64,000 nucleotides of DNA, taken from contig CAWDVE010000019.1 of NCBI GenBank assembly GCA_963805625.1, forward strand, positions 416,001 through 480,000, in the 5' to 3' direction. The stretch comes from an uncultured Candidatus Rokubacteria bacterium. Its GTDB lineage: Bacteria; Methylomirabilota; Methylomirabilia; Rokubacteriales; DASRDR01. Below, piece after piece: positions 1-64,000 of this stretch. The position numbers were made by a program, and so were the translations under genes. The notes below the pieces were generated by a model. That model saw only the letters and a program-made list of their open reading frames with translations, was not told where the DNA came from and did not search any database. The first letter of the stretch is position 1, and each line of letters opens with the position of its first letter.

Positions 1-53
1 ACGACCGACAGCAGGATCGTCCGTGAGTGCAGGTCAGCGGAAAGGAGCCTCGA

Positions 54-572
54 ATGGCCAGCGCAGGACGTCTCTCGGCCAATCCCGCCCCCGCAGTCTC
101 CGCGCCCCCGCGTGTGGGCGATGCGTACCAGCCTCGGCCGGTTCGGTTCATCCGGCTGGAACGGAGAGGGAACTGGCGGGTGAAGGTCTACGGCATCGCC
201 ACTCCCGGCCGGACGCCGCGGGCGGAGTTCGTGGCCGCCGCGGTGGACCTGGCCCCTGTCGCCCTTCCCGAGCCGGCGGTGAGCGACGAGCGCTACGGCG
301 TGGGCATCGTGGTTGCGCACGACTCGGCGACGTGCTGCTTCGCGCTCCTCTACTGGTGGCAGTCGGCCAACGAGCTGCACCAGCGCGTCTACGCAGCCCC
401 GCTCGACGACCCACGCGCGCTGACCAAGCTCCCGAACCCCGCAGCAGGCTGCGTGTGGGAGCTGAGCGTCATCGATTTCGAGCGGCGGGCCTGGATCGAA
501 GACGTGCTGGCGAATCCAAACGGCCCCGACATCGATCGCTACCTGACCCGCCGGTTCAACGCCGACGTGTAG
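54..572 (+). CDS. Conserved hypothetical protein (CVWEL-x5-ER-x-AW family)
   Basis: GGAG RBS before ATG 54; motifs VKVYGI, LYWWQSANELH, GCVWELSVIDFERRAW; followed by a terminator. Confidence 0.75.
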   Translation: MASAGRLSANPAPAVSAPPRVGDAYQPRPVRFIRLERRGNWRVKVYGIATPGRTPRAEFVAAAVDLAPVALPEPAVSDERYGVGIVVAHDSATCCFALLYWWQSANELHQRVYAAPLDDPRALTKLPNPAAGCVWELSVIDFERRAWIEDVLANPNGPDIDRYLTRRFNADV

Positions 573-597
573 GCCAGAGGCCGTCGAACGTTCGAGG

Positions 598-622
598 AGG
601 GAGCCTCGAGGCTCCCTTTCTT
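598..622 (+). terminator. Intrinsic terminator hairpin
   Basis: Perfect 20-bp palindrome AGGGAGCCTCGAGGCTCCCT followed by TTCTT, between convergent genes. Confidence 0.65.
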
Positions 623-804
623 ACGCGAAACGCGGGGCCGCGGCCCGGTTGTCGGGCGCCGCTTGCTGCCCTGCAGCCAGGCACCGCGCTCGCCACGAGC
701 GCCTCTGGGTCCGCCGCTAGTTGGCCTGAAGGTTCTTGGCCTTCGGGCGCAGGATGCGCGCGACCGATGTCACCCGCGAGCGGTCAGGCCTGGGCTCCCC
801 CCCA

Positions 805-1644
805 TCACCCACCCGACATGGAGCCGGAGACGAGACCGTGGGTCAAATGGCGGCGGAACACGTAGTAGAAGATGACCGGGGGGATGGAGTACACCGTCGA
901 CACCGCCATCAGAAGGTTCCACGGGGCGTCGTCACCCGTCAAGAACGTCCCCATCGAGATTGGCAGGGTGAACATGTTCTCGCTCTGGAGGAACAGGACC
1001 GCGTAGAGGTACTCGTTCCAGGCGAAGAAGAAGGCGTAGGTGCCGACGGCGATCAGGGTCGGCAGGACGAGCGGCAAGTAGATCCGGTAGAAGATCGTGA
1101 ACACGCCGGCGCCGTCGATGGCGGCGGACTCGTCGATCTCGGGCGGGATGGTCTTCGAGTAGTCCCAGAGCACCCAGAGTGCATAGGGTGAGGCGAATGT
1201 GGTCATCGCCGCGATCAGAGCCCAGTAGGTGTCGAGCAGGTCGTAGTCGCCCATGATCTTGAAGAAGGGAATCGAGAGGAACGAGGCCGGGATGATATAG
1301 GTGAACAGCGTCATCCCGGAGACGAATCGTCCCCCACCGAATCGGATCCGGCCGAGGGCGAAGCTTCCGAGCGAGGCGACGCCCAGGACGATCACCATCG
1401 TCACCGCCGCCACCACGACGCTATTACCCATCCAGCGCCAGAAGAACTTCACGAACGGGCTTTCCTGGAAGACGATGTACTTGTACGATGCCAGCGTCGG
1501 GTTCCTGACGAAGTACTCTGGCCGGAAGAGCTCGGTCGTCGGCGTGAACGACAGCGTGAGCATGTAGTAGATGGGAAAGAGCGTCCACACCGTCACCGCG
1601 GTCAGAATGATCCACCGGCCCAGGCGGAGGACGATCGGGCTCAT
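805..1644 (-). CDS. Carbohydrate (CUT1) ABC permease, MalG-like
   Basis: Starts MSPIVLRLG; EAA loop EIDESAAIDGAG; AWNEYL; ATGA overlap with upstream permease. Confidence 0.92.
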   Translation of the reverse strand: MSPIVLRLGRWIILTAVTVWTLFPIYYMLTLSFTPTTELFRPEYFVRNPTLASYKYIVFQESPFVKFFWRWMGNSVVVAAVTMVIVLGVASLGSFALGRIRFGGGRFVSGMTLFTYIIPASFLSIPFFKIMGDYDLLDTYWALIAAMTTFASPYALWVLWDYSKTIPPEIDESAAIDGAGVFTIFYRIYLPLVLPTLIAVGTYAFFFAWNEYLYAVLFLQSENMFTLPISMGTFLTGDDAPWNLLMAVSTVYSIPPVIFYYVFRRHLTHGLVSGSMSGG

Positions 1645-2543
1645 CGGATCTTCTTGATCAGGATGAAGATGAAGAGGAGCGTGACGGGCAGGGCGGTGGC
1701 GAACACTCCCATCCCCCAGTCGATCTTGCCCATCAGGAACGTGTAGCGGTAGGCGAGCGTCGCCAAGACGTGGGTCGAGTCTCCAGGGGCGCCGCCGGTG
1801 AGGAGCCACACGTTGGTGAAGTCGCCGAGGGTGAACACCATCGAGAGCAGCGAGCAGATGAGGTAGATGCCCTTCAACATCGGGAAGGTGATCGACGTGA
1901 ACCTCTGAAGACCGCCGGCTCCGTCGATCGAGGCGGCCTCGTACAGCTCCCGGGGGATCCCGCGCCGGGCCGCGAGGAGGATGACGGTCCAGAAGGGCAA
2001 GTATTTCCAGATGTGGAAGACGATCAGCGCGCTGATCGCCATCCACCGCGACGCCAGCCAGTGGACGGCTCCGAAGCCGAGGTCCTCCACGATGAGGTTC
2101 ATGATCCCCCACTGGGACGAGAGCATCCAGCGGATGGACAGGATGCCGGGCAGGACGGGGATCGCCCACGGGAGGAGGAAGATCGCCGAGATGAACCGCG
2201 TGCCGCGGTTGTCGGCCTGGAGGAGACCCGAGAGGAGGAGGGCGAGAAACATCTTCAGATTGACGGCGATGCCGACGTACACGACCGTGTTGACGACGGT
2301 TTGGACGAAGACCGGGTCCGAGAAGAGGACCTCGTAGGTGTACGGGTCCAAGGCCTGGGTGACCACGAAGTAGAGCGGGTAGACGACGAATGCCAGGAAG
2401 AGCGCGATGAGGGGCAGGGAGAACAGGTACCCGTAGAGGTTCCGGCGGTTCGGCGCGAGCGCTCCCCCCGCCGCCGAGACCGACCGGCTCCACAAGCCGG
2501 TGATCCCGTTCGCCATCCCCGCCCGCGCCGCCTCGTTAGCCAC
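1641..2543 (-). CDS. Carbohydrate (CUT1) ABC permease, MalF-like
   Basis: ELYEAASIDGAG, LTGGAPG; GTG start with GGAGG RBS (alternative ATG 2516). Confidence 0.9.
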   Translation of the reverse strand: MANEAARAGMANGITGLWSRSVSAAGGALAPNRRNLYGYLFSLPLIALFLAFVVYPLYFVVTQALDPYTYEVLFSDPVFVQTVVNTVVYVGIAVNLKMFLALLLSGLLQADNRGTRFISAIFLLPWAIPVLPGILSIRWMLSSQWGIMNLIVEDLGFGAVHWLASRWMAISALIVFHIWKYLPFWTVILLAARRGIPRELYEAASIDGAGGLQRFTSITFPMLKGIYLICSLLSMVFTLGDFTNVWLLTGGAPGDSTHVLATLAYRYTFLMGKIDWGMGVFATALPVTLLFIFILIKKIR

Positions 2544-2565
2544 GCTCGCCTCCGGAAGAGGCCCG

Positions 2566-2598
2566 CGGCCGGGACGGGCTACAGCCCCGTCCCGGCCG
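2566..2598 (-). promoter_or_regulatory. Intercistronic stem-loop after the binding-protein gene
   Basis: 13-bp stem CGGCCGGGACGGG/CCCGTCCCGGCCG with no U tract. Confidence 0.5.
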
Positions 2599-2630
2599 GG
2601 CATACGGCGCAATGCTCTTGTCCGAGTGCC

Positions 2631-4043
2631 TTACCGCCACTGCGTGAAGATGGTCTTCATCCGGTTGATGGCCTCGTCGGCGGCGCGGTCGGCAGGCCAC
2701 TTGTCCACGTTGGTCCGGGACATCGCCTTGCCCCAAATGTTCTCCGCGTAGACCTGAGAGTTGGCCGGACTCTTCCAGTGGTCGAAGACCTTGACGTTCC
2801 GCTCCGTGTAGAGCTTGGTCGCGAGCGGGATGTGGTAGTCCACCGCGCCACCCTTCCCGGCCTGCCCCTTGGCGAAGAACGGGTCCTTCGCGACGTCGGT
2901 GAACGCCGGGAACCAGCGGCCGTTCGCGCCCTTGATGTACTCGGAGAAGCGGTTCGGCTCGAGCACGAAGCGGATGAACTCCTTGCCGAGGTCGGGAGCC
3001 TTGGCGTCCTTGGGGACGAGGATCGTCTTGACCGCGACCATGTAGCTCGCCTTGCCGCCCCCCGGGTTGTCGGGCCACTCCACGGTCGCCATGTTGTTGA
3101 AGTACTGCTCCGGGCCGTTGAAGAACCAATGGGCCGGGATGGAGAGCGACGGATTCGGCGTCATCACGATCGACTTCGAGTGGAAGTTCGCGTTGTTGTC
3201 GCCGTCCGCCCAGTTGATGGCATCGGGCGGGACGTAGCCCGAGTTGTACATTTCGCCGAACCAGGCCAGCGTCTTGACGATCGCCTCGCGGTTCTTGGGC
3301 TGGTCGGCGATGACCTTGCCGTCGTTGTCGAGGAGCTGGCCCCCGAACGAGAGGAGCGCCATCTCGAAGTTGTAGATCGTGTCCGATCCGCGGCTCGACT
3401 CGGTCATGCCGATGCCGAAGAGCTTGCCGTACTTCGCGGGGTCCTTCTTCCGGAGGGCGTCCTGCGCCTTCTTCCAGAAGTCCCAGTACTCCTCCCACTT
3501 GAGCGGGATCTTATCGGGCGCGTCCGGCATGCCCGCCTCCTTAAGGAGGTCTCGCCAGTAGTGGATGTGCATGATCTGGGCCTCGATCGGCACCCCGTAA
3601 TACGCCCGCTTCTTGGCCACGTTGTTCCAGCAGTACGCGACCTGGAGGAACTTCTCGTTGTAGCGCGGCCTGAGCTCCTCGATGACGTCGGTTGTCTCGG
3701 TCAGCTTGTCGGTCCAGGCGTTGTTGGGCATGATCTCCCAGTCGTTGTAGAAGCAGAAGGCGACGTCGGGGACGCGCCGCGCCTGGATGGCCGCGATGAT
3801 CTTCTTGAGCAGATCTTCCTGAATGGTGAAGGAGATGTCGACCTTGACCCCCTTCGCCTTCTCGAAGTCCTGGGCGATCTTGATCATCGCCTCGTCTTCT
3901 TCCTTGTAGTAGCCGCGGTTCCACCAGACCACCACGGTCTTGGCCTGGGCGCGCGACACCATCGGGAAGCCGACCGACCCGGACAGGGTCCCGGCGCCGG
4001 CGACAGCGGTGGTCTTGAGGAAATCTCGACGGGACTGCGCCAT
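2631..4043 (-). CDS. ABC extracellular solute-binding protein (family 1), Tat-exported
   Basis: Tat motif MAQSRRDFLK; GGAGGAGG RBS; HYWRDLLKEAG, NWADGDNN. Confidence 0.92.
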   Translation of the reverse strand: MAQSRRDFLKTTAVAGAGTLSGSVGFPMVSRAQAKTVVVWWNRGYYKEEDEAMIKIAQDFEKAKGVKVDISFTIQEDLLKKIIAAIQARRVPDVAFCFYNDWEIMPNNAWTDKLTETTDVIEELRPRYNEKFLQVAYCWNNVAKKRAYYGVPIEAQIMHIHYWRDLLKEAGMPDAPDKIPLKWEEYWDFWKKAQDALRKKDPAKYGKLFGIGMTESSRGSDTIYNFEMALLSFGGQLLDNDGKVIADQPKNREAIVKTLAWFGEMYNSGYVPPDAINWADGDNNANFHSKSIVMTPNPSLSIPAHWFFNGPEQYFNNMATVEWPDNPGGGKASYMVAVKTILVPKDAKAPDLGKEFIRFVLEPNRFSEYIKGANGRWFPAFTDVAKDPFFAKGQAGKGGAVDYHIPLATKLYTERNVKVFDHWKSPANSQVYAENIWGKAMSRTNVDKWPADRAADEAINRMKTIFTQWR

Positions 4044-4118
4044 CTGGTGCCTCCTCCGTTCAGAGTTCGCTCGTGGGTCGGCCGGCCCCGGACATGCGGA
4101 CAGCCCGGAGTTGCCTCT

Positions 4119-4147
4119 CATATACTCCAAGCGGCCGCGGCTCGCAA
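4119..4147 (-). promoter_or_regulatory. Putative sigma-70 promoter of the sugar ABC operon
   Basis: TTGCGA-N17-TATATG on the minus strand. Confidence 0.5.
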
Positions 4148-4304
4148 GACCCGACGAGACGTCGATGGGCCGTGTTTCCGCGAGAGGGTGCGGCGCGATC
4201 TTCCGCGATCTTCCAAGGAAGACGGAGTGCCGTCCGCGGAGACCGGGGTCGGCGATCGCGTCTGGTCAGCCGAGGGCATCGCCGGCCTGGCGAACTGACA
4301 CCGA

Positions 4305-4700
4305 ATGGGGCTCGCGGAGTGGCGGACAGAGGCGAGGCGACTCAAGCGCGAGGTGTATGCCCTGTACCTCGCGTGCCAGGACCCTCGCGTCCCTTGGTAC
4401 GCAAAAGCCGTTGCGGCTGGGGTCGTGGCCTACGCTTTCAGCCCGATCGATCTGATCCCGGACTTCATCCCGGTCCTCGGGTACTTGGACGAGCTCGTTG
4501 TGCTCCCTCTTGGCGTGTTGCTCGTCCGCCGGATGATACCTGAGGCTGTCATGACGGAATGCCGCCTACGGGCCGAGGCCGCGTTCTCCCACGGAAAGCC
4601 GGTCAGCCGGGTGGGCGCGGCCATCGTCGTAGGGCTCTGGTTGATCCTGGCCGTCGTCGGCGTCGTCTTGGCGGGGAGGCTCCTTTGGCCGGCAAGCTGA
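4305..4700 (+). CDS. YkvA/DUF1232 membrane protein
   Basis: YAFSPIDLIPDFIPVLGYLDE signature. Confidence 0.9.
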   Translation: MGLAEWRTEARRLKREVYALYLACQDPRVPWYAKAVAAGVVAYAFSPIDLIPDFIPVLGYLDELVVLPLGVLLVRRMIPEAVMTECRLRAEAAFSHGKPVSRVGAAIVVGLWLILAVVGVVLAGRLLWPAS

Positions 4701-4794
4701 CGCACGACCCGAATCGCCATCACGGTCTGGCGAAGTCCCGGCGGGCCGTGCGAGAATCACCCGCTGGCACCCGCCGGCAGCGGGCGGAGCACGC

Positions 4795-5346
4795 ATGACG
4801 AACGGCTCGACGAGGAGCGAGGGGCGCGACGCGCCCGCTGGAGTGAATCACCGCGACGCGGGTGTCGCGGGGACGCTGGTTCTTCTCGGACTCGTGGTGG
4901 TCGGGCTGGCGCTTCAGGTCGAGCCCGGCGTGCAGACAGATCCGCTCGGACCGCGTATATTCCCCCTCGCCCTCGGCGCCGCCATCGCCCTGTGCGGGCT
5001 GCTGCTCGGCGTCTCCGCCCTGCTCGGTGACCGGTGGACGGCATCGGCCGCGATGTTCGTCGAGTCCGCCGACGACGACGCCAGCGAGGGCGAATTGCTC
5101 TCGCCATGGCGTCTCGTCGGGGCCATCGGCGCGACCGCGGCGTATCTCGTGGCCTTCGAGCGCCTGGGATACGTCCTTGCCACAGCGGGATACGTGGTGG
5201 CGATCCTGCTGCTGCAGCCTGGTGTCCGCGCGCGCGCGCTCCTGATGGCGCCCGTGCTCGTCACGGTGGCCCTCTACACCGCGTTTCGGTTCGGCCTGCT
5301 CATCCCGGTTCCGGACGGCATTCTCGAGCCGTGGTTGCCCTGGTGA
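4795..5346 (+). CDS. tctB: Tripartite tricarboxylate transporter small subunit
   Basis: DPLGPRIFP motif, 4 TM segments, upstream of tctA. Confidence 0.85.
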   Translation: MTNGSTRSEGRDAPAGVNHRDAGVAGTLVLLGLVVVGLALQVEPGVQTDPLGPRIFPLALGAAIALCGLLLGVSALLGDRWTASAAMFVESADDDASEGELLSPWRLVGAIGATAAYLVAFERLGYVLATAGYVVAILLLQPGVRARALLMAPVLVTVALYTAFRFGLLIPVPDGILEPWLPW

Positions 5347-5356
5347 GCGCGAGCCG

Positions 5357-6871
5357 GTGAGCCTCCTCGACGGCCTGGCCGGCGGCTTCGCGAGCGCGCT
5401 GGAGGGGCCGCGCATCGTCGCCATGGTTGGCGGTGTCGCGTGGGGAATCATCGGCGGCGCCATTCCGGGGATCAGCGGCGCCGTCGCCATGGCTCTCGCG
5501 CTCCCGTTCAGCTTCGCCATGGACGCCACGACTGCGCTCGTGATGCTTGCCGGCGTGTGGGCCGGCGCGAACTACGGGGGCTCGATCCCGGCCATTCTGA
5601 TGCGGATCCCGGGCACGCCGGCATCCGCCGCATGCCTGATGGACGGATACGAGCTGACGCGGCAGGGCAAGGCGGCGAAGGCGCTCGGGGTCTCGCTCGT
5701 CTGCGGAACCATCGGGGGCCTGATCAGCATCGTCGTGCTGATCGCGATGGTCTTGCCGCTGGGAGAGGTGGTGCTGCAGTTCGGTTCGCCCGAGACGTTC
5801 GCCCTCGCGCTGTTCGCCCTCACCCTTCTCGCCGGGCTGGCCGAGGCGAGCTTCCTGAAGGGTCTCGCCTCGGGCTTCGTCGGCCTGCTCCTCACCACCG
5901 TCGGCCTCGACACGCTCACCGGCTCGCTGCGCTTCACGTTCGGCCGGACCGAGCTCATGACCGGAATCGACGTCGTGGCCGCGATGGTCGGCCTCTTCGC
6001 CATCACCGAGATGTTCTACCGGATCGCCCACCCGGGCGAGAGCGCGGTGGTCATGACCGATCGCGCACACACCGCGTTCCCGACGCTGCGGGAGCTGCGT
6101 GAGCTCTGGCCCGCGACTCTGATCGGCACGATCGTCGGGCTGATTGTCGGAGTCATGCCGGGCGCGGGGGCGACCGCCTCCTCGTTCGTCGCGTACAACG
6201 AGGCCCGCCGCTGGTCGAAGCGACCCGACCTGTTCGGGAAGGGCTCGATGGAAGGGGTGGCCGCGCCCGAGACGGCGAACAACGCGGTCCAGGGCGGGGA
6301 CCTCGTGCCGACCCTCGCGCTCGGGATTCCGGGCTCGAACTCGGCCGCGATCATGCTGGCGGCGCTGATCCTGCACGGGATCCAGCCCGGTCCCTTCTTG
6401 CTCTCGAAGCACCCGCAGCTCGTCTACACGCTGTTTGCCGGGCTGCTCATCGTCAACCTGCTCATGATCCCGGTGGGCCTGGTGATCCTGAGGCTGTGCC
6501 TTCTCGCGCTTCGCCTGGCGACGCCGGTACTCGTGTCGGCGGTCCTGGCCCTCTGCATCATCGGCACCTACGCCGCCGAGATCCACATCGTCAACCCGTG
6601 GACCGCGCTTGCCTTCGGGGTTCTGGGCTGCGGGATGCGGGCCTACGGGTTCTCGCCGGCGGCGATGGTCCTCGGCATGGTCCTCGGGGTCATGGCGGAG
6701 AGCGAGCTCCGACGGTCGCTGATCATCTCTCACGGGAGCTGGGGAATCTTCGTCACCCGACCGATCACGGCGACGCTGCTGTTTCTCACCGTGGCCGTGC
6801 TGGTGTACCCGCTGATCCTTGGCGCCCTGCGCCGCAGACGTGCGGGTCGCGCATCGGCCGTAACGGCTTAA
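5357..6871 (+). CDS. tctA: Tripartite tricarboxylate transporter large permease
   Basis: GGSIPAIL..PGTP, APETANNA, PTLALGIPG, GIQPGP motifs. Confidence 0.95.
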   Translation: MSLLDGLAGGFASALEGPRIVAMVGGVAWGIIGGAIPGISGAVAMALALPFSFAMDATTALVMLAGVWAGANYGGSIPAILMRIPGTPASAACLMDGYELTRQGKAAKALGVSLVCGTIGGLISIVVLIAMVLPLGEVVLQFGSPETFALALFALTLLAGLAEASFLKGLASGFVGLLLTTVGLDTLTGSLRFTFGRTELMTGIDVVAAMVGLFAITEMFYRIAHPGESAVVMTDRAHTAFPTLRELRELWPATLIGTIVGLIVGVMPGAGATASSFVAYNEARRWSKRPDLFGKGSMEGVAAPETANNAVQGGDLVPTLALGIPGSNSAAIMLAALILHGIQPGPFLLSKHPQLVYTLFAGLLIVNLLMIPVGLVILRLCLLALRLATPVLVSAVLALCIIGTYAAEIHIVNPWTALAFGVLGCGMRAYGFSPAAMVLGMVLGVMAESELRRSLIISHGSWGIFVTRPITATLLFLTVAVLVYPLILGALRRRRAGRASAVTA

Positions 6872-6900
6872 TCCGACGACGAACAAAGGAGGCGAGGCAC

Positions 6901-7896
6901 ATGGGGAAGCGATCGACCCTGGGCATCCTGGCGGGCGTGGTGCTCGCCGTGACGATGGCTGGTGGGACTGGTGGACCGTGGTCCGCCTCGGCGCAGCCGG
7001 GAGTGTTTCCGACGCGTCCGATCACGTTCGTCGTGGGCTTCGCGCCCGGCGGCGGCGCCGACGTCTTCGCCCGCGCCCTCGCCGAGGCGTCCCGGACCAT
7101 CCTGCCACAGGCGCTCGCGGTGGAGAACCGGCCGGGCGCGGGCGGGACCGCCGCCGGCGCGTACGCCGCCGGCCGGCCAGCCGACGGCCACACCATCCTC
7201 TTTGCCCACGCCGGCTCGTCCATCATCACCCCCACGATCACGAACCAGCTGCAGCTCAAGTGGGACGCCTTCGAGCCCGTGGCGCGGATTCATGCCGAGG
7301 AGGAGTGGCTGTTCGGCCATCCGGACGCGCCATGGCAGACGATCGATCAGGTGACGGCTCACGCCAAGGCCAATCCGAAGCAGGTGCGGGTCGCCGGGTC
7401 CGCGATCGGCGGGATCGACAGCTTCGTGGTGCTGTCCTGGGAGAAGGCGGCCGGAATCGACGTCGAGTACATCCCCCACGAGGGCGGCGGGCCGGCCACG
7501 CTTGCCTTCCTCGGCAAGAACGCCGAGCTCCTCATCGGCAACATGTCCGAGGTCAGCCAGCACGTCGAGGCGAAGAAGATGGTGCCGCTCGCGGTGGCGA
7601 GCGAGAAGCGCAGCACCATCTTTCCGAACGTGCCCACGCTCCGGGAGAAGGGCTGGGACGTGGTGATGGTGCAGTGGCGGAGCGTGCTCGCGCCCAAGGG
7701 CACGCCGGCGCCGCGCGTGGCGTTTCTCGCCGAGGCGTTCCAGAAGGCGATGACGGCCGATTCCTGGAAGGCCTTCAACCAGAACGCCAAGGCGGTCGAC
7801 GCCTACCTCGGTCCCGCCGACTTCCGCAAGTTCCTCGTGGCGGAGGAGGACCGGTTTGTCAAGATCATCGACCAGCTCGGCCTGAGGAAGAAGTAG
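6901..7896 (+). CDS. tctC: TTT substrate-binding protein (Bug family)
   Basis: FPTRPITFVVGFAPGGGAD, ENRPGAGG, PNVPTLRE; AAGGAGG RBS. Confidence 0.93.
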   Translation: MGKRSTLGILAGVVLAVTMAGGTGGPWSASAQPGVFPTRPITFVVGFAPGGGADVFARALAEASRTILPQALAVENRPGAGGTAAGAYAAGRPADGHTILFAHAGSSIITPTITNQLQLKWDAFEPVARIHAEEEWLFGHPDAPWQTIDQVTAHAKANPKQVRVAGSAIGGIDSFVVLSWEKAAGIDVEYIPHEGGGPATLAFLGKNAELLIGNMSEVSQHVEAKKMVPLAVASEKRSTIFPNVPTLREKGWDVVMVQWRSVLAPKGTPAPRVAFLAEAFQKAMTADSWKAFNQNAKAVDAYLGPADFRKFLVAEEDRFVKIIDQLGLRKK

Positions 7897-7905
7897 AGCC
7901 GCCGC

Positions 7906-8793
7906 GTGCAGGCGACCCAGATCGGCTACGCCGCGTCATCGGGCCCGGTCGAGCGCTATTTCCCGCTGGCGCGACGGCAGTCCCTCGCCTGGCTCGAGTT
8001 CTCGTGCCAGAATCCGGTAAACTTTCCGCAGACCTTCGACCGGGCGCGGATTCGCCGCGTCCGGTCACTGATCGAGCGGTCGGGGGTCCGCTGCGGGCTC
8101 CACTCGGCCTCCTTCGTCAACACCGCCGAGATCATGCCCACCGTGCGGAAGGCCGCGGAGACCCACCTGCGGGAGTACGTCGAGCTCACCGTCGCGCTCG
8201 GCTGCGAGTATCTGGTGGTCCACTGCGGCTTTCACTTCAGCGCGTACCTGAAGACCGTGCGGGCCGCACTCTACGAGACGATGGCGCGGTGCGTCGAGTA
8301 CGGCGAGCGCCGACGGGTTCCCCTGGTTATCGAGAACATGAACCCGCTGCCCGGCGACTCCGAGTTCCAGTATCTCGGTGTGACGGTAGAGGAGTTCCGG
8401 GCGCTCTTCGACCGGATCCGCTCACCCTACCTCGGCCTCGCGCTCGACGTCGCTCACTCGGAGCTGGTTCCCGGCGGCACCGTGTCGTTCGTACGGGCCT
8501 TCGGCGAGCGCATCCACTCCGCTCAGCTCTCGGACAATCGCGGGCGCGTCGACGAGCACCTGACGATCGGCGCGGGGACGATCGACTTCCGGCGAGTCCT
8601 CGGCGCGCTCCGGCGGATCCACTTCGCGGGGCCGCTGATCATCGAGCTCTTCGACGTGCCGAAGAAGCTCCTGAGCCACCGGCGGCTGCTCGCGCTCCTG
8701 GCGGACGACGGCGGCCGGCGACCCGGCGGGACGCGGCCGTCCCGCCGCACGACGAGCCCCGAGCGCCCACGGTCGCGTGGTCGCAGGCGCTGA
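7906..8793 (+). CDS. Sugar phosphate isomerase/epimerase (xylose isomerase-like TIM barrel)
   Basis: VVHCG, IENMN, LDVAH, SDN..DEHL..G.GTIDF, IIE metal ligands. Confidence 0.85.
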   Translation: MQATQIGYAASSGPVERYFPLARRQSLAWLEFSCQNPVNFPQTFDRARIRRVRSLIERSGVRCGLHSASFVNTAEIMPTVRKAAETHLREYVELTVALGCEYLVVHCGFHFSAYLKTVRAALYETMARCVEYGERRRVPLVIENMNPLPGDSEFQYLGVTVEEFRALFDRIRSPYLGLALDVAHSELVPGGTVSFVRAFGERIHSAQLSDNRGRVDEHLTIGAGTIDFRRVLGALRRIHFAGPLIIELFDVPKKLLSHRRLLALLADDGGRRPGGTRPSRRTTSPERPRSRGRRR

Positions 8794-9070
8794 GCCGAGA
8801 GCGACTGCGGATCGACCCGCAGCTCGCGACCGACCTCGTGGGTCTTCCGTTGCCGGGCGCGGCCCGGGCGGGGCAGAAGGTCAGGTGGGCCAACCCGGTC
8901 GTCGCGCGCGGTTCCGTGAGCCGGGCGCAGCCGCCGCGCTCACCCTCATCGCGGGGGCTCTGATCGCGGGGACGATCGTCCACGGCGTCCTGCGCCTCTA
9001 CGCCGTGTAGGGACCGGGTATCTCGGCTGTTCGACGCGGCGAGGCGAGTGCGGAGACCTCCCCCGAAAGC

Positions 9071-10663
9071 TCAGCGGGGGCCCGACGTCCGGAGGTGGAG
9101 GATCTTGCCGATCGCCTCGGTCACGGGCGCTCGGCGCTCGATCTCCACCAAGCCGGCCTCCCGCCAGGTCGCGGCCATGGATCGATGGACCTCGGACCCC
9201 GACCCGAGCGCCACCAGGAAGGCCTCCCGCGCCAGCGCAGGATCGAAGGGTCCGACGGCGGGGTGGATGAGGAGTCGCACGCGCGGCCGCCCGTCCTGAA
9301 GCTCGTCCTCGACCAGCTGGTACTGGCCGGGCACGCCGCCGAATCGGGCCGGCAGGATCTCGTCGAGGATCCGGATCACGTCCACGTCCAGGAACGTCAT
9401 ACCGGTGCTGGTCAGCTTCTCGAAGCTCCGTACGTCGCGGAGGTGGCGGGTCCAGCCATGGGCCTCCATCGGGCAGCCGCACCGGCGACGTTCGAGCGTC
9501 GCGCCGTCGCCGAGCGAGACGTTGAGGAGGAGCAAAGGCGCCGTCCCGCGCAGCGAGGAGAGGAAAAGGGCGTTCGGTGGGAATCCTCGAGAGGGGCCAT
9601 CGGCTCCTGGCTGGACGATGACGTGGATGTCTTCCATGGCGTGGAGGTCATCGGGCGCGGCTGGGGCGACGCAGGCCTCGCCGACCTGGCCCATCTCGAT
9701 CCCACCGTAGTCCGGTCGCGCTTCCACCCCGGCCTTTTCGAGCACGGCCTGGCGCACGGCGGTGAGGGGCTCGCCGGTCAGCGTGAAGCGGGCACCCGCC
9801 AGATCGGCTCCGGAAGCGCTGGCGGCCTGGCAGAGCCCGATGGCCGCGCTGGCGTACGTCTTGAGGTGCGGGACGCCGCCCGCCCGGAGGGTGTCGGTCA
9901 TCCAGTCCACGATCGGCTCCGGACGATCGAGCGGCACGTGACGGGGTGCGGGCAGGGGGACGCCGGCCAGCCGGCTGCCCCACCGGAGGCCGCGCCAGCT
10001 CCAGCGGTAGCGGGCGGTCAGCTCCGGGTCGAGGGGGTCGGGCTGGGAGAACCAGTGCTCGGGCGGCGCCCCGGCGACCGCGAACCGGAGCACGATGACG
10101 AGCTCGGAGCCGCCTGGCGCTCCCCAGACCGCGTGGCACCAGCCGAGGGCGTCGCGGGCCTCCAGCACGAGCCGCCGGCTCATCGCGTGGTCGCGCACCC
10201 AGCCGAGGTCCAGCGGGACCACTGTCCGGGGCCCGCGGCTGCCGCTCGAGTGGCCGAGCACGTGGACGACCGCTCGGGGATTGACCAGGCGTCCGGGATC
10301 GACCGGAATCGTCCGCCCGCCTCTCACGAGCGGCTTGCGCCCCTTGAACTCCTCCACGGTCAGGTACACGCCCTGTCGCCAGAGCGTAGCGAGGGCGGCG
10401 TCGACGCCCTCGCTCCCGACCAGACGCTCGAGGTCGCCGGGCTCGCACCCGGCGTGCGCCAGGAGCGCGCGGTACGGGCTGGTCGGATTGGCCCAGACGA
10501 GATCGCGGGTGAGGCCGAGGAAGTCCGCCTCGCGGGTCGCCAGCCGCGCCCGCACCGTGGCCCGGGCCTCGGTGCCAGTGACCCGACGGCGGAGGAAGCC
10601 AGGCAGGCGGGGGAAGAAGCGGGCGGCCACGCGAAGGTCTTCGAGAACGTCTGGTCGCGGCAC
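9071..10663 (-). CDS. PaaK/CapK-like adenylate-forming enzyme (ANL superfamily)
   Basis: P-loop HSSGSRG, TGEPL, YGGIEMG, LGD, RSFEK, terminal GKILHL; start approximate (GTG). Confidence 0.7.
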   Translation of the reverse strand: MPRPDVLEDLRVAARFFPRLPGFLRRRVTGTEARATVRARLATREADFLGLTRDLVWANPTSPYRALLAHAGCEPGDLERLVGSEGVDAALATLWRQGVYLTVEEFKGRKPLVRGGRTIPVDPGRLVNPRAVVHVLGHSSGSRGPRTVVPLDLGWVRDHAMSRRLVLEARDALGWCHAVWGAPGGSELVIVLRFAVAGAPPEHWFSQPDPLDPELTARYRWSWRGLRWGSRLAGVPLPAPRHVPLDRPEPIVDWMTDTLRAGGVPHLKTYASAAIGLCQAASASGADLAGARFTLTGEPLTAVRQAVLEKAGVEARPDYGGIEMGQVGEACVAPAAPDDLHAMEDIHVIVQPGADGPSRGFPPNALFLSSLRGTAPLLLLNVSLGDGATLERRRCGCPMEAHGWTRHLRDVRSFEKLTSTGMTFLDVDVIRILDEILPARFGGVPGQYQLVEDELQDGRPRVRLLIHPAVGPFDPALAREAFLVALGSGSEVHRSMAATWREAGLVEIERRAPVTEAIGKILHLRTSGPR

Positions 10664-10725
10664 GGTCGCGACATTGTCCCCGGCGAGGCCCCGTGCCGCA
10701 ACCCGCTCGGGGCAGGCGACCGAGC

Positions 10726-11919
10726 CTAGGCGGCGCGGAGCGCCTCCGTCACGGGCAACCGGGCGGCCCGCACGGCCGGCAGGAGGCCGCCGGCCAGGCC
10801 GATGCAGAGCGCCCACACGAAGCCCTGCGCGAGGAGTTTCGGGGTCACGCGGAAGTCGAAGGCGACCTGCGAGAACGTGTTGAAGTTGAGGGTGGAGAGG
10901 GAGACTCCATCGCAGTAGACGTACGCGAGCGCTCCGCCGACCGCTCCACCCAGAAGCGCCAGAACGAGCGCCTCGATCATCACGGACACCACGACTGGCA
11001 GCGCCCCGAAGCCGATCGCCCGCAGGGTGGCGATCTCGACCTGGCGGCTGGCGATGGCCGAGTACATGCAGTTAAGAGCGCCGAACGCCGCGCCGATCGC
11101 CATGAATCCGGCAACCGTGTACCCGAGCACGTTGATCAGGGTCGACAGAACGGAGGCCTGCTTCGCGTAGTACTCGGGCTCCCGCAGCACCGCGATCGAG
11201 AAGCGCGGGTCGCCGCTGACGGAGTCCTTGAGAGCCCGCAGGCCTGCCGCCGAGCCGTCAGCGAGCCGGGCTGTGACCGACTGGTAGCCCTCGCGCCGGA
11301 ACGCCGACATGGTGACCTCGGCGTCGCTCCAGATCTCGGACTCGTGGACGTCGCCGCCGGTCGTGAAGAGCCCCACGACCGTCCAGTCACTATCTCGGAA
11401 TCCGATGCGGGCGCCGACGCCCAGTCCCGCGAACTCTCGCGCGGCCTTCCGGCCCACGATCACCTCCCGGAGGCCGCGCTGGAAGGGGCGCCCCTCCACG
11501 ATCCTGAGCTCGTCCCGGACGGTGAAGGCCGAGGGCTGGACGCCCCGGAAGGGCACGTTGTTGGGCTCGGTCTCCCCCTGTCGCGGGAGGTCGACCATCA
11601 CCACGAGCTCCGCCGACGCGAGCGGGCGTCCGGTGGCATCGCGGGCGACTCCGGGCAACGTGCTCAGCAGGGTGGCGACGTCGCGCGGCACGCCGCTCGA
11701 GAGCTCGGCGTCGGAGCCGGCGCGCAGGAGGATCACGCGGTCGGGGCGCCCGGTGCTCGCGAGGGTGTGGCGGAAGCCCTCCGACATCGCGAGAACCGAC
11801 ACCAGCACGCCGACGACGCCGGCGATCCCCACGACCACGACCAGCGAGGTCCCCAGGCGTGCCGGCAGCGTGCGCAGGTTGAGCAGGGTGATCTCGGCGA
11901 TCTGGTGGAGCGAGCGCAT
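10726..11919 (-). CDS. ABC exporter permease (MacB/FtsX-like)
   Basis: RQVEIATLRAIGF, LPAVRAARL, large periplasmic domain. Confidence 0.92.
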   Translation of the reverse strand: MRSLHQIAEITLLNLRTLPARLGTSLVVVVGIAGVVGVLVSVLAMSEGFRHTLASTGRPDRVILLRAGSDAELSSGVPRDVATLLSTLPGVARDATGRPLASAELVVMVDLPRQGETEPNNVPFRGVQPSAFTVRDELRIVEGRPFQRGLREVIVGRKAAREFAGLGVGARIGFRDSDWTVVGLFTTGGDVHESEIWSDAEVTMSAFRREGYQSVTARLADGSAAGLRALKDSVSGDPRFSIAVLREPEYYAKQASVLSTLINVLGYTVAGFMAIGAAFGALNCMYSAIASRQVEIATLRAIGFGALPVVVSVMIEALVLALLGGAVGGALAYVYCDGVSLSTLNFNTFSQVAFDFRVTPKLLAQGFVWALCIGLAGGLLPAVRAARLPVTEALRAA

Positions 11920-11928
11920 CGCGAGCGC

Positions 11929-13095
11929 TCAGCGGTGGCCGGCCAGGGCGTCCACGATCCGGAGCCGCTTCGCACGGAGCGCCGGTGGCAGCCCAATGGC
12001 GAGCGCCAGCGCCAGCACGATGCTCGCGCCAGTGAGCCAGGTCTCGGCCGTCACGTAGAGCGGAGGGAAGCGGGAACCGATGGCGCGGTTCAGCCCCGGC
12101 AGGACGCTGGTGGCGACCAGCATGCCCAGGCCGCCGGCCAGGGCGAGGAGCATGAGGGCCTCCGCCAGGACCAGCGCGGTGACCTTCCCGTCGGAGAAGC
12201 CCAGCGTCTTCATGATCGCCAGCTCCGGGATGCGCTCGCGGACGGACTGCGCCATGGTGTTGCCGGTCATGATCAGGATGGTGAAGAAGACGGCGGCCAG
12301 GATGCGGGTGACCAGCGCCCCCAGGTCGCCGATCTGCTTGGCGAAGCCGATGGCGAATTCCTTCTCCGGCTGGGTCTTGGTCTCGTCGGGCGAATTCTGG
12401 AAACGCCCGTCGATCGCGGCCGAGATGGCGCGGGCCCGGGTCGAGTCGTCGATGCGAACGATGTACCAGCCCGTCTTGCCCTTGCCGCGGAGCCGCGCCT
12501 CGTCGAAGTGCGCGAAGTTGACCAGGACGACGTCGGTGTTGGCGAGGGTCGCGGGGTCATCGGCGTCGAGAGTGCCGACCAGATCGAACTCCCAATTGAG
12601 GCTGCCCTCCGTGTTGGCGTGGATTTCCGAGCTGATCGGGAGCTTCTGGCCGACCTTCCAGCCGTACCGCTTGACCAGGCGCACGCCCGCGACCGCGCCG
12701 GTGCGCGTCCGGCTGAAGGCCTCGCGTCGATCGACCGCGATCTTGAACTCCGGGTACATCGCCAGGTAGCGCTCGGGATCCACGGCGAATACCGGAAAGG
12801 CGTTGCTCTCGTTCTGGTACTTGGCGCCGAACCACTCGGCATGGGCCACCCGGACCACGCCTGGCACCTGCTCGATCTGGCGGAGGTGCGAGATGGGCAG
12901 GAGCTCGATGATGGAGTAGCGGGCGGTGGTCAGCAGGCGCTTGGCATCGGCGCTGTCGGCGCCCGACTGGAATGCGGCGGTGACCGCCTGCAGCAGGCCG
13001 AAGAGCACGAACGCGACGAACACCGAGAGCAGAGTGAGCACGGTGCGCGTCTTCTTGCGGAACAGCCCGGCCCAGAGGAGCGGCAGGTAGCGCAC
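11929..13095 (-). CDS. ABC exporter permease (MacB/FtsX-like)
   Basis: RKKTRTVLT, VRERIPELAIMKTLGF. Confidence 0.92.
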   Translation of the reverse strand: MRYLPLLWAGLFRKKTRTVLTLLSVFVAFVLFGLLQAVTAAFQSGADSADAKRLLTTARYSIIELLPISHLRQIEQVPGVVRVAHAEWFGAKYQNESNAFPVFAVDPERYLAMYPEFKIAVDRREAFSRTRTGAVAGVRLVKRYGWKVGQKLPISSEIHANTEGSLNWEFDLVGTLDADDPATLANTDVVLVNFAHFDEARLRGKGKTGWYIVRIDDSTRARAISAAIDGRFQNSPDETKTQPEKEFAIGFAKQIGDLGALVTRILAAVFFTILIMTGNTMAQSVRERIPELAIMKTLGFSDGKVTALVLAEALMLLALAGGLGMLVATSVLPGLNRAIGSRFPPLYVTAETWLTGASIVLALALAIGLPPALRAKRLRIVDALAGHR

Positions 13096-13166
13096 GGCTC
13101 AGCGCGGGCGCGTCACGCGCCGGCAGCACGCCCGTGCGGCCCGCCGCCCTGTCCGGTAGCCCGGCT

Positions 13167-13853
13167 TCACGGCTGACCGTTCCCGTTGGCCAGCGTGCCC
13201 TTGTCGAGCAAGAGCCGGCGGCGCGCGTACTCGGCAGCTTTGGGATCGTGCGTGACCATTACCACCGTCTTGCCGTGCTCGCGGTTGAGCATCTGCAGCA
13301 GGGTCAGGATCTCGGCGGCGGTTGCGCGGTCGAGGTCACCGGTCGGCTCGTCGCAGATGAGGAGCGTCGGATCGGACACGATGGCCCGGGCGATCGCGAC
13401 GCGCTGCTCCTGGCCGCCCGAGAGCTCCCTAGGCTTGTGCCGGGCGCGGTCCCCGAGCCCGACGAGGGTCAGCGCGATGTTCGCGCGCCGGCGCCGCTCC
13501 GCCGCCGACAGGCTGGTCAGCAGGAGCGGGAGCTCCACGTTCCGCTGGGCCGAGAGCACCGGCATGAGATTGTAGAACTGGAAGACGAAGCCCACGTGGG
13601 TGGCCCGCCACCGTGCGAGCTCGCGGCTCGAGAGCTGGTCGATGCGCTGCCCACCGATGACGATCTGGCCCCCGGTGGGCGTGTCCAGGCCGCCGATGAG
13701 ATTGAGCAAGGTCGTCTTACCGGAGCCCGAGGGCCCCATCAGGGCGAGGAAGTCACCCTGCGGGATATCGAGGTCGACGCCGTGGAGGACCTCGATCCGC
13801 TCGCTTCCGCGCCGGTACGCCTTCGTGACGCCGCGGATTTCGACCAAGCTCAT
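13167..13853 (-). CDS. ABC exporter ATPase (LolD/MacB-type)
   Basis: [37 protein letters not shown]. Confidence 0.96.
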
Positions 13854-13898
13854 TGGCAGAACCGGTGGGAGGCCGTGGGATCCCGAACGGCCTGGCGG

Positions 13899-15374
13899 CT
13901 ATCCGCCCTCGGCCAGCTTGACCGGGGCGCCGTCTCGGAGCGCATCCGGCGGCGACAGCACCACGCGCTCGCCGGCCCGGAGTCCGCTCAGCACCTGGCG
14001 TTCGTCGCCCAGGCTCTGGCCGAGGGTGACGCGTCGACGCTCCACCTTGCCCTCGGCATACACGAAGACCAGGGCCTGGGCGCCATCCGGCCGTACCGCC
14101 GCCGCCGGCACCAGGACCCCGCCCCGTGGCGGTTCCGCGCCGGCCTGCGCGGGCGCCTGCGGGTTGAGGAACGCCACGCGCACGCCCATGTCCGGCACGA
14201 TGCGGGGGTCCTTCTGCTTGAGCGCGATCCGCACCTTCACGGTGGCCTTGCTGCGATCGGCCGTGGGGATGATGGCGATCACCTCGGCCGGAATCTTCGA
14301 GTCCGGATAGGCGTTCAGCGTCGCTTCGACCGGTTGCCCCGGCTTGACGCGGTTGATGAACGCCTCGTTCACGTCCACCTGGATCTCGAGCGACTCCATG
14401 TCCACGATGGTGCCGATGCCGGTCCGGGTGAAGCCGCCGCCGGCTGAGATCGGCGAGATCATCTCGCCCGGCTGGGCCGCCTTGGCGACGACCATTCCGG
14501 TGAAGGGGGCGCGCACGACTGTGTTGGCCACCTGCACTTCCGCGACCGCGACCCCTTCCTGGGCGACCCGGATCGCCTCACCGGCGGCCGCCAGCTTGGC
14601 CCGCAGCATGTCGCGCTGGGCCCGCGCGGTCTCAACGGCCTGGGCGGTGTTCACCTCGGCCACCGCGACCGATTCCTGGGCCACCCGGACCTGCTCCGTG
14701 CCCGCGGCCAGCCGGGCGCGCAGCGCGTCGCGCTGGGCCCGCGCGGCGTCCAGGGCCTGCGCGGCGATCAGTTGCCGCTCGAAGAGCTCGCGCTGGCGCT
14801 CGTGCTCCCGCTCGGCCTGCTCGATCTGGGCGCGGATCTCGGCCACCTGGGCCCGGGCGGCGGCCAGCTGCGCCCGCGTGGTCGCGAGCGGCGCCTGTCG
14901 CTCGAAGAGCTCGCGCTGCCGGTCGTGGTCCCGCTCGGCCTGGTCCAGCTGGGCGCGGATCTCGGCGACCTGCGAGCGGGCGGCGGCCAGCTGCGCTCGC
15001 GCGAGCGCGAGCTGCGCCTTGGCCTCGGTGTCGTCGAGCCGGGCCAGTACCGTGCCCTCCTCGACGCGCATGCCCTCCTCGATCAGCACCTCGGTCACCT
15101 TGCCCGTGATCTTGGCCGAGACGGTGGCCTGGCGTCTTGCGGTGACGTAGCCGCTAGCGTCCAGCACCGAACCGCCGTCCGCTGCCTGGGTGGCCGGGCG
15201 CGCCGCCGCCGTGCGCACGGTGGGAGGGGCGGCCCGCGCCAGGACGAGCCAGAGCACGCCGCCAGCGACCGCCAGCAGCACCGCGCCGGCCAGCAGGAGC
15301 AGGCTGACGCGCGAGCGCGGGGCAGGCGTATCGCGGTCTATGCGCAGCTGCTTGAGCAATTCCGACCTGTCCAT
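13899..15374 (-). CDS. Efflux periplasmic adaptor (MacA/HlyD-like) with a duplicated helical hairpin
   Basis: ASGYVTARRQATVSAKITG, RAPFTG, IPTADRSKATV; internal 41-aa and 39-aa repeats. Confidence 0.92.
   Translation of the reverse strand: MDRSELLKQLRIDRDTPAPRSRVSLLLLAGAVLLAVAGGVLWLVLARAAPPTVRTAAARPATQAADGGSVLDASGYVTARRQATVSAKITGKVTEVLIEEGMRVEEGTVLARLDDTEAKAQLALARAQLAAARSQVAEIRAQLDQAERDHDRQRELFERQAPLATTRAQLAAARAQVAEIRAQIEQAEREHERQRELFERQLIAAQALDAARAQRDALRARLAAGTEQVRVAQESVAVAEVNTAQAVETARAQRDMLRAKLAAAGEAIRVAQEGVAVAEVQVANTVVRAPFTGMVVAKAAQPGEMISPISAGGGFTRTGIGTIVDMESLEIQVDVNEAFINRVKPGQPVEATLNAYPDSKIPAEVIAIIPTADRSKATVKVRIALKQKDPRIVPDMGVRVAFLNPQAPAQAGAEPPRGGVLVPAAAVRPDGAQALVFVYAEGKVERRRVTLGQSLGDERQVLSGLRAGERVVLSPPDALRDGAPVKLAEGG
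14535..14999 (-). repeat. Two in-frame tandem duplications (123-nt and 117-nt periods) in the adaptor hairpin
   Basis: 14772-14876 resembles 14895-14999; repeats starting at 14535 and 14652 also match each other. Confidence 0.9.
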
Positions 15375-15591
15375 GAATTTCGCTGGGCGCTGTGGCGTCC
15401 GGGGAAGGACTCTTTCAGTGTGCCACAGGCGGCCGAGAGACCCCATCTGCACCGCAGGTGGACCCGGTCCCGATCGGGCCGGACCCATGAGCGCCGGCGA
15501 GCGAGCTGGCCCCGGCTTCAATCCGATACCGAGCCGGCGCCGATGCGGAGCCGGGCGTTCGCGGAGCGTGCGGGAGACGCCGACCCGCGTC

Positions 15592-16455
15592 CTACTCGGG
15601 GAGCCCCTGGAGTGCGTACATGAGGACCAGGGCCGGCGTCGGCTTGCCGAGGGCGCCAAACCACTTCGAGTAGACCGCGCCGATCGCTCCGGAGCGGTAG
15701 AGGCGCGCCAGGGTGCGATTGGCGACGAGACGGAACGCCGAGTCGTCGCGCCGCACCATGAAGCCGTAGGGCTCGTAGGACAGGTCGTCGGAGACGAGCG
15801 CATAGCGGGCCGTCCCGCGGGCCTGGAGCACCAGGCCGACGAGGATGGTCCGGTCGGAGGCGTACGCCTCGATCTTGGACGTCTGGAGCGCCGCGAGGCC
15901 CTCGTCGTGATCCTTCACGGATACGATCGTCGCCGGGATGGACTGGGCGCGCAAGAAGTCGCCGACCGCCTTCTCCGTCGTCGTGCCCGGGGCGACGCCG
16001 ATGCGCTTCCCGGCGAGGTCGCCGACCGTGCGGATGCCGGACCCTTCGGCGATCAGCAAGCTTGCGCCGTCCACGAACGTCATGAGTGTGAAGTCGACCT
16101 TCTCCTGCCGGGAAAGCGACGCGGTCGTGGTGCCACACTCGATGTCGACCGTGCCGTTGGCCACCGCGTCCACGCGGTTCTCTGGAGTGACGGGGACCCA
16201 GCGCACCGCCAGGTTCGCGAGCTTGAGCTCCTGCTGGACGGCGGCGGCGATCTCCTGGCAGAGGTCGATCGAGTAGCCGGCAGGCTTGCCGTCGGAGCCG
16301 GTGTAGGAGAAGGGGAGGGCATTCTCGCGAAAGCCGACCGTCAGGGTGCCGCTGTCGCGGATCTTCTTCAGCGTGCCCGTGAGCGTCTGGGCATGAACGG
16401 TCGTAGCCCCGAGGGCCGTCATCATCACCAGAGCGATCATCGCGCGTCGCCGCAT
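15592..16455 (-). CDS. Polar amino acid ABC substrate-binding protein (GltI-like), orphan
   Basis: TLKKIRDSG, PFSY, GYSIDLC, DIECGTTT..R, EPYGFM. Confidence 0.9.
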   Translation of the reverse strand: MRRRAMIALVMMTALGATTVHAQTLTGTLKKIRDSGTLTVGFRENALPFSYTGSDGKPAGYSIDLCQEIAAAVQQELKLANLAVRWVPVTPENRVDAVANGTVDIECGTTTASLSRQEKVDFTLMTFVDGASLLIAEGSGIRTVGDLAGKRIGVAPGTTTEKAVGDFLRAQSIPATIVSVKDHDEGLAALQTSKIEAYASDRTILVGLVLQARGTARYALVSDDLSYEPYGFMVRRDDSAFRLVANRTLARLYRSGAIGAVYSKWFGALGKPTPALVLMYALQGLPE

Positions 16456-16580
16456 TGGAGCCTCCCAGGTTGGATCGATCGGAGTCGTCCTTGGCACCCG
16501 TAGTCTATCGGCCGGCCCGGATGCCGTCAAACGCGCCACGATGATGGGGACCTGGGGACCTACCAGGGCGCGACGGCCGG

Positions 16581-16946
16581 TCAGTCCACCACGCGGAGGC
16601 CGGTCACGAAGTAGCTCGTCTCGCCGAAGCAGGTCGTCGGCAGACCCCGGTGCTCGCGGTAGTGCAGCACCACGCGCTTGCCCAGCGCGGCGTTTATCTG
16701 GGGCGAGAGGCTCGTGTCCCTCACGCTGAAGTACCAAATGACCGGCGTGACGCCCGGAACGATCGAGATGGCGAGCTCGCCCTCGTAGGTCTTGCAGAGC
16801 CAGCCCTTGCTCGAGAACTTCTGGAGGATCCCGGCCCGCTCGCCCTCGGAGTAGGGCCAGGACAGGACTACCCAGAGATAGAGCCCGGACACCAGTAGCG
16901 CGACCAGCAGGAGGACACCGAGGAGTGAAGACACCCGGCTTTTCAT
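16581..16946 (-). CDS. Conserved membrane-anchored hypothetical protein
   Basis: N-terminal TM; YSEGERAG..QKFS.KGWLCKTYEGEL; GETSYFV. Confidence 0.8.
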   Translation of the reverse strand: MKSRVSSLLGVLLLVALLVSGLYLWVVLSWPYSEGERAGILQKFSSKGWLCKTYEGELAISIVPGVTPVIWYFSVRDTSLSPQINAALGKRVVLHYREHRGLPTTCFGETSYFVTGLRVVD

Positions 16947-17056
16947 GGTTCCCGCTGCTCCACCTGCCTACCCTACACTTTGAGGAGTCTGAAGGACCAC
17001 AGGGTGCGAGCCGCAGTGTGTCGACGGGCTGGTGCGCGCCTTCCCGCTCGGCTGGG

Positions 17057-17887
17057 TCAGCGATGTATGGCGCTGATGTTTACCTGTCCCGAATCCTGAA
17101 GAAAGGTCTCGATGGTGGCAAGCGATGTAACGTAAGTCTCGCCGGGGACCGGGACGTCGATGTACTGGAGCATTGGCTTTTCGCCGAAAGGGACTCGTGC
17201 CGTACCGTAACCTTCGATCAACCCGACGAGTCGCCCGGTGACCGCTTCGAACACACCCCCGCCGCTCATCCCGTAGGCCACGGAAGCATCGACCACCAGC
17301 GATGAACCTGCTAGGAGATTGCCATGCTCGTCGAGATTCACTTCGCTGACGATGCCGCTGATGAGGCGGATCTGGCGGCCCCACGGGAACCCCACGATCC
17401 AGATCCGGTCTCCGAGGGCCGGCGGGCGACCGAGCGGAGTTGGCAGACAGCGTGGCGCACGCACACGTAGGAGAGCGAGGTCGACTTGCGCGCTCTCCTT
17501 GCGCGCGACGAGGTGCGCTCGTACCTTCGTGGCGGCCCCCTGGTGGCGATCGAACAGGACGTACGCCTCGTTCTCATCGCCCGCCTTCACGCCAGCGAAC
17601 GTGTGGCCGCTCGAGAGGACCAGGCACTCGGACCCCGTCCCGTCCGGCGTGGCCACGATGACGACGCCCGAGCCGGTCCGGAATCGGTCGCCGTTTCGCT
17701 CGAGCACCACCTGGACCGACGATGCAAGGACGTGCTGTATCACGTCCTTGTCCAGGTGTCTCGCTGGCGGCTCGCCATTCGACGAGCCGGTGGTCGGGGA
17801 GCTTGCTGGTCGGCCGGCGACACAACTCGCGGCGAGAGGCAGGATGGTCACCCAGATTGCCGCGGCACGGACGAACCCTCCCGGCAT
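17057..17887 (-). CDS. Trypsin-like (S1) serine protease, probable lipoprotein
   Basis: Triad SSGH / DLALL / GMSGG; lipobox-like AASC; GGAGG RBS. Confidence 0.85.
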   Translation of the reverse strand: MPGGFVRAAAIWVTILPLAASCVAGRPASSPTTGSSNGEPPARHLDKDVIQHVLASSVQVVLERNGDRFRTGSGVVIVATPDGTGSECLVLSSGHTFAGVKAGDENEAYVLFDRHQGAATKVRAHLVARKESAQVDLALLRVRAPRCLPTPLGRPPALGDRIWIVGFPWGRQIRLISGIVSEVNLDEHGNLLAGSSLVVDASVAYGMSGGGVFEAVTGRLVGLIEGYGTARVPFGEKPMLQYIDVPVPGETYVTSLATIETFLQDSGQVNISAIHR

Positions 17888-18035
17888 GTCACCTCCTGGA
17901 TTCCGACTTCTCAAGATCCTAGCGCGGCTTGGCCATGGCCTCCAGTGTCCTTCCGAGCCGCGCCGGGCGACGGGCACGCCCGGAGCACCCAGGTTGGATC
18001 GACCGGGCCGCTCCCCGGGCACCACTCGGCCTGGA

Positions 18036-18051
18036 TGGCACGATGCTTGCC
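18036..18051 (+). promoter_or_regulatory. Sigma-54 -24/-12 promoter of the OmpA-family gene
   Basis: TGGCAC-GATGC-TTGC matches the consensus, ~90 bp upstream of the start. Confidence 0.8.
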
Positions 18052-18138
18052 ACAGGGTATCCGGGATGGTTTGCCCAGTCGCCCAGCCAAGACGGGTAGC
18101 GATCAACCCTGCCGCAGGTTCTCTTATGGTTAGGAGGG

Positions 18139-18894
18139 ATGCCCATGACTCCCTGGTTCTTCCTGCTGGCTGCTGTCCTGGCGCTCGCATCGCTGCCCGG
18201 GTGCGCGACGCGTGAGTTCGTCCGGAAGGAGCTTGCCAGCAGCGCGGGCGCGCTCGGGCCGATCGTCGATCGGCTCGCCAGCGACCTCCAAGAGCACCGC
18301 ACGGCGGCGCGGGAGTTCGCGGTCCAGGCGGCGGAGGTACATCGGCTCCAAGAGGAGACGACGCGCGCCGCGATCGAGGCGCTCGGCGTGGCGGACATGG
18401 CGGCCGGCAGGGCGGCCGACGCGGTCGACCACGCTACTATTGCCCTGGCGCGCGCGGACGAGGCCGGTACCGTGGCCGAGCAGGCTTTGACCGAGGCTGA
18501 GGAGACCGCTCGGCGACTGACGCGGCTCTGGCGCGGCCGCGCGAAACTGTCGGTTCGCGAAGCGGTCGTGCTCCGATTCGGTGTGGACGCCTGGGTTCTG
18601 GACGGTCAGGCGCGCGCGGCGGTGCTCGACATCGCGCAGCGGCTTCGCGAGAATCCGACTCTCATCGTCGAGCTGGAGGGTTATACCGACAGTGCCGGCG
18701 CGCCGCCGTACAATCTCCGTCTCAGCCAGCTTCGGGCCGAGGCGGTTGGTCGCTTTCTGGCAGAACTGGGCGTCGAAACGCATCGTTTCCAGACGATCGG
18801 CTTGGGAACTGCCCGCCCAGTCGCCGATAACGGGACCGCGGAAGGTCGACGCCAAAACCGTCGAGTCGTTCTCAGGCTTCTCGACCCATCCTGA
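18139..18894 (+). CDS. OmpA/Pal-family lipoprotein with N-terminal coiled coil
   Basis: Lipobox LPGC; LEGYTD..G...YNLRLSQLRA; NRRV; AGGAGG RBS. Confidence 0.9.
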   Translation: MPMTPWFFLLAAVLALASLPGCATREFVRKELASSAGALGPIVDRLASDLQEHRTAAREFAVQAAEVHRLQEETTRAAIEALGVADMAAGRAADAVDHATIALARADEAGTVAEQALTEAEETARRLTRLWRGRAKLSVREAVVLRFGVDAWVLDGQARAAVLDIAQRLRENPTLIVELEGYTDSAGAPPYNLRLSQLRAEAVGRFLAELGVETHRFQTIGLGTARPVADNGTAEGRRQNRRVVLRLLDPS

Positions 18895-18900
18895 CCTAGC

Positions 18901-18929
18901 CGCCCGGCGCCGGAGTCGGGCGCCGGGCG
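18901..18929. terminator. Hairpin between convergent genes
   Basis: 11-bp stem CGCCCGGCGCC/GGCGCCGGGCG. Confidence 0.6.
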
Positions 18930-18947
18930 GGCTTTGAGAGGTCCGTA

Positions 18948-19244
18948 CTACTTCGTGACCTCCAGGTTGGTGAGGATCTTCTGGCCGTCCCGCTCTTCGT
19001 AAGCGGCCTTCACTGCGGCACCGGGCTTGAGGTCGGCCCGGCTGAACTTGGCCGACTCCGGGATCGTCAGCTTCGTGCCATCATCGAGGGTCAGGCTCTT
19101 TCCCGTCGGGTCGACAGTCATGACCTTGCCTTCGATGGTCTTGGCTGCCGCGGCTGGAGCCTGGGTCTGCGCCATCACAGCGGGCGCGATCACGAGGGCG
19201 CCCAGGACAGCAATCGCCGTTAGGGTTGCGAACAATGCTTTCAT
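18948..19244 (-). CDS. Small secreted OB-fold-like protein (DUF1344-like)
   Basis: Signal peptide; EGKVMTVD...LTLDDG....LKPGAAV..YE; AGGAGG RBS. Confidence 0.8.
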   Translation of the reverse strand: MKALFATLTAIAVLGALVIAPAVMAQTQAPAAAAKTIEGKVMTVDPTGKSLTLDDGTKLTIPESAKFSRADLKPGAAVKAAYEERDGQKILTNLEVTK

Positions 19245-19310
19245 ACGTCGACCTCCTGCTGGTGTGGTTGTGACGACCGGACACTGCCGACCGTCCACCC
19301 TCGTACCGAG

Positions 19311-19325
19311 GCAAGGGGTATGCCA
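19311..19325 (-). promoter_or_regulatory. Sigma-54 -24/-12 promoter of the DUF1344-like gene
   Basis: TGGCAT-ACCCC-TTGC on the minus strand, ~66 bp upstream of ATG. Confidence 0.75.
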
Positions 19326-19637
19326 CGGTGCCTGACTCGAGCTGCGCGCGTCCTAGCTGCCGTCAACCACGCAAGAGGCCTTGAACTTGAGGACCTCGGC
19401 AGTCGGGAAGAGCGCCCCCGCGCCTCTTTCGTGTAACGCCTACCATGTAAGACTGATCCCGGTGGAAGGCCTGCCCCGGAAGGCGCCTGGAATTCCGGCG
19501 GCGAACACCACAGGATCTTCAAGGTGTTTCACCGGGCCGCTCGGGCCCCTGTCTGGGACGCCGTGCGATCGGGGTGTGTAGCCCTTGCGGATGGCGCTAA
19601 CGTCCGGCGCCGCCAACGCCCTGCTATGATGCGGGAC

Positions 19638-20498
19638 GTGTCCCTTCCGGATGCCCGTGGTGCCGGTTTCCGCGTGCTGGCCGGGGCGGGACTCTGGATC
19701 GTGACCGGGTGCGGCGTCGTCATCGACGAACCGCAGTACGACACGCGGGCGGAGCAGCGGCCGGGCACCTGGGTGCGCCGGCTCGAGACCGAGATCGCGA
19801 ACCTCCGCGGCGCCTATGACGACATGATCGTGAAGGCCACCCCGTCGCAGCGGCGCCGTCTCCCCAGCATCGGATCGGAGCTGTCGCGCCTCGCGGACGC
19901 TGCCACGTCCATGAAGGACGACCTCGACTGGAAGCGCGGCCGGTTCGGGGAGCATCTCTTCCGGGCGGAGTCGCTGGCGACCTCGATCAATCAGCAGCTC
20001 AGCGGCGCGCCCGTCACGTCCGCCGTGCGGACCCACTGGCGGGACACCGCCTACGCTCTGGGAGCCGTGCGGGAGTTCTACCGAACGGTGGGCTCGGAGC
20101 GACTCTACGAGGTCGAGGACGATCCCCGGGGTGTCGTGCGGCTCCGTACCGGTGCCCAGAAGAGCGAGGACTACGACGCATCGTTCGAGATCGACCAGGT
20201 GCGCCGGGGCTACGACCAGGTGATGAAGGCGTGGCGGGACACGCCGGCTCGCCGGACGGGGGCCGGGTGGACGGGTCAGCTCGAGCGGGAGCTCGCCTCG
20301 CTGGGCGACCCCGTGAGCGCGCTGACGCGCGTCAACACGAACGAGCGGGCGGCCGTGGCGCCCGCGGCCGAGCGCGTCCGCCAGCAGGTCGAGCGGGTGC
20401 GCCCCCTCGTCCAGGCGCGCGAGGCGGAGCTGCCGCGCGCTCTGCTCGAAGGATGGCAGCAGATGTCCGGCTGGGCTCAGTCTCTCGGCAAGCCCTGA
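19638..20498 (+). CDS. Hypothetical all-helical lipoprotein
   Basis: Lipobox-like IVTGC; host-like codon use; GTG 7 nt after an extended -10 TGCTATGAT (alternative ATG 19626). Confidence 0.65.
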
Positions 20499-20557
20499 CC
20501 GCCGCCCCGGGGCGGCTCGGCCATCGGAACCATCGGCATCCGACAGGAGGAAGCGGC

Positions 20558-21316
20558 ATGAGCTCGAACGACAAGGTCGCGATCGTCACCGGCGCGGGAA
20601 GCGGCATCGGCAAGGCCGTGGCGGTGACGTTGCTGAAGCACGGCTACTCGGTCGCGCTGGCGGGGCGTCGCGCGGACGCCCTCGCACAGGCCGTCCGGGA
20701 CGCCGGTGATGCCGGCTCGCGGGCGCTCGCTGTGGCGACCGACGTGGGCAGCCCGGCGTCCGTGCGGGCGCTCTTCGACCGCGCCAAGGAGCGATTCGGC
20801 CGGCTGGATCTGCTATTCAACAACGCCGGCACGGGTGCCCCCGGCATTCCGCTCGAGGACCTGACCTTCGAGCAGTGGCAGAACGTCGTCAACGTCAACC
20901 TCACGGGCGTCTTCCTGTGCACGCAGGAGGCGATCCGGATCATGAAGGCGCAGACGCCGCGCGGCGGGCGGATCATCAACAACGGCTCGATCTCCGCCCA
21001 CACGCCGCGGCCGAATTCGGCGCCGTATACGGCGACCAAGCACGCGGTCACCGGCCTCACCAAGTCGACGGCGCTCGACGGGCGGAGATACGACATCGCA
21101 TGCGGGCAGATCGACATCGGGAACGCGCTCACCGAGATGGCCGCCCGCATGGCGAAGGGCGTGCTGCAGGCGAACGGGGAAGTCGCCGTGGAGCCGCTGA
21201 TGGACGTCCAGCACGTCGCGGACGCGGTCGTTCACATGGCGAGCCTGCCGCTGGACGCGAACGTGCTCTTCCTAACCATCATGGCGACGAAGATGCCGTT
21301 CGTCGGGCGCGGCTGA
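20558..21316 (+). CDS. SDR family oxidoreductase
   Basis: [17 protein letters not shown]; AGGAGG RBS. Confidence 0.95.
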
Positions 21317-22041
21317 CCCCGCCCTTCCTCCGGCACGTCAGGTAAAGGACGACAGGGCGGGAGGCGCCAGCCGGCGGTCCAACTGGCCTTCCCGCCCTGT
21401 CTCGTGAGCCGTCTGGCTCGGCTGCCGACTACTTCTTGCTCGGGTCGTCCGCCGGGTTCACGTAGAGCACGGCGATCTTTGTCGGAATTCACTCGGACAG
21501 AGGCGCTGGCCTGGGTTCGGATGAGTCGCACGAGCACGTGTCCGGTCTCGTCCAGGAGCCAGAGAGTGTCGCCTTCCTGGTGGTAGGTTCGGATTGCCCC
21601 GAGCGCCACGACGAACCGGCGCTCCTGGTCCATGACTGCAGGAGGGCAGGCGCGGCGGGTCATGGCGATGTCGCCCAGCCGGAGCGTCGACCCGGCGACG
21701 TGAAGTGGCGCAACGTAGCGGTTGCAGCCGGTCGAGCCGACCGCCTGCGCCCGGCCGTCGAACATGATCGTCGAGGCGACCCCGTCGACGACGCGCTGGC
21801 CGTCGATCTCGTCGGCGACCCATACCGTCCCGGCGAGCGGGAGTGCCCCGGACGGCGTCGAGGTGGGAGACGTCACCGGCGCCGACGGCCTGGCCGTCTC
21901 GCAGCCGAGCACGGCCAGCCACGAGACGAGCACCAAGGTCGCCGCGCCCCGGCGTGTCGTCGTCCAGGCGCCCGGCCGCTTCGCTTGTTCGTCATGTCGT
22001 GGTTCCGGCTGCCCCGTCGGGCGGCGAGGGCTCGGTCTCAT
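21232..22041 (-). CDS. META (HslJ-like) domain lipoprotein with an aberrant C-terminal tail
   Basis: Lipobox VLGC; [24 protein letters not shown]; tail overlaps the SDR 3' end. Confidence 0.75.
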
Positions 22042-22363
22042 GTCTCGTTCCTGGAAGGGGGTGGTCGATCCCGTGATCGGAGGCGCCTGCCACCCCACGG
22101 TATCATGGCGTCGATGGGACGATCCGTGCTCGCGCGCCCGTGCTCGGCGTCGTTCTCCTGCTCGCCGGTTGCTCCGCAGCGCGGCCGGCGTGGCTCGAGC
22201 AGGAGAGCGAAACCTGCTTCCGCTCGCGATCGGTGATCCGTTCGGGATCCCTGCTGGCGGTTTCGGCGCGTGGTGCCCGATCGGTGAACAGAGCGCCCGT
22301 ACCCGTCGCTCGTGAACGCGGGCGCGAACGGACCGACGCATTGACGACGGAAGGAGCGGCGGT

Positions 22364-24022
22364 ATGAGTCGACGCACCCACGCAATCCTCGGCATCCTCT
22401 CGATCGCGCTCGCGGGCTGCTCGGGCCAGTCGGGCGTACACCGCCACGCCGGGCCAGGCGCGGCGCCGGCGCCGATGATCCTCGAAGGTCTCGGGAGCTA
22501 CCACCAGGGCGTCACGACGAGCTCGCCCGAGGCCCAGGCGTTCTTCGACCAGGGCCTGCGGCTCGTCTACGCCTTCAACCACATCGAGGCGGAGTACGCG
22601 TTCCGCGAGGCGACACGGCTCGATCCGGCGTGCGCGATGTGCTACTGGGGCATCGCCCTCACGCAGGGGTCGAACTACAACAGCCCGACCGACGCCGAAC
22701 GGGAGAAGGTGGCCTACGCGGCGATCCAGGAGGCTCTTCGCCGGGTGGACCGGGCGACGCCGCGCGAGCGGGCGACCATCGAGGCGCTCGCGAAGCGTCA
22801 CTCGACGGCGCCGGGCGCCGAGCGCGCGGCGCTCGACCGCGCCTACGCCGACGCCATGCGCGAGGTGACGCGGCGGTTCCCCGACGACCTCGACGCCGCC
22901 ACGCTCCTCGCCGACGCCCTCATGAACCTACGGCCGTGGGACCTGTGGAAGCCGGACGGCAGCATGCAGCCGGAGACCCCGGAGATCCTCGCGACCCTGG
23001 AACGCGTGATCCGTGCGAACCCGGCCCATCCGGGCGGGCTCCATCTGTATATCCACGCCGTCGAGGGCGGCCCCGACCCGGGGCGGGGCGAGATGGCGGC
23101 CGATCGCCTCGGGCCCCTCATGCCCGGGGCCGGCCATCTCGTCCACATGCCCGCCCATATCTACTGGCGCGTCGGCCGCTACGAGGACGCCGTCCAGGCG
23201 AACGTCCGCGCGGTCAAGGCCGACCAGGCCTACTTCGCGAAGCGGCAGCCGAGCCCCATCTACCGCGGACTCTACTACCCGCACAACATCGATTTCATCT
23301 GGCAGTCGGCCAGCATGGAGGGCCGCGCCGCCGAGACGATCCGGGCGGCGCGCGAATTCGCCGACGCCGCGCCCCTCGCCATGGTCCGCGAGATGCCGGA
23401 CATGGAGACCGCGCCCGCCGCGCCGTTCTTCGCGTTGGCGCGCTTCGGGCGCTGGGAGGAGATCCTTCGCCAGCCCGCGCCGCCCGCGGAATTTCCCTAC
23501 GTCACCGGCGCCTGGCACTACGCGCGCGGCCTCGCGTTCATCGCGACGGGGCGCCGCGCCGAAGCCGAGGCGGAGCTCGAGGCGATCCGGCGGATCTCCG
23601 CCGGTGTGCCGGCCGAGCGGACGCTCGCGGGTTTCTTCAAGACGAAGGCCATCCTCGACCTCGCCGACAACGTGCTTACGGGGGAGATCGCCGCGCGGAC
23701 GGGCCAAACGGACGTGGCAGTCAGGCATTTGCTCGCCGCCGTGGCGGAGCAGGATGGCCACTGGTTCACCGAGCCACCCGTCTGGTACTTCCCGGTCCGG
23801 CAGTCGCTCGGCGCGGCCCTTCTTGCTGGCGACCGTCCGGTCGAGGCCGAGGCCGTGTACCGGGACGACCTCAAGCGGAATCCCGACAACGGATGGTCGC
23901 TCTTCGGGCTCGTCCGGAGTCTCCAGGCCCAGGGCAAGACGGCCGACGCCGCGGCGGTCGAGGCGCGCCTCCAGAAGGCTTGGGCTCACGCTGACGTGAC
24001 GCTGTCGGCGTCGCGGTTCTGA
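22364..24022 (+). CDS. TPR-repeat lipoprotein with His-rich motifs
   Basis: LAGC lipobox; AQAFFDQGL..YAFNH, HPGGLHLYIH, GHLVHMPAHIY, YYPHN, NGWSLFG. Confidence 0.88.
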   Translation: MSRRTHAILGILSIALAGCSGQSGVHRHAGPGAAPAPMILEGLGSYHQGVTTSSPEAQAFFDQGLRLVYAFNHIEAEYAFREATRLDPACAMCYWGIALTQGSNYNSPTDAEREKVAYAAIQEALRRVDRATPRERATIEALAKRHSTAPGAERAALDRAYADAMREVTRRFPDDLDAATLLADALMNLRPWDLWKPDGSMQPETPEILATLERVIRANPAHPGGLHLYIHAVEGGPDPGRGEMAADRLGPLMPGAGHLVHMPAHIYWRVGRYEDAVQANVRAVKADQAYFAKRQPSPIYRGLYYPHNIDFIWQSASMEGRAAETIRAAREFADAAPLAMVREMPDMETAPAAPFFALARFGRWEEILRQPAPPAEFPYVTGAWHYARGLAFIATGRRAEAEAELEAIRRISAGVPAERTLAGFFKTKAILDLADNVLTGEIAARTGQTDVAVRHLLAAVAEQDGHWFTEPPVWYFPVRQSLGAALLAGDRPVEAEAVYRDDLKRNPDNGWSLFGLVRSLQAQGKTADAAAVEARLQKAWAHADVTLSASRF

Positions 24023-24365
24023 GCGTTACCCGCGCGGTCGCACGGAGAGGATTCCTGTTGCAGTCGTGATCCCCGTGGGGCGGCGTGCGCCGCCCACGGG
24101 GATCGTTCGGTCTGGCGGCTCTCCCTCCGGTCCGCTGGGCCCGCCCATGATCCCGGGACCCGTCCGTAGCCGAGGAGGCCGTCATTCGAGCACGCCTCCC
24201 AGGGTTTCGGGGGTTCAGCCGGAATCTGTAAGGATTTCCCCATCTTGCTATCCGAACCACGGCATCCGACCCTGCGTGTCGGGCCGGGAGCAACCGATTG
24301 CCGATGCTGGAGAATCGGGATCGGCGCCCCGGTCGATGGTGTGGATCCGAGACGGGAGGGGTCGA

Positions 24366-24475
24366 ATGCGGGTGTTGCTGCTCGGGGTGGGGGGGGGGTT
24401 CATCGGCTCGCACCTGGTCGACCGGTTACTCCGCGACTCCAGTTACGTCGTCGAGGGGCTCGATCTTACCGGGCA
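24366..24475 (+). pseudogene. N-terminal fragment of an NAD-dependent epimerase/dehydratase (ArnA-like)
   Basis: MRVLLLGVGGGFIGSHLVDRLL...VEGLD Rossmann start, then homology is lost. Confidence 0.7.
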
Positions 24476-24883
24476 CAACGTGAAGATCGCCGCGGCCATC
24501 AGGGCAGCCGCGCGATCGCGCGTCAGGCGGATGGCGACGGCGTACATGGCCCAGCCCGAGAGCGCCCAGAAGAGGATCAGCGTCACGTTGTAGGCGAGCA
24601 CCGGGTTGCCGGTCATCGCATGAATGGGTCCGGCCAGGAGAGCCGGCGTGAAGAGCGGCTCGCTGAAGGTGAGGCTCAGCCCGACGGGGTGGAAGGTGTT
24701 GCCCTGCATGAGGGCGTGAGGCTGCGTCACGAGATTCTGGAAGGCCGTGACCATCGCCCAGGTGAGGACGCGCGCGTCGGGGTTGTCTGGATACAGGTGA
24801 GCGAGGTCGGTCACGAGCGGCCAGGTGTAGAGGACGACCACGCCCAGCAAGAGGACGAAGACCCCGAGGTGGGCCCGTCTCAT
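24443..24883 (-). pseudogene. Truncated GT-C/YfhO-like membrane protein
   Basis: TWPLV..L, GNTFHP..LTFSE, NPVLAYN, LSGWAMY; ends abruptly at the epimerase fragment. Confidence 0.65.
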
Positions 24884-24952
24884 CGTCTCTCGTACACCGG
24901 GCTGGCCGGTCGCCGCCAGCCGATCAAATGCCAGCCGGTCAACGCCACAGGG

Positions 24953-25792
24953 TCAACGGAGCAGGGCGGCGTGCTGGTCGAGGAGGGGCAGGACACGCTC
25001 GCGTCCCTCGGAGGGCAGTGGGAGGACGACGCGGTCGATCCCGGCCGCCCGGTACCGGTCGAGGGTGGGGGAGTCGGTCTTGCCTCCGAACACGGACACC
25101 GAGATGGTCTTCGGGTCGCGTCCGGCGCGCGCGGCCTGGGTCCGGAGATCCTCGAGTTGGGTCAGGATCGCGTCGGCGCCCGCACGTCCGCGCGGGAACC
25201 AGCCGTCGCAGAACTCGACAACGCGTCGGAGCGTGTGCGGCCCCTCGCCGCCCAGGAGGACGGGCGGGTGCGGCTGCTGGGCCGGCTTGGGATAGGACCA
25301 GATGCGGTCGAAGCGGACGAACTCCCCGTGGAACTCCGCCTCGTCCTTCGTCCAGATCTCCTTCATGGCCAGTACCCGCTCGCGCATCACGCGGAAGCGC
25401 GTCGGGAAGGCGGTCCCATGATGCTCGATCTCCTCGACGTTCCAGCCGGCGCCCACGCCGAAGAGGAAGCGCCCGTTGGACAGGAAGTCGAGGCTGGCCA
25501 CCTCCTTCGCGGTGACGATCGGGTCGTGCTGGATCACCAGGCAGATGCCGGTGCCGAGGCGAAGCCGCGACGTCACGGCTGCCGCCGCCGCGAGCCCGAC
25601 GAAGGGGTCCAGTGTGTGCGAATACTCCTTCGGGAGAGGTCCGCCGCCCGGCCAGGGGGTGCGGCGGCTCACCGGGATGTGGGTGTGCTCGCTCACGAAA
25701 AGTGACTCGAAGCCACGCTCCTCGAGGGCTCGGGCCAGCTCGTCGACGCGGATCGAGTACTCGGTCGGGAAGATGAAGGCGCCGATCTGCAT
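24953..25792 (-). CDS. LLM-class oxidoreductase, probable F420-dependent (Rv2161c-like)
   Basis: SEHTHIP, DPFV, AKEVASLDFLSNGRF, GAGWN.EE, PKPAQ.PHPP. Confidence 0.9.
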   Translation of the reverse strand: MQIGAFIFPTEYSIRVDELARALEERGFESLFVSEHTHIPVSRRTPWPGGGPLPKEYSHTLDPFVGLAAAAAVTSRLRLGTGICLVIQHDPIVTAKEVASLDFLSNGRFLFGVGAGWNVEEIEHHGTAFPTRFRVMRERVLAMKEIWTKDEAEFHGEFVRFDRIWSYPKPAQQPHPPVLLGGEGPHTLRRVVEFCDGWFPRGRAGADAILTQLEDLRTQAARAGRDPKTISVSVFGGKTDSPTLDRYRAAGIDRVVLPLPSEGRERVLPLLDQHAALLR

Positions 25793-25943
25793 GCTCTGCC
25801 TCCTCGGAGCGGATGTGTTGACGTCGAAGCCGAGCCCCTCTTCCGCGCGCGGAGATCGGGGGTCGACCCGCCATACTCTCTCACGGTCGGCGTCCGGCCG
25901 TGCGTCACGACCGGTCGCCGGGCTGCCGCGGCGCGGCCCTGCC

Positions 25944-25972
25944 TTGACTTGGCGGGAGGGGCTGCCGAGAAT
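25944..25972 (+). promoter_or_regulatory. Putative sigma-70 promoter of the Opp-like operon
   Basis: TTGACT-N17-GAGAAT, 60 bp upstream of ATG. Confidence 0.55.
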
Positions 25973-26032
25973 GGCGCCGTCACGGTGTCGGAGCCCGAAA
26001 GTGCCCAACTCGCCAAGACCGGGAGGTTCCTG

Positions 26033-27595
26033 ATGCGCCTCGGAAGCCCAGTTCGTACCGCCCTGACCCTGCTCGCGAGCGCCCTCGTCGCCGTCGTCGC
26101 CCCGGCGCCCGGCGAGGCGAAGGTGCTCCGAACGAACCTCCGCGCGGACCCGGCGATGGTCGACCCCGTCACGTACTCGGAGCTGGTGGCCGGGGACGTG
26201 ATGAAGAATCTCTACGAGGGGTTCACGGAGATCGACAAGGACGGGAACGTCGTCCCGGCGCTGGCGGTCCGGTGGGAGGCCAACCCCGACAACAAGGGCT
26301 TCCGCTTCCACCTCCGGAAAGGGGTCAAGTTCCACAGCGGGCGCGAGTTCACGGCGAAGGACGTCAAGTGGACCTTCGAGCAGATCCTCCTGCCCGGCAA
26401 CAAGGGTGGGCTCACGCTCACCTACCTCAAGGTGCTGGAGGGGGCGCAGGAGATCCAGGAGGGCAAGACGACGCAGCTCTCGGGCGTCAAGGTGGTCGAC
26501 CCCTACACGGTCGACGTGCGGTTCACGCGGGCTGACGTGCTGTTCCCGATCTACCCCTTCCAGTTCATGGACAGCGGGATCGTTGCGCAGCACGGCGCCG
26601 ACTGGCCCACGAAGGTCTCGGCCGGCACCGGACCGTTCAAGTTCGTGCACTGGAAGCGCGGGCAGGAGGTCCGGCTGGCGGCCCACAAGGACTACTGGGG
26701 GCAGGTGCCCTCCGTCGACGAGGTCTCGATGCTCATCGTGCCGAGCTTCGACACCGCCGTCTCGATGTACGAGGCCAACGAGCTAGACGTGGTGGACCTC
26801 GAGGTCATCCAGGCGCGGCGCGTGCTGAAGGATCCGAAGTTCAAGGACGAGATCCTGGCCGTGCCGGCGGCGCAGATCCGCTACCTCGGCATGAACCAGA
26901 ACCTCTACGCTCCGTTCAAGGACAAGCGTGTCCGCGAGGCGATCTGCCTCTCGTTCGATCGCGAAGGGCTGGTCAGAGGTCTCTACGGCGGCGCCGGCGC
27001 GCCGCTCTACGGCCAGATCACGCCCGGCGTCGCCGGGTACAACCCGAACGTGAAACCCATCCCGTACGATCCGGCCCGGGCGAAGCAGCTCATGGCCGAT
27101 GCCGGCTACCCGGACGGCAAGGGTCTCCCGCCGTTGAAGATCACCTGTGAGCCGAACTTCAAGGACGAGCTTGCCTACTACGCCGACCAGTTCAAGAAAG
27201 TGCTCGGGATGCCGGTCGAGATGGAGATCCAGGAGCGGGGGACCTTCATCAAGCGGATGAACGCCGGCGAGGTGCCGTTCTTCCCCTGGGGGTGGACCGC
27301 CGACTACCCGGACGCAATGTATTTCCTGTCCCAGGTCTGGTACGGTCCGAGCCCGTACAACCGGGCCCGCTGGAAGAACGCCGAGTTCGACCAGCTCATC
27401 GATCGCGCCCAGGGGACTGCCGACGCGCAGGCGCGGTACAAGCTCTACCACACGGCCGAGCAGGTCCTGCTCGCGGACTGGGGCACCTGCCCGCTCGTCG
27501 TCCGCATGCAGATCGCGCTCCGGAAGCCGAACGTCCAGGGAGTGCGCCTCACGCCCTTCCGGTTCCTGCCGTTCAACACTGTCACGCTCAACTGA
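26033..27595 (+). CDS. oppA: Peptide/nickel ABC substrate-binding protein (family 5)
   Basis: PALA..W, FHLRKGVKFHSG, GTGPFK, YDPARAKQL, WTADYPD. Confidence 0.9.
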   Translation: MRLGSPVRTALTLLASALVAVVAPAPGEAKVLRTNLRADPAMVDPVTYSELVAGDVMKNLYEGFTEIDKDGNVVPALAVRWEANPDNKGFRFHLRKGVKFHSGREFTAKDVKWTFEQILLPGNKGGLTLTYLKVLEGAQEIQEGKTTQLSGVKVVDPYTVDVRFTRADVLFPIYPFQFMDSGIVAQHGADWPTKVSAGTGPFKFVHWKRGQEVRLAAHKDYWGQVPSVDEVSMLIVPSFDTAVSMYEANELDVVDLEVIQARRVLKDPKFKDEILAVPAAQIRYLGMNQNLYAPFKDKRVREAICLSFDREGLVRGLYGGAGAPLYGQITPGVAGYNPNVKPIPYDPARAKQLMADAGYPDGKGLPPLKITCEPNFKDELAYYADQFKKVLGMPVEMEIQERGTFIKRMNAGEVPFFPWGWTADYPDAMYFLSQVWYGPSPYNRARWKNAEFDQLIDRAQGTADAQARYKLYHTAEQVLLADWGTCPLVVRMQIALRKPNVQGVRLTPFRFLPFNTVTLN

Positions 27596-27771
27596 CCGCA
27601 CGTGCGCGGTTCGCGCCTCCGAGCCCCTCTCCCCCGGTGGCCACCGGAGGGGCGGCTCGTCGGCGGGCCACAGGCCCGACCCGGGGCGGCGAGTTGGTCC
27701 GCTGCAGGGGTTGGGGGGTGGCGGGAGGCATCGACTGACCGAGAGCCGCCGGTCGGGGTGAGAGCGCGCAG

Positions 27772-28719
27772 GTGAGGTCGTACGCGCTTCGCCGCGCGCT
27801 CGGTCTGCTGCCGGTCCTGCTGGCGGCGGTCGTCCTGACGTTCGTCGCCAACCAGTTCGTCCCTGGCGATCCGATCCTGACGCTCCTCAGTGACCGCTCG
27901 GGAGACGCTGCGCTTGAGGCGAGGCTCCGCGCCGAGTACGGGCTCGACCGGCCGTTGTGGCGCCAGTTCGGCACGTACGTCGCCGGCATCGTCCGCGGCG
28001 ACTTCGGCCTCTCGTTCCGGTTCGCCAGCACACCGGTGATCGACGTGATCGCGCCCGGGCTCCTGGTGAGCCCCCTCCTGGCCGGCGGTGCGCTGCTCAT
28101 CGCCGTTCCCCTGGGTGTCGCCCTCGGGACGTTCGTCGCCCTCCGGCGGAACTCCCTGTGGGACACGCTCGTCGTCCTCGTGCTGGTGGCCGGCACGTCG
28201 ATCCCGAACTTCGCCCTTGCCGCCTTTCTCGTCTACCTCCTCAGCGTCCGGCTCGGGTGGCTGCCGGTCGCCGGGTGGGGTAGCCTCGCGCAGGCGGTCC
28301 TGCCCGTGCTGCTCCTGGCCATCCCGCCGCTCGCGTACATCGCGCGGCTGTCCCGCACGTACATGCTGGAGGTCCTGCAGCAGGACTACATCCGGACCGC
28401 CCGGGCCAAGGGTCTCCGCCGGCGGCTCGTGATCTACCGCCACGCGCTCCGCAACACCCTCGTGCCGCTCCTCACCACCGTTGGCATCATCCTCGGCGGG
28501 CTCCTGTCCGGCACGTTCGTCATCGAGACCCTGTTCAACATCCCCGGGCTCGGGCGGATGGCCATCCAGTCGATCTTTGCCCGCGACTACCCGGTGACCA
28601 TGGCCATCGTCCTGCTGTTCACGTTCTTCTACGCCGGCCTCAACCTCGCGGTGGACCTTCTCTACGGCGTCATCGATCCGAGGATTCGCCTGGGGGCCGG
28701 CCGGGCGAGGCGCGCGTGA
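27772..28719 (+). CDS. oppB: Peptide ABC permease
   Basis: PGDP, YGLDRP, DYIRTARAKGL, HALRN, RDYP. Confidence 0.93.
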   Translation: MRSYALRRALGLLPVLLAAVVLTFVANQFVPGDPILTLLSDRSGDAALEARLRAEYGLDRPLWRQFGTYVAGIVRGDFGLSFRFASTPVIDVIAPGLLVSPLLAGGALLIAVPLGVALGTFVALRRNSLWDTLVVLVLVAGTSIPNFALAAFLVYLLSVRLGWLPVAGWGSLAQAVLPVLLLAIPPLAYIARLSRTYMLEVLQQDYIRTARAKGLRRRLVIYRHALRNTLVPLLTTVGIILGGLLSGTFVIETLFNIPGLGRMAIQSIFARDYPVTMAIVLLFTFFYAGLNLAVDLLYGVIDPRIRLGAGRARRA

Positions 28720-29603
28720 GCGGGCCCGGCACGCCGGTCGCGGCGCTCGAGGCTCTCGACCAGCGTGTGGGATCGGATTTCTGGCGGCGCTTCCAGCGGA
28801 GCCGCAACGCGCGCCTCGGGGGAGTTCTGGTCGTCCTGGTCATGCTCGTGGCTCTCGGGGCGCCGTGGCTGGCGCCCCACCGGTACGAGGACACGGACCT
28901 CCTGGCGGTCTGGGCCGAGCCCTCGCGGGCGCATCTCCTGGGTGGAGACGCGCTCGGTCGCGACGTGCTGAGCCGACTCATCGTCGGCGCCCGGATCTCT
29001 CTCCTGGTCGCGGTTTCGGTCCTTGCGCTGACGCTGACCGTGGGCGTCTTCGCGGGCATGGTTGCCGGCTACTTCGGCGGCTGGGTCGATGCCCTCCTCA
29101 TGCGGGGCGCGGACGTCGTCTTCGCGTTCCCGGAGCTCATCCTGGCGATCGTGGTGGCGGCGATGCTCGGGCCGGGCACGCGGACCGTGATCGTGGCGCT
29201 TGCGATCGTCTGGTGGCCGGGGATCGCGCGGCTGACGCGATCGCTCACGCTCGCGCTCCGGACCGAGCTGTTCGTCGACGCGGCCATCGTGAGCGGGACA
29301 CGGCCGCTCACCATCCTGCTCCGGCACGTCCTCCCGAACATCGTGCCGCCCCTCATCGTCCGGGCCTCGATCGGCGTCGGCTTCATCGTGATGGCCGAGG
29401 CGACGCTGAGCTTCCTCGGCATCGGCGTCCAGGAGCCCTTGCCCACCTGGGGCGGCATGATCCGCGACGGCCTGGTCTCGCTCCGCACGGAGCCGTACCT
29501 CGCCCTGTCCGCGAGCGTCGCCCTCGGCGTCACGATCGTCGGCTTCAACCTGCTCGGCGATGGGCTCCGCGACCTCCTGGACCCGCGGGTGCGGGACCGG
29601 TGA
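28716..29603 (+). CDS. oppC: Peptide ABC permease
   Basis: HLLGGDALGRD, LSFLGIG, WGGM, NLLGDGLRD. Confidence 0.93.
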   Translation: MSGPGTPVAALEALDQRVGSDFWRRFQRSRNARLGGVLVVLVMLVALGAPWLAPHRYEDTDLLAVWAEPSRAHLLGGDALGRDVLSRLIVGARISLLVAVSVLALTLTVGVFAGMVAGYFGGWVDALLMRGADVVFAFPELILAIVVAAMLGPGTRTVIVALAIVWWPGIARLTRSLTLALRTELFVDAAIVSGTRPLTILLRHVLPNIVPPLIVRASIGVGFIVMAEATLSFLGIGVQEPLPTWGGMIRDGLVSLRTEPYLALSASVALGVTIVGFNLLGDGLRDLLDPRVRDR

Positions 29604-30577
29604 CCGACCTGCTGGAGGTCCGGGACCTCTCGGTCTCCTTCGTGACGCCGCGGGGACCGGTGCCGGTGCTCGACGGCGTCTCGCTGAGCGTGCGCGAGGG
29701 CGAGGTCGTCGGGCTCGTGGGGGAGAGCGGGTCCGGCAAGTCGGTCACCGCGCTCTCGATCCTCGGGCTCCTCGGCGAGCAGGGGCGGGTCGACGCGGGT
29801 CAGATCCGCCTCGACGGCCGCGATCTCCTGCCGCTGCCCGAGCGCGAGTGGCTCCGGGTGCGCGGGCGACAGATCGCGATGGTGTTCCAGGAGCCGATGA
29901 CCAGCCTGAATCCGCTGTTCCCGGTCGGCTTCCAGGTGGCGGAGGTGCTCGAGGAGCACCTCGGGCTCGGACGGCGTGAAGCGCTCGCGCGCGCCGTCGA
30001 GCTGTTCCGCGACGTCGGCATTCCCGGCCCGGAGCGCCGCGTGCGCGACTACCCGCACCAGCTCTCGGGCGGGATGCGTCAGCGCGTCATGATCGCGATG
30101 GCGATGGCGTGCCGCCCGCGGCTCCTGGTCGGCGACGAGCCCACGACCGCGCTCGACGTCACCATCCAGGCGCAGATCCTCGCGCTCCTGCGGGACCTCG
30201 GCCGGGCCGCGGGCACCGCGGTGCTGCTGATTAGCCACGATCTCGGGGTAGTGGCGGCGATGGCGAGCCGCGTGGTCGTCATGTACGCAGGGCAGGTCGT
30301 CGAGGAGGCGCCTGCCCGTGAGCTTTTCCACGAGCCGCGCCACCCGTACACGCGGCTCCTCCTGGCGGTGGTCCCCGGGGTCCGAGAGAAGCGGGCGCGG
30401 CTGTCGGCGATCGCGGGGAGCACCCCGGTCCCGTCGGCGCTTCCCGTCGGGTGCCGCTTCCATCCCCGGTGTCCCGACGCGATCCCGCTCTGCCGCGAGG
30501 CGGCGCCGACGCTCGACCCGCAGGGGCTGGCGCGCCGGGTCCGCTGCTGGCGCGCCGGGGAGGGGGTCAGACTTTGA
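29600..30577 (+). CDS. oppD: Peptide ABC ATPase
   Basis: GESGSGKS, FQEPMTSLNP, LSGGMRQR, GCRFHPRC; GTGA overlap. Confidence 0.94.
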   Translation: MTDLLEVRDLSVSFVTPRGPVPVLDGVSLSVREGEVVGLVGESGSGKSVTALSILGLLGEQGRVDAGQIRLDGRDLLPLPEREWLRVRGRQIAMVFQEPMTSLNPLFPVGFQVAEVLEEHLGLGRREALARAVELFRDVGIPGPERRVRDYPHQLSGGMRQRVMIAMAMACRPRLLVGDEPTTALDVTIQAQILALLRDLGRAAGTAVLLISHDLGVVAAMASRVVVMYAGQVVEEAPARELFHEPRHPYTRLLLAVVPGVREKRARLSAIAGSTPVPSALPVGCRFHPRCPDAIPLCREAAPTLDPQGLARRVRCWRAGEGVRL

Positions 30578-30665
30578 CTTCTAAACAATTTGACGCCTAG
30601 ACCGTTGACTTCCAGACCGCAGGGCCTGCTGGGATGGAATTGTTAAGAAGTCAAAGTCTGACCCC
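30563..30665. mobile_element. 103-bp MITE/REP-like element with 28-bp terminal inverted repeats
   Basis: GGGGTCAGACTTTGACTTCTAAACAATT ... AATTGTTAAGAAGTCAAAGTCTGACCCC (27/28 match); AT-rich in a GC-rich genome. Confidence 0.75.
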
Positions 30666-31620
30666 GCTTCTCGCGGTCGAGGGCCTGGTGCGGGAGTTCC
30701 GGGTCGGCGCGGACGTCCTCCGGGCGGTAGACGACGTCACATTTCACGTCGATCCGGGAGAGACGCTCGGGCTCGTGGGCGAGAGCGGCTGCGGCAAGAC
30801 GACGGTCGGACGTCTGGTCCTGCGCCTCCTGCCGGCGACGGCCGGGCGCATCGTGTTTGACGGGCGGGACGTCACCGACGTCCCCGAGCGGCAGCTCCGG
30901 GAGTTCCGCCGGGCGGTCCAGGTGGTCTTCCAGGACCCGTACTCGTCGCTCAACCCGCGTCTCACCGTCCGCGACATCGTCGGGGAGCCGCTCCGGAACT
31001 TCGGCGCCACGCGCAGCGCGGCCGCCGCGCGGGTGGGCGAGCTGCTCGACACGGTCGGTCTGCCCCCGGGCTACATGACGCGCTACCCCCACGCCTTCAG
31101 CGGTGGCCAGCGGCAGAGGATCGGGATCGCGCGGGCCCTCGCCCTCGGCCCTCGCCTCCTCGTGTGCGACGAGGCCGTATCCTCGCTCGACGTCTCGGTC
31201 CAGGCGCAGGTCTTGAACCTGCTCGCCGACCTCCAGCGCCAGCTCGGGCTCGCGCTCCTGTTCATCTCGCACAACCTCGCGGTCGTGCGTCACGTCAGCC
31301 ACCGCGTGGCGGTGATGTATCTTGGCCGGCTGGTCGAGATTGCACCGGAGGCAGCTCTCTTCGACCACCCGCGTCATCCGTACACGCGAGCGCTGCTTGC
31401 GGCGGTGCCCGAGGCGGGCCCCGACGCCGTGCCACCGGCCGTCCTGCCGGGCGAGATCCCGAGCCCGCTCGACCCGCCGGCAGGCTGCCGGTTCCAGACA
31501 CGCTGCCCCCGGGCCGAGGCGCGCTGCCGCACCGCCGAGCCGCCACTCACGGAAGAGCAGCCCGGCCGCTGGGTGCGCTGCCACTTCCCGGAGCCGGAGC
31601 CCTTGAGGCGAACGGCCTGA
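30634..31620 (+). CDS. oppF: Peptide ABC ATPase
   Basis: GESGCGKT, FQDPYSSLNP, FSGGQRQR, GCRFQTRC. Confidence 0.93.
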   Translation: MELLRSQSLTPLLAVEGLVREFRVGADVLRAVDDVTFHVDPGETLGLVGESGCGKTTVGRLVLRLLPATAGRIVFDGRDVTDVPERQLREFRRAVQVVFQDPYSSLNPRLTVRDIVGEPLRNFGATRSAAAARVGELLDTVGLPPGYMTRYPHAFSGGQRQRIGIARALALGPRLLVCDEAVSSLDVSVQAQVLNLLADLQRQLGLALLFISHNLAVVRHVSHRVAVMYLGRLVEIAPEAALFDHPRHPYTRALLAAVPEAGPDAVPPAVLPGEIPSPLDPPAGCRFQTRCPRAEARCRTAEPPLTEEQPGRWVRCHFPEPEPLRRTA

Positions 31621-31628
31621 GGCCTGCC

Positions 31629-32717
31629 ATGCTGGTCGAGCGCACGCACTACTACGCCAAGCCCGGTCGCGCCGCGGAGGTTCTCACCGCACGGCGGCGG
31701 GCGTCGGAGGTGCGGGTCATGCTCGGCCTCCGGCGCGGCCGTATTCTCGCGAAGGTCGATCCCGGCGGTGACGGCCCCGACGTGACTTGGGAGTGCGCCT
31801 TCCCGGATGCGGCGGCGCATGCGAGGGACCTCGAGGCTCGTGGGCAGAGTCCCGAGTTCGGCGCCGTCCGGGCCCGGATGACGGTCCTGATCGACCGGTT
31901 CGAGCGCCTCGTCCTGGTCCCCGACGCCGACGCCTCCGCCGACGTCGAGCCAGATGCGGCCCGCCCGGTGGTGCCGGCCGAGGTCAGCCTGCCGAGCGAC
32001 GAGCGGATGCTGGCCGCGTACCTCTACGTTCCACCGGGTGTCGGCCCATTCCCGGGCCTGGTCCTGAATCACGGGAGCACCATTCACCCCGGCTCGAGCG
32101 ACTTCTGCCGGCCGGGCACGGCGGCAGTCCTCACGGCGTGGGGCTATGCCGTGCTCCTCCCACACCGCCGCGGGTACGGCAACTCCGAAGGACCCACCTG
32201 GCGCCAGGAGGTGACGGCGGAGTTTGGGACCGCCGACTACGACGAGGGGCTGGCGGCGCGCCTCACGCGGGAGGCCGAGGACGTTGTGGCCGCGGCTGAC
32301 TGGCTCGGGCGTCGCCCCGAGGTAGCCGCCGACCGGATCGGGGTGATCGGGAGCTCGTTCGGCGGCGTGATGGCGCTCCTCGCCGCCGCCCGCTGCCCAC
32401 GGCTCCGCTGCGCGGTGGACTTCGCCGGCGCAGCGATGAACTGGGAGCGGACGCCCACCCTCCGCGCGACCATGCTGGAGGCCGCGCGGCAGCTCGCCGT
32501 GCCGATCTGCCTCGTCCAGGCGGAGAACGACTACAGCACCGCGCCGACGCGGGAGCTCGCCGCCGAGCTCCCGCGGCACGACAAGGTTCACGCGGCGCGT
32601 GTGTTCCCGGCCTTCGGCCTCACTGCGGACGAGGGGCATCTCTTCTTCCAGAACGGCGCGCCGATCTGGGGGCCCTGGGTGCGCGCGTTCCTGGATCGCT
32701 GGCTCAAGGGGAGGTGA
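31629..32717 (+). CDS. Fusion of a NIPSNAP/dimeric alpha-beta barrel-like domain and a dienelactone-hydrolase-like serine hydrolase
   Basis: N-terminal YYAKPGRAAEVL...WEC.FPD; C-terminal NHGS, RRGYG, GSSFGG, END, EGH. Confidence 0.75.
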   Translation: MLVERTHYYAKPGRAAEVLTARRRASEVRVMLGLRRGRILAKVDPGGDGPDVTWECAFPDAAAHARDLEARGQSPEFGAVRARMTVLIDRFERLVLVPDADASADVEPDAARPVVPAEVSLPSDERMLAAYLYVPPGVGPFPGLVLNHGSTIHPGSSDFCRPGTAAVLTAWGYAVLLPHRRGYGNSEGPTWRQEVTAEFGTADYDEGLAARLTREAEDVVAAADWLGRRPEVAADRIGVIGSSFGGVMALLAAARCPRLRCAVDFAGAAMNWERTPTLRATMLEAARQLAVPICLVQAENDYSTAPTRELAAELPRHDKVHAARVFPAFGLTADEGHLFFQNGAPIWGPWVRAFLDRWLKGR

Positions 32718-33481
32718 CGACGATGCGGGGCGCGTTCCTGGAGGATCTCACCTGGCCGGAGGCCGGCGCGCGCATCGCCGCCGGAGCCGTGGTGGTGGTG
32801 CCCGTGGGCGCGGCGGCGAAGGAACACGGGCCGCACCTCCCGCTCCGGACCGACTACCTGGTTGCCCGGGAGCTCGGGCGGCGTGTGGCCGAGGCGCTGC
32901 CGGTGCTCGTCGCGCCCGTCGTCTCCTTCGGATACTATCCCGCCTTCGTTCGCTACCCGGGAAGCCAGCATCTCCGCGCCGAGACCTTCATGGCGCTCCT
33001 GACCGACATTCTGACGGGCTTCGTCGGCCAGGGGGCGCGCCGGCTGGCCGTCGTCAACACGGGCGTCTCGACGGAGGCGCCGCTCCGGGTCGTCGTGCGG
33101 GACTTCTATGCGACGCACGGGGTGCGGGTCGCGGTCGCCGACCTGGCCACGCTCGGACGCGCGATCAAGCCCCGCCTCGGGCAGAAGCTGGGCGGCCACG
33201 CGGACGAGCTCGAGACTTCCCTCGTTCTCGCCATCGAGCCCGGCGCCGTGCGGATGGAGCGGGCGGAGCCCGACTACGGCCACCTGGCCGATGCCCCGGC
33301 GAACGTCTTTTACCAGCCCGTCGTCTTCGACGCGGACCCGGGGTCCGGCCCCGACTGGAGCCGCACCGGGGCGCGCGGCGATCCCTCGCTCGCGACCCGC
33401 GACACCGGCGAGATGGCTCTCCAGGAGATCACCCGCGAGCTCGTCGACGGCCTGGTCGCCCTCCATCCGGACCTCCGCTGA
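32714..33481 (+). CDS. Creatininase family amidohydrolase
   Basis: LTWPE, KEHGPHLPL.TD, GHADELETS. Confidence 0.9.
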   Translation: MTTMRGAFLEDLTWPEAGARIAAGAVVVVPVGAAAKEHGPHLPLRTDYLVARELGRRVAEALPVLVAPVVSFGYYPAFVRYPGSQHLRAETFMALLTDILTGFVGQGARRLAVVNTGVSTEAPLRVVVRDFYATHGVRVAVADLATLGRAIKPRLGQKLGGHADELETSLVLAIEPGAVRMERAEPDYGHLADAPANVFYQPVVFDADPGSGPDWSRTGARGDPSLATRDTGEMALQEITRELVDGLVALHPDLR

Positions 33482-33560
33482 CCGCGCATCTTGACGGCTC
33501 ACGCGCCACGGTGGTCTATTCCTCCTGCGCGCAGAAACGGTCAGGCGCAAGGGAGCGTCG

Positions 33561-34346
33561 ATGGATCTCGGACTACAGGGGAAGGTCGCGATCATCACCG
33601 GCGGCAGCGACGGCCTCGGGCTCGCCTCCGCACGGCGGCTCGCCGCCGAGAGGGCGGCCGTCGCGATCTGCGGGCGCGACGCGACGCGCCTCGCGGAGGC
33701 GGCCGGGACGCTGCGGGCGGAGGGTGCGGCGGTCCTGGACGTGGTGGCTGACGTCACGCGTGCCGGCGACCTCGAGCGACTCGTATCCGAGACGCTCGGG
33801 CGGTTCGGACGGATCGACATCCTGGTCAACAACGCGGGCACCTCGGCGGCCCGCGGGTTCGACACGGTCGACGACGCGGCCTGGCAGGCCGACCTCGAGC
33901 TGAAGCTCTTCGCGGCGATCCGCTGCGTGCGCCTCTGCGTGCCGCCCATGCGGAAGGCCGGAGGCGGCCGGATCGTCAACATCCTGAACACCGGCGCCAA
34001 GACCCCGGGCGCGCGCTCCCTGCCGACCTCGGTGAGCCGCGCCGCCGGCCTCGCCCTCACCAAGGCGCTCTCGAAGGAGCTGGCGCCGGACCGCATCCTC
34101 GTCAACGCGATCTGCCTCGGGCTCGTGAAGAGCGGCCAGTGGGAGCGACGCTGGGCGGGTGAGGGGCGGCCCGGGACCCTCGACGGCTTCTACGAGCGGA
34201 TGGCCCGGGAGCGCGACGTGCCTCTCGGCCGCATCGGCGAGGCCGATGAGCTCGGCGCCCTGGTCGCTTTCCTGGTCTCCGCGCCGGCCGCCTTCATCAC
34301 CGGCGTCGCCATCAACTTCGATGGCGGGCACGCAGCGGTGGTGTAG
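33561..34346 (+). CDS. SDR family oxidoreductase (atypical active site)
   Basis: MDLGLQGKVAIITGGSDGLG, NNAG, PLGRIG; TSVSR in place of YxxxK. Confidence 0.9.
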   Translation: MDLGLQGKVAIITGGSDGLGLASARRLAAERAAVAICGRDATRLAEAAGTLRAEGAAVLDVVADVTRAGDLERLVSETLGRFGRIDILVNNAGTSAARGFDTVDDAAWQADLELKLFAAIRCVRLCVPPMRKAGGGRIVNILNTGAKTPGARSLPTSVSRAAGLALTKALSKELAPDRILVNAICLGLVKSGQWERRWAGEGRPGTLDGFYERMARERDVPLGRIGEADELGALVAFLVSAPAAFITGVAINFDGGHAAVV

Positions 34347-34393
34347 CCCGGATCATCTACCGACCGGGACACAACTCGGGTCGGTGCCTGACC

Positions 34394-35614
34394 ATGTTCC
34401 AACTCGAAGAGATACTGACCGGTCTGCGTTACCTCGGCCAGATCCCCGGGTTTCTCCGTCATCCGCTGACGATGGACGAGGCCCACGCGATCCTCCAGCG
34501 ACGTTCTGGAGCGTCGAGCCAGCGACTTCCTGCGCTTGATCCGAGGGGCCTTGTCGGGCTCCATGGCCCTGGAGTACAGCCTGCTCGCGTCGGTTCCCGT
34601 GGACTGGTTCTCGCACATGAGCTCCAGCGCGCCGGGGCTACATCCCCGGTACCGCTGGAGCGCGCGCGTGATGCCCTGGGGAGGGCGCCTCGGTCGGCTG
34701 CGGCGGCCCCGCCCTATCCTAGCCTCCGTGAACGATCCGGGGCCGATCATGCGCTGGATCGCGCGCGTCCGCGACGAGGGGGACAGCCCGAGTCTCGATG
34801 GGTTCGTGAGCTCGGGTGTTCGCCTCTGCCAGCTAGCGACCTCCGAGGGTCTCGACTGGCGAGGCGTACGGTTCTGGGTGCATGGAGAACCCCTGACGAC
34901 GCCCGGCTCGACGCGATCCACCAAACCGGTGCGGAGTGCCGGGCACGTTATGGTACCGTCGAGGCCGGGCGTCCCGGCTACGCGTGTTTCGCGCCGGTCG
35001 CGCCGGACGAGGTGCACGTGACGCATGATCTCAGCGCGGTGATTCAGGTGGGGCCGGACGGAGGTATGTCGAGTCTCGTCTCCGGAGCGTTGTTGGTCTC
35101 CTCTCTGCGACCCACGGCGCCATTCCTGTTGCTGAACGTCTCGCTCGGAGATCGGGCAGTGCTCGACTCGAGGTCGTGCGGCTGCCCGCTGGAGGGCCTT
35201 GGCTGGACGATCCACCTCCACAAGATCCGGAGTTTCGAGAAGCTGACAGCCGGCGGCATGAATTTTCTCGATGCTGACGTGATCAGGGTTCTCGAAGAGG
35301 TGCTACCCGCGCGATTCGGCGGGGGGCCGACCAACTACCAGCTCGTGGAAGACGAGGGCAACGATGCACGACCCCGGCTGCGCCTCCTGGTGCGTCCGGA
35401 GATTGGACCAGTCGAAGCCGCTGCCGTGGCCGATGCCTTCCTGGCGGCCGTCGCTGCCGGTTCCGGAGTCGAGCGGGTGATGGGCATTTTGTGGCGGGAT
35501 GCCCGAATGGTGCGTGTCGAGCGACGGCCCCCTCTCACTACCGCGACGGGCAAGATTCTTCACTTGCACGGCGGAGGTCAGAGGTCGTCTGGGGTCGAGT
35601 CAGGAATGCGATGA
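34394..35614 (+). pseudogene. Degenerate paralog of the PaaK-like gene at 9071-10663
   Basis: N- and C-termini align with the paralog; the middle aligns only in another frame (ORF 34536); P-loop region deleted. Confidence 0.8.
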
Positions 35615-38316
35615 CGAAGTACGTCTATTTCTTCGGCGCCGGTCGGGCGGAAGGCTCGTCCGTGATGCGGAACCTCCTCGGCGGCAAGGGCTGCGAGCTG
35701 GCCGAGATGACCAACCTCGGTATTCCGGTGCCCCCCGGCTTCACCATCACCACCCAGGCCTGGGTCCACCGGCAGCGCGCCGGCGGCCAGTGGCCGGAGG
35801 GGCTCTGGGAGCAGATCCTCGAGCACCTCGAGCGGCTCGAGGAGGTGGCCGACGCGCGATTCGGCGACCATGAGCGCCCGCTTCTCGTGTCGGTGCGCTC
35901 GGGCGCGCGCGTGTCGATGCCCGGGATGATGGAGACGATCCTGAACCTCGGCCTCAACGACGCCGCGGTGGAGGGACTCGCGGCGCGCACGGGCAACGAG
36001 CGCTTCGCGTGGGACTGCTATCGCCGGTTCATCACGATGTTCTCGAGCGTCGTGCTGGGAGTGAAGCGGGAGGTCTTCGCCGAGCACCTGGACGCCGTGA
36101 AGACCCGCCTCGCCGTCGCGGCGGATGCCGACGTTCCGGCCGGGGAGCTGCGCAAGCTCGTCCAGATCTACCAGGAGGAGATCGCCGCCCGGACCGGCCA
36201 CCCGTTCCCGCAGGACGTGCGCGAGCAGCTGCGCCTGGCCGTCGATTCGGTCTTCGAGTCCTGGTTCGCCAAGAAGGCGACCGAGTACCGTCGCATTCAC
36301 GGCGTTCCCGAGGAGTGGGGGACCGCGGTGACGGTCATGGCCATGGTGTTCGGCAACCTCGGCGAGACCTCCGGCACCGGCGTGGGCTTCACGCGAGACC
36401 CGCGCACGGGCGAGGCGCGCTTCTACGCCGAGTTCCTGCCGAACGCCCAGGGCGAGGACGTGGTGGCGGGTATCCGGACGCCGCTGCCGATCGAGGCCCT
36501 CCACGAGCGGATGCCGTCGGTGTACGCCGAGCTCTTGGAGATCGCCACACGGCTCGAGCGGCACTACAAGGACATGCAGGACATCGAGTTCACGATCCAG
36601 GAGGGGACGCTCTACCTCCTCCAGACGCGTGGCGGCAAGCGATCGGCGCGGGCAGCGGTCAAGGTGGCGGTGGATCTCGAGAAGGAGCACGTCATCGACC
36701 AACACACGGCAATCCTGCGTGTGAAGCCACTCGAGGTGAACGAGGCGATCCGCCCGGTCTTCGACGACCGTGAGAAGGCGGCAGCCATGGCCGCGGGGCG
36801 GCTTCTCGGGCGCGGGCTGGCGGCCGCGCCGGGTGCCGCGGTCGGCCGCGTCGTGTTCGATGCGGACCGAGCGGTCGAGTGGGCCAAGGACGGCCAGCAG
36901 GTGATCCTGGTTCGCCCGGAGACCTCGCCCGAGGACGTCGCCGGCATGTACGCGGCGCAAGGCATCGTCACCTCCCGCGGCGGGCGCACCTCGCACGCAG
37001 CCGTGGTGGCGGTGGGCATGGGCAAGGCGTGCGTCGTCGGGGCCGCCGACCTCTCGATCGACGAAGGGCGGCGCCAGTTCGAGGTGGGAGGCCGCATGGT
37101 CCGCGAGGGTGACGTCGTCTCGGTGGACGGCGGGGCTGGTGAGGTCATTCTGGGCGCCGTCACGACGGTTGCCGGCGAGCTGGGCGAGGAGATGAAGACG
37201 CTCCTCGCGTGGGCGGACTTCTACCGGAGGGGCGGTCTCGGTGTGCGCGCCAACGCCGACACGCCGGCCGACGCGGAACGGGCCCGCACGTTCGGGGCCG
37301 AGGGCATCGGCCTGGTCCGCACCGAGCACATGTTCTTCGCGGTCGACCGGCTGCCCATCGTCCGCGAGATGATCATGGCGTCCGACCAGGCCACCCGCCG
37401 CTTCGCGCTCGAACGGCTCCGGCCCGTCCAGCGCCAGGATTTCATCGGGATGTTCCGGGCCATGGACGGCCTGCCGGTGACCATCCGCCTGCTCGACCCG
37501 CCTCTCCACGAGTTCCTGCCGAACTGGAAGGAATACAAGGAGATGGTGGCCGAGAAGAGCCGCCTGGAGACGCTGGGGATCGAGCCCGAGGAGCGGGGAC
37601 GGCTGGAGGCGCTAATGGCGGCTGTCGAGAGGCTCCGCGAGTCGAACCCGATGCTCGGGCACCGGGGCTGCCGGCTGGGAATCACGCACCCGGAGATCTA
37701 CGGCATGCAGGTGCGGGCCATCATGGAAGCGGCCTGCACGGCCGCCGAGCAGGGTGTGCGGGTGGAGCCCGAGATCATGATCCCGCTTACCGGCACCGTC
37801 GGCGAGATGAAGGAGTTGTTCGAGCAGACCCGCCGCGTGGCCGATGGGGTGATCGCCGAGATGGGGGTGTCCGTCCCATACCTCGTCGGGACGATGATCG
37901 AGGTTCCCCGCGCGGCGCTCATTGCCCAGAAGCTCGCGGACCACGCTGAGTTCTTCTCGTTCGGGACCAACGATCTGACCCAGCTCGCCTTCGGCTACAG
38001 CCGGGATGACGTCGCGAAGTTCCTGCCGCGGTACCTGGACATGGGGCTCTTGCTCGCAGATCCCTTCTCGGTCCTGGACCAGGAGGGCGTGGGGGAGCTC
38101 ATCGCTCTCGGGATCGACCGCGGTCGCCGCCGCCGGCCGGATCTCAAGGTGGGCATCTGCGGCGAGCACGGCGGCGACGCTTCGTCGGTGGAGTTCTGCT
38201 ACAAGGTCGGGATGAACTACGTGTCGTGCTCGCCGTACCTCATCCTCGGCGCCCGGCTGGCCGCGGCCCAGGCCCGGATCAGAGACCGGCTGGCGGGCGG
38301 GACCGACCATCTTTAG
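35611..38316 (+). CDS. ppdK: Pyruvate, phosphate dikinase
   Basis: LGGKG, PVPPGFTI, SVRSGA, TSHAAVVA (phospho-His), RTEHMF, GTNDL, CGEHGG. Confidence 0.98.
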   Translation: MTKYVYFFGAGRAEGSSVMRNLLGGKGCELAEMTNLGIPVPPGFTITTQAWVHRQRAGGQWPEGLWEQILEHLERLEEVADARFGDHERPLLVSVRSGARVSMPGMMETILNLGLNDAAVEGLAARTGNERFAWDCYRRFITMFSSVVLGVKREVFAEHLDAVKTRLAVAADADVPAGELRKLVQIYQEEIAARTGHPFPQDVREQLRLAVDSVFESWFAKKATEYRRIHGVPEEWGTAVTVMAMVFGNLGETSGTGVGFTRDPRTGEARFYAEFLPNAQGEDVVAGIRTPLPIEALHERMPSVYAELLEIATRLERHYKDMQDIEFTIQEGTLYLLQTRGGKRSARAAVKVAVDLEKEHVIDQHTAILRVKPLEVNEAIRPVFDDREKAAAMAAGRLLGRGLAAAPGAAVGRVVFDADRAVEWAKDGQQVILVRPETSPEDVAGMYAAQGIVTSRGGRTSHAAVVAVGMGKACVVGAADLSIDEGRRQFEVGGRMVREGDVVSVDGGAGEVILGAVTTVAGELGEEMKTLLAWADFYRRGGLGVRANADTPADAERARTFGAEGIGLVRTEHMFFAVDRLPIVREMIMASDQATRRFALERLRPVQRQDFIGMFRAMDGLPVTIRLLDPPLHEFLPNWKEYKEMVAEKSRLETLGIEPEERGRLEALMAAVERLRESNPMLGHRGCRLGITHPEIYGMQVRAIMEAACTAAEQGVRVEPEIMIPLTGTVGEMKELFEQTRRVADGVIAEMGVSVPYLVGTMIEVPRAALIAQKLADHAEFFSFGTNDLTQLAFGYSRDDVAKFLPRYLDMGLLLADPFSVLDQEGVGELIALGIDRGRRRRPDLKVGICGEHGGDASSVEFCYKVGMNYVSCSPYLILGARLAAAQARIRDRLAGGTDHL

Positions 38317-38369
38317 GCCGCCCGGGCTCGTCCCGTCGAGGGCCGGCGTCTCCTCGCTCTCGTGACCGG

Positions 38370-39410
38370 ATGACCGTCCGCTTCGGGCTGAGCGTTCCGA
38401 ACCGGGGCGTCGTCATCGGGGCCGGGAGCCCGAAGGACCTGGTCGCGATGTGCGAGGCGGCCGACGCCTCGGAGCTCTTCGACGCCGTCTTCACCGGCGA
38501 CAACCTGATCTCGAAGCCCCGGATCGACGCGATCGTGTTCCTCTCGCTCGTCGCGGGGCGGACCCGCCGCGTGACCCTCGGCACCGCCTGCATGGCGAGC
38601 TTCGTCTTCCGCCACCCGATCGTGCTCGCCAACCAGTGGGCTGCCCTCGACCTCCTGAGCGACGGCCGGACCCTCCTCGTCGCCTGCATCGGGGGCGGGC
38701 CGGACACTCGCCGCGGGCCGCCTTCGCCGAGCGGGGCGAAGTGGGAGACCGAGTTCGCCGCCATGGGAACGCCCGTCGCCGAGCGCGTCGGCCGGATGGT
38801 CGAGGGGATGGCAATCCTGCGCGCGCTGTGGACCGGCGAGGCCGTCACCCACTACGGCCGCTTCTACCGGTTCGACGACGTGCGGCTCCACGTCACACCG
38901 GTCCAGGAGCCCTGTCCCATCGCGATCGCGTCGAACCCCCGGCCGCCGCACGCGGATGAGGCGACGATCGACCGTGCGCTCCGGCGCGTGGGGGAGATCG
39001 GCGACGGGTGGCAGGTCGAGATGAGCACGCCCGAGGAGTTCGGCGGGCGCTGGACGCGGATCCGTGAGCACGCGCGGGCGGTTGGGCGGAGCCCGCTCCC
39101 CGACACCTCGATGATCCATTTCTACGTGAACGTCCAGGACCGGAGCCAGGCCGCCTTCGCCGAGGCGCGCCGCTTCTACGAGGCTTATCACCTTGGAACG
39201 TTCCCCGAGGACTATCTCCGGTGGCGCCTCGTCACCGGCACGCCGGCGGAGGTGACCGAGCGCCTCGCCGGCTTCCTCGACGCCGGCTGCACGCTGCCGA
39301 TCCTCCGGTTCGCGAGCTGGGACCCGATGGACCAGATGCGGCGGGCGATGGCTACCGTGCTGCCGGCCCTGCGCGACCACGCCGCCCGCTTGCGAGTGCC
39401 GATGTCTTGA
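38370..39410 (+). CDS. LLM-class flavin-dependent oxidoreductase
   Basis: FGLSVPNRG, GDNLISKPR, WAALDLLSDGR, PVQ. Confidence 0.88.
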   Translation: MTVRFGLSVPNRGVVIGAGSPKDLVAMCEAADASELFDAVFTGDNLISKPRIDAIVFLSLVAGRTRRVTLGTACMASFVFRHPIVLANQWAALDLLSDGRTLLVACIGGGPDTRRGPPSPSGAKWETEFAAMGTPVAERVGRMVEGMAILRALWTGEAVTHYGRFYRFDDVRLHVTPVQEPCPIAIASNPRPPHADEATIDRALRRVGEIGDGWQVEMSTPEEFGGRWTRIREHARAVGRSPLPDTSMIHFYVNVQDRSQAAFAEARRFYEAYHLGTFPEDYLRWRLVTGTPAEVTERLAGFLDAGCTLPILRFASWDPMDQMRRAMATVLPALRDHAARLRVPMS

Positions 39411-39482
39411 CTTGGCGAGAGTGGTTCTGGCCCGCCGTTCCGTCATCTGGCGCATACTGCGCCTCGGTAGAAGGAGGCCGCT

Positions 39483-40310
39483 ATGTCTAGCACAGCGCAA
39501 GGTTCGATAGCTTCCCTGTGGCGATACCCGGTGAAGTCAATGCTCGGAGAAGAGTGTAGCGCGACCGAGGTGATGGAACGCGGACTGCTCGGCGATCGGG
39601 CGTACGCTCTCGTGGACAGCGCCGACGGCAAGGCCGCGACTGCCAAGAACCCGAGGAAGTGGCCGACGCTTTTCGGCTTCCGCGCCACGTTCGTCGAGCC
39701 GCCACGCTCCGGGGCGACGATGCCGCCCGTCCGCATCACCCTGCCGGATGGCACCGCGACGACGAATCGGCAGCCGGATGTCAACCAGGTCCTCTCGAGA
39801 GCGCTCGGCCGCACGGTGATGCTGACTGCCGCCGGCCGTGGCGACGCGGGGACCGTGAATGCGGAGGAGTACTGGCCCGACATGGAGGGGCTCGAGCACC
39901 GGGACACCGTCACCGACTTCACGCTTCCCGAGGGGACATTCTTCGACTGTGCCACGGTGCATCTGCTGACGACGGCCACGCTCGACCGGCTCCAGCAGCT
40001 CTACCCGTCAGGGCGCTTCGAGGTCCCGCGCTTTCGCCCCAACATCGTGGTCACGCCAGCCTCGGGTCAGAAGGATTTCGTCGAGAACGCCTGGGTAGGC
40101 CACACGCTCGCGATCGGAGATGTCGTCCGCCTGAGCGTCACCGGACCCTGCGTCCGCTGCGTCATGACGACCCTGGCCCAAGGGGACCTGCCACGGGATC
40201 CGGGCATCCTGCGCACGGCCGCCCAGCACAACAAGGTCAGCGTCGGGGTCTACGCGACCGTCGAGCGCAGCGGGACGATTCGTCAGGGGGATGCGATCCG
40301 AGTCGAGTAA
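39483..40310 (+). CDS. MOSC domain (mARC/YcbX-like) molybdoprotein
   Basis: WRYPVKSM, GDRAYA, RFRPNI, CVRCVMTT; AAGGAGG RBS. Confidence 0.93.
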   Translation: MSSTAQGSIASLWRYPVKSMLGEECSATEVMERGLLGDRAYALVDSADGKAATAKNPRKWPTLFGFRATFVEPPRSGATMPPVRITLPDGTATTNRQPDVNQVLSRALGRTVMLTAAGRGDAGTVNAEEYWPDMEGLEHRDTVTDFTLPEGTFFDCATVHLLTTATLDRLQQLYPSGRFEVPRFRPNIVVTPASGQKDFVENAWVGHTLAIGDVVRLSVTGPCVRCVMTTLAQGDLPRDPGILRTAAQHNKVSVGVYATVERSGTIRQGDAIRVE

Positions 40311-40350
40311 GAGTGCCGAGCGCTGCTGTCGCTGGTTTCCAACTGTCTCG

Positions 40351-40752
40351 ATGGACGGAGGATCACACATTACTCCATCGCTCTACGAACGACTGGGCGG
40401 CGTCTATTCCATCGCGGCTGTCGTCGACGACTTCATCGATCGCGTCATGGACAACCCACGACTGAACGCGAATCCGAAGGTCGACGAAGCGCATCATCGA
40501 GTCTCGCGCGCCGGTTTCAAGTACCTCGTGACCGAGATGGTGTGCTGGGCGGCCGGGGGTCCGCAGCGATACAGTGGCCGTTCCATGCTCGACACTCACG
40601 CGCAGCTGGCGATCACCGAGGATGAGTGGCAGGTCTTTGTGTCGGACTTCCGGGCGTGCCTGGCGAAATTCGCCGTTCCTCAGGCCGAGCAAGCCGAGCT
40701 CTTAGCGATCGTGGACAGCACGAAGAAGGACATCGTCCGCCCGGCCGGCTAG
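40351..40752 (+). CDS. Group I truncated hemoglobin
   Basis: SLYERLGG, VVDDF, GGPQRYSGRSM..H. Confidence 0.9.
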   Translation: MDGGSHITPSLYERLGGVYSIAAVVDDFIDRVMDNPRLNANPKVDEAHHRVSRAGFKYLVTEMVCWAAGGPQRYSGRSMLDTHAQLAITEDEWQVFVSDFRACLAKFAVPQAEQAELLAIVDSTKKDIVRPAG

Positions 40753-41339
40753 GCGCCGGAGCCGAGCCGCGCCTCGAGGCGGGCCTTCACCGCCGGCCAC
40801 TCCGTGTCGAGGATCGAGTAGTACACGGTGTCGCGCTGATAGCCGCGCACGTTCATGTGCTTGCGGAGCACGCCCTCGCGCACGGCGCCGAGTCGCTCGA
40901 TGGCGGTCTGCGAGCGCGTGTTACGGCCGTCCGTCTTGAGCGCCACCCGGACGCAGCCCAGCGACTCGAAGCAGTGCCGGAGGAGGAGGTACTTCGCCTC
41001 GGTGTTCGCCGGCGTCCGCCAGTAGGCGCGGGCGAGGAACGTGCTGCCGATCTCGATCTGCCGGTCCTTCGGCCTGATGTCGAGGAACCGGGTCGATCCG
41101 ATCGCGGTGCCGCTCACGTTCCAGATCTGCGCGAAGGCGACGCACTGGCCGCGGGCCATCAGCTCCAGCGCGTCGCGGATGAGGGCGCGAGTCTCGTCGA
41201 GGGCGGCCGGCGGGGGCCAGGCGAGGTAGCGGCAGACGTCCTCGTCGCGCATGGCGTCGAAGAGGCCCGCCGCGTGGCGCTCGTCGAGGGGCTCGAGCGT
41301 GACGTGGCGGCCTCTGAGGGTGACGGGTCCGATCTCCAT
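40749..41339 (-). CDS. GNAT N-acetyltransferase (RimJ/RimL-like)
   Basis: IGSTRF, EIGSTF, NTEAKYLLL, EGVLRKH, RDTVYYSIL. Confidence 0.92.
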   Translation of the reverse strand: MEIGPVTLRGRHVTLEPLDERHAAGLFDAMRDEDVCRYLAWPPPAALDETRALIRDALELMARGQCVAFAQIWNVSGTAIGSTRFLDIRPKDRQIEIGSTFLARAYWRTPANTEAKYLLLRHCFESLGCVRVALKTDGRNTRSQTAIERLGAVREGVLRKHMNVRGYQRDTVYYSILDTEWPAVKARLEARLGSGA

Positions 41340-41506
41340 CGCCGATCCTCCTGGGTGCCGGGGGAGCCTGGGTCTCGGAGGGAACCTCCGGGGCGCCACC
41401 GGTCTCCGGGCGGAAGGCTAGGGCGCCTGGTGGCGCTCTCGCAAGGACCAGCCAGACGCGGGTGACGGGGCCACTTTGCCGCAGCCCGGTCCCGGCCGGC
41501 CGATCA

Positions 41507-42196
41507 CTACGGCCGTTCGGGGCAGACGCGGAACGCCCCGTAGTCGCCGACGGCGCGGGTCCGCGTCTGGTCCGCGTCGGTGAGGATCGCGACGCCCCGC
41601 GCCCGGCCGGGCGCCTCGCCGTACAGCCGCTCGTAGTCCCGCCGCACGTTGGCGGTCTCGGTGACCCAGTCCTCGTCGGGCGGCGGGCCGGAGCGAAGCA
41701 CGATCGCTCGGGCGCGGCTGGTCGAGAGCGTCATCCCGGCCGGCACCAGGCGGCTCCACACGTACTTGACGGCTCGGCTGAGGGCCTGGGTGCTCCCGAA
41801 CACCGCGTACACGGCCAGCGGGCTGTCGTTCCGGCCTGGATCGCGCTCGTCGGAGCCCGTGGGGAAGACCCGAGGTCTCCAGCGCCAGGTCAGGACTGGC
41901 TCCCGGGCCATGTCCCAGGGAAACTCCCGTCCCATCTGGGAGCCGGTGGCCTCGGCGGTCCCGCGCACGAACCGGATACCCGCCTCGGCCACGACCCGGT
42001 ACGTCGCCCGGGCGGCCTCGTCGCGAGGCTGCCAGCCGGCCGGGAACTCCCCGACAGCTGCATCCCTGTAGTCGACGACCACGCGGCAGCCGTTGGCCGG
42101 TGCCTGGGTGGCGGAGGACTGGGCTTGGGCGCCGGGCGTCAGGAGCCCGATCAGCAGCAGGAGGACGGCGTGACCCACCCGGTGCGGGCGGATCAC
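41507..42196 (-). CDS. DUF3047 family secreted protein
   Basis: Signal peptide; LTWRW, KYVWS, ILTDADQT, YG. Confidence 0.8.
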   Translation of the reverse strand: MIRPHRVGHAVLLLLIGLLTPGAQAQSSATQAPANGCRVVVDYRDAAVGEFPAGWQPRDEAARATYRVVAEAGIRFVRGTAEATGSQMGREFPWDMAREPVLTWRWRPRVFPTGSDERDPGRNDSPLAVYAVFGSTQALSRAVKYVWSRLVPAGMTLSTSRARAIVLRSGPPPDEDWVTETANVRRDYERLYGEAPGRARGVAILTDADQTRTRAVGDYGAFRVCPERP

Positions 42197-42203
42197 GGCT
42201 CCG

Positions 42204-42629
42204 TCACTCGGACTCGGCGGCCACCGCGGCGAGAGAGCGCCGCGGCTCGGCTGTCTGCGTCTGCTCCATCCGCTCCTGACAGGGACGGCATCGCTGGGCG
42301 AAGGGCAGGATCCGGAGGCGGGCGAGGCCGATGAAGCTCCCGCAGTCGCGGCAGAGGCCGTAGCGGCGGTCGCGCAGGAGCTCGAGCGCCGCGTTGACCT
42401 GGATCAGCTCCCGGCTCGCGCGGTCGACGAGGGCGGCCTGCAGCTCGTCGTCAAGGGTGCGGCTGGCCGAGGCGACCTGATCGCTGTCCTCGCCGGCGTG
42501 GCCCTGCCGTTCGCCGAGCCCCCGGCGGATCATGCCCGCCAGGACGAGCTGGCGGGTCCGCAGGAAGCGCCCGATCTCCTGGGCGGTCCGGCGGTCGAGG
42601 GCGTCGTGGCTCTTCGTGGTCGTGCTCAT
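42204..42629 (-). CDS. TraR/DksA C4 zinc-finger protein
   Basis: YGLCRDC...RL...P...C..CQ; N-terminal coiled coil; GAGG RBS. Confidence 0.88.
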   Translation of the reverse strand: MSTTTKSHDALDRRTAQEIGRFLRTRQLVLAGMIRRGLGERQGHAGEDSDQVASASRTLDDELQAALVDRASRELIQVNAALELLRDRRYGLCRDCGSFIGLARLRILPFAQRCRPCQERMEQTQTAEPRRSLAAVAAESE

Positions 42630-42689
42630 CGGCGTCACCTCGGTGCGCGGCGGCATCGTGGACCGCCGCGCGGTCGGGTGACGGAAGGC

Positions 42690-42705
42690 AGCAACGGCCG
42701 TGCCC
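42690..42705 (-). promoter_or_regulatory. Sigma-54 -24/-12 promoter of the DksA-like gene
   Basis: GGGCAC-GGCCG-TTGCT; IHF-like TATCAAGACTTTC just upstream (~42724-42736). Confidence 0.7.
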
Positions 42706-42877
42706 GCGGGCCAGCCCAGGGAAGAAAGTCTTGATACTACTTGCTTTTCTGCACCCGATGAGGGCGCAGAGCGGAACGCGCGGTAGCGGGTGGTCGTGTA
42801 AGCGTTACACGTGCCAGCGTGTAGACGCTGCCTCCAGCGAGCGGCCGATCTCACGGCGCCGCCGTTTCCGGCCCGGG

Positions 42878-44797
42878 TCAGGAGGCGCGTCTCGCGGGCA
42901 TGCAGAGGACGCGGTCCCCCGCCTGACCGGCGCTGATGGCCTGGTACTTCTCCCAGAACGCCTGGTCCACGAGCCGCATCTCCGGCGGGGCGTCCGATGA
43001 TCGGTAGCGGCGGTAGCGTCGCGGGCCGCCATGATAGGCGGAGTACGATGCGCGAGCCGCGTCGGAGAGGCGTTCCCGCGCCTCGCGGATCCCGTAGCGC
43101 CCGAGGAGCTGCCAGAGGATCTCGGTCCCGGCCCCCGCGTTGTAGCCGGCGCTCCAGCGGAGCTTCACGGGGTTGAAGAAGCCGCGCCACACGCGCACGT
43201 TGATTTGCATCATGCCGACGTCGCCGGTGGAGGACTGGATGGGGACGACCCCGCTACGATCGCGGACGAACTGGCGCCAGCAGCTCTCCTGCCAGGCGAC
43301 GGTCTTCACGAGGTCCCGGAAGAGGTGCTCGAAGTGGTCGCCGAGCACCTCCCCGTCGAAGGATCGCTCGGCGGCGAGGGTGAGGAGACGGTCGACGATC
43401 TCCCGGTACGCGGTGAGCTCGGCCGTGGCCGGGACCCACCGATCCAGCCGCTCCGAGAGCTCCCGCCAATCATCGGCTTCGTCCGCGTGCGCCGGGCGGG
43501 GAGTGAGCCAGGACGGGAGCCACGAGCGGGGCGCCGCCGGCTTCCGCCGGATCCGCCGCGGGGGAGCGTCGGGGTCCCTGAACCGGAATAGCTCCTGGAG
43601 CTTCGGGTCCGGCGCGTCGGAGTACTCGAGCGGGTCTCCCGCGTAACCCGGGGCGAGCGTACGGGCCAGCCGGCGAAGGCCGTCGGCCGAGAAGTCGAGG
43701 CCCGCCGACGGCGCCGCCGCTTCGATCGCGGTCAACGCGTCGCCCGCGGCCAGGAACACCACGAACCGGAGGGCGCGGGCGTCGTCGCTGCCCTTGCTCC
43801 CGGCGCGCCGCATGATGGCGCGGAGGCGGTCCCAGAGCCGGAGGAACAGGGGACGGACGGGGTCGACCCCCGCCTCGGGCCCCCGCCCGAGCACGGCCGT
43901 CACTTCGCGCCGGGCCGTGAGGAGCAGGTCCAGCAGCTCGGTCCGCATCTCGGGATCCGCGTCGCCCGCGACGTCCTTGACCAGGAATCCGAGGAAGCCG
44001 TCCCAGCTGTCCAGGAGAGCCTCCCACTGCTGGATCTCCGCGCGGGTCAGGGCCCGCTCGGGGGCGGGCGGGACGGGTGCCGCCGGGGGCAGGTCGAGGG
44101 TGACGCGGAGACGGACGGCGTCCGGCTCGACGGCCAGCTCGCGCGGCCGGAGTGTCTGGAGTGCCGCGGCTAGGCCTCCGGTGGGGGTGCTGAACGATCG
44201 GAGGAGGGTCCGGACCTGCTCGACGGGCGGCCCGAGGTCGAAACTGAAGGTTTCCAGCTCGGCCGCGCTCCAGTCCCGGACGACGGTCCAGAGCCGCGTG
44301 GCCACGGTCGCGGGCTGGCGGGCCGCGTTGTAGAGGCGGAAATCGACGTCCCGGAAGCGGAGCTGCCAGTCATGACCGAGCTCGGGTCGCGCCAGGATCT
44401 CCGCGTGACCGGTCCAGGTGATGGACCCGAAGCACCAGCCGAGCAGAGGAAGCCCGGCGGTCGCCGAGGCGGGCCCGGTGATCCGGAGCCGCTGGTCGGC
44501 GGGCTCGAGGACGGGATCGCGGACGACGAACGTGCCGCAGCCGTCGGGCGTCCGCCAGAGCTCGAGCGCGCCGCCGCTCTCCTCGCCGAGATGCTTCCGC
44601 ACGGCGGCGCGAAGCACCTCGTAGTCGATGGTCAGCGGGAACGTGACCTCGACCGCCGTCGCCTGCGCGGGCGCGACGAGGGCACTCACCAGGGCCGCGA
44701 TCGCGACGATCAGGGGGAGGCGAACCCGCCCGACCCCGGACGGCTCTCGATCCCGCGCGGGAAGTGATGCACGGCCGCCGGTTCTCGGTCGACGCAT
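42878..44797 (-). CDS. Secreted protein with a C-terminal SLT lytic transglycosylase domain
   Basis: AWQESCW, GMMQIN, YNAGAG, AYHGG; signal-like segment ending AQATA; start uncertain. Confidence 0.8.
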   Translation of the reverse strand: MRRPRTGGRASLPARDREPSGVGRVRLPLIVAIAALVSALVAPAQATAVEVTFPLTIDYEVLRAAVRKHLGEESGGALELWRTPDGCGTFVVRDPVLEPADQRLRITGPASATAGLPLLGWCFGSITWTGHAEILARPELGHDWQLRFRDVDFRLYNAARQPATVATRLWTVVRDWSAAELETFSFDLGPPVEQVRTLLRSFSTPTGGLAAALQTLRPRELAVEPDAVRLRVTLDLPPAAPVPPAPERALTRAEIQQWEALLDSWDGFLGFLVKDVAGDADPEMRTELLDLLLTARREVTAVLGRGPEAGVDPVRPLFLRLWDRLRAIMRRAGSKGSDDARALRFVVFLAAGDALTAIEAAAPSAGLDFSADGLRRLARTLAPGYAGDPLEYSDAPDPKLQELFRFRDPDAPPRRIRRKPAAPRSWLPSWLTPRPAHADEADDWRELSERLDRWVPATAELTAYREIVDRLLTLAAERSFDGEVLGDHFEHLFRDLVKTVAWQESCWRQFVRDRSGVVPIQSSTGDVGMMQINVRVWRGFFNPVKLRWSAGYNAGAGTEILWQLLGRYGIREARERLSDAARASYSAYHGGPRRYRRYRSSDAPPEMRLVDQAFWEKYQAISAGQAGDRVLCMPARRAS

Positions 44798-45036
44798 AGC
44801 CGAGTCTGATTCCAGCATACTCGACCTCTACGTCTCTGTCGGCGACCGGGTTTTGCCAGGGTACAGTGGGCCGGCACGGGCGCTCGGTGGCAGCGGCAGG
44901 AGACCGGCGCGGGGACCGGTGCCGGTTCCGTTCGCAGTGGGAGCCGTGAACCGCGTCATGAGCGTGGCACCCCTGATGGGCAGCCGATCCGTCGACGAAT
45001 GGTGCCGCTGCATATGCGAATTCATACACTGGTGCC

Positions 45037-45543
45037 ATGGAAACGGGGCGCCAGGCTCGGGGGCGTATCCTCGGCCGGACGGTGCCATGGCTCGTCCTCT
45101 CGGCTCTCCTTGTGGCGCCGGTTGCCGCGGAGGAGTTCACGGGTCGGGTTGTCGGGGTGACCGATGGGGACACGATCAAAGTCCTCCACGCCCATCGGTC
45201 CGAGACGGTGCGCCTGCTGGGCGTGGACGCGCCCGAGAGGCGTCAGGCCTACGGGGATCGCGCCCGGCGGTTCACGGCCGAGCTCGCGTTCGCCCTCACG
45301 GTCACCGTGCGGGCGAACGGGCGCGACCGGAACGGGCGCCTGCTCGGGGAGGTCGTCCTCCCGGACTGCCGGAGCCTGAACCAGGAGCTCGTGCGCGCCG
45401 GCTACGCCTGGTGGTTCCGGAAGTACTCCCGCGACATCCGGCTGGCCCATCTCGAGGAGGAGGCCCGCCAAGATCGCCGTGGTCTCTGGGCCGACGCTGC
45501 CCCCCAGGCCCCCTGGGAGTACCGGATCAGCGGGCGGCGATAG
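45037..45543 (+). CDS. Thermonuclease (SNase) family nuclease
   Basis: DGDTI, VRLLGVDAPE, DRNGR, LVRAGYAW, GLW. Confidence 0.92.
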   Translation: METGRQARGRILGRTVPWLVLSALLVAPVAAEEFTGRVVGVTDGDTIKVLHAHRSETVRLLGVDAPERRQAYGDRARRFTAELAFALTVTVRANGRDRNGRLLGEVVLPDCRSLNQELVRAGYAWWFRKYSRDIRLAHLEEEARQDRRGLWADAAPQAPWEYRISGRR

Positions 45544-45632
45544 CGATCGGTTGGAGAGAGTCGGCCGGCCCGCCGGATCTTCTCGTCTCGGCGGGACTGC
45601 GTGGATGCGCGGACCGGATCCGCCGACTAGTT

Positions 45633-46100
45633 TAGTGCCCCGGTTCCAGAGATTCCACGCCCCGCTCTATACTGCGAGGGATAGTCCCCCTTAAGGTCCA
45701 CCGAAAGGGACGGGCGGCGCGGTTCCAATGTCGGATGAGGCGGGCGATCCGCGTGGCACGTGCCTCGTAGGCCGCGTCGCTGGCCCGGGCGATCCTGCCG
45801 CTCGAGAATGTTGAGCCAGACTCGATCTGATTGAGCTACGAGCCATGGAGGAGCAGGAACTCGAGCCGGTCGCGGCCATCCGGAGCGGCAACCCAGGCCC
45901 GCACGTCGGGCGTCGTGTGGATCGAGAGATTGCCTGGGATTATGACCAAGCGGCCACGCGGCCATGTCTCATGCGGTCGGCCGAGCAGCTCCAGGAACTC
46001 GCCGGCCGCGCCGGCGCACCGCGTACCCGAATGCCGCGTCGCTGGCGCAGACACCATCGGACGACAGGTCGGACCGGACCTTGCGGCGAGAGTGGGGATC
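45633..46100 (-). mobile_element. Degenerate IS630-family element (3' transposase remnant and end)
   Basis: Frameshifted IIPGNLSIHTTPDVRAW, (W)LNQIE, NILERQ, PFRWT; end TAGTGCCCCGGTTCCAG beginning with TA. Confidence 0.7.
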
Positions 46101-46312
46101 CGGGTTGTGCACCCATCCGGGGCGGTTAGAGCGCCGCGGCCTTCAGCCATCGCACCGTGCTCTGGCTGACGGTCGGCCGAATGTAGCCCAGGTCGGCGCG
46201 GCCTCCGCGAGCGGGCGCAGAGCCGACTGCGTCCGGGCGCCGGCCAGTTCACCCAGGGGCTGGCAGGCCGAGCGCGACGACCTCGTGCCGCTCAGCCCGG
46301 TACGGGAGTCGC

Positions 46313-46472
46313 TGGGGCTCCGATGCCCCAGAGGGGTCGCGCCGCCCCAGGGTCAGGCGGCGTCCCTGGGAACTCGCGCCCTGCAAAGATCCGGACCCGT
46401 TGCCCGAATCGATGGTGGCCTGCCTCCGGGATCACGTGGAGGCCCAGGGAACGTCGATTGCACCGCATTGGA
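46313..46472 (+). repeat. Sigma-54 enhancer-promoter module, copy 1
   Basis: Aligns with 47635-47783; GATGCCCCAGAGGGG and GGGAAC-GTCGA-TTGCA (46447-46462). Confidence 0.75.
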
Positions 46473-46595
46473 ATGAACAGACGACCCTCAGGGTTCGAAG
46501 CCCTGGGAACAAGGCGTCTCCCGGTAACCGTGGGGGAGGTCCGGTGAGGCGGCCGGCACGGTGACGTTCGCGACCGCAGAAGGAGGGTCAGTCAA

Positions 46596-47021
46596 GTGAA
46601 CATCGCGAATGTCTTGGCCAGCAAGGGCGGTCGCGTGATCACGATCCGTCCTGACCAGACCGTGAGAGAGGCCCTGGAGCGTTTTGCCGAGCGCAATATC
46701 GGCGCGCTCGTCGTGGTAGACGACGCCCACGGGGCGGTAGGGATGATCACGGAGCGCGGCATCCTCCGTGCGGCGTTGACGAATGAACGTGTTCTCGGCG
46801 CGACCGTCGGCGCGGTGATGTCCAAGGAGGTCGTCATCGGACACCCCAGCGACGATCTGATGTCTGTCGCCCACACCATGACCGAGAAGCGAATCCGTCA
46901 CCTGCCCGTCCTGGACCAGGGGAAGCTGGTCGGGATCGTGTCGCTCGGTGACCTGGTCAGGGCACAGCGGGATCACTACGAGGGGCAGGTCGTGACCCTG
47001 GAGACCCTGCTGTCGGACTGA
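46596..47021 (+). CDS. Stand-alone CBS-pair protein
   Basis: IGALVVVD, GMITER, MTEKRIRHLPV, GIVSLGDL; AAGGAGG RBS. Confidence 0.93.
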   Translation: MNIANVLASKGGRVITIRPDQTVREALERFAERNIGALVVVDDAHGAVGMITERGILRAALTNERVLGATVGAVMSKEVVIGHPSDDLMSVAHTMTEKRIRHLPVLDQGKLVGIVSLGDLVRAQRDHYEGQVVTLETLLSD

Positions 47022-47112
47022 CGATGCGCGCACCGCCCTGCTACGGAACGCAGAGTGAAGGCGGACACTCCAGGAGAGCGCGCCACGCCACGTTCCTCGG
47101 CGTCGGCGCGGG

Positions 47113-47280
47113 CGATGGTTCGGAGAGCGCGAGGATCTGTCGGCGTTCCTAGACCTTCTCGTGCGCCGCCAGATCCAGCCGGTCATCGGAACACGCCTTC
47201 CGCTCACCGTGGCCGGGAGAGCTCACCGAATGCTGGAGGGAGCCGACGTCGCTGGAAAGATCGTGCTCGTGTCGAGCTAG
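47113..47280 (+). pseudogene. C-terminal remnant of an MDR/quinone oxidoreductase
   Basis: REDLSAFLDLLVRRQIQPVIGTRLPLTVAGRAHRMLEGADVAGKIVLVSS*; no start or N-terminus. Confidence 0.7.
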
Positions 47281-47384
47281 CGCGGTAGGGTCTCCTCCGG
47301 GTCGCGCAGGATCGCACAGGCACAGTTGTGACCGGGGTGTCTCCGTGAGCTCGGCGCCCGAAACCGTGCCCCCGCCGCAGGGGT

Positions 47385-47545
47385 AACACGCTGATCCGGA
47401 AGACCGGAAACCGCCCCCTGAGCATGGCGTTCGGAAGCCCCCGGGAACAACTTCGTCGAATTCATCCAGCCGATCGACCAGACGATCCACGATTTCCGCC
47501 TCCGCGCGAGCTACGCGGGCGAGGGCTGGCAGCTTTCAGGGGAGC
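47385..47545 (+). pseudogene. Fragment of an MtrB/PioB-like outer-membrane beta-barrel gene
   Basis: TLIRKTGNRPLSMAFGSP-(+1 C)-GNNFVEFIQPIDQTIHDFRLRASYAGEGWQL; family recognised from memory. Confidence 0.5.
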
Positions 47546-47634
47546 TGCGCGCTGAGGGCTCGGCATGGAGGTAGTCCGGCGTGCTCCGTCGGCTGCCCCC
47601 GTCACGCCATGAGCCGCCGGCGGACCAGAGCCAG

Positions 47635-47783
47635 TGGGACTCCGATGCCCCAGAGGGGCTGCGCTGTCCCAAGGTCAGACCGCATCGCTGAGAACCCGTG
47701 TGTTGCAAGGCTTCGGAACCATTGTACGAATCAACGGCGGCCTACTTCGGGAGGCCCGGGGAACGTGGATTGCACTGCACTGG
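47635..47783 (+). repeat. Sigma-54 enhancer-promoter module, copy 2
   Basis: GATGCCCCAGAGGGGC and GGGAAC-GTGGA-TTGCA (47759-47774). Confidence 0.75.
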
Positions 47784-47866
47784 GCCGAGCGTGGTACGGT
47801 TCGAGCCCGCGCCTGCGCCGGTCGGACCGCCCCGTAGCCAATCGGGGACACAGAGAGGGAGCCGCC

Positions 47867-48757
47867 GTGCAAACACGCCTCCAGCTGGCCCGCGTTCTGG
47901 TCCCCCTGGACGGCTCGACCTTGGCCGAGGCCATCCTGCCGGCCGTCGAGCGGCTGGCACGCGATCACGAGGCCGACGTGATCCTGCTCGAGGTCCTGGA
48001 GGGCCAGGGGACACGTGAGGCCGAGCTCGATGCGGAGCGGCAGGCCGGGGGCTACCTCCAACGGATGGTCGACTCCCTCCGGCGGCGCGGCCTCAAGCGG
48101 GTCTGCACGCGCGTCTGGTACGGCGATGCCGACCAGGCCATCGCTAACGCGGCCACGCGGGAGCGGGCCGATCTCGTCGCGATGTCGACCCACGGCCGGA
48201 GCGGCCTCGACTGGCTCCGCTTCGGGAGCGTCGCCGAGGGCGTGGTCCGCCGGGCACCCGTGCCGGTGCTGCTCGTCCGCGGCATCGCCGCCTGGGACCG
48301 GGGCGGGATCAACCGCATCTTGGTTCCGCTCGACCGGTCGGAGGCCTCCGAGGCGGTGCTCCCGCTCGTCTCATGCCTGGCCGGCCCTTTCGACTTCGAG
48401 ATCCAACTCCTGCACGTCGTCGAGGTGGCCCTACCCCTCTCGGGTTGGGAGGCCGCGGGGAAGGTTGTCCATGACGCGGAAGCCGAGGCCTACCTGGCCG
48501 AGATGGCCGCACTTCTCGAGGCCCGCGGGCTTCGCGTGGGTATGACAGTACGGGCGGGGCTTCCCGCCGAGGTCATCCCGGCGGTTGCTGCCGAGACGAA
48601 GAGTGGTCTGGTCGCGATGTCGACCCACGGCCGCTCGGGCCTGGGCCGGCTATTCCTTGGAAGCGTGGCCGAGCGCGTGCTGAGATCAGTGTCGGTGCCG
48701 GTGCTCCTGTGGAAGCCGCCAGCCGGCACCCGCGAGGCCGGACCGGCCCGCCCATGA
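47867..48757 (+). CDS. Tandem-domain universal stress protein
   Basis: Two copies of LVPLD.S...AMSTHGRSGL....GSVAE.V....PVLL. Confidence 0.94.
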   Translation: MQTRLQLARVLVPLDGSTLAEAILPAVERLARDHEADVILLEVLEGQGTREAELDAERQAGGYLQRMVDSLRRRGLKRVCTRVWYGDADQAIANAATRERADLVAMSTHGRSGLDWLRFGSVAEGVVRRAPVPVLLVRGIAAWDRGGINRILVPLDRSEASEAVLPLVSCLAGPFDFEIQLLHVVEVALPLSGWEAAGKVVHDAEAEAYLAEMAALLEARGLRVGMTVRAGLPAEVIPAVAAETKSGLVAMSTHGRSGLGRLFLGSVAERVLRSVSVPVLLWKPPAGTREAGPARP

Positions 48758-48779
48758 GCTCGAGATGGGAGGAAGCCCG

Positions 48780-50075
48780 ATGACCCGGAACAACCTGAGT
48801 GTGACCGACAACCGGACCGGCAAGACCTACGAGATCCCGATCGAGCACGGCGCGATCCGGGCAGTCGACCTCCGCCAGGTGAGGACGGGCCCCGACGACG
48901 TCGGCCTGCTCTCGTACGACCCCGCATTCATGAACACGGCGTCCTGCCGCAGCACAATCACGTACATCGACGGCGACCGCGGGATCCTCGAGTACCGGGG
49001 TTACCCGATCGAGCAGCTCGCCGAGCAGTCGTCGTACCTCGAGGTCGCGTACCTCCTGGTCCACGGCCAGCTGCCCACCGGAAGCCAGCTTACCGAGTGG
49101 CGCTGGGAGATCACGCACCACACGTGGATCCACGAGAACCTGAAGAAGTTCCTGGACACGTTCCACCACGACGCTCACCCGATGGCGATGCTCGTCTCCG
49201 CGGTCGCGGCGCTGTCGACGTTCTACCCCGAGGCGAAGAACGGCGCTGACGCCGAGGTCCGCCATCTGCAGGTCGTCCGCCTCATCGCCAAGATGCCGAC
49301 CCTCGCCGCGTTTGCCTATCGCCACGGGCTCGGCATGCCGTACGCGTACCCGGACAACGACCTCTCCTACGCCGGCAACTTCCTCAACATGCTCTTCAAG
49401 GCGACCGAGGTGAAGTACCAGCCGAACCCAGCCGTGGAGCGCGCCCTCGACGTGCTCTTCATCCTCCACGCGGACCACGAGCAGAACTGCTCCACGAACG
49501 CCGTGCGGGCCGTCGGCTCGTCCCAGGCCGACCCCTACTGCTCGCTCACCGCCGGCGTCGCCGCCCTCTACGGACCCCTCCACGGCGGCGCCAACGAGGC
49601 GGTCATCCGGATGCTCCAGGGCATCGGCTCCGTCCAGCAGGTGCCGGATTTCATCCGCCGCGTCAAGGGCGGGGAGGGCCGGCTCATGGGATTCGGGCAC
49701 CGCGTCTACAAGAACTACGATCCCCGCGCGAAGATCATCAAGCGGCTGGCGGAGGGGGTCTTTGCCGTTACCAAGCCCAACCCGCTGCTGTCCATCGCGC
49801 TCGAGCTCGAGCGCATCGCGCTCCAGGACGACTACTTCGTCCAGCGCAAGCTCTATCCAAACGTCGATTTCTACTCGGGTCTCATCTACCAGGCCCTCGG
49901 GTTTCCGGTCGACATGTTCCCGGTTCTCTTCGCGATCCCCCGGACCTCAGGCTGGCTCGCTCAGTGGCTGGAGATGACGGCCGATGCCGAGCAGAAGATC
50001 GCCCGGCCCCGGCAGCTCTACCTGGGCTCGCCGCGGAGGGAGTACGTTCCGGTCGACCGGCGCGAGGGGAGCTGA
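48780..50075 (+). CDS. gltA: Citrate synthase
   Basis: YRGYPIEQL, DHEQNCST, GPLHGGAN, GFGHRVYKNYDPR, YPNVDFYSG. Confidence 0.97.
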   Translation: MTRNNLSVTDNRTGKTYEIPIEHGAIRAVDLRQVRTGPDDVGLLSYDPAFMNTASCRSTITYIDGDRGILEYRGYPIEQLAEQSSYLEVAYLLVHGQLPTGSQLTEWRWEITHHTWIHENLKKFLDTFHHDAHPMAMLVSAVAALSTFYPEAKNGADAEVRHLQVVRLIAKMPTLAAFAYRHGLGMPYAYPDNDLSYAGNFLNMLFKATEVKYQPNPAVERALDVLFILHADHEQNCSTNAVRAVGSSQADPYCSLTAGVAALYGPLHGGANEAVIRMLQGIGSVQQVPDFIRRVKGGEGRLMGFGHRVYKNYDPRAKIIKRLAEGVFAVTKPNPLLSIALELERIALQDDYFVQRKLYPNVDFYSGLIYQALGFPVDMFPVLFAIPRTSGWLAQWLEMTADAEQKIARPRQLYLGSPRREYVPVDRREGS

Positions 50076-50152
50076 TCCAGTGTGCCAGCTGCCCGCACAA
50101 GAGCTCGACGAGGCCGAGTTCCTCGCGAGCCGGAAAGCCTAGGGAGGTTCCG

Positions 50153-51598
50153 ATGCCCGCCAGACCGTCTGTGAGCTACAGCCTGACCGTTCGCGTCGAG
50201 ATCCGGAACCGCCCCGGGATGCTCGGCAGGGTCACCTCGGCCATCAGCCGGGCCGGTGGGGATATCGGGGCCATTGACCTGATCCAGCCCGGCGGAAAGG
50301 TCCGAACCCGGGACATCACCTTCAACGCGCGTGACGATCGTCACGGCCAGGGGATCGTCGCGGGCCTCGGCAGGATCCGCGGCGTCCGCGTCGTCCACGT
50401 GTCCGACCGGACCTTCCTCATGCACCTCGGCGGCAAGATCGAGGTGCGCGGCAAGGTGCCGGTGAAGACGCGCGACGATCTCTCGATGGCCTACACCCCC
50501 GGCGTCGCCAGGATCTGCCTGGCGATCCGCGATGACCCCGAGAAGGCGTACACGCTGACGATCAAGCAAAACTCGGTTGCGGTCGTCACCGACGGCACGG
50601 CGGTTCTGGGGCTGGGGGACATCGGCCCCAAAGCGGCGATGCCGGTGATGGAGGGCAAGGCCCTTCTCTTCAAGGCCTTCGCCGAGGTGGACGCGTTCCC
50701 GCTCTGCCTCGACACCAAGGACCCGGACGAGATCGTGCGGATCGTCCGCGCGGTGGCGCCGGGGTTCGGGGGGATCAACCTCGAGGACATCGCCGCCCCC
50801 CGCTGCTTCGAGATCGAGGAGCGTCTCCGGAAGGAGCTCGACATCCCGGTCTTTCACGACGACCAGCACGGGACGGCGGTAGTCGTGCTCGCCGCGCTCC
50901 TGAACGCCCTCAAGGTCGTGAAGAAGAAGATGAGCGACGTCCGCGTGGTCTTCGCGGGCGCCGGGGCGTCGGGCATTGCCACCGCTAGGCTCTTGATGGC
51001 GGTCGGATGCCGGCAGATCGTCGGCTGCGATCGAGAGGGGGCGCTCTACCGGGGTCGGGTCGAGCACATGAACCCCGTCAAGGTGTGGTTCGCCGAGCAC
51101 ACGAACCCCCGGCGTCTCCGCGGTAGCCTGGCCGACGCGCTCCGGGGCGCGGACGTCTTCATCGGTCTCTCGGGGCCCGGTGTCGCCACCCGGCGAGACA
51201 TCCGTCGGATGGCACGGGATCCCATCGTGTTCGCCATGGCGAACCCCACGCCGGAAGTCATGCCCGAAGAAGTCCGGGGCATCGTCCGGGTCATGGCGAC
51301 CGGACGATCCGACTATCCGAATCAGATCAACAACGTGCTCTGCTTTCCGGGGTTCTTCCGGGGGCTCCTAGACGTGCGCGCCCGTGGAGTCAACGAGGAG
51401 ATGAAGATCGCCGCCGCCCGGGCGATCGCCTCGATCGTCCGGCCGAGCGAGATCGAGGAGGACTACGTCATCCCTTCCGTGTTCGATCGACGGGTTGTGG
51501 AGGCTGTCGCCAACGGTGTGGCGCAGGCGGCCGGCCGGACCGGCGTCGCGCGCCGCCTCCGCCGCCGCGCGGTTCCGGCCGTCACGCCCGCGAGATGA
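50153..51598 (+). CDS. NAD(P)-dependent malic enzyme with N-terminal ACT domain
   Basis: NRPGMLG (ACT); YTPGV, VMEGK, INLEDI, HDDQHGT, TGRSDYPNQINN. Confidence 0.95.
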   Translation: MPARPSVSYSLTVRVEIRNRPGMLGRVTSAISRAGGDIGAIDLIQPGGKVRTRDITFNARDDRHGQGIVAGLGRIRGVRVVHVSDRTFLMHLGGKIEVRGKVPVKTRDDLSMAYTPGVARICLAIRDDPEKAYTLTIKQNSVAVVTDGTAVLGLGDIGPKAAMPVMEGKALLFKAFAEVDAFPLCLDTKDPDEIVRIVRAVAPGFGGINLEDIAAPRCFEIEERLRKELDIPVFHDDQHGTAVVVLAALLNALKVVKKKMSDVRVVFAGAGASGIATARLLMAVGCRQIVGCDREGALYRGRVEHMNPVKVWFAEHTNPRRLRGSLADALRGADVFIGLSGPGVATRRDIRRMARDPIVFAMANPTPEVMPEEVRGIVRVMATGRSDYPNQINNVLCFPGFFRGLLDVRARGVNEEMKIAAARAIASIVRPSEIEEDYVIPSVFDRRVVEAVANGVAQAAGRTGVARRLRRRAVPAVTPAR

Positions 51599-51700
51599 GC
51601 CCGAACCGGGGGGCGATGGCGCACGGCGATCGCTCCCGGCCCTCTTGCGGCCGGGCTCCGACTGGACGGTCACCGTGCGGACCAGCCGAAGCTCAAGACG

Positions 51701-52534
51701 CTACGGTCCCATCGAGCTTCGGAGGAACGCGAGAACCTCGACGGACCAGATGTGCGCGCCGCGCGTGCATAGCTCATGACCATCCTGCGCACTGATCCCG
51801 AACGTAGGGAGAATGAGAAGCTTGAACGGCTTGCCTTGCTTCTCCAGTTCCTTCGTGAGTGACCGACTGGGCTCCAGGTCATAGTCATTCTGAGCCTGGA
51901 CGAACATGATGGGGATTGTTGCTTGTCGCACGGCTTTCCGTAGCCGATCACGGAGGGCAAACGAGTGCTTCCACGTTTGGGCGGCCGCGGCAAACGCGAT
52001 TGCGGCGCGCGCTCCGTGCCCCTGCTCGGCGGCCAGGAGGGTTTGGATCCCGCCAAACGAGCAGCCCGCGATGGCGATCCGACTATCGTCGACGTAGGGA
52101 AGTGCGCGCACGAAGGCCAGCGCCGCGAGCTGGTCTTGGAGATGCTCTTCCTGCAGTGAAACCAGCCGTCGGCTCCAAGCATCGGGGCCGCGCTGCTCCA
52201 TTTCCCGGCGAAGTAGATCCATGATGTAGTCGCCGGGTGACCTTCCCTGGCCGCGGCGATGCGGGACGAAGAGGACATGGCCCGCCGCCGTGAACACCGG
52301 GGCCAGTGCGGGCAACCAACCGGGGCGCTGCTCACTCCCGTGGTTCCACAGCACGACTGGAAACCGAGCGGATCCTTCGGGCTTGTGGATGAAACCCCGC
52401 AGCGTGAGCGTGCCGCTCTCGAACGTGACCTCTTCAGGCGGTCCGGCCCCTGCCTGCTGAGCCTGGGCAGCGGGCGGCGCGAAGGGGCAACCCAGAATCA
52501 AGACGGCGACGAGAGCGGCCCGAGCCGCCTTCAT
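51701..52534 (-). CDS. Secreted dienelactone-hydrolase-like serine hydrolase
   Basis: Signal peptide; WNHGS, RRGQG, GCSFGG, QNDY, DGH; paralog of 31629-32717. Confidence 0.85.
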   Translation of the reverse strand: MKAARAALVAVLILGCPFAPPAAQAQQAGAGPPEEVTFESGTLTLRGFIHKPEGSARFPVVLWNHGSEQRPGWLPALAPVFTAAGHVLFVPHRRGQGRSPGDYIMDLLRREMEQRGPDAWSRRLVSLQEEHLQDQLAALAFVRALPYVDDSRIAIAGCSFGGIQTLLAAEQGHGARAAIAFAAAAQTWKHSFALRDRLRKAVRQATIPIMFVQAQNDYDLEPSRSLTKELEKQGKPFKLLILPTFGISAQDGHELCTRGAHIWSVEVLAFLRSSMGP

Positions 52535-52681
52535 GCTCCCCTCCTCTGGAAAACTCCGGCGAAACGCTGCAACAGCATAGCTCTGGTCGTGCCTGGCAGA
52601 AAGCTTCTCCCGGAAGCTGCGCCGGCGGAACGGGGACTTACCGGCGAGGAGCATCCGCAGGGCGACTTCGAGCCGCTGCTC

Positions 52682-53875
52682 TCAGGCCGGGCGGGTCGAT
52701 GGGGAGCCCGTTTGCGCCCTGATCGACGCGGCGAGGAGCGCGGCGGCTGCCATACCCAGCAACGGGCCCGCGGTCACGAGGATCGCCGTCCAGCCGTGCC
52801 GGTGCAGCAGCTGTCCGGACGACAGCGAGGTCACCGCGACCGTCGCCCAGATCAGGAAGTCGTTGGCCGCCTGAGCCTTTGTCCGCTCGCCGGGCGTGTA
52901 GGTCCGGGTCACCAGGGTGGAGCCTCCGACGAACATGAGGTTCCAGCCCACGCCGACCAGCAAGAGCGCCAGCCAGAAGTGCCATACCGTAGAGCCGGAG
53001 AAGCCCGCCGCGAGGCTTCCCGCATTGACCGCGATCCCGATCGCAATCGTCGCGCGCTCCCCGATTCGCTGGATGAGCGAGCCCGTGAAGAACCCGGGGA
53101 GGAACATGCCGACGAGGTGCCACTCGATGACGAAGGCCGCGTCCCGGAGGCCGTGGCCGTGGTGGGCCACCATGGCCAGCGGCGTGCCGGTCATGAGGAG
53201 ATTCATCACGCCGTAACCGGCCATCTCGCTGGCGACGGCCACCAGGAAGAGAGGCTGACGGACGATCGTGACGACGCTGCGCGCCATGCCCGCGACCCGA
53301 GACTCGACGGCCTCCGGGAGGCGGAGCCCCAGCATGAGTCCCATGCTCGCCAGGGCGAGGAGCGGGATGCACAGAAAGGACGCGACGAACCGCGTGCCCA
53401 GGAGATCCGCGGTCGAGCCTGCCAGCTGGGGCCCGATGAAACCCGCCAGGAGGCCGCCGGCGAGGACGAGCGAGATCGCGCGGCCGCGGCGCTCCGACGT
53501 GACGGCCTCGGCCGCGGCGAAGCGGTAGAGCTGGGCGAAGGCCGACGAGACACCCATGAGGAAGCCGCCAGCGGTGAGGAGCCAGAAGCTCTGGGTCACG
53601 ACGGCCCAGGCCCCCACGAGGCCGCCGGCCATCGTGAAGGCGCTTCCCACGATGAACCCGAGCCGGCGCCCCACGCGGCGCATGATGAGCGAGGCCGGGA
53701 TCGTGCCGAGGGCGGTGCCCACCGTGAGCGCGGTCGCCGGCAGCGTGGCGAGGGCCTTGTTGGCGGCGAGCGCGTGCCCCGCGAGGGTGCCGATGGTTGC
53801 CATCAGCGCGGCGGTGCTGATGAAGGCGGCCTGACAGAACGCGAGGAGGAGGACGTTCCGGCGGCTTCGGTCCAC
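52682..53875 (-). CDS. MFS transporter
   Basis: About 12 TM; GRRLGF, YRFAAAE, WHLVGMFLP, GWNLMFVGG. Confidence 0.92.
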   Translation of the reverse strand: MDRSRRNVLLLAFCQAAFISTAALMATIGTLAGHALAANKALATLPATALTVGTALGTIPASLIMRRVGRRLGFIVGSAFTMAGGLVGAWAVVTQSFWLLTAGGFLMGVSSAFAQLYRFAAAEAVTSERRGRAISLVLAGGLLAGFIGPQLAGSTADLLGTRFVASFLCIPLLALASMGLMLGLRLPEAVESRVAGMARSVVTIVRQPLFLVAVASEMAGYGVMNLLMTGTPLAMVAHHGHGLRDAAFVIEWHLVGMFLPGFFTGSLIQRIGERATIAIGIAVNAGSLAAGFSGSTVWHFWLALLLVGVGWNLMFVGGSTLVTRTYTPGERTKAQAANDFLIWATVAVTSLSSGQLLHRHGWTAILVTAGPLLGMAAAALLAASIRAQTGSPSTRPA

Positions 53876-53982
53876 GGGGCTCTCTTGTACCACAAGTGTG
53901 TCGTCTGGGACGGCGCACACTCGCGGTATGATCGGGCGTTGGATGACGGGGCGATGGAGAGTGTGAGCGGGGAGGAGGAAGG

Positions 53983-54777
53983 GTGACGGTGACGACCGGC
54001 GTCGGGGGCGGGATCCTGCTGGAGCGCGACGGGCGCGTGGCGATTCTCACGGTCAATCGCGCTGAGGCGCGGAACGCGATGACGTTCGAGATGTACGATG
54101 CGCTCCACGACCACATGGAGCGCCTCGACGCCGACGCCGACGTCCGCGTGATCGTGCTGCGCGGGGCGGGCGACAAGGCGTTCGTCAGTGGCACCGACAT
54201 CCGCCAGTTCCTCGAGTTCCGGACGCGCGAGCACGCCGTCGCCTACGAGGCCCGCATAGGTCGTGTTCTCCGACGGATTCACGGGATGGCCAAGCCGACG
54301 ATCGCGATGGTGCAGGGAGACGCGGTAGGAGGCGGCCTGTTCATGTCCCTCGCGTGCGACCTCCGGCTGGCCGCGGTCCACGCGCGCTTCGGGGCGCCGG
54401 TGGCGCGCACCCTCGGGAACTGCCCCGCGCCGTCGAGCGTGTCGCTGCTGGCCGCCACCGTCGGACCAATCCGGGCGCGGGAGCTCATGCTGACCGCCCG
54501 GCTCGTCGACGCCCCGGAGGCGAAGGCGCTCGGGCTCGTCGACGAGGTGCACCCGGCCGACGCGCTCGAGCGACGCGTCCGCGAGCTGGCGGCGCAGATC
54601 GCGACGTTCGCGCCGCTCACCCTCGCCGCGGCCAAGGAGGCGACGCGCCGCATCCTCGCGGCGTTCACCGTGAAGGACGCCGAGGATCTCCTCCTCTCCT
54701 GCTACCTGAGCGAGGACTTCCAGGAGGGCGTCCGGGCGTTCCTCGAGAAGCGGCGCGCGGAGTGGAAGGGCCGCTGA
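53983..54777 (+). CDS. Enoyl-CoA hydratase/isomerase family protein
   Basis: NAMT, AFVSGTDI, KPTIA, AVGGG, EDFQEGVRAFLEKR. Confidence 0.92.
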   Translation: MTVTTGVGGGILLERDGRVAILTVNRAEARNAMTFEMYDALHDHMERLDADADVRVIVLRGAGDKAFVSGTDIRQFLEFRTREHAVAYEARIGRVLRRIHGMAKPTIAMVQGDAVGGGLFMSLACDLRLAAVHARFGAPVARTLGNCPAPSSVSLLAATVGPIRARELMLTARLVDAPEAKALGLVDEVHPADALERRVRELAAQIATFAPLTLAAAKEATRRILAAFTVKDAEDLLLSCYLSEDFQEGVRAFLEKRRAEWKGR

Positions 54778-54824
54778 CGCCCTCACCGCCGGTGGCCACG
54801 ACCCACCGGGCGCGACCCGGCGGG

Positions 54825-55973
54825 ATGGCGGTGGACGTCGCGGTCGTGGGCGCGGGGCCCGCGGGCGCCACGGCGGCGCTCGTCCTCGCGCGGGCGGGAG
54901 TCGAGGTGGCCCTCCTCGATCGGGCTCCGCTTCCCCGGGACAAGACGTGCGGGGGCGGGGTCGTCGCGCGCGCGCTCGGATCGCTGCCGTCCGGTGTCGG
55001 GATTCCCGTCGAGCGGCGCCTCGCGCGGGTCGAATCGCGCTTCGCGGACGCGGGCGTCGCCGTCACCGTCGAGCGAGAAACGCCGCTCGTCCACATGGCC
55101 ATGCGCGCGCCGCTCGACCTCGCGCTCGCCGAGGCCGCGCGTGCCGCTGGCGCGGCGCTCCACGCCCCGTGCGCCCTGGAGCGCGTTGGTCTCGCGCCGG
55201 ATCACGTCCAGCTCGAGACGAGCCGCGGGCCCTTCCGTGCCCGGTTCCTGGTCGCGGCCGACGGCGCCACGGGCCCAACCGCCCGCGCGACAGGCTGGAC
55301 CGAGCCCTTGGCCTCGGTGCCCGCCCTCGACGCCGAGGTGGAGGTGCCGCCCCGCGTCCTCGCGCGCTTCGCCGACCGCGCCCGGTTCGATCTCGGCACT
55401 CCGGCCGGCGGCTACGGGTGGATCTTCCCCAAGGCGGACCATCTCTCGGTGGGCGTCGGCGTCTTCACGCGGGGCGGGGCGCGGCGCCGGCTCCGAGATG
55501 AGCTCGTCCGTTACCTCCACGCCGTCGGACTCGGCGAGGCGACCGTGCGTCGGGTCCGCGGGGCGCCCATCCCCGTGCGACCCCGCCGGGACGCCGCCCG
55601 CGGTCGGGTGCTCCTCGCCGGCGACGCCGCCGGTCTCGCGGATCCGCTCACGGGCGAGGGGATCTCCGTCGCGATCCTGAGCGGCTGCCTCGCCGCCGAA
55701 TCGCTGCTCGCGACCCGGCTCGACTCCCGGAGCGCAGCCCGCGTCTATGTCGCGTCGCTCCAGCGGAGCATCCTCCGCGATCTTCGCATTGCGCGGGGCC
55801 TGGCGTGGGTGCTCTACGGTCGGCCGGCTCTCGCGCGCCGCCTCGTGCCGCGTCTCGGCCAGCTTGCCGGAGAGGCGCTGACCGAGGTCGTGGCCGGCCG
55901 CCGCACCTACCGCGCCCTGGTCGGCAGCGGCCGGGCCTGGCGGCGGCTTCTGGCGGCGCTCGCGATTCGCTGA
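54825..55973 (+). CDS. Geranylgeranyl reductase family FAD oxidoreductase
   Basis: GAGPAG, PRDKTCGGG, ADGA, GYGWIFP, GDAAG..DPLTGEGI. Confidence 0.92.
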   Translation: MAVDVAVVGAGPAGATAALVLARAGVEVALLDRAPLPRDKTCGGGVVARALGSLPSGVGIPVERRLARVESRFADAGVAVTVERETPLVHMAMRAPLDLALAEAARAAGAALHAPCALERVGLAPDHVQLETSRGPFRARFLVAADGATGPTARATGWTEPLASVPALDAEVEVPPRVLARFADRARFDLGTPAGGYGWIFPKADHLSVGVGVFTRGGARRRLRDELVRYLHAVGLGEATVRRVRGAPIPVRPRRDAARGRVLLAGDAAGLADPLTGEGISVAILSGCLAAESLLATRLDSRSAARVYVASLQRSILRDLRIARGLAWVLYGRPALARRLVPRLGQLAGEALTEVVAGRRTYRALVGSGRAWRRLLAALAIR

Positions 55974-56002
55974 CCCCTCTCCCAACATCCGGAGGTCATC
56001 CG

Positions 56003-56722
56003 ATGACAGAAGCTCCCGTGGTTCCCGCCGAGAAGCTCGCGCAGCTTGGCCGCTTCCCGACCCAGACCCTGATCGACGCGCTGTGGGTCAAGCAGTGGCC
56101 TCCGGCGATGATCCACGGCGCCCGGCCGCTCTTCCCGGGCCGGAAGATGGCCGGACGCGCGGTCACCCTCCGGTTCGTGCCCCACCGGCCGGACGTGGCG
56201 GCCGACAAGCCTAAGGGGGAGGCGTCCCCGGAATACGTCGCCTTCGAGCTGTGCGGCCCGCACGACGTGCTGGTGGCGTCGTCGGTTGGGCCGTGGGAGT
56301 CGATCGGCGGCGACATCAAGCTCCTGCGGCTGTTCCAGCGCCAGATCGCCGGGCTCGTCACGGACGGCTCCGTGCGCGACAGCGAGATCCTCCGGACGTA
56401 CGGCTTTCCCGTGTACTGCCACTCGACGACCGCCAAACAGGGGCCGGCCGTGCACTGGCCCTGGGGCGTGAACGAGGTGATCGCCTGTGGCGGGATCGCC
56501 GTCCGCCCGGGCGACGCCGTCGTCGGCGACAACGACGGCGTCGTGGTCGTACCGGCGCCGCTGGTGGACGAGGTCATCAAGGTCGCGTCCGAGCGGGAGT
56601 CCGTGGAGCGGGTGATCAAGAAGGAGCTCGAGCGCCACCCGGGGTCCCCGGGGCGCTACTACCCCTTCAACGAGGCGACCTGGAAGCTCTACGAGGAGTA
56701 CAAGCGCCGCGGCGAGGCCTGA
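56003..56722 (+). CDS. RraA/HMG-aldolase family protein
   Basis: GRAVTL, DGSVRD, VRPGD.VVGD.DGVVVVP; GGAGG RBS. Confidence 0.88.
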   Translation: MTEAPVVPAEKLAQLGRFPTQTLIDALWVKQWPPAMIHGARPLFPGRKMAGRAVTLRFVPHRPDVAADKPKGEASPEYVAFELCGPHDVLVASSVGPWESIGGDIKLLRLFQRQIAGLVTDGSVRDSEILRTYGFPVYCHSTTAKQGPAVHWPWGVNEVIACGGIAVRPGDAVVGDNDGVVVVPAPLVDEVIKVASERESVERVIKKELERHPGSPGRYYPFNEATWKLYEEYKRRGEA

Positions 56723-56774
56723 GCATCTCCGCGCGGTCGGCGCCGTCAGACCCGTTCACGCGACGACACCTTGG

Positions 56775-57166
56775 GAGGATGAGCCCGTCTCCGACCGGGT
56801 TCCCTGCCAGCACGAACACGATGGGAATCGAGGCGGTGGCTTTGCGGACAGCCAGCGCCGCCGCCGTGCTCGGCGCAACGATCACGTCGACCTGGAGGCG
56901 AACCAGCCCGGACGCGAGGTCGGGGAAGCGCTCGACCGCCCCTCCGCATAGCGGTACTCGATGGCGATGTTCCGACCTTCGACATACCCGAGGCCTCGGA
57001 GACCTTGGCGGAACGCATCCGCACTTGGCAGTGGGTCGCCCTCCGTCCCGCCGACAAGGAACCCGATGCGTGGGATCTTCGCCCCCGGCTGTGCCTCCGC
57101 GCTGAGCGGGATGGTGAGCAGACCGACGGCCAGGACCATCGCGCGGACTGGCCGTGGAGCAGTCAT
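56775..57166 (-). pseudogene. Frameshifted, truncated ABC substrate-binding protein
   Basis: AFRQGLRGLGYVEGRNIAIEYRYAEG, then another frame VERFPDLA..VDVIVA..ATASIPIVF..NPVG, then truncation. Confidence 0.8.
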
Positions 57167-57506
57167 GGGAGTCTCCAGCGTGGTCTGGTACTTGGACCTG
57201 CGGACGCCATGCCTCAGGGGCGCCTACGCGACGACACCGAGGCAAAGTCCGACAGACGGACCACGACGGTGGGTGACGTCGTCGTGGACGTCGGCAGCGA
57301 GCGCGCTGGCGATCAGGGGCTGTACTTCAGCTGGACGGCCGCGGGACGGCCGCGGCGTTCGCGACGGGTGCGCGTAGGACGTGCTCGTCGCCCTCCAGCA
57401 AGCCGCATCCCGCCGGGTCGGCGCCTTTCGGCTGCCGACCCGGCGATCGACCGCAGTTCCCGCCCCCGACCCGTCGGTGCCCCGTCGGGCCGAGGCGAAG
57501 GCTCCT

Positions 57507-58811
57507 CTAATCCTTGTACTTCGCCCAGATGGCGACCAGCTTCTGACGCGCCTCGTCGGCGGCCTTCTCGGGCTCCCAGTTCTCGACGAGGACCCGCGCC
57601 GCCATGTCCGGCAGCACGTAGGTGTTCGTGGCCTCGCCGAAGCCGGCGTGCGGGGGGCCGGAATACGAGATGAGCTGGCCGGTCTGGGCCAGCTTGTTGT
57701 ACTCGGCGTAGATGCCGGTGTTCCACAGGGGATCCTTGGCGATGTCCTTGTAGACCGGCAGCCAGCGGCCCGTCAGCGCCTTGATGAACGTCTCGTAGCG
57801 CTTCGGCTGCATCGTGTAGGCGAGGCACGCCTTGGCTTCCTCGGGAAACTTGGTCTGCTTGAACGCGCCGAAGCACCACGCGTCCACCACGCTCTTCCCC
57901 GGGCTCGGGTAAAGCTTCGTCCGCTTGGCCAGATCCGGCTTCTCCTGCAGGAGCCAGGACATGACACTGGCGGGGTTGTGAATGAACACCGCCTGCTCCG
58001 ACTGGAAGGCCTTGTTGTTGCCGGTGTCATCCCAGTTGATCGCGCCCTGGGGGATGATCTTGTCGTCCTTGTACCACTTCTTCATCAGCTGGAGGACCTT
58101 GGCCACCGGCCCGACCTGGAAGTCCAGGTTGCCGTCGTCGTTCTCCATCTTGCCGCCCATCTCCCACAGGACCGGCATGAAGTTGTCCTCGAAGTCGCCG
58201 CCGCTCCGGCCGACGGCCATGCCGTACCCGACGAGTTGAGGCGGCTTCTGGAGCTTCTTCGCCACCGCGCCCAGCTCGACCCACGTCTTCGGGAACTGCT
58301 TGATGCCCGCCGCGTCCAGAAGATCCTGGCGGGCGTGGATGGGCCAGGGGTTCATCACGGTGGGCACCGACCAGTACTTCCCCTTGTGCCTGACCGTCAT
58401 GAGCGCTGCATCGAACATGCCCCCGCCGAGCTTCGTGAGGGGCTCGACCACGTCGGTGACGTCCAGCAGGCTGCCCTTGCCCCGGTAGTAGGCAGTGTCC
58501 GCGTCGTACAGGAAGGAGATGTCTGGCGGAGCGCCCGCCTCGAGGGCCGCCGGCAGCTTCTCGATCAGGGTGTTGTAGGCCATGATCTGGAAGTCGATGT
58601 CGACGTTGTGCTCTTTCCCGTAGCTCTCGTACAGGCCCTTCAGCGCCGCATCGGCCTGCTTGGTGAAGCTCGACTGGGTCCAGATGGTCAGCTTGGGCTT
58701 GGCCTTCCCGGTCTGCGCTGACGCCGCGGGCGCGGCCGCCAGCGTGCCGCCGGCCACCACCAGCTTGACGAACTGCCGACGACCGAGCCCATTCTCTCGA
58801 GGTTCCGACAT
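57507..58811 (-). CDS. ABC solute-binding protein (family 1), Tat-exported
   Basis: GRRQFVK Tat motif; NWDDTGNN; GAAGGAGG RBS; paralog of 2631-4043. Confidence 0.92.
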   Translation of the reverse strand: MSEPRENGLGRRQFVKLVVAGGTLAAAPAASAQTGKAKPKLTIWTQSSFTKQADAALKGLYESYGKEHNVDIDFQIMAYNTLIEKLPAALEAGAPPDISFLYDADTAYYRGKGSLLDVTDVVEPLTKLGGGMFDAALMTVRHKGKYWSVPTVMNPWPIHARQDLLDAAGIKQFPKTWVELGAVAKKLQKPPQLVGYGMAVGRSGGDFEDNFMPVLWEMGGKMENDDGNLDFQVGPVAKVLQLMKKWYKDDKIIPQGAINWDDTGNNKAFQSEQAVFIHNPASVMSWLLQEKPDLAKRTKLYPSPGKSVVDAWCFGAFKQTKFPEEAKACLAYTMQPKRYETFIKALTGRWLPVYKDIAKDPLWNTGIYAEYNKLAQTGQLISYSGPPHAGFGEATNTYVLPDMAARVLVENWEPEKAADEARQKLVAIWAKYKD

Positions 58812-58933
58812 GGGAGTTTCCTCCTTCCCACTGCGTTGACGACTCGACTGAGCGGTTCCTTCCTCTCGCCTCGTCCCCGGCGCTCCGATTATAGCTCTGA
58901 CTGGCCGCGAGGTGGGCAGGGCCCACGCGTCCG

Positions 58934-59776
58934 CTACGCCTTCACGCCGCCCATGGTCAGGCCACCGACGACCCAGCGCTGGCCCACGAGGTACAGAATC
59001 ACCGGCGGCAGCGACATCACGATGGCGCCGGCGAACATCTTTCCCCAGAAGTAGACGTCCTCGCCCACGAACGTGGCGATTCCTGCCGTCACCGTCTGGT
59101 CGACTGGATTGGTGACGAGCACGATCGCGTAGAGGAACTCGTTCCACGAGAGCGTGAAGGAGAACAGCGTGGTGACCACCAGGGCGGGTGCCGCGAGCGG
59201 CAGGGTGATCCGCCAGAGCGCCCCCACGTGGCTGCACCCGTCCACCATGGCCGCCTCCTCCAGTTCGACCGGCAGCGTCCGGAAGTAGCCGATGAGGAGC
59301 CAGGTGCAGAAGGGAACGGTGAAGGTCAGGTATGCGAACAGGAGCGAATTGGTGTTGCCGACGAGGCCGAGGGTCTGCACGAGACTGAACAGGGGGATGA
59401 ACAGCACCGAGGCGGGCACCAGGTAGCTCCAGATCAGAAAGCGTGCGATGAGCTGGCGTCCCCGGAACTTGAGGCGGGTGATCGCGTACGCGGCCGTGCA
59501 GCCGACGACCGCCGACACGACGGTCGTGATCGTCGAGACGTAGAAGCTGTTCCGAAGCTGCCGCAGAAACGGCGAGTCCCAGAAGAGCTCCCGGAAGTGC
59601 GCGAAGGTGATCGGATTGGGGAAGAGGCTCAGCACCGGGCTGTAGAGCTTCTCGTTGGTCGAGAACGCGGTGACGAGGATCCAGTAGATCGGGGCCAGCG
59701 ACCAGAACAGCATGATGGCCAGCGGCGCCCAGATGAAGAAGGCCTTGACGGGATTGCGCTTCGCTCTGCGTGGCAT
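58934..59776 (-). CDS. Carbohydrate ABC permease, MalG-like
   Basis: ELEEAAMVDG, SWNEFL, GGVK. Confidence 0.93.
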   Translation of the reverse strand: MPRRAKRNPVKAFFIWAPLAIMLFWSLAPIYWILVTAFSTNEKLYSPVLSLFPNPITFAHFRELFWDSPFLRQLRNSFYVSTITTVVSAVVGCTAAYAITRLKFRGRQLIARFLIWSYLVPASVLFIPLFSLVQTLGLVGNTNSLLFAYLTFTVPFCTWLLIGYFRTLPVELEEAAMVDGCSHVGALWRITLPLAAPALVVTTLFSFTLSWNEFLYAIVLVTNPVDQTVTAGIATFVGEDVYFWGKMFAGAIVMSLPPVILYLVGQRWVVGGLTMGGVKA

Positions 59777-59778
59777 CC

Positions 59779-60681
59779 TCACTCCTCGGTCCGCAGCATG
59801 CGGCGGGTCAGAAAGAAGATCAGGACCAGGAACAGGGGAAAGAAGCTCAGCGCCACCGCCGCGCCCATCCCCAGCGCCTTGGCGCCGATGGCCTGGGAAT
59901 ACGCCATCATGGGGAACGTCTCGGAGGCGTGGCCCGGGCCGCCCTTCGTCAGGACGAACACCCACTGCAGCTCGGTAGCGGTCCAGATCGCGGAGAGCAA
60001 GGTCGTGATGATGATGACGTTGCTGAGACCGGGAAGGGTGATGTGGAAGAAGCACTGGATCGCGTTGGCGCCGTCGATCTTGGCCGCTTCGTACAGCTCG
60101 GCCGGAATCACCGCCAGCCCCGCCAGGAAATTCATCGTGTAGAAGGGCGTGCCCTCCCACACCACGGCGGCCACGATCATCCAGATGGCGAGCTTGGGAT
60201 CGCCCAGCCAGACGACGTAGGTCTCGATGATCCCCAGCTGGCCGAGCACCATGTTGAGCACGCCGTTCATGTCGTCGAGGATCCAGCGCCAGCTGAAGCC
60301 CGACACGACGATCGGAATGGTCCACGGGAAGAACAGCAGTGCGCGCCATAGCTCGCGGTACTTGATCCCCTCGTTCAGGATGAGAGCCAGCATCAGGCCG
60401 GCGAGGAACTTGAGACCCACCCCCACGACCATGACGATCAGCGTGTTCCGAATCACCTGATAGAAGGTGGGGCTGCCCCACAGCGTGAGGAAGTTCTGAA
60501 AACCGACGAAGGTGCCGGGCGCGCCGATGGGCTTGTTCTGGAGGCTGAGGTAGATGGCGTAGAGGAACGGATAGGCGATCAGGCCCACTAGGACGGCGAT
60601 CGCCGGCAGCAACAGCAGGTAGCCGAGGATCCAGTCCCGGCCCATCACGTCCCGCAGCCGGCGGCGCGGCACCGCTACCAT
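59779..60681 (-). CDS. Carbohydrate ABC permease, MalF-like
   Basis: FVGFQNF, ELYEAAKIDGA, LTKGGPG. Confidence 0.93.
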   Translation of the reverse strand: MVAVPRRRLRDVMGRDWILGYLLLLPAIAVLVGLIAYPFLYAIYLSLQNKPIGAPGTFVGFQNFLTLWGSPTFYQVIRNTLIVMVVGVGLKFLAGLMLALILNEGIKYRELWRALLFFPWTIPIVVSGFSWRWILDDMNGVLNMVLGQLGIIETYVVWLGDPKLAIWMIVAAVVWEGTPFYTMNFLAGLAVIPAELYEAAKIDGANAIQCFFHITLPGLSNVIIITTLLSAIWTATELQWVFVLTKGGPGHASETFPMMAYSQAIGAKALGMGAAVALSFFPLFLVLIFFLTRRMLRTEE

Positions 60682-61058
60682 TCCCACCGTAACCGGACGA
60701 CGGGCGGCGAGCCGGCACCAGGAGCTCCGGAGCCGGCGGGCCGGAATGGCATTGCGGGATCGGCGGAGCCCGTCACAGGAAAAGGGCTCCGCACCGGAAT
60801 CCGCGCCTGCGCGGGGCGACCGCCCGAGCATGGGCGAGGAGAAGGCCCATTCTCGACACCGAGCCTCCTACGGCGCGCCTTCCTCATGAGTTGGCACTCC
60901 GGTCAGGCGGACGATACCCCATGAGCAGCTCGCATACCAGCGTGGAGCGAGGCGAGCCTGCTGATCGGCCGACGCGCGTGCGGCGTCTCTCCAGAACGCC
61001 GTCGTGCTGAGCGGTGCTCTCTCGGCGTCGGTGTGCGGTGCGAACGTGAGTGGCTGTC

Positions 61059-61829
61059 TCAGGGCTGCCCACGCGACGCCGTCAGGTCAAGATCGGCGAG
61101 GCGCACGACGAGGGTCGTGACGTTGTCGTGGGCACCGGCGGCGAGCGCGGCGGCGATCAGCGCGTCGGCGCCGGCCTGGGCGGTGGCGCCCAGTCGCACG
61201 ACGCGGGCGGCGTCCTCGACGCTCAGAACGTCCCACACGCCGTCGGTCGCGGCCACGAGGGCCACATCGTCGGTCCCGAGCGCGTGGCGGCCGACCTCGG
61301 GCTCCGGGATCACGCCGACCGGCCGGAACCAGCGGTCGCCGAGGCTCCGGGTCATCATGAGCCCTCGGTCTCCCCGGACGACGTAGGGCGGGTCGAGCTC
61401 GGCCCCCATCCGGAGGACGCGCGCCCGCTCGTCGGCGACGTCGATCCGGTGATCGCGCGTCAGGCCCTCGGATCCCGCCTTGCCGACTCGCACGACGCGG
61501 CTGTCTCCCACGTGGGCCGTGACCAGTCCCTCTCCGGTGAGCAGGAGGGCCGCAACCGTCGAGCCGCAGTCGGGGTCAGCCGTCGCCGCCTCCAGCTCGT
61601 CGAACGCCTGCCGGAGGGCGTCGGCCGGAGGGAGCCCGGCCCGGAGCGCGCGAAGGACCGCGAGATGAAGGGCGGCGGCGGCGCGGTCCGCAACCTGGGA
61701 GCCGCCGTGGCCGTCGTAGACGGCGGCGAACAGCCCGCCGGGCGTGACCTGCACCGCCCAGCGGTCTTCCATGTAGGGGCGCCGCCCGATATCGGCGGCG
61801 GCGCCGACCCCGGGCGGCAGCGCCGTCAC
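61059..61829 (-). CDS. PP2C/PPM Ser/Thr phosphatase
   Basis: RPYMED, YDGHGG, GST, VGDSR, LTRDH, RSLGD, ATDGVWD, DN; GTGA overlap with upstream gene. Confidence 0.9.
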   Translation of the reverse strand: MTALPPGVGAAADIGRRPYMEDRWAVQVTPGGLFAAVYDGHGGSQVADRAAAALHLAVLRALRAGLPPADALRQAFDELEAATADPDCGSTVAALLLTGEGLVTAHVGDSRVVRVGKAGSEGLTRDHRIDVADERARVLRMGAELDPPYVVRGDRGLMMTRSLGDRWFRPVGVIPEPEVGRHALGTDDVALVAATDGVWDVLSVEDAARVVRLGATAQAGADALIAAALAAGAHDNVTTLVVRLADLDLTASRGQP

Positions 61830-62269
61830 GGCTTCGGGCGCGTGAGCGGAGCGAGGCGGGGGCTCCCCGCCCACTCCGAGACGCCGTCGTCGTCTTCGAT
61901 GATGACGTAGAAGACCGTGGGGCCGAAGGCGTCCGCGGTGTCGCCCCAGACCCGGGCGAGAAGCGCCCGCCTCCCGGAATCTGAGTCCGCGAGGATCAGG
62001 ACGATGTAGTCTTTCGTCCCGTCCCGATCGACGTCAACGATGCCCGGCGGCATTGCCTCCTCCCAGCGCTCCGTTCCCGTCCGGAAGCGAAGCGGCTCAC
62101 CGTCGGGCGCGAGCGCCATCGGGCGCTCGGTGGCGGAATCGAGCTTGGCCAGAATTTCGGGCGGGAGGATGTCCACCTGGGCGAGGACGGCCGTCGGTGC
62201 GGCGGCGACGAGGCCGGCGATGGCCAGCAGGCGGACCGGGCGGCGCCACGCACCGGAGCGCACGGGCAT
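61826..62269 (-). CDS. Hypothetical secreted protein with a Ca-binding-like loop
   Basis: Signal peptide; DVDRDGTKD; tight coupling to neighbouring genes. Confidence 0.65.
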   Translation of the reverse strand: MPVRSGAWRRPVRLLAIAGLVAAAPTAVLAQVDILPPEILAKLDSATERPMALAPDGEPLRFRTGTERWEEAMPPGIVDVDRDGTKDYIVLILADSDSGRRALLARVWGDTADAFGPTVFYVIIEDDDGVSEWAGSPRLAPLTRPKP

Positions 62270-62276
62270 GCCTAAG

Positions 62277-63128
62277 TTAGGTGCCGCCCGTCCGGCGGAT
62301 CTCGTCCAGGACCGGCAAGAGGTACGTGCGGAAACGCCCAGGGTGCTCGCTCATCGGGAAGTGGCCGAGCTCCTTCATGATCGTGAGGCGTGCGCCGGGG
62401 ATCCGGGCCGCGGTCGCCCGCGTGTCGTCAGGCGTGCACGAGAAGTCGTACTCGCCGGTCAGGAGGTAGAGCGGGCATCGCGACGTGTCGATGCGGCCGA
62501 CGCGGTCGCGCAGGTCGCCCTCGGCCCGGTAGAAGTGGAGGTCGCCGCGGAAGACGCCGGGCCCGCCCTGGGCGTACATCCAGAGCGTCTCCCACCGCGC
62601 CTCGGCCGGGGCCTGGGGTGCGATGAGGCCCGACATCAGCGCGCTGCACAGCTCGCCCCCGTGGACGTCGGGGCGGTGGAGCCACGAGGTGTCGTCGTAC
62701 CACGGCGCCTGGTAGGCGGCGGCCTCGAGGCCGATCAGGGCGCGAAAGCGCTCGGGTGCGCGGAGGGCCAGCTCCAGCACGATCTTGCCGCCGATCGAGC
62801 AGCCGAGGACGGCTGGCCGCTCGAGTCCGAGCGCCTGGCAGAAGGTGAAGATCAGCTCGACGTAGGCCGCCGTGGTGAGCCGATACTCCTCATCCTCCCA
62901 GCCTGCGGGGGGCAGGGACTTCCCGTGACGCGGCATGTCGAATGCCAGGACACGCCAGTGTCGCGTCACGGTCTCGTCGGTCATGAGATGCCGGAACTGC
63001 CGCCCGTCCGCGCCCGCCGTGTGGAGGCAGACGAGCGGCGAACCCTCGCCGGCCTCCTCGAAGTATACGCGATGGGGACGCCCGTCGAGGGTGAGGTGGA
63101 GGTAGCGTCCCACGATCGGCTCGAGCAC
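62277..63128 (-). CDS. Alpha/beta hydrolase
   Basis: CLHTAG, DMPRHGKS, GCSIGG, GEYD, GHFPMSE; start approximate. Confidence 0.88.
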   Translation of the reverse strand: MLEPIVGRYLHLTLDGRPHRVYFEEAGEGSPLVCLHTAGADGRQFRHLMTDETVTRHWRVLAFDMPRHGKSLPPAGWEDEEYRLTTAAYVELIFTFCQALGLERPAVLGCSIGGKIVLELALRAPERFRALIGLEAAAYQAPWYDDTSWLHRPDVHGGELCSALMSGLIAPQAPAEARWETLWMYAQGGPGVFRGDLHFYRAEGDLRDRVGRIDTSRCPLYLLTGEYDFSCTPDDTRATAARIPGARLTIMKELGHFPMSEHPGRFRTYLLPVLDEIRRTGGT

Positions 63129-63133
63129 GGGAA

Positions 63134-63526
63134 TCAGCTCCCGACCCGCTCGCGACGGGGCGCCGCGAGGACGTCCTTCACGTAGCGGAGGTGTGCCATC
63201 AGAGGCCAGAGGTCGCCCTCGATGCGCGCGACGCCGAGCTTCTTCATCGCGAAGAGGTCGTGGTAGCCCGGCTCGGGCAGCCGCTGCCAGAAGCGCGCCC
63301 ACGCGTCGGCCGATGCCCGCACCGCGAAGGTCCACGAGCGCAGCAGGAACGGGCCGCGCTCGACCGTGGTCAGGCGCCCCGCGGCCACGTGGACCAGGTA
63401 CTCCGTGTCGTCCACGGCCAGGAGGAAGCTGATGGTGAGCCGCTGACCTCGCCGGACGAGGCCCTCATCGGCGTTGACGAGGTCCGGGAGGCGGACGATC
63501 GTCCCTTCGATCCCGGGCGGACGCAC
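63134..63526 (-). CDS. Small SCP2-like protein
   Basis: LVNAD..LVRRG, W..FW...P.PGYHDL, IEGDL; GTG 6 nt after a TATCAT -10 element. Confidence 0.7.
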   Translation of the reverse strand: MRPPGIEGTIVRLPDLVNADEGLVRRGQRLTISFLLAVDDTEYLVHVAAGRLTTVERGPFLLRSWTFAVRASADAWARFWQRLPEPGYHDLFAMKKLGVARIEGDLWPLMAHLRYVKDVLAAPRRERVGS

Positions 63527-63625
63527 GGCGGCATGATAGCCTAGGGTACCTTCCCTGAGGAGCGGGCGTCTCCGTGTCGCCTGCCAGCTTCGGGCCCTGC
63601 GTCGAGATTCCGGATGGAGGAAGCC

Positions 63626-64000
63626 ATGGCTCGGACGGTCGAGCCCGAATTCGTCGGCCGGACATACGACGACTTCCTGTTCCGCCCCCAGGCGAGCCCG
63701 CTCGCCTCTCGGCGCGAGGTCTCGCTCGGGACGCGGCTGACGCGGCGCTTGACGCTCGAGCTGCCCCTGATCTCCGCCAACATGGACAGCGTCACCGACG
63801 CGCGGATGGCGGTGGCGATGGCCCTCGAGGGCGGGCTCGGCTTCGTGCACCGGGGGCTGCCGATCGCGGCCCAGGCGGCGGAGGTGGCGCGCGTCAAGCG
63901 AACGCAGGGCCACGTCGTCGACCGGCCCTTCTGCCTGGCGCGCGGGAGCAGCGTCCGGGAAGCGCGCGAGCTCGCGCGACGGCACAACGTCACTGGCCTC
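63626..64000 (+). CDS. guaB: IMP dehydrogenase family protein (5' part; runs off the window)
   Basis: TYDDFLFRP, LPLISANMDSVT, GGLGFVHR, QAAEVARVKR; GGAGG RBS. Confidence 0.85.
   Translation, partial: MARTVEPEFVGRTYDDFLFRPQASPLASRREVSLGTRLTRRLTLELPLISANMDSVTDARMAVAMALEGGLGFVHRGLPIAAQAAEVARVKRTQGHVVDRPFCLARGSSVREARELARRHNVTGL

Follow-up and report, generated by a model that had tools for sequence, protein, structure and literature searches.

The window analysed here, a stretch of 64,000 nucleotides, contains two homologous non-coding segments which we take, with a probability of roughly 0.7, to be paralogous sigma-54 promoters with tandem upstream sites, likely bound by an NtrC-type activator and predicted to be switched on at low oxygen or reduced redox state. 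The segments (46313-46471 and 47635-47783) are 73% identical over 159 columns, with E 5e-21 and a single 10-nt gap, so the duplication proposed in the initial annotation is borne out. No third copy was found by blastn and nhmmer in the 7.27-Mb genome, giving a copy number of two. Other contigs span parts of this layout: X1 covers 46857-47683 and may be the source sample, while X3 covers 47613-47851 and is treated as independent.

Both copies are oriented into genes on the forward strand. Copy 1 precedes an intact CBS-pair gene of 141 residues (46596-47021), 93% identical to its orthologue in the related genome G011. Copy 2 precedes a universal stress protein (USP) with two PF00582 domains in tandem (47867-48757), a type I citrate synthase, gltA (48780-50075), with two distant paralogues (36-38%) elsewhere in the genome, and an ACT-domain malic enzyme (50153-51598) with one paralogue, at 68%. 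These Pfam identities, and the 22-bp gap between USP and gltA, agree with the initial reading. The genes downstream of the copies are intact and 77-94% identical to those of G011. The DNA between the copies is decayed, as had been noted, and contains the relic C-terminus of a zinc-binding dehydrogenase (47152-47280, forward strand; PF13602, E 3e-6) and a frameshifted 168-bp relic of an mtrB/pioB porin gene (47386-47553, forward strand), with 90% nucleotide identity to mtrB of G011, a tblastn match of 89% over 35 residues and PF11854 at E 5e-4; the G011 MtrB protein passes TIGR03509. A probable IS630-like transposase relic lies upstream of copy 1 on the reverse strand (45640-46060), with a weak DDE_3 match (E 0.02), and no second copy of it was found in the genome. 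It is worth adding that one RNA contig covers the CBS gene at 46590-46850, and that another starts 14 nt downstream of a predicted start in the island described below. Assembled contigs can show neither starts nor levels, and they were therefore left out of the evidence.

Strong DNA homologues of the window copies occur in only 2 of 60 relatives, and the window's own promoter variant in 3 of 15 genomes of the genus and one metagenome contig. In G011 and G014 the homologue of copy 2 heads an EB_dh cytochrome-cytochrome-FeS-NrfD (DsrO/P-like) cluster with USP, gltA and malic enzyme at its end, and the CBS gene is followed by MtrAB (porin-cytochrome), of which only the mtrB relic is left here. 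The locus is thus mainly respiratory and electron-transfer DNA, partly deleted in this genome. The mtrAB genes were lost here, as the relic indicates, and copy 2 would have come to lie directly before USP, gltA and malic enzyme, if the direction of this last change is as we infer.

The conserved unit in the copies is TGGG[AG]C-N6-[GA]CCCCA with a second, weaker site 19 bp downstream, and the predicted operator consists of two tandem 18-bp TGGGGC-N6-GCCCCA sites at a 19-bp interval, with a sigma-54 -24/-12 element downstream of them. In copy 1 the predicted primary operator (46313-46330, the predicted UAS) is a perfect dyad and is recovered by a position weight matrix (PWM) trained on the island, with which the predicted secondary operator (46332-46349) scores 10.2; in copy 2 the PWM places them at 47635-47652, with one mismatch, and 47654-47671. 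The GG-N10-GC element is conserved in both copies, at 46447-46462 and 47759-47774 on the forward strand, with predicted starts near 46473 and 47785; the sequence GGGAAC-N5-TTGCA, which had been reported near the end of each segment, is indeed found at 46447 and 47759. The -24 element (GGAACG) is non-canonical, and scores 10.1 against 14-19 at most island promoters. Among six homologous copies, one of them recovered via that very motif, GGAACG and TTGCA are invariant (100%), and the operator half-sites are 91% and 94% identical, against 49-52% for the linkers.

The activator site had previously been placed at a dyad, GCCCC-AGA-GGGG, within GATGCCCCAGAGGGG at 46322 and 47644. The distances from this sequence to the promoter are 125 and 115 bp as stated, differing by 10 bp. 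The assignment itself is not upheld, the predicted site being the paired TGGGGC-N6-GCCCCA dyads: the sequence (46322-46336, forward strand, in copy 1) is the junction of the two operators and no separate unit, and its right arm is altered in two of five homologous copies. It has 27 matches in the genome (16 intergenic), of which two are in the island, and its relaxed form is present at 7 of 26 regulon promoters. A coding remnant was also considered and rejected: translated in six frames, the copies have no credible open frame in common, and Pfam gives no match. An ECF promoter was rejected by comparison with the ECF consensus, no -10 element being visible by eye 17 nt after GGAAC. An IHF consensus is absent between sites and promoter in the 16 promoters examined; the genome has two IHF/HU-like genes.

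The same design recurs in the genome. There are nine perfect TGGGGC-N6-GCCCCA sites, all of them intergenic in a genome that is about 79% coding, and five of them lie in an island of about 100 kb just upstream of the window; the reversed dyad pattern has no match in the genome. A PWM built from 11 island sites was combined with a sigma-54 PWM, the window copies being left out of the training. It gives 28 matches in the genome, 27 intergenic and 15 in the island, and it recovers the window copies at ranks 4 and 12, against 0, 0 and 1 matches per 2.2 Mb in locally shuffled DNA. An upstream dyad with a score of 7.8 or more accompanies 16 of the 18 strong intergenic sigma-54 sites of the island, and a secondary site at 19-20-bp spacing is present in 31 of 35 among the matches listed. 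In all, some 20 promoters of this genome follow the design, most of them in the island. Related dyads occur beside a different bacterial enhancer-binding protein (bEBP) at a copper-efflux-type locus (C10:205151, 222726), so some of the 28 matches may belong to paralogues.

The island genes, of which 75 of the 96 called were scanned with Pfam, include eight USP and eight CBS genes, BON, PfkB, GroEL, HPF and P-type ATPases, together with NrfA/NrfH-type cytochromes, COX1/COX2 (heme-copper oxidase), an NtrC-type activator, a heme-PAS-like kinase, and a molybdopterin oxidoreductase which, with its EB_dh and NarJ partners, is an enzyme of the type II DMSO-reductase family. By function the island thus holds chaperone, nitrate/nitrite-reductase-like and central-metabolism genes beside those for USP, CBS and heme-copper oxidase. 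Among the regulon targets are CBS, USP, P-type ATPase and heme-copper oxidase. The genome has rpoN, and the Sigma54_activat domain is covered almost in full by 35 of its 48 matches. The suggestion of a sigma-54/bEBP stress regulon is upheld in part: the element belongs among several promoters of sigma-54 type centred on the USP/CBS/respiration island, which encodes an NtrC-type activator and a heme-PAS-like kinase of its own, while the operator proposed for it is not upheld. In G019 a USP-gltA operon stands independently behind the same promoter type, which also speaks for the initial reading.

The candidate activator is encoded at C19:330489-331853 of this genome (G000), about 130 kb upstream of the window copies, and has REC, AAA+ (with GAFTGA) and HTH_8 domains. 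A bidirectional predicted site (C19:328288-328324) faces the receiver-AAA_33-activator genes. A homologue search with the activator C-terminus returned generic names only. A gene beside it (C19:336936-338528) encodes a cytoplasmic PAS-GAF-HisKA-HATPase kinase. All 14 PDB matches to its PAS domain are FixL, DosP or 10JX, the last being the heme-binding FG214 PAS, whose His156, His159 and Met172 are the aligned counterparts of His58, His61 and Met74 in the kinase. This is the His/Met pattern of FG214 and DosP, FG214 His175 being absent, and His58 also aligns with the proximal His of FixL; the kinase scores 138 against the FixL NCBIfam cut-off of 850. In at least 28 of 107 genomes the activator has a heme-PAS-like gene within 20 kb, and in at least 20 of these within 4.5 kb. 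To judge from sequence, it is likely through this one activator that a low-oxygen survival programme is switched on, with a heme-based oxygen/redox sensor as its predicted trigger.

It could instead be that the activator and architecture are as described, and that the signal is an envelope or membrane cue passed on by a PilS-like kinase with a six-transmembrane (6TM) input, or is general stress. In eight examined orthologue loci the kinase near the activator is of this 6TM type and not heme-PAS, so the signal may differ or be integrated, and the regulon targets include GroEL, RNA/DNA-repair genes and a protein labelled Hsp20-like by inspection. We consider a non-oxygen signal unlikely, because the island of this genome has no such membrane kinase (there is a weak match on C17 only), because the heme-PAS gene is linked to the activator in the genomes just counted, and because NrfAH, the type II DMSO-family reductase, heme-copper oxidase and MtrAB match the lxa (PMC3721108) and NmpR (PMC11841059) systems as described in the available parts of those papers.

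The activator's DNA-binding end has matches in 110 of 200 genomes of the class. These 110 have a mean of 2.15 perfect dyads each, against 0.69 in the 90 without it (kin not being independent), while a control pattern gives 0.50 and 0.49. Among held-out relatives the architecture was found in three of six close-orthologue loci, against 0 of 74 loci of distant bEBPs (1.23 Mb, of which 0.40 Mb at GC of at least 0.66), and in none of 20 Myxococcota protoglobin loci. In 12 of 20 activator-orthologue loci there are 30 matches, 26 of them intergenic, and the genes that most often follow are USP, CBS or receiver genes. No matches were found at the loci of the 78-79% orthologues in G011 and G005 or at three low-GC-family loci, and no activator orthologue was found in the 70%-complete assembly of G014, which has two copies. 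A strict combined pattern had no matches in five genomes, two of which have PWM matches, and is thus too strict.

The predicted operators lie 60-140 bp upstream of the sigma-54 elements. In 56 pooled matches, 21 are at 88-91 bp and 14 at 98-102 bp, with one at 92-97 bp. In this genome the spacings are phased (Rayleigh R 0.58 at 10.3 bp, p about 1e-4; proximal-site permutation p 0.013-0.015), while in the relatives the phasing rests on one peak, and p is 0.10 (at 10.5 bp) once the 88-91 group is taken out. Spacings in the homologous copies are 135, 125, 145, 135, 137, 120 and 135 bp, the off-phase 120 and 137 bp occurring in G014. The 10-bp rule read from the two window copies therefore stands as helical phasing in this genome and is not absolute among homologous copies.

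A PAS-LuxR protein with a GerE-type HTH might bind the tandem 18-bp sites in the style of DosR, the sigma-54 element being served by another activator. In both G011 and G014 such a gene lies divergent to the homologue of copy 2. DosR, of NarL type, acts at USP/CBS-rich promoters through tandem G-rich boxes of 18 bp, set 21 bp apart, according to the accessible text of PMC3177182. Genomes with the PAS-LuxR gene are also richer in dyads, with a mean of 2.53 where both regulators are present, 1.55 with the activator only and 1.16 with PAS-LuxR only, and co-occurrence across genomes does not separate the activator from this linked gene. The proposal nevertheless appears quite improbable. The sites are far upstream and phased, whereas Dev boxes are near -42 and -63 (PMC3177182, same text), and sigma-54 promoters need a bEBP (PMC4641369, in the part available). 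G009 and G163 are without PAS-LuxR among the matches listed, yet have four and two promoter matches beside the activator. PAS-LuxR genes also sit downstream of such promoters in G000 (the C14:132256 operon) and G019, and so look like second-tier targets.

That the copies are dead promoter relics, a structured RNA or a MITE is very improbable indeed: the IS, dehydrogenase and mtrB relics that litter the locus and the non-canonical -24 would suit a dead promoter, but the half-sites and promoter elements are conserved far above the linkers and the downstream genes are intact, while no Rfam family matches (E up to 5), RNAalifold gives an adverse covariation term (+3.6) and leaves many pairs broken, and two copies genome-wide, both pointing into genes, are not MITE-like.

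The promoters described here would then work as follows. The kinase would, from homology, bind heme through His58, His61 and Met74, and would, from homology and linkage, phosphorylate the activator. Bound as dimers at the two sites, the activator would oligomerise and reach the sigma-54 holoenzyme by looping, as is general in bEBP biology; such looping favours spacings that differ by whole helical turns, the phasing itself being statistical. There is perhaps an even chance that the wider picture is also correct, in which about half of the Methylomirabilia genomes (Rokubacteria and kin) possess a master low-oxygen switch composed of a heme-PAS kinase and a sigma-54 activator that has an operator of its own. 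On this view the switch would run a dormancy island of DosR/lxa scale in Rokubacteria, would in some strains extend to MtrAB extracellular electron transfer, a DsrOP-like membrane complex and citrate synthase/malic enzyme, and would have PAS-LuxR as its second tier.

If this is true, it provides a regulator, an operator and a target list for the response to falling oxygen in an uncultured soil phylum, and a switch tied to nitrate/nitrite respiration, heme-copper oxidase and extracellular electron transfer. With the operator in hand, the regulon could be recognised in any Rokubacteria genome or metatranscriptome, and E. coli could serve for testing it while the host stays uncultured. The finding further suggests that one and the same set of USP/CBS dormancy genes came under the control of DosR, Anr/Fnr, NmpR and this activator on separate occasions. 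The present design would be one more that evolved independently for surviving hypoxia, in a soil lineage that is abundant and uncultured. The literature covered, largely openly accessible main texts, yielded no description of such a regulon in Rokubacteria or Methylomirabilis.

The FixLJ-FixK cascade offers one comparison: the cytoplasmic heme-PAS histidine kinase with its conserved proximal His is FixL-like, and a possible second-tier regulator downstream, here PAS-LuxR, is a further shared trait, but the output is a sigma-54 bEBP and not FixJ. The Desulfovibrio sigma-54 regulome, in the portion of its description available, has no matching regulon. The DosRST (DevR) system of Mycobacterium tuberculosis shares USP, CBS, small heat-shock, PfkB and cation-ATPase targets with the present one. 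The Dev half-site has its essential C at position 7, the one here at position 6. As here, DosR has primary and weaker secondary 18-bp boxes about two helical turns apart, but these lie near the start site, at -42.5 and -63.5, whereas here the sites are far upstream of a sigma-54 element and the linked regulator is an AAA+ bEBP (PMC3177182, in the text available).

The lxa locus of Burkholderia cenocepacia, as far as the available text of PMC3721108 describes it, is a low-oxygen island with several USPs, alpha-crystallin, phospholipid-binding proteins, ribokinase and cation ATPase. It shares the clustered island and the single intergenic motif repeated at many promoters; its motif is TGA-N6-TCA (Anr/Fnr-like, with CRP-family candidates) against TGGGGC-N6-GCCCCA here, though single TGAGGC half-sites occur, and no sigma-54 activator is seen for it in that text.

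The closest parallel is NmpRSTU of Myxococcus xanthus (PMC11841059, in the part available), which has an NtrC-like activator, sigma-54 promoters, paired dyads, autoregulation and a heme-dependent kinase, is induced by hypoxia, and has CBS, USP, P-type ATPase and heme-copper oxidase targets in common with the system here. A sigma-54 low-oxygen regulon is thus not undescribed as a kind, as the initial annotation had supposed, although this one is a different system. The NmpR site is GCGCA-N5-TGCGC, with sites 14-15 bp apart, against TGGGGC-N6-GCCCCA here, 1-2 bp apart; NmpU is a protoglobin sensor, where the island kinase is PAS-GAF (heme-PAS-like); and NmpR binds about 7 promoters, against about 20 predicted here and concentrated in an island (same source and part). 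In a quick tree, 22 activators and 14 NmpR-like proteins, the latter picked by synteny with Myxococcota protoglobin kinases (one such locus, L202, has NmpR boxes 29 bp apart), form separate clades with 100% support and different HTH. The system would work as NmpRSTU does, though its activator clade, its operator and its sensor are its own.

The two non-coding segments of the window, copy 1 (46313-46471) and copy 2 (47635-47783), are homologous, with 73% identity over 159 columns and a single 10-nt gap. The motif coordinates and the 125- and 115-bp dyad-to-promoter distances of the initial annotation are borne out on re-checking, as are the genes that it placed downstream, these being a CBS pair, tandem USP, citrate synthase and an ACT-malic enzyme. 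An RNA reading of the segment is ruled out, and so is a MITE, given that the whole genome (7.27 Mb, 69% GC) contains two copies and no more. Homologues are present in 2 of 60 relatives; the relative G011 has an additional diverged copy, and one metagenome contig has yet another.

When the copies are aligned, conservation is confined to three blocks, namely the dyad TGGG[AG]C-N6-[GA]CCCCA, another and weaker dyad that lies 19 bp downstream of it, and the promoter sequence GGAACG-N4-TTGCA. Across six copies, pairwise identity is 100% in both promoter elements, 91% and 94% in the half-sites of the first dyad, 74% and 83% in those of the second, 68% in the middle block and 49-52% in the linkers. 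The sequence GCCCC-AGA-GGGG, originally read as a unit, is in fact the junction between the two dyads. An rpoN gene, expected for a sigma-54 promoter, was found in the genome, together with many enhancer-binding proteins (bEBPs).

Perfect TGGGGC-N6-GCCCCA sites number nine in the genome, all nine intergenic and five of them within C19:305-412 kb, an island immediately upstream of the window, where no other spacer length between the half-sites was found. Two matrices were built without the window copies: one for the sites, from 11 of those in the island, and one for the sigma-54 element, from nine island promoters plus the sigma-54 consensus. Scanning the genome for tandem sites followed by a promoter (the architecture) gave 28 matches, 27 of them intergenic: 15 in the island, of which four are new and 11 overlap sites used in training, the two window copies, and 11 elsewhere. 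Shuffled DNA gave 0, 0 and 1 matches per 2.2 Mb. We conclude that the window element is a real feature, with its operator now corrected, and that the regulon is far larger than is visible in the window.

Genes were called with a purpose-made codon-based caller, and the island Pfam scan took in 75 of 96 called genes. The stress-type genes comprise eight USP, eight CBS, BON, PfkB, PCMT-erythromycin esterase, HPF and GroEL; for transport there are two P-type ATPases and a formate/nitrite transporter; and for respiration, NrfA/NrfH-type cytochromes, COX1/COX2 and an operon for a molybdopterin oxidoreductase whose best match, below the cut-off, is type II DMSO reductase. Also present are pyruvate dehydrogenase subunits, an NtrC-type regulator (C19:330489-331853) and a PAS-GAF kinase (C19:336936-338528). 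The protein encoded at C19:313433-314374 joins a receiver domain to an N-terminal domain that carries ExxH-like motifs and, by eye, resembles ferritin or rubrerythrin; NCBIfam gave no match for the N-terminal part, and Pfam matched the receiver only.

Two other loci of the genome are worth adding. At C13:318849-330536, an EB_dh cytochrome and then a long multiheme cytochrome, Rieske-like and cytochrome b-like cluster follow a perfect dyad that has, 114 bp downstream of it, a sigma-54 element close to the consensus; this promoter is a probable regulon member below the tandem threshold. At C14:127000-138553, a tandem-site promoter precedes an operon of pyruvate:ferredoxin oxidoreductase-like, CBS, radical SAM and PAS-LuxR (C14:137927-138553) genes, divergent from an apparent second heme-copper oxidase operon.

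The distance from first site to promoter is periodic in the source genome (R 0.58 at 10.3 bp, p ~1e-4; n=26, two matches at 188 bp being dropped), and still so without the 88-91 group (p 0.002). Once relatives are pooled in, the 56 spacings fall mainly into two groups, 88-91 bp (21) and 98-102 bp (14), with one in between; the relatives on their own show a weak signal past the 88-91 peak (p 0.10). Five of seven homologous copies share one 10-bp phase (125, 135, 135, 135 and 145), the others being at 137 and 120; the pattern used for the copy found last restricted the spacings that this copy could have.

In the relative G014, the copy-1 homologue is followed by CBS, a DmsE/MtrA decaheme and an MtrB/PioB porin, and the copy-2 homologue by an EB_dh cytochrome, a multiheme cytochrome, DsrO-like FeS and DsrP/NrfD proteins, then USP-gltA-malic enzyme; G011 shares this gene set, with duplications inside it. 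The window retains just a 168-bp mtrB relic, and MtrAB has therefore been lost from this locus. The cytochrome-NrfD block was either lost from the window lineage or gained in the relatives. In G019, another relative, the promoter lies directly before USP-gltA, independently of the window. Public-run contigs span parts of the window layout; on one contig of another study (run X3; window 46471-47830) a copy-1-like promoter end joins the USP leader directly, which suggests a strain with another spacer before USP, or without the CBS block. Upstream of copy 1 (42204-45543), a sigma-54-like element without a dyad lies at a DksA/TraR zinc-finger gene (42705, minus strand), and the SLT transglycosylase and staphylococcal-type nuclease also found there are both syntenic in G011.

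One island site is bidirectional and points toward the receiver-AAA_33-regulator genes, and another points toward a receiver gene next to the kinase. The regulator exceeds no named cut-off among its best 25 NCBIfam matches. Of 200 class genomes, 110 have a match to its C-terminal 74 residues, in most cases a single one. Perfect dyads average 2.15 per genome with the regulator (n=110) against 0.69 without (n=90), and three or more occur in 40/110 against 4/90, kin being non-independent in both comparisons; a control pattern averages 0.50 and 0.49. The architecture was found in 3 of 6 close-orthologue loci against 0 of 74 distant-bEBP loci, and 20 further orthologue-centred loci gave 30 matches in 12, the genes that follow being mainly USP, CBS or receiver genes. 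There were none in 20 Myxococcota loci. Counting against the regulator as the likely binder of the sites, the regulator loci of G011, G005 and the low-GC family had none either, and no orthologue was found in the G014 assembly (70% complete). Among named records, those nearest to the regulator include Rokubacteria/Methylomirabilota orthologues with 78-79% identity, on which basis the source organism is taken as a Rokubacterium. One at 91% is labelled Gemmatimonadota; its contig (L032) has the gene order of the island, and reflects either misbinning or recent transfer.

Related dyads with sigma-54 elements at C10:205151 and 222726, in a copper-efflux-type locus, adjoin a different NtrC-type regulator (C10:225467), and paralogous bEBPs may thus use similar operators. 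The PAS-LuxR gene, a rival candidate for site binding, is present in 87 of 200 class genomes and co-occurs with dyads too, which likewise counts against the regulator; it lies downstream of architecture promoters in the source genome and G019, which fits a second-tier role. Its PAS domain (L014:8811-9470; L015:6011-6640) has a conserved C-x13-C-x3-C pattern, possibly a metal or Fe-S sensor. In G014, a 107-bp partial duplicate of its HTH coding sequence (L015:8029-8135) abuts the copy-1 homologue.

The kinase PAS domain has 14 matches in the PDB, only to FixL, DosP and 10JX, the last being the PAS of FG214, which is described (bioRxiv 10.64898/2026.03.15.711900) as a heme b protein regulated by redox state. 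FG214 His156, His159 and Met172 align with kinase His58, His61 and Met74; FG214 His175 is not conserved in the kinase. At least 28 of 107 genomes encode a PAS of this type no more than 20 kb from the regulator, a lower bound given fragmented assemblies and 45 PAS matches outside this count. At eight examined loci, a PilS-like kinase with six transmembrane helices replaces the heme-PAS-like one near the regulator. From sequence, the likeliest input of the system in the source genome is predicted to be oxygen or redox.

In G095, a relative, the architecture precedes a gene (L148:11053) whose N-terminus we take to resemble glutamyl-tRNA reductase HemA, echoing the heme-synthesis targets of NmpR. 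A small clade of activators encoded near protoglobin kinases resembles the regulator in its recognition helix, and at one locus of this kind, in Myxococcota (L199, 5375 and 13298), dyads of the TGGGGC-N5 type occur, of which one precedes a sigma-54 element. A literature search centred on Rokubacteria and Methylomirabilis found no account of the present system, and PMC12316311 has no mention of the phylum under the terms searched. Judged from the portions available of their descriptions, lxa (PMC3721108) resembles the present system in its island form, and DosR (PMC3177182) in its tandem 18-bp boxes and targets; the present system differs from both in using sigma-54. NmpRSTU, on a similarly partial view of PMC11841059, works alike, but regulator clade, operator and sensor all place the present system outside it.
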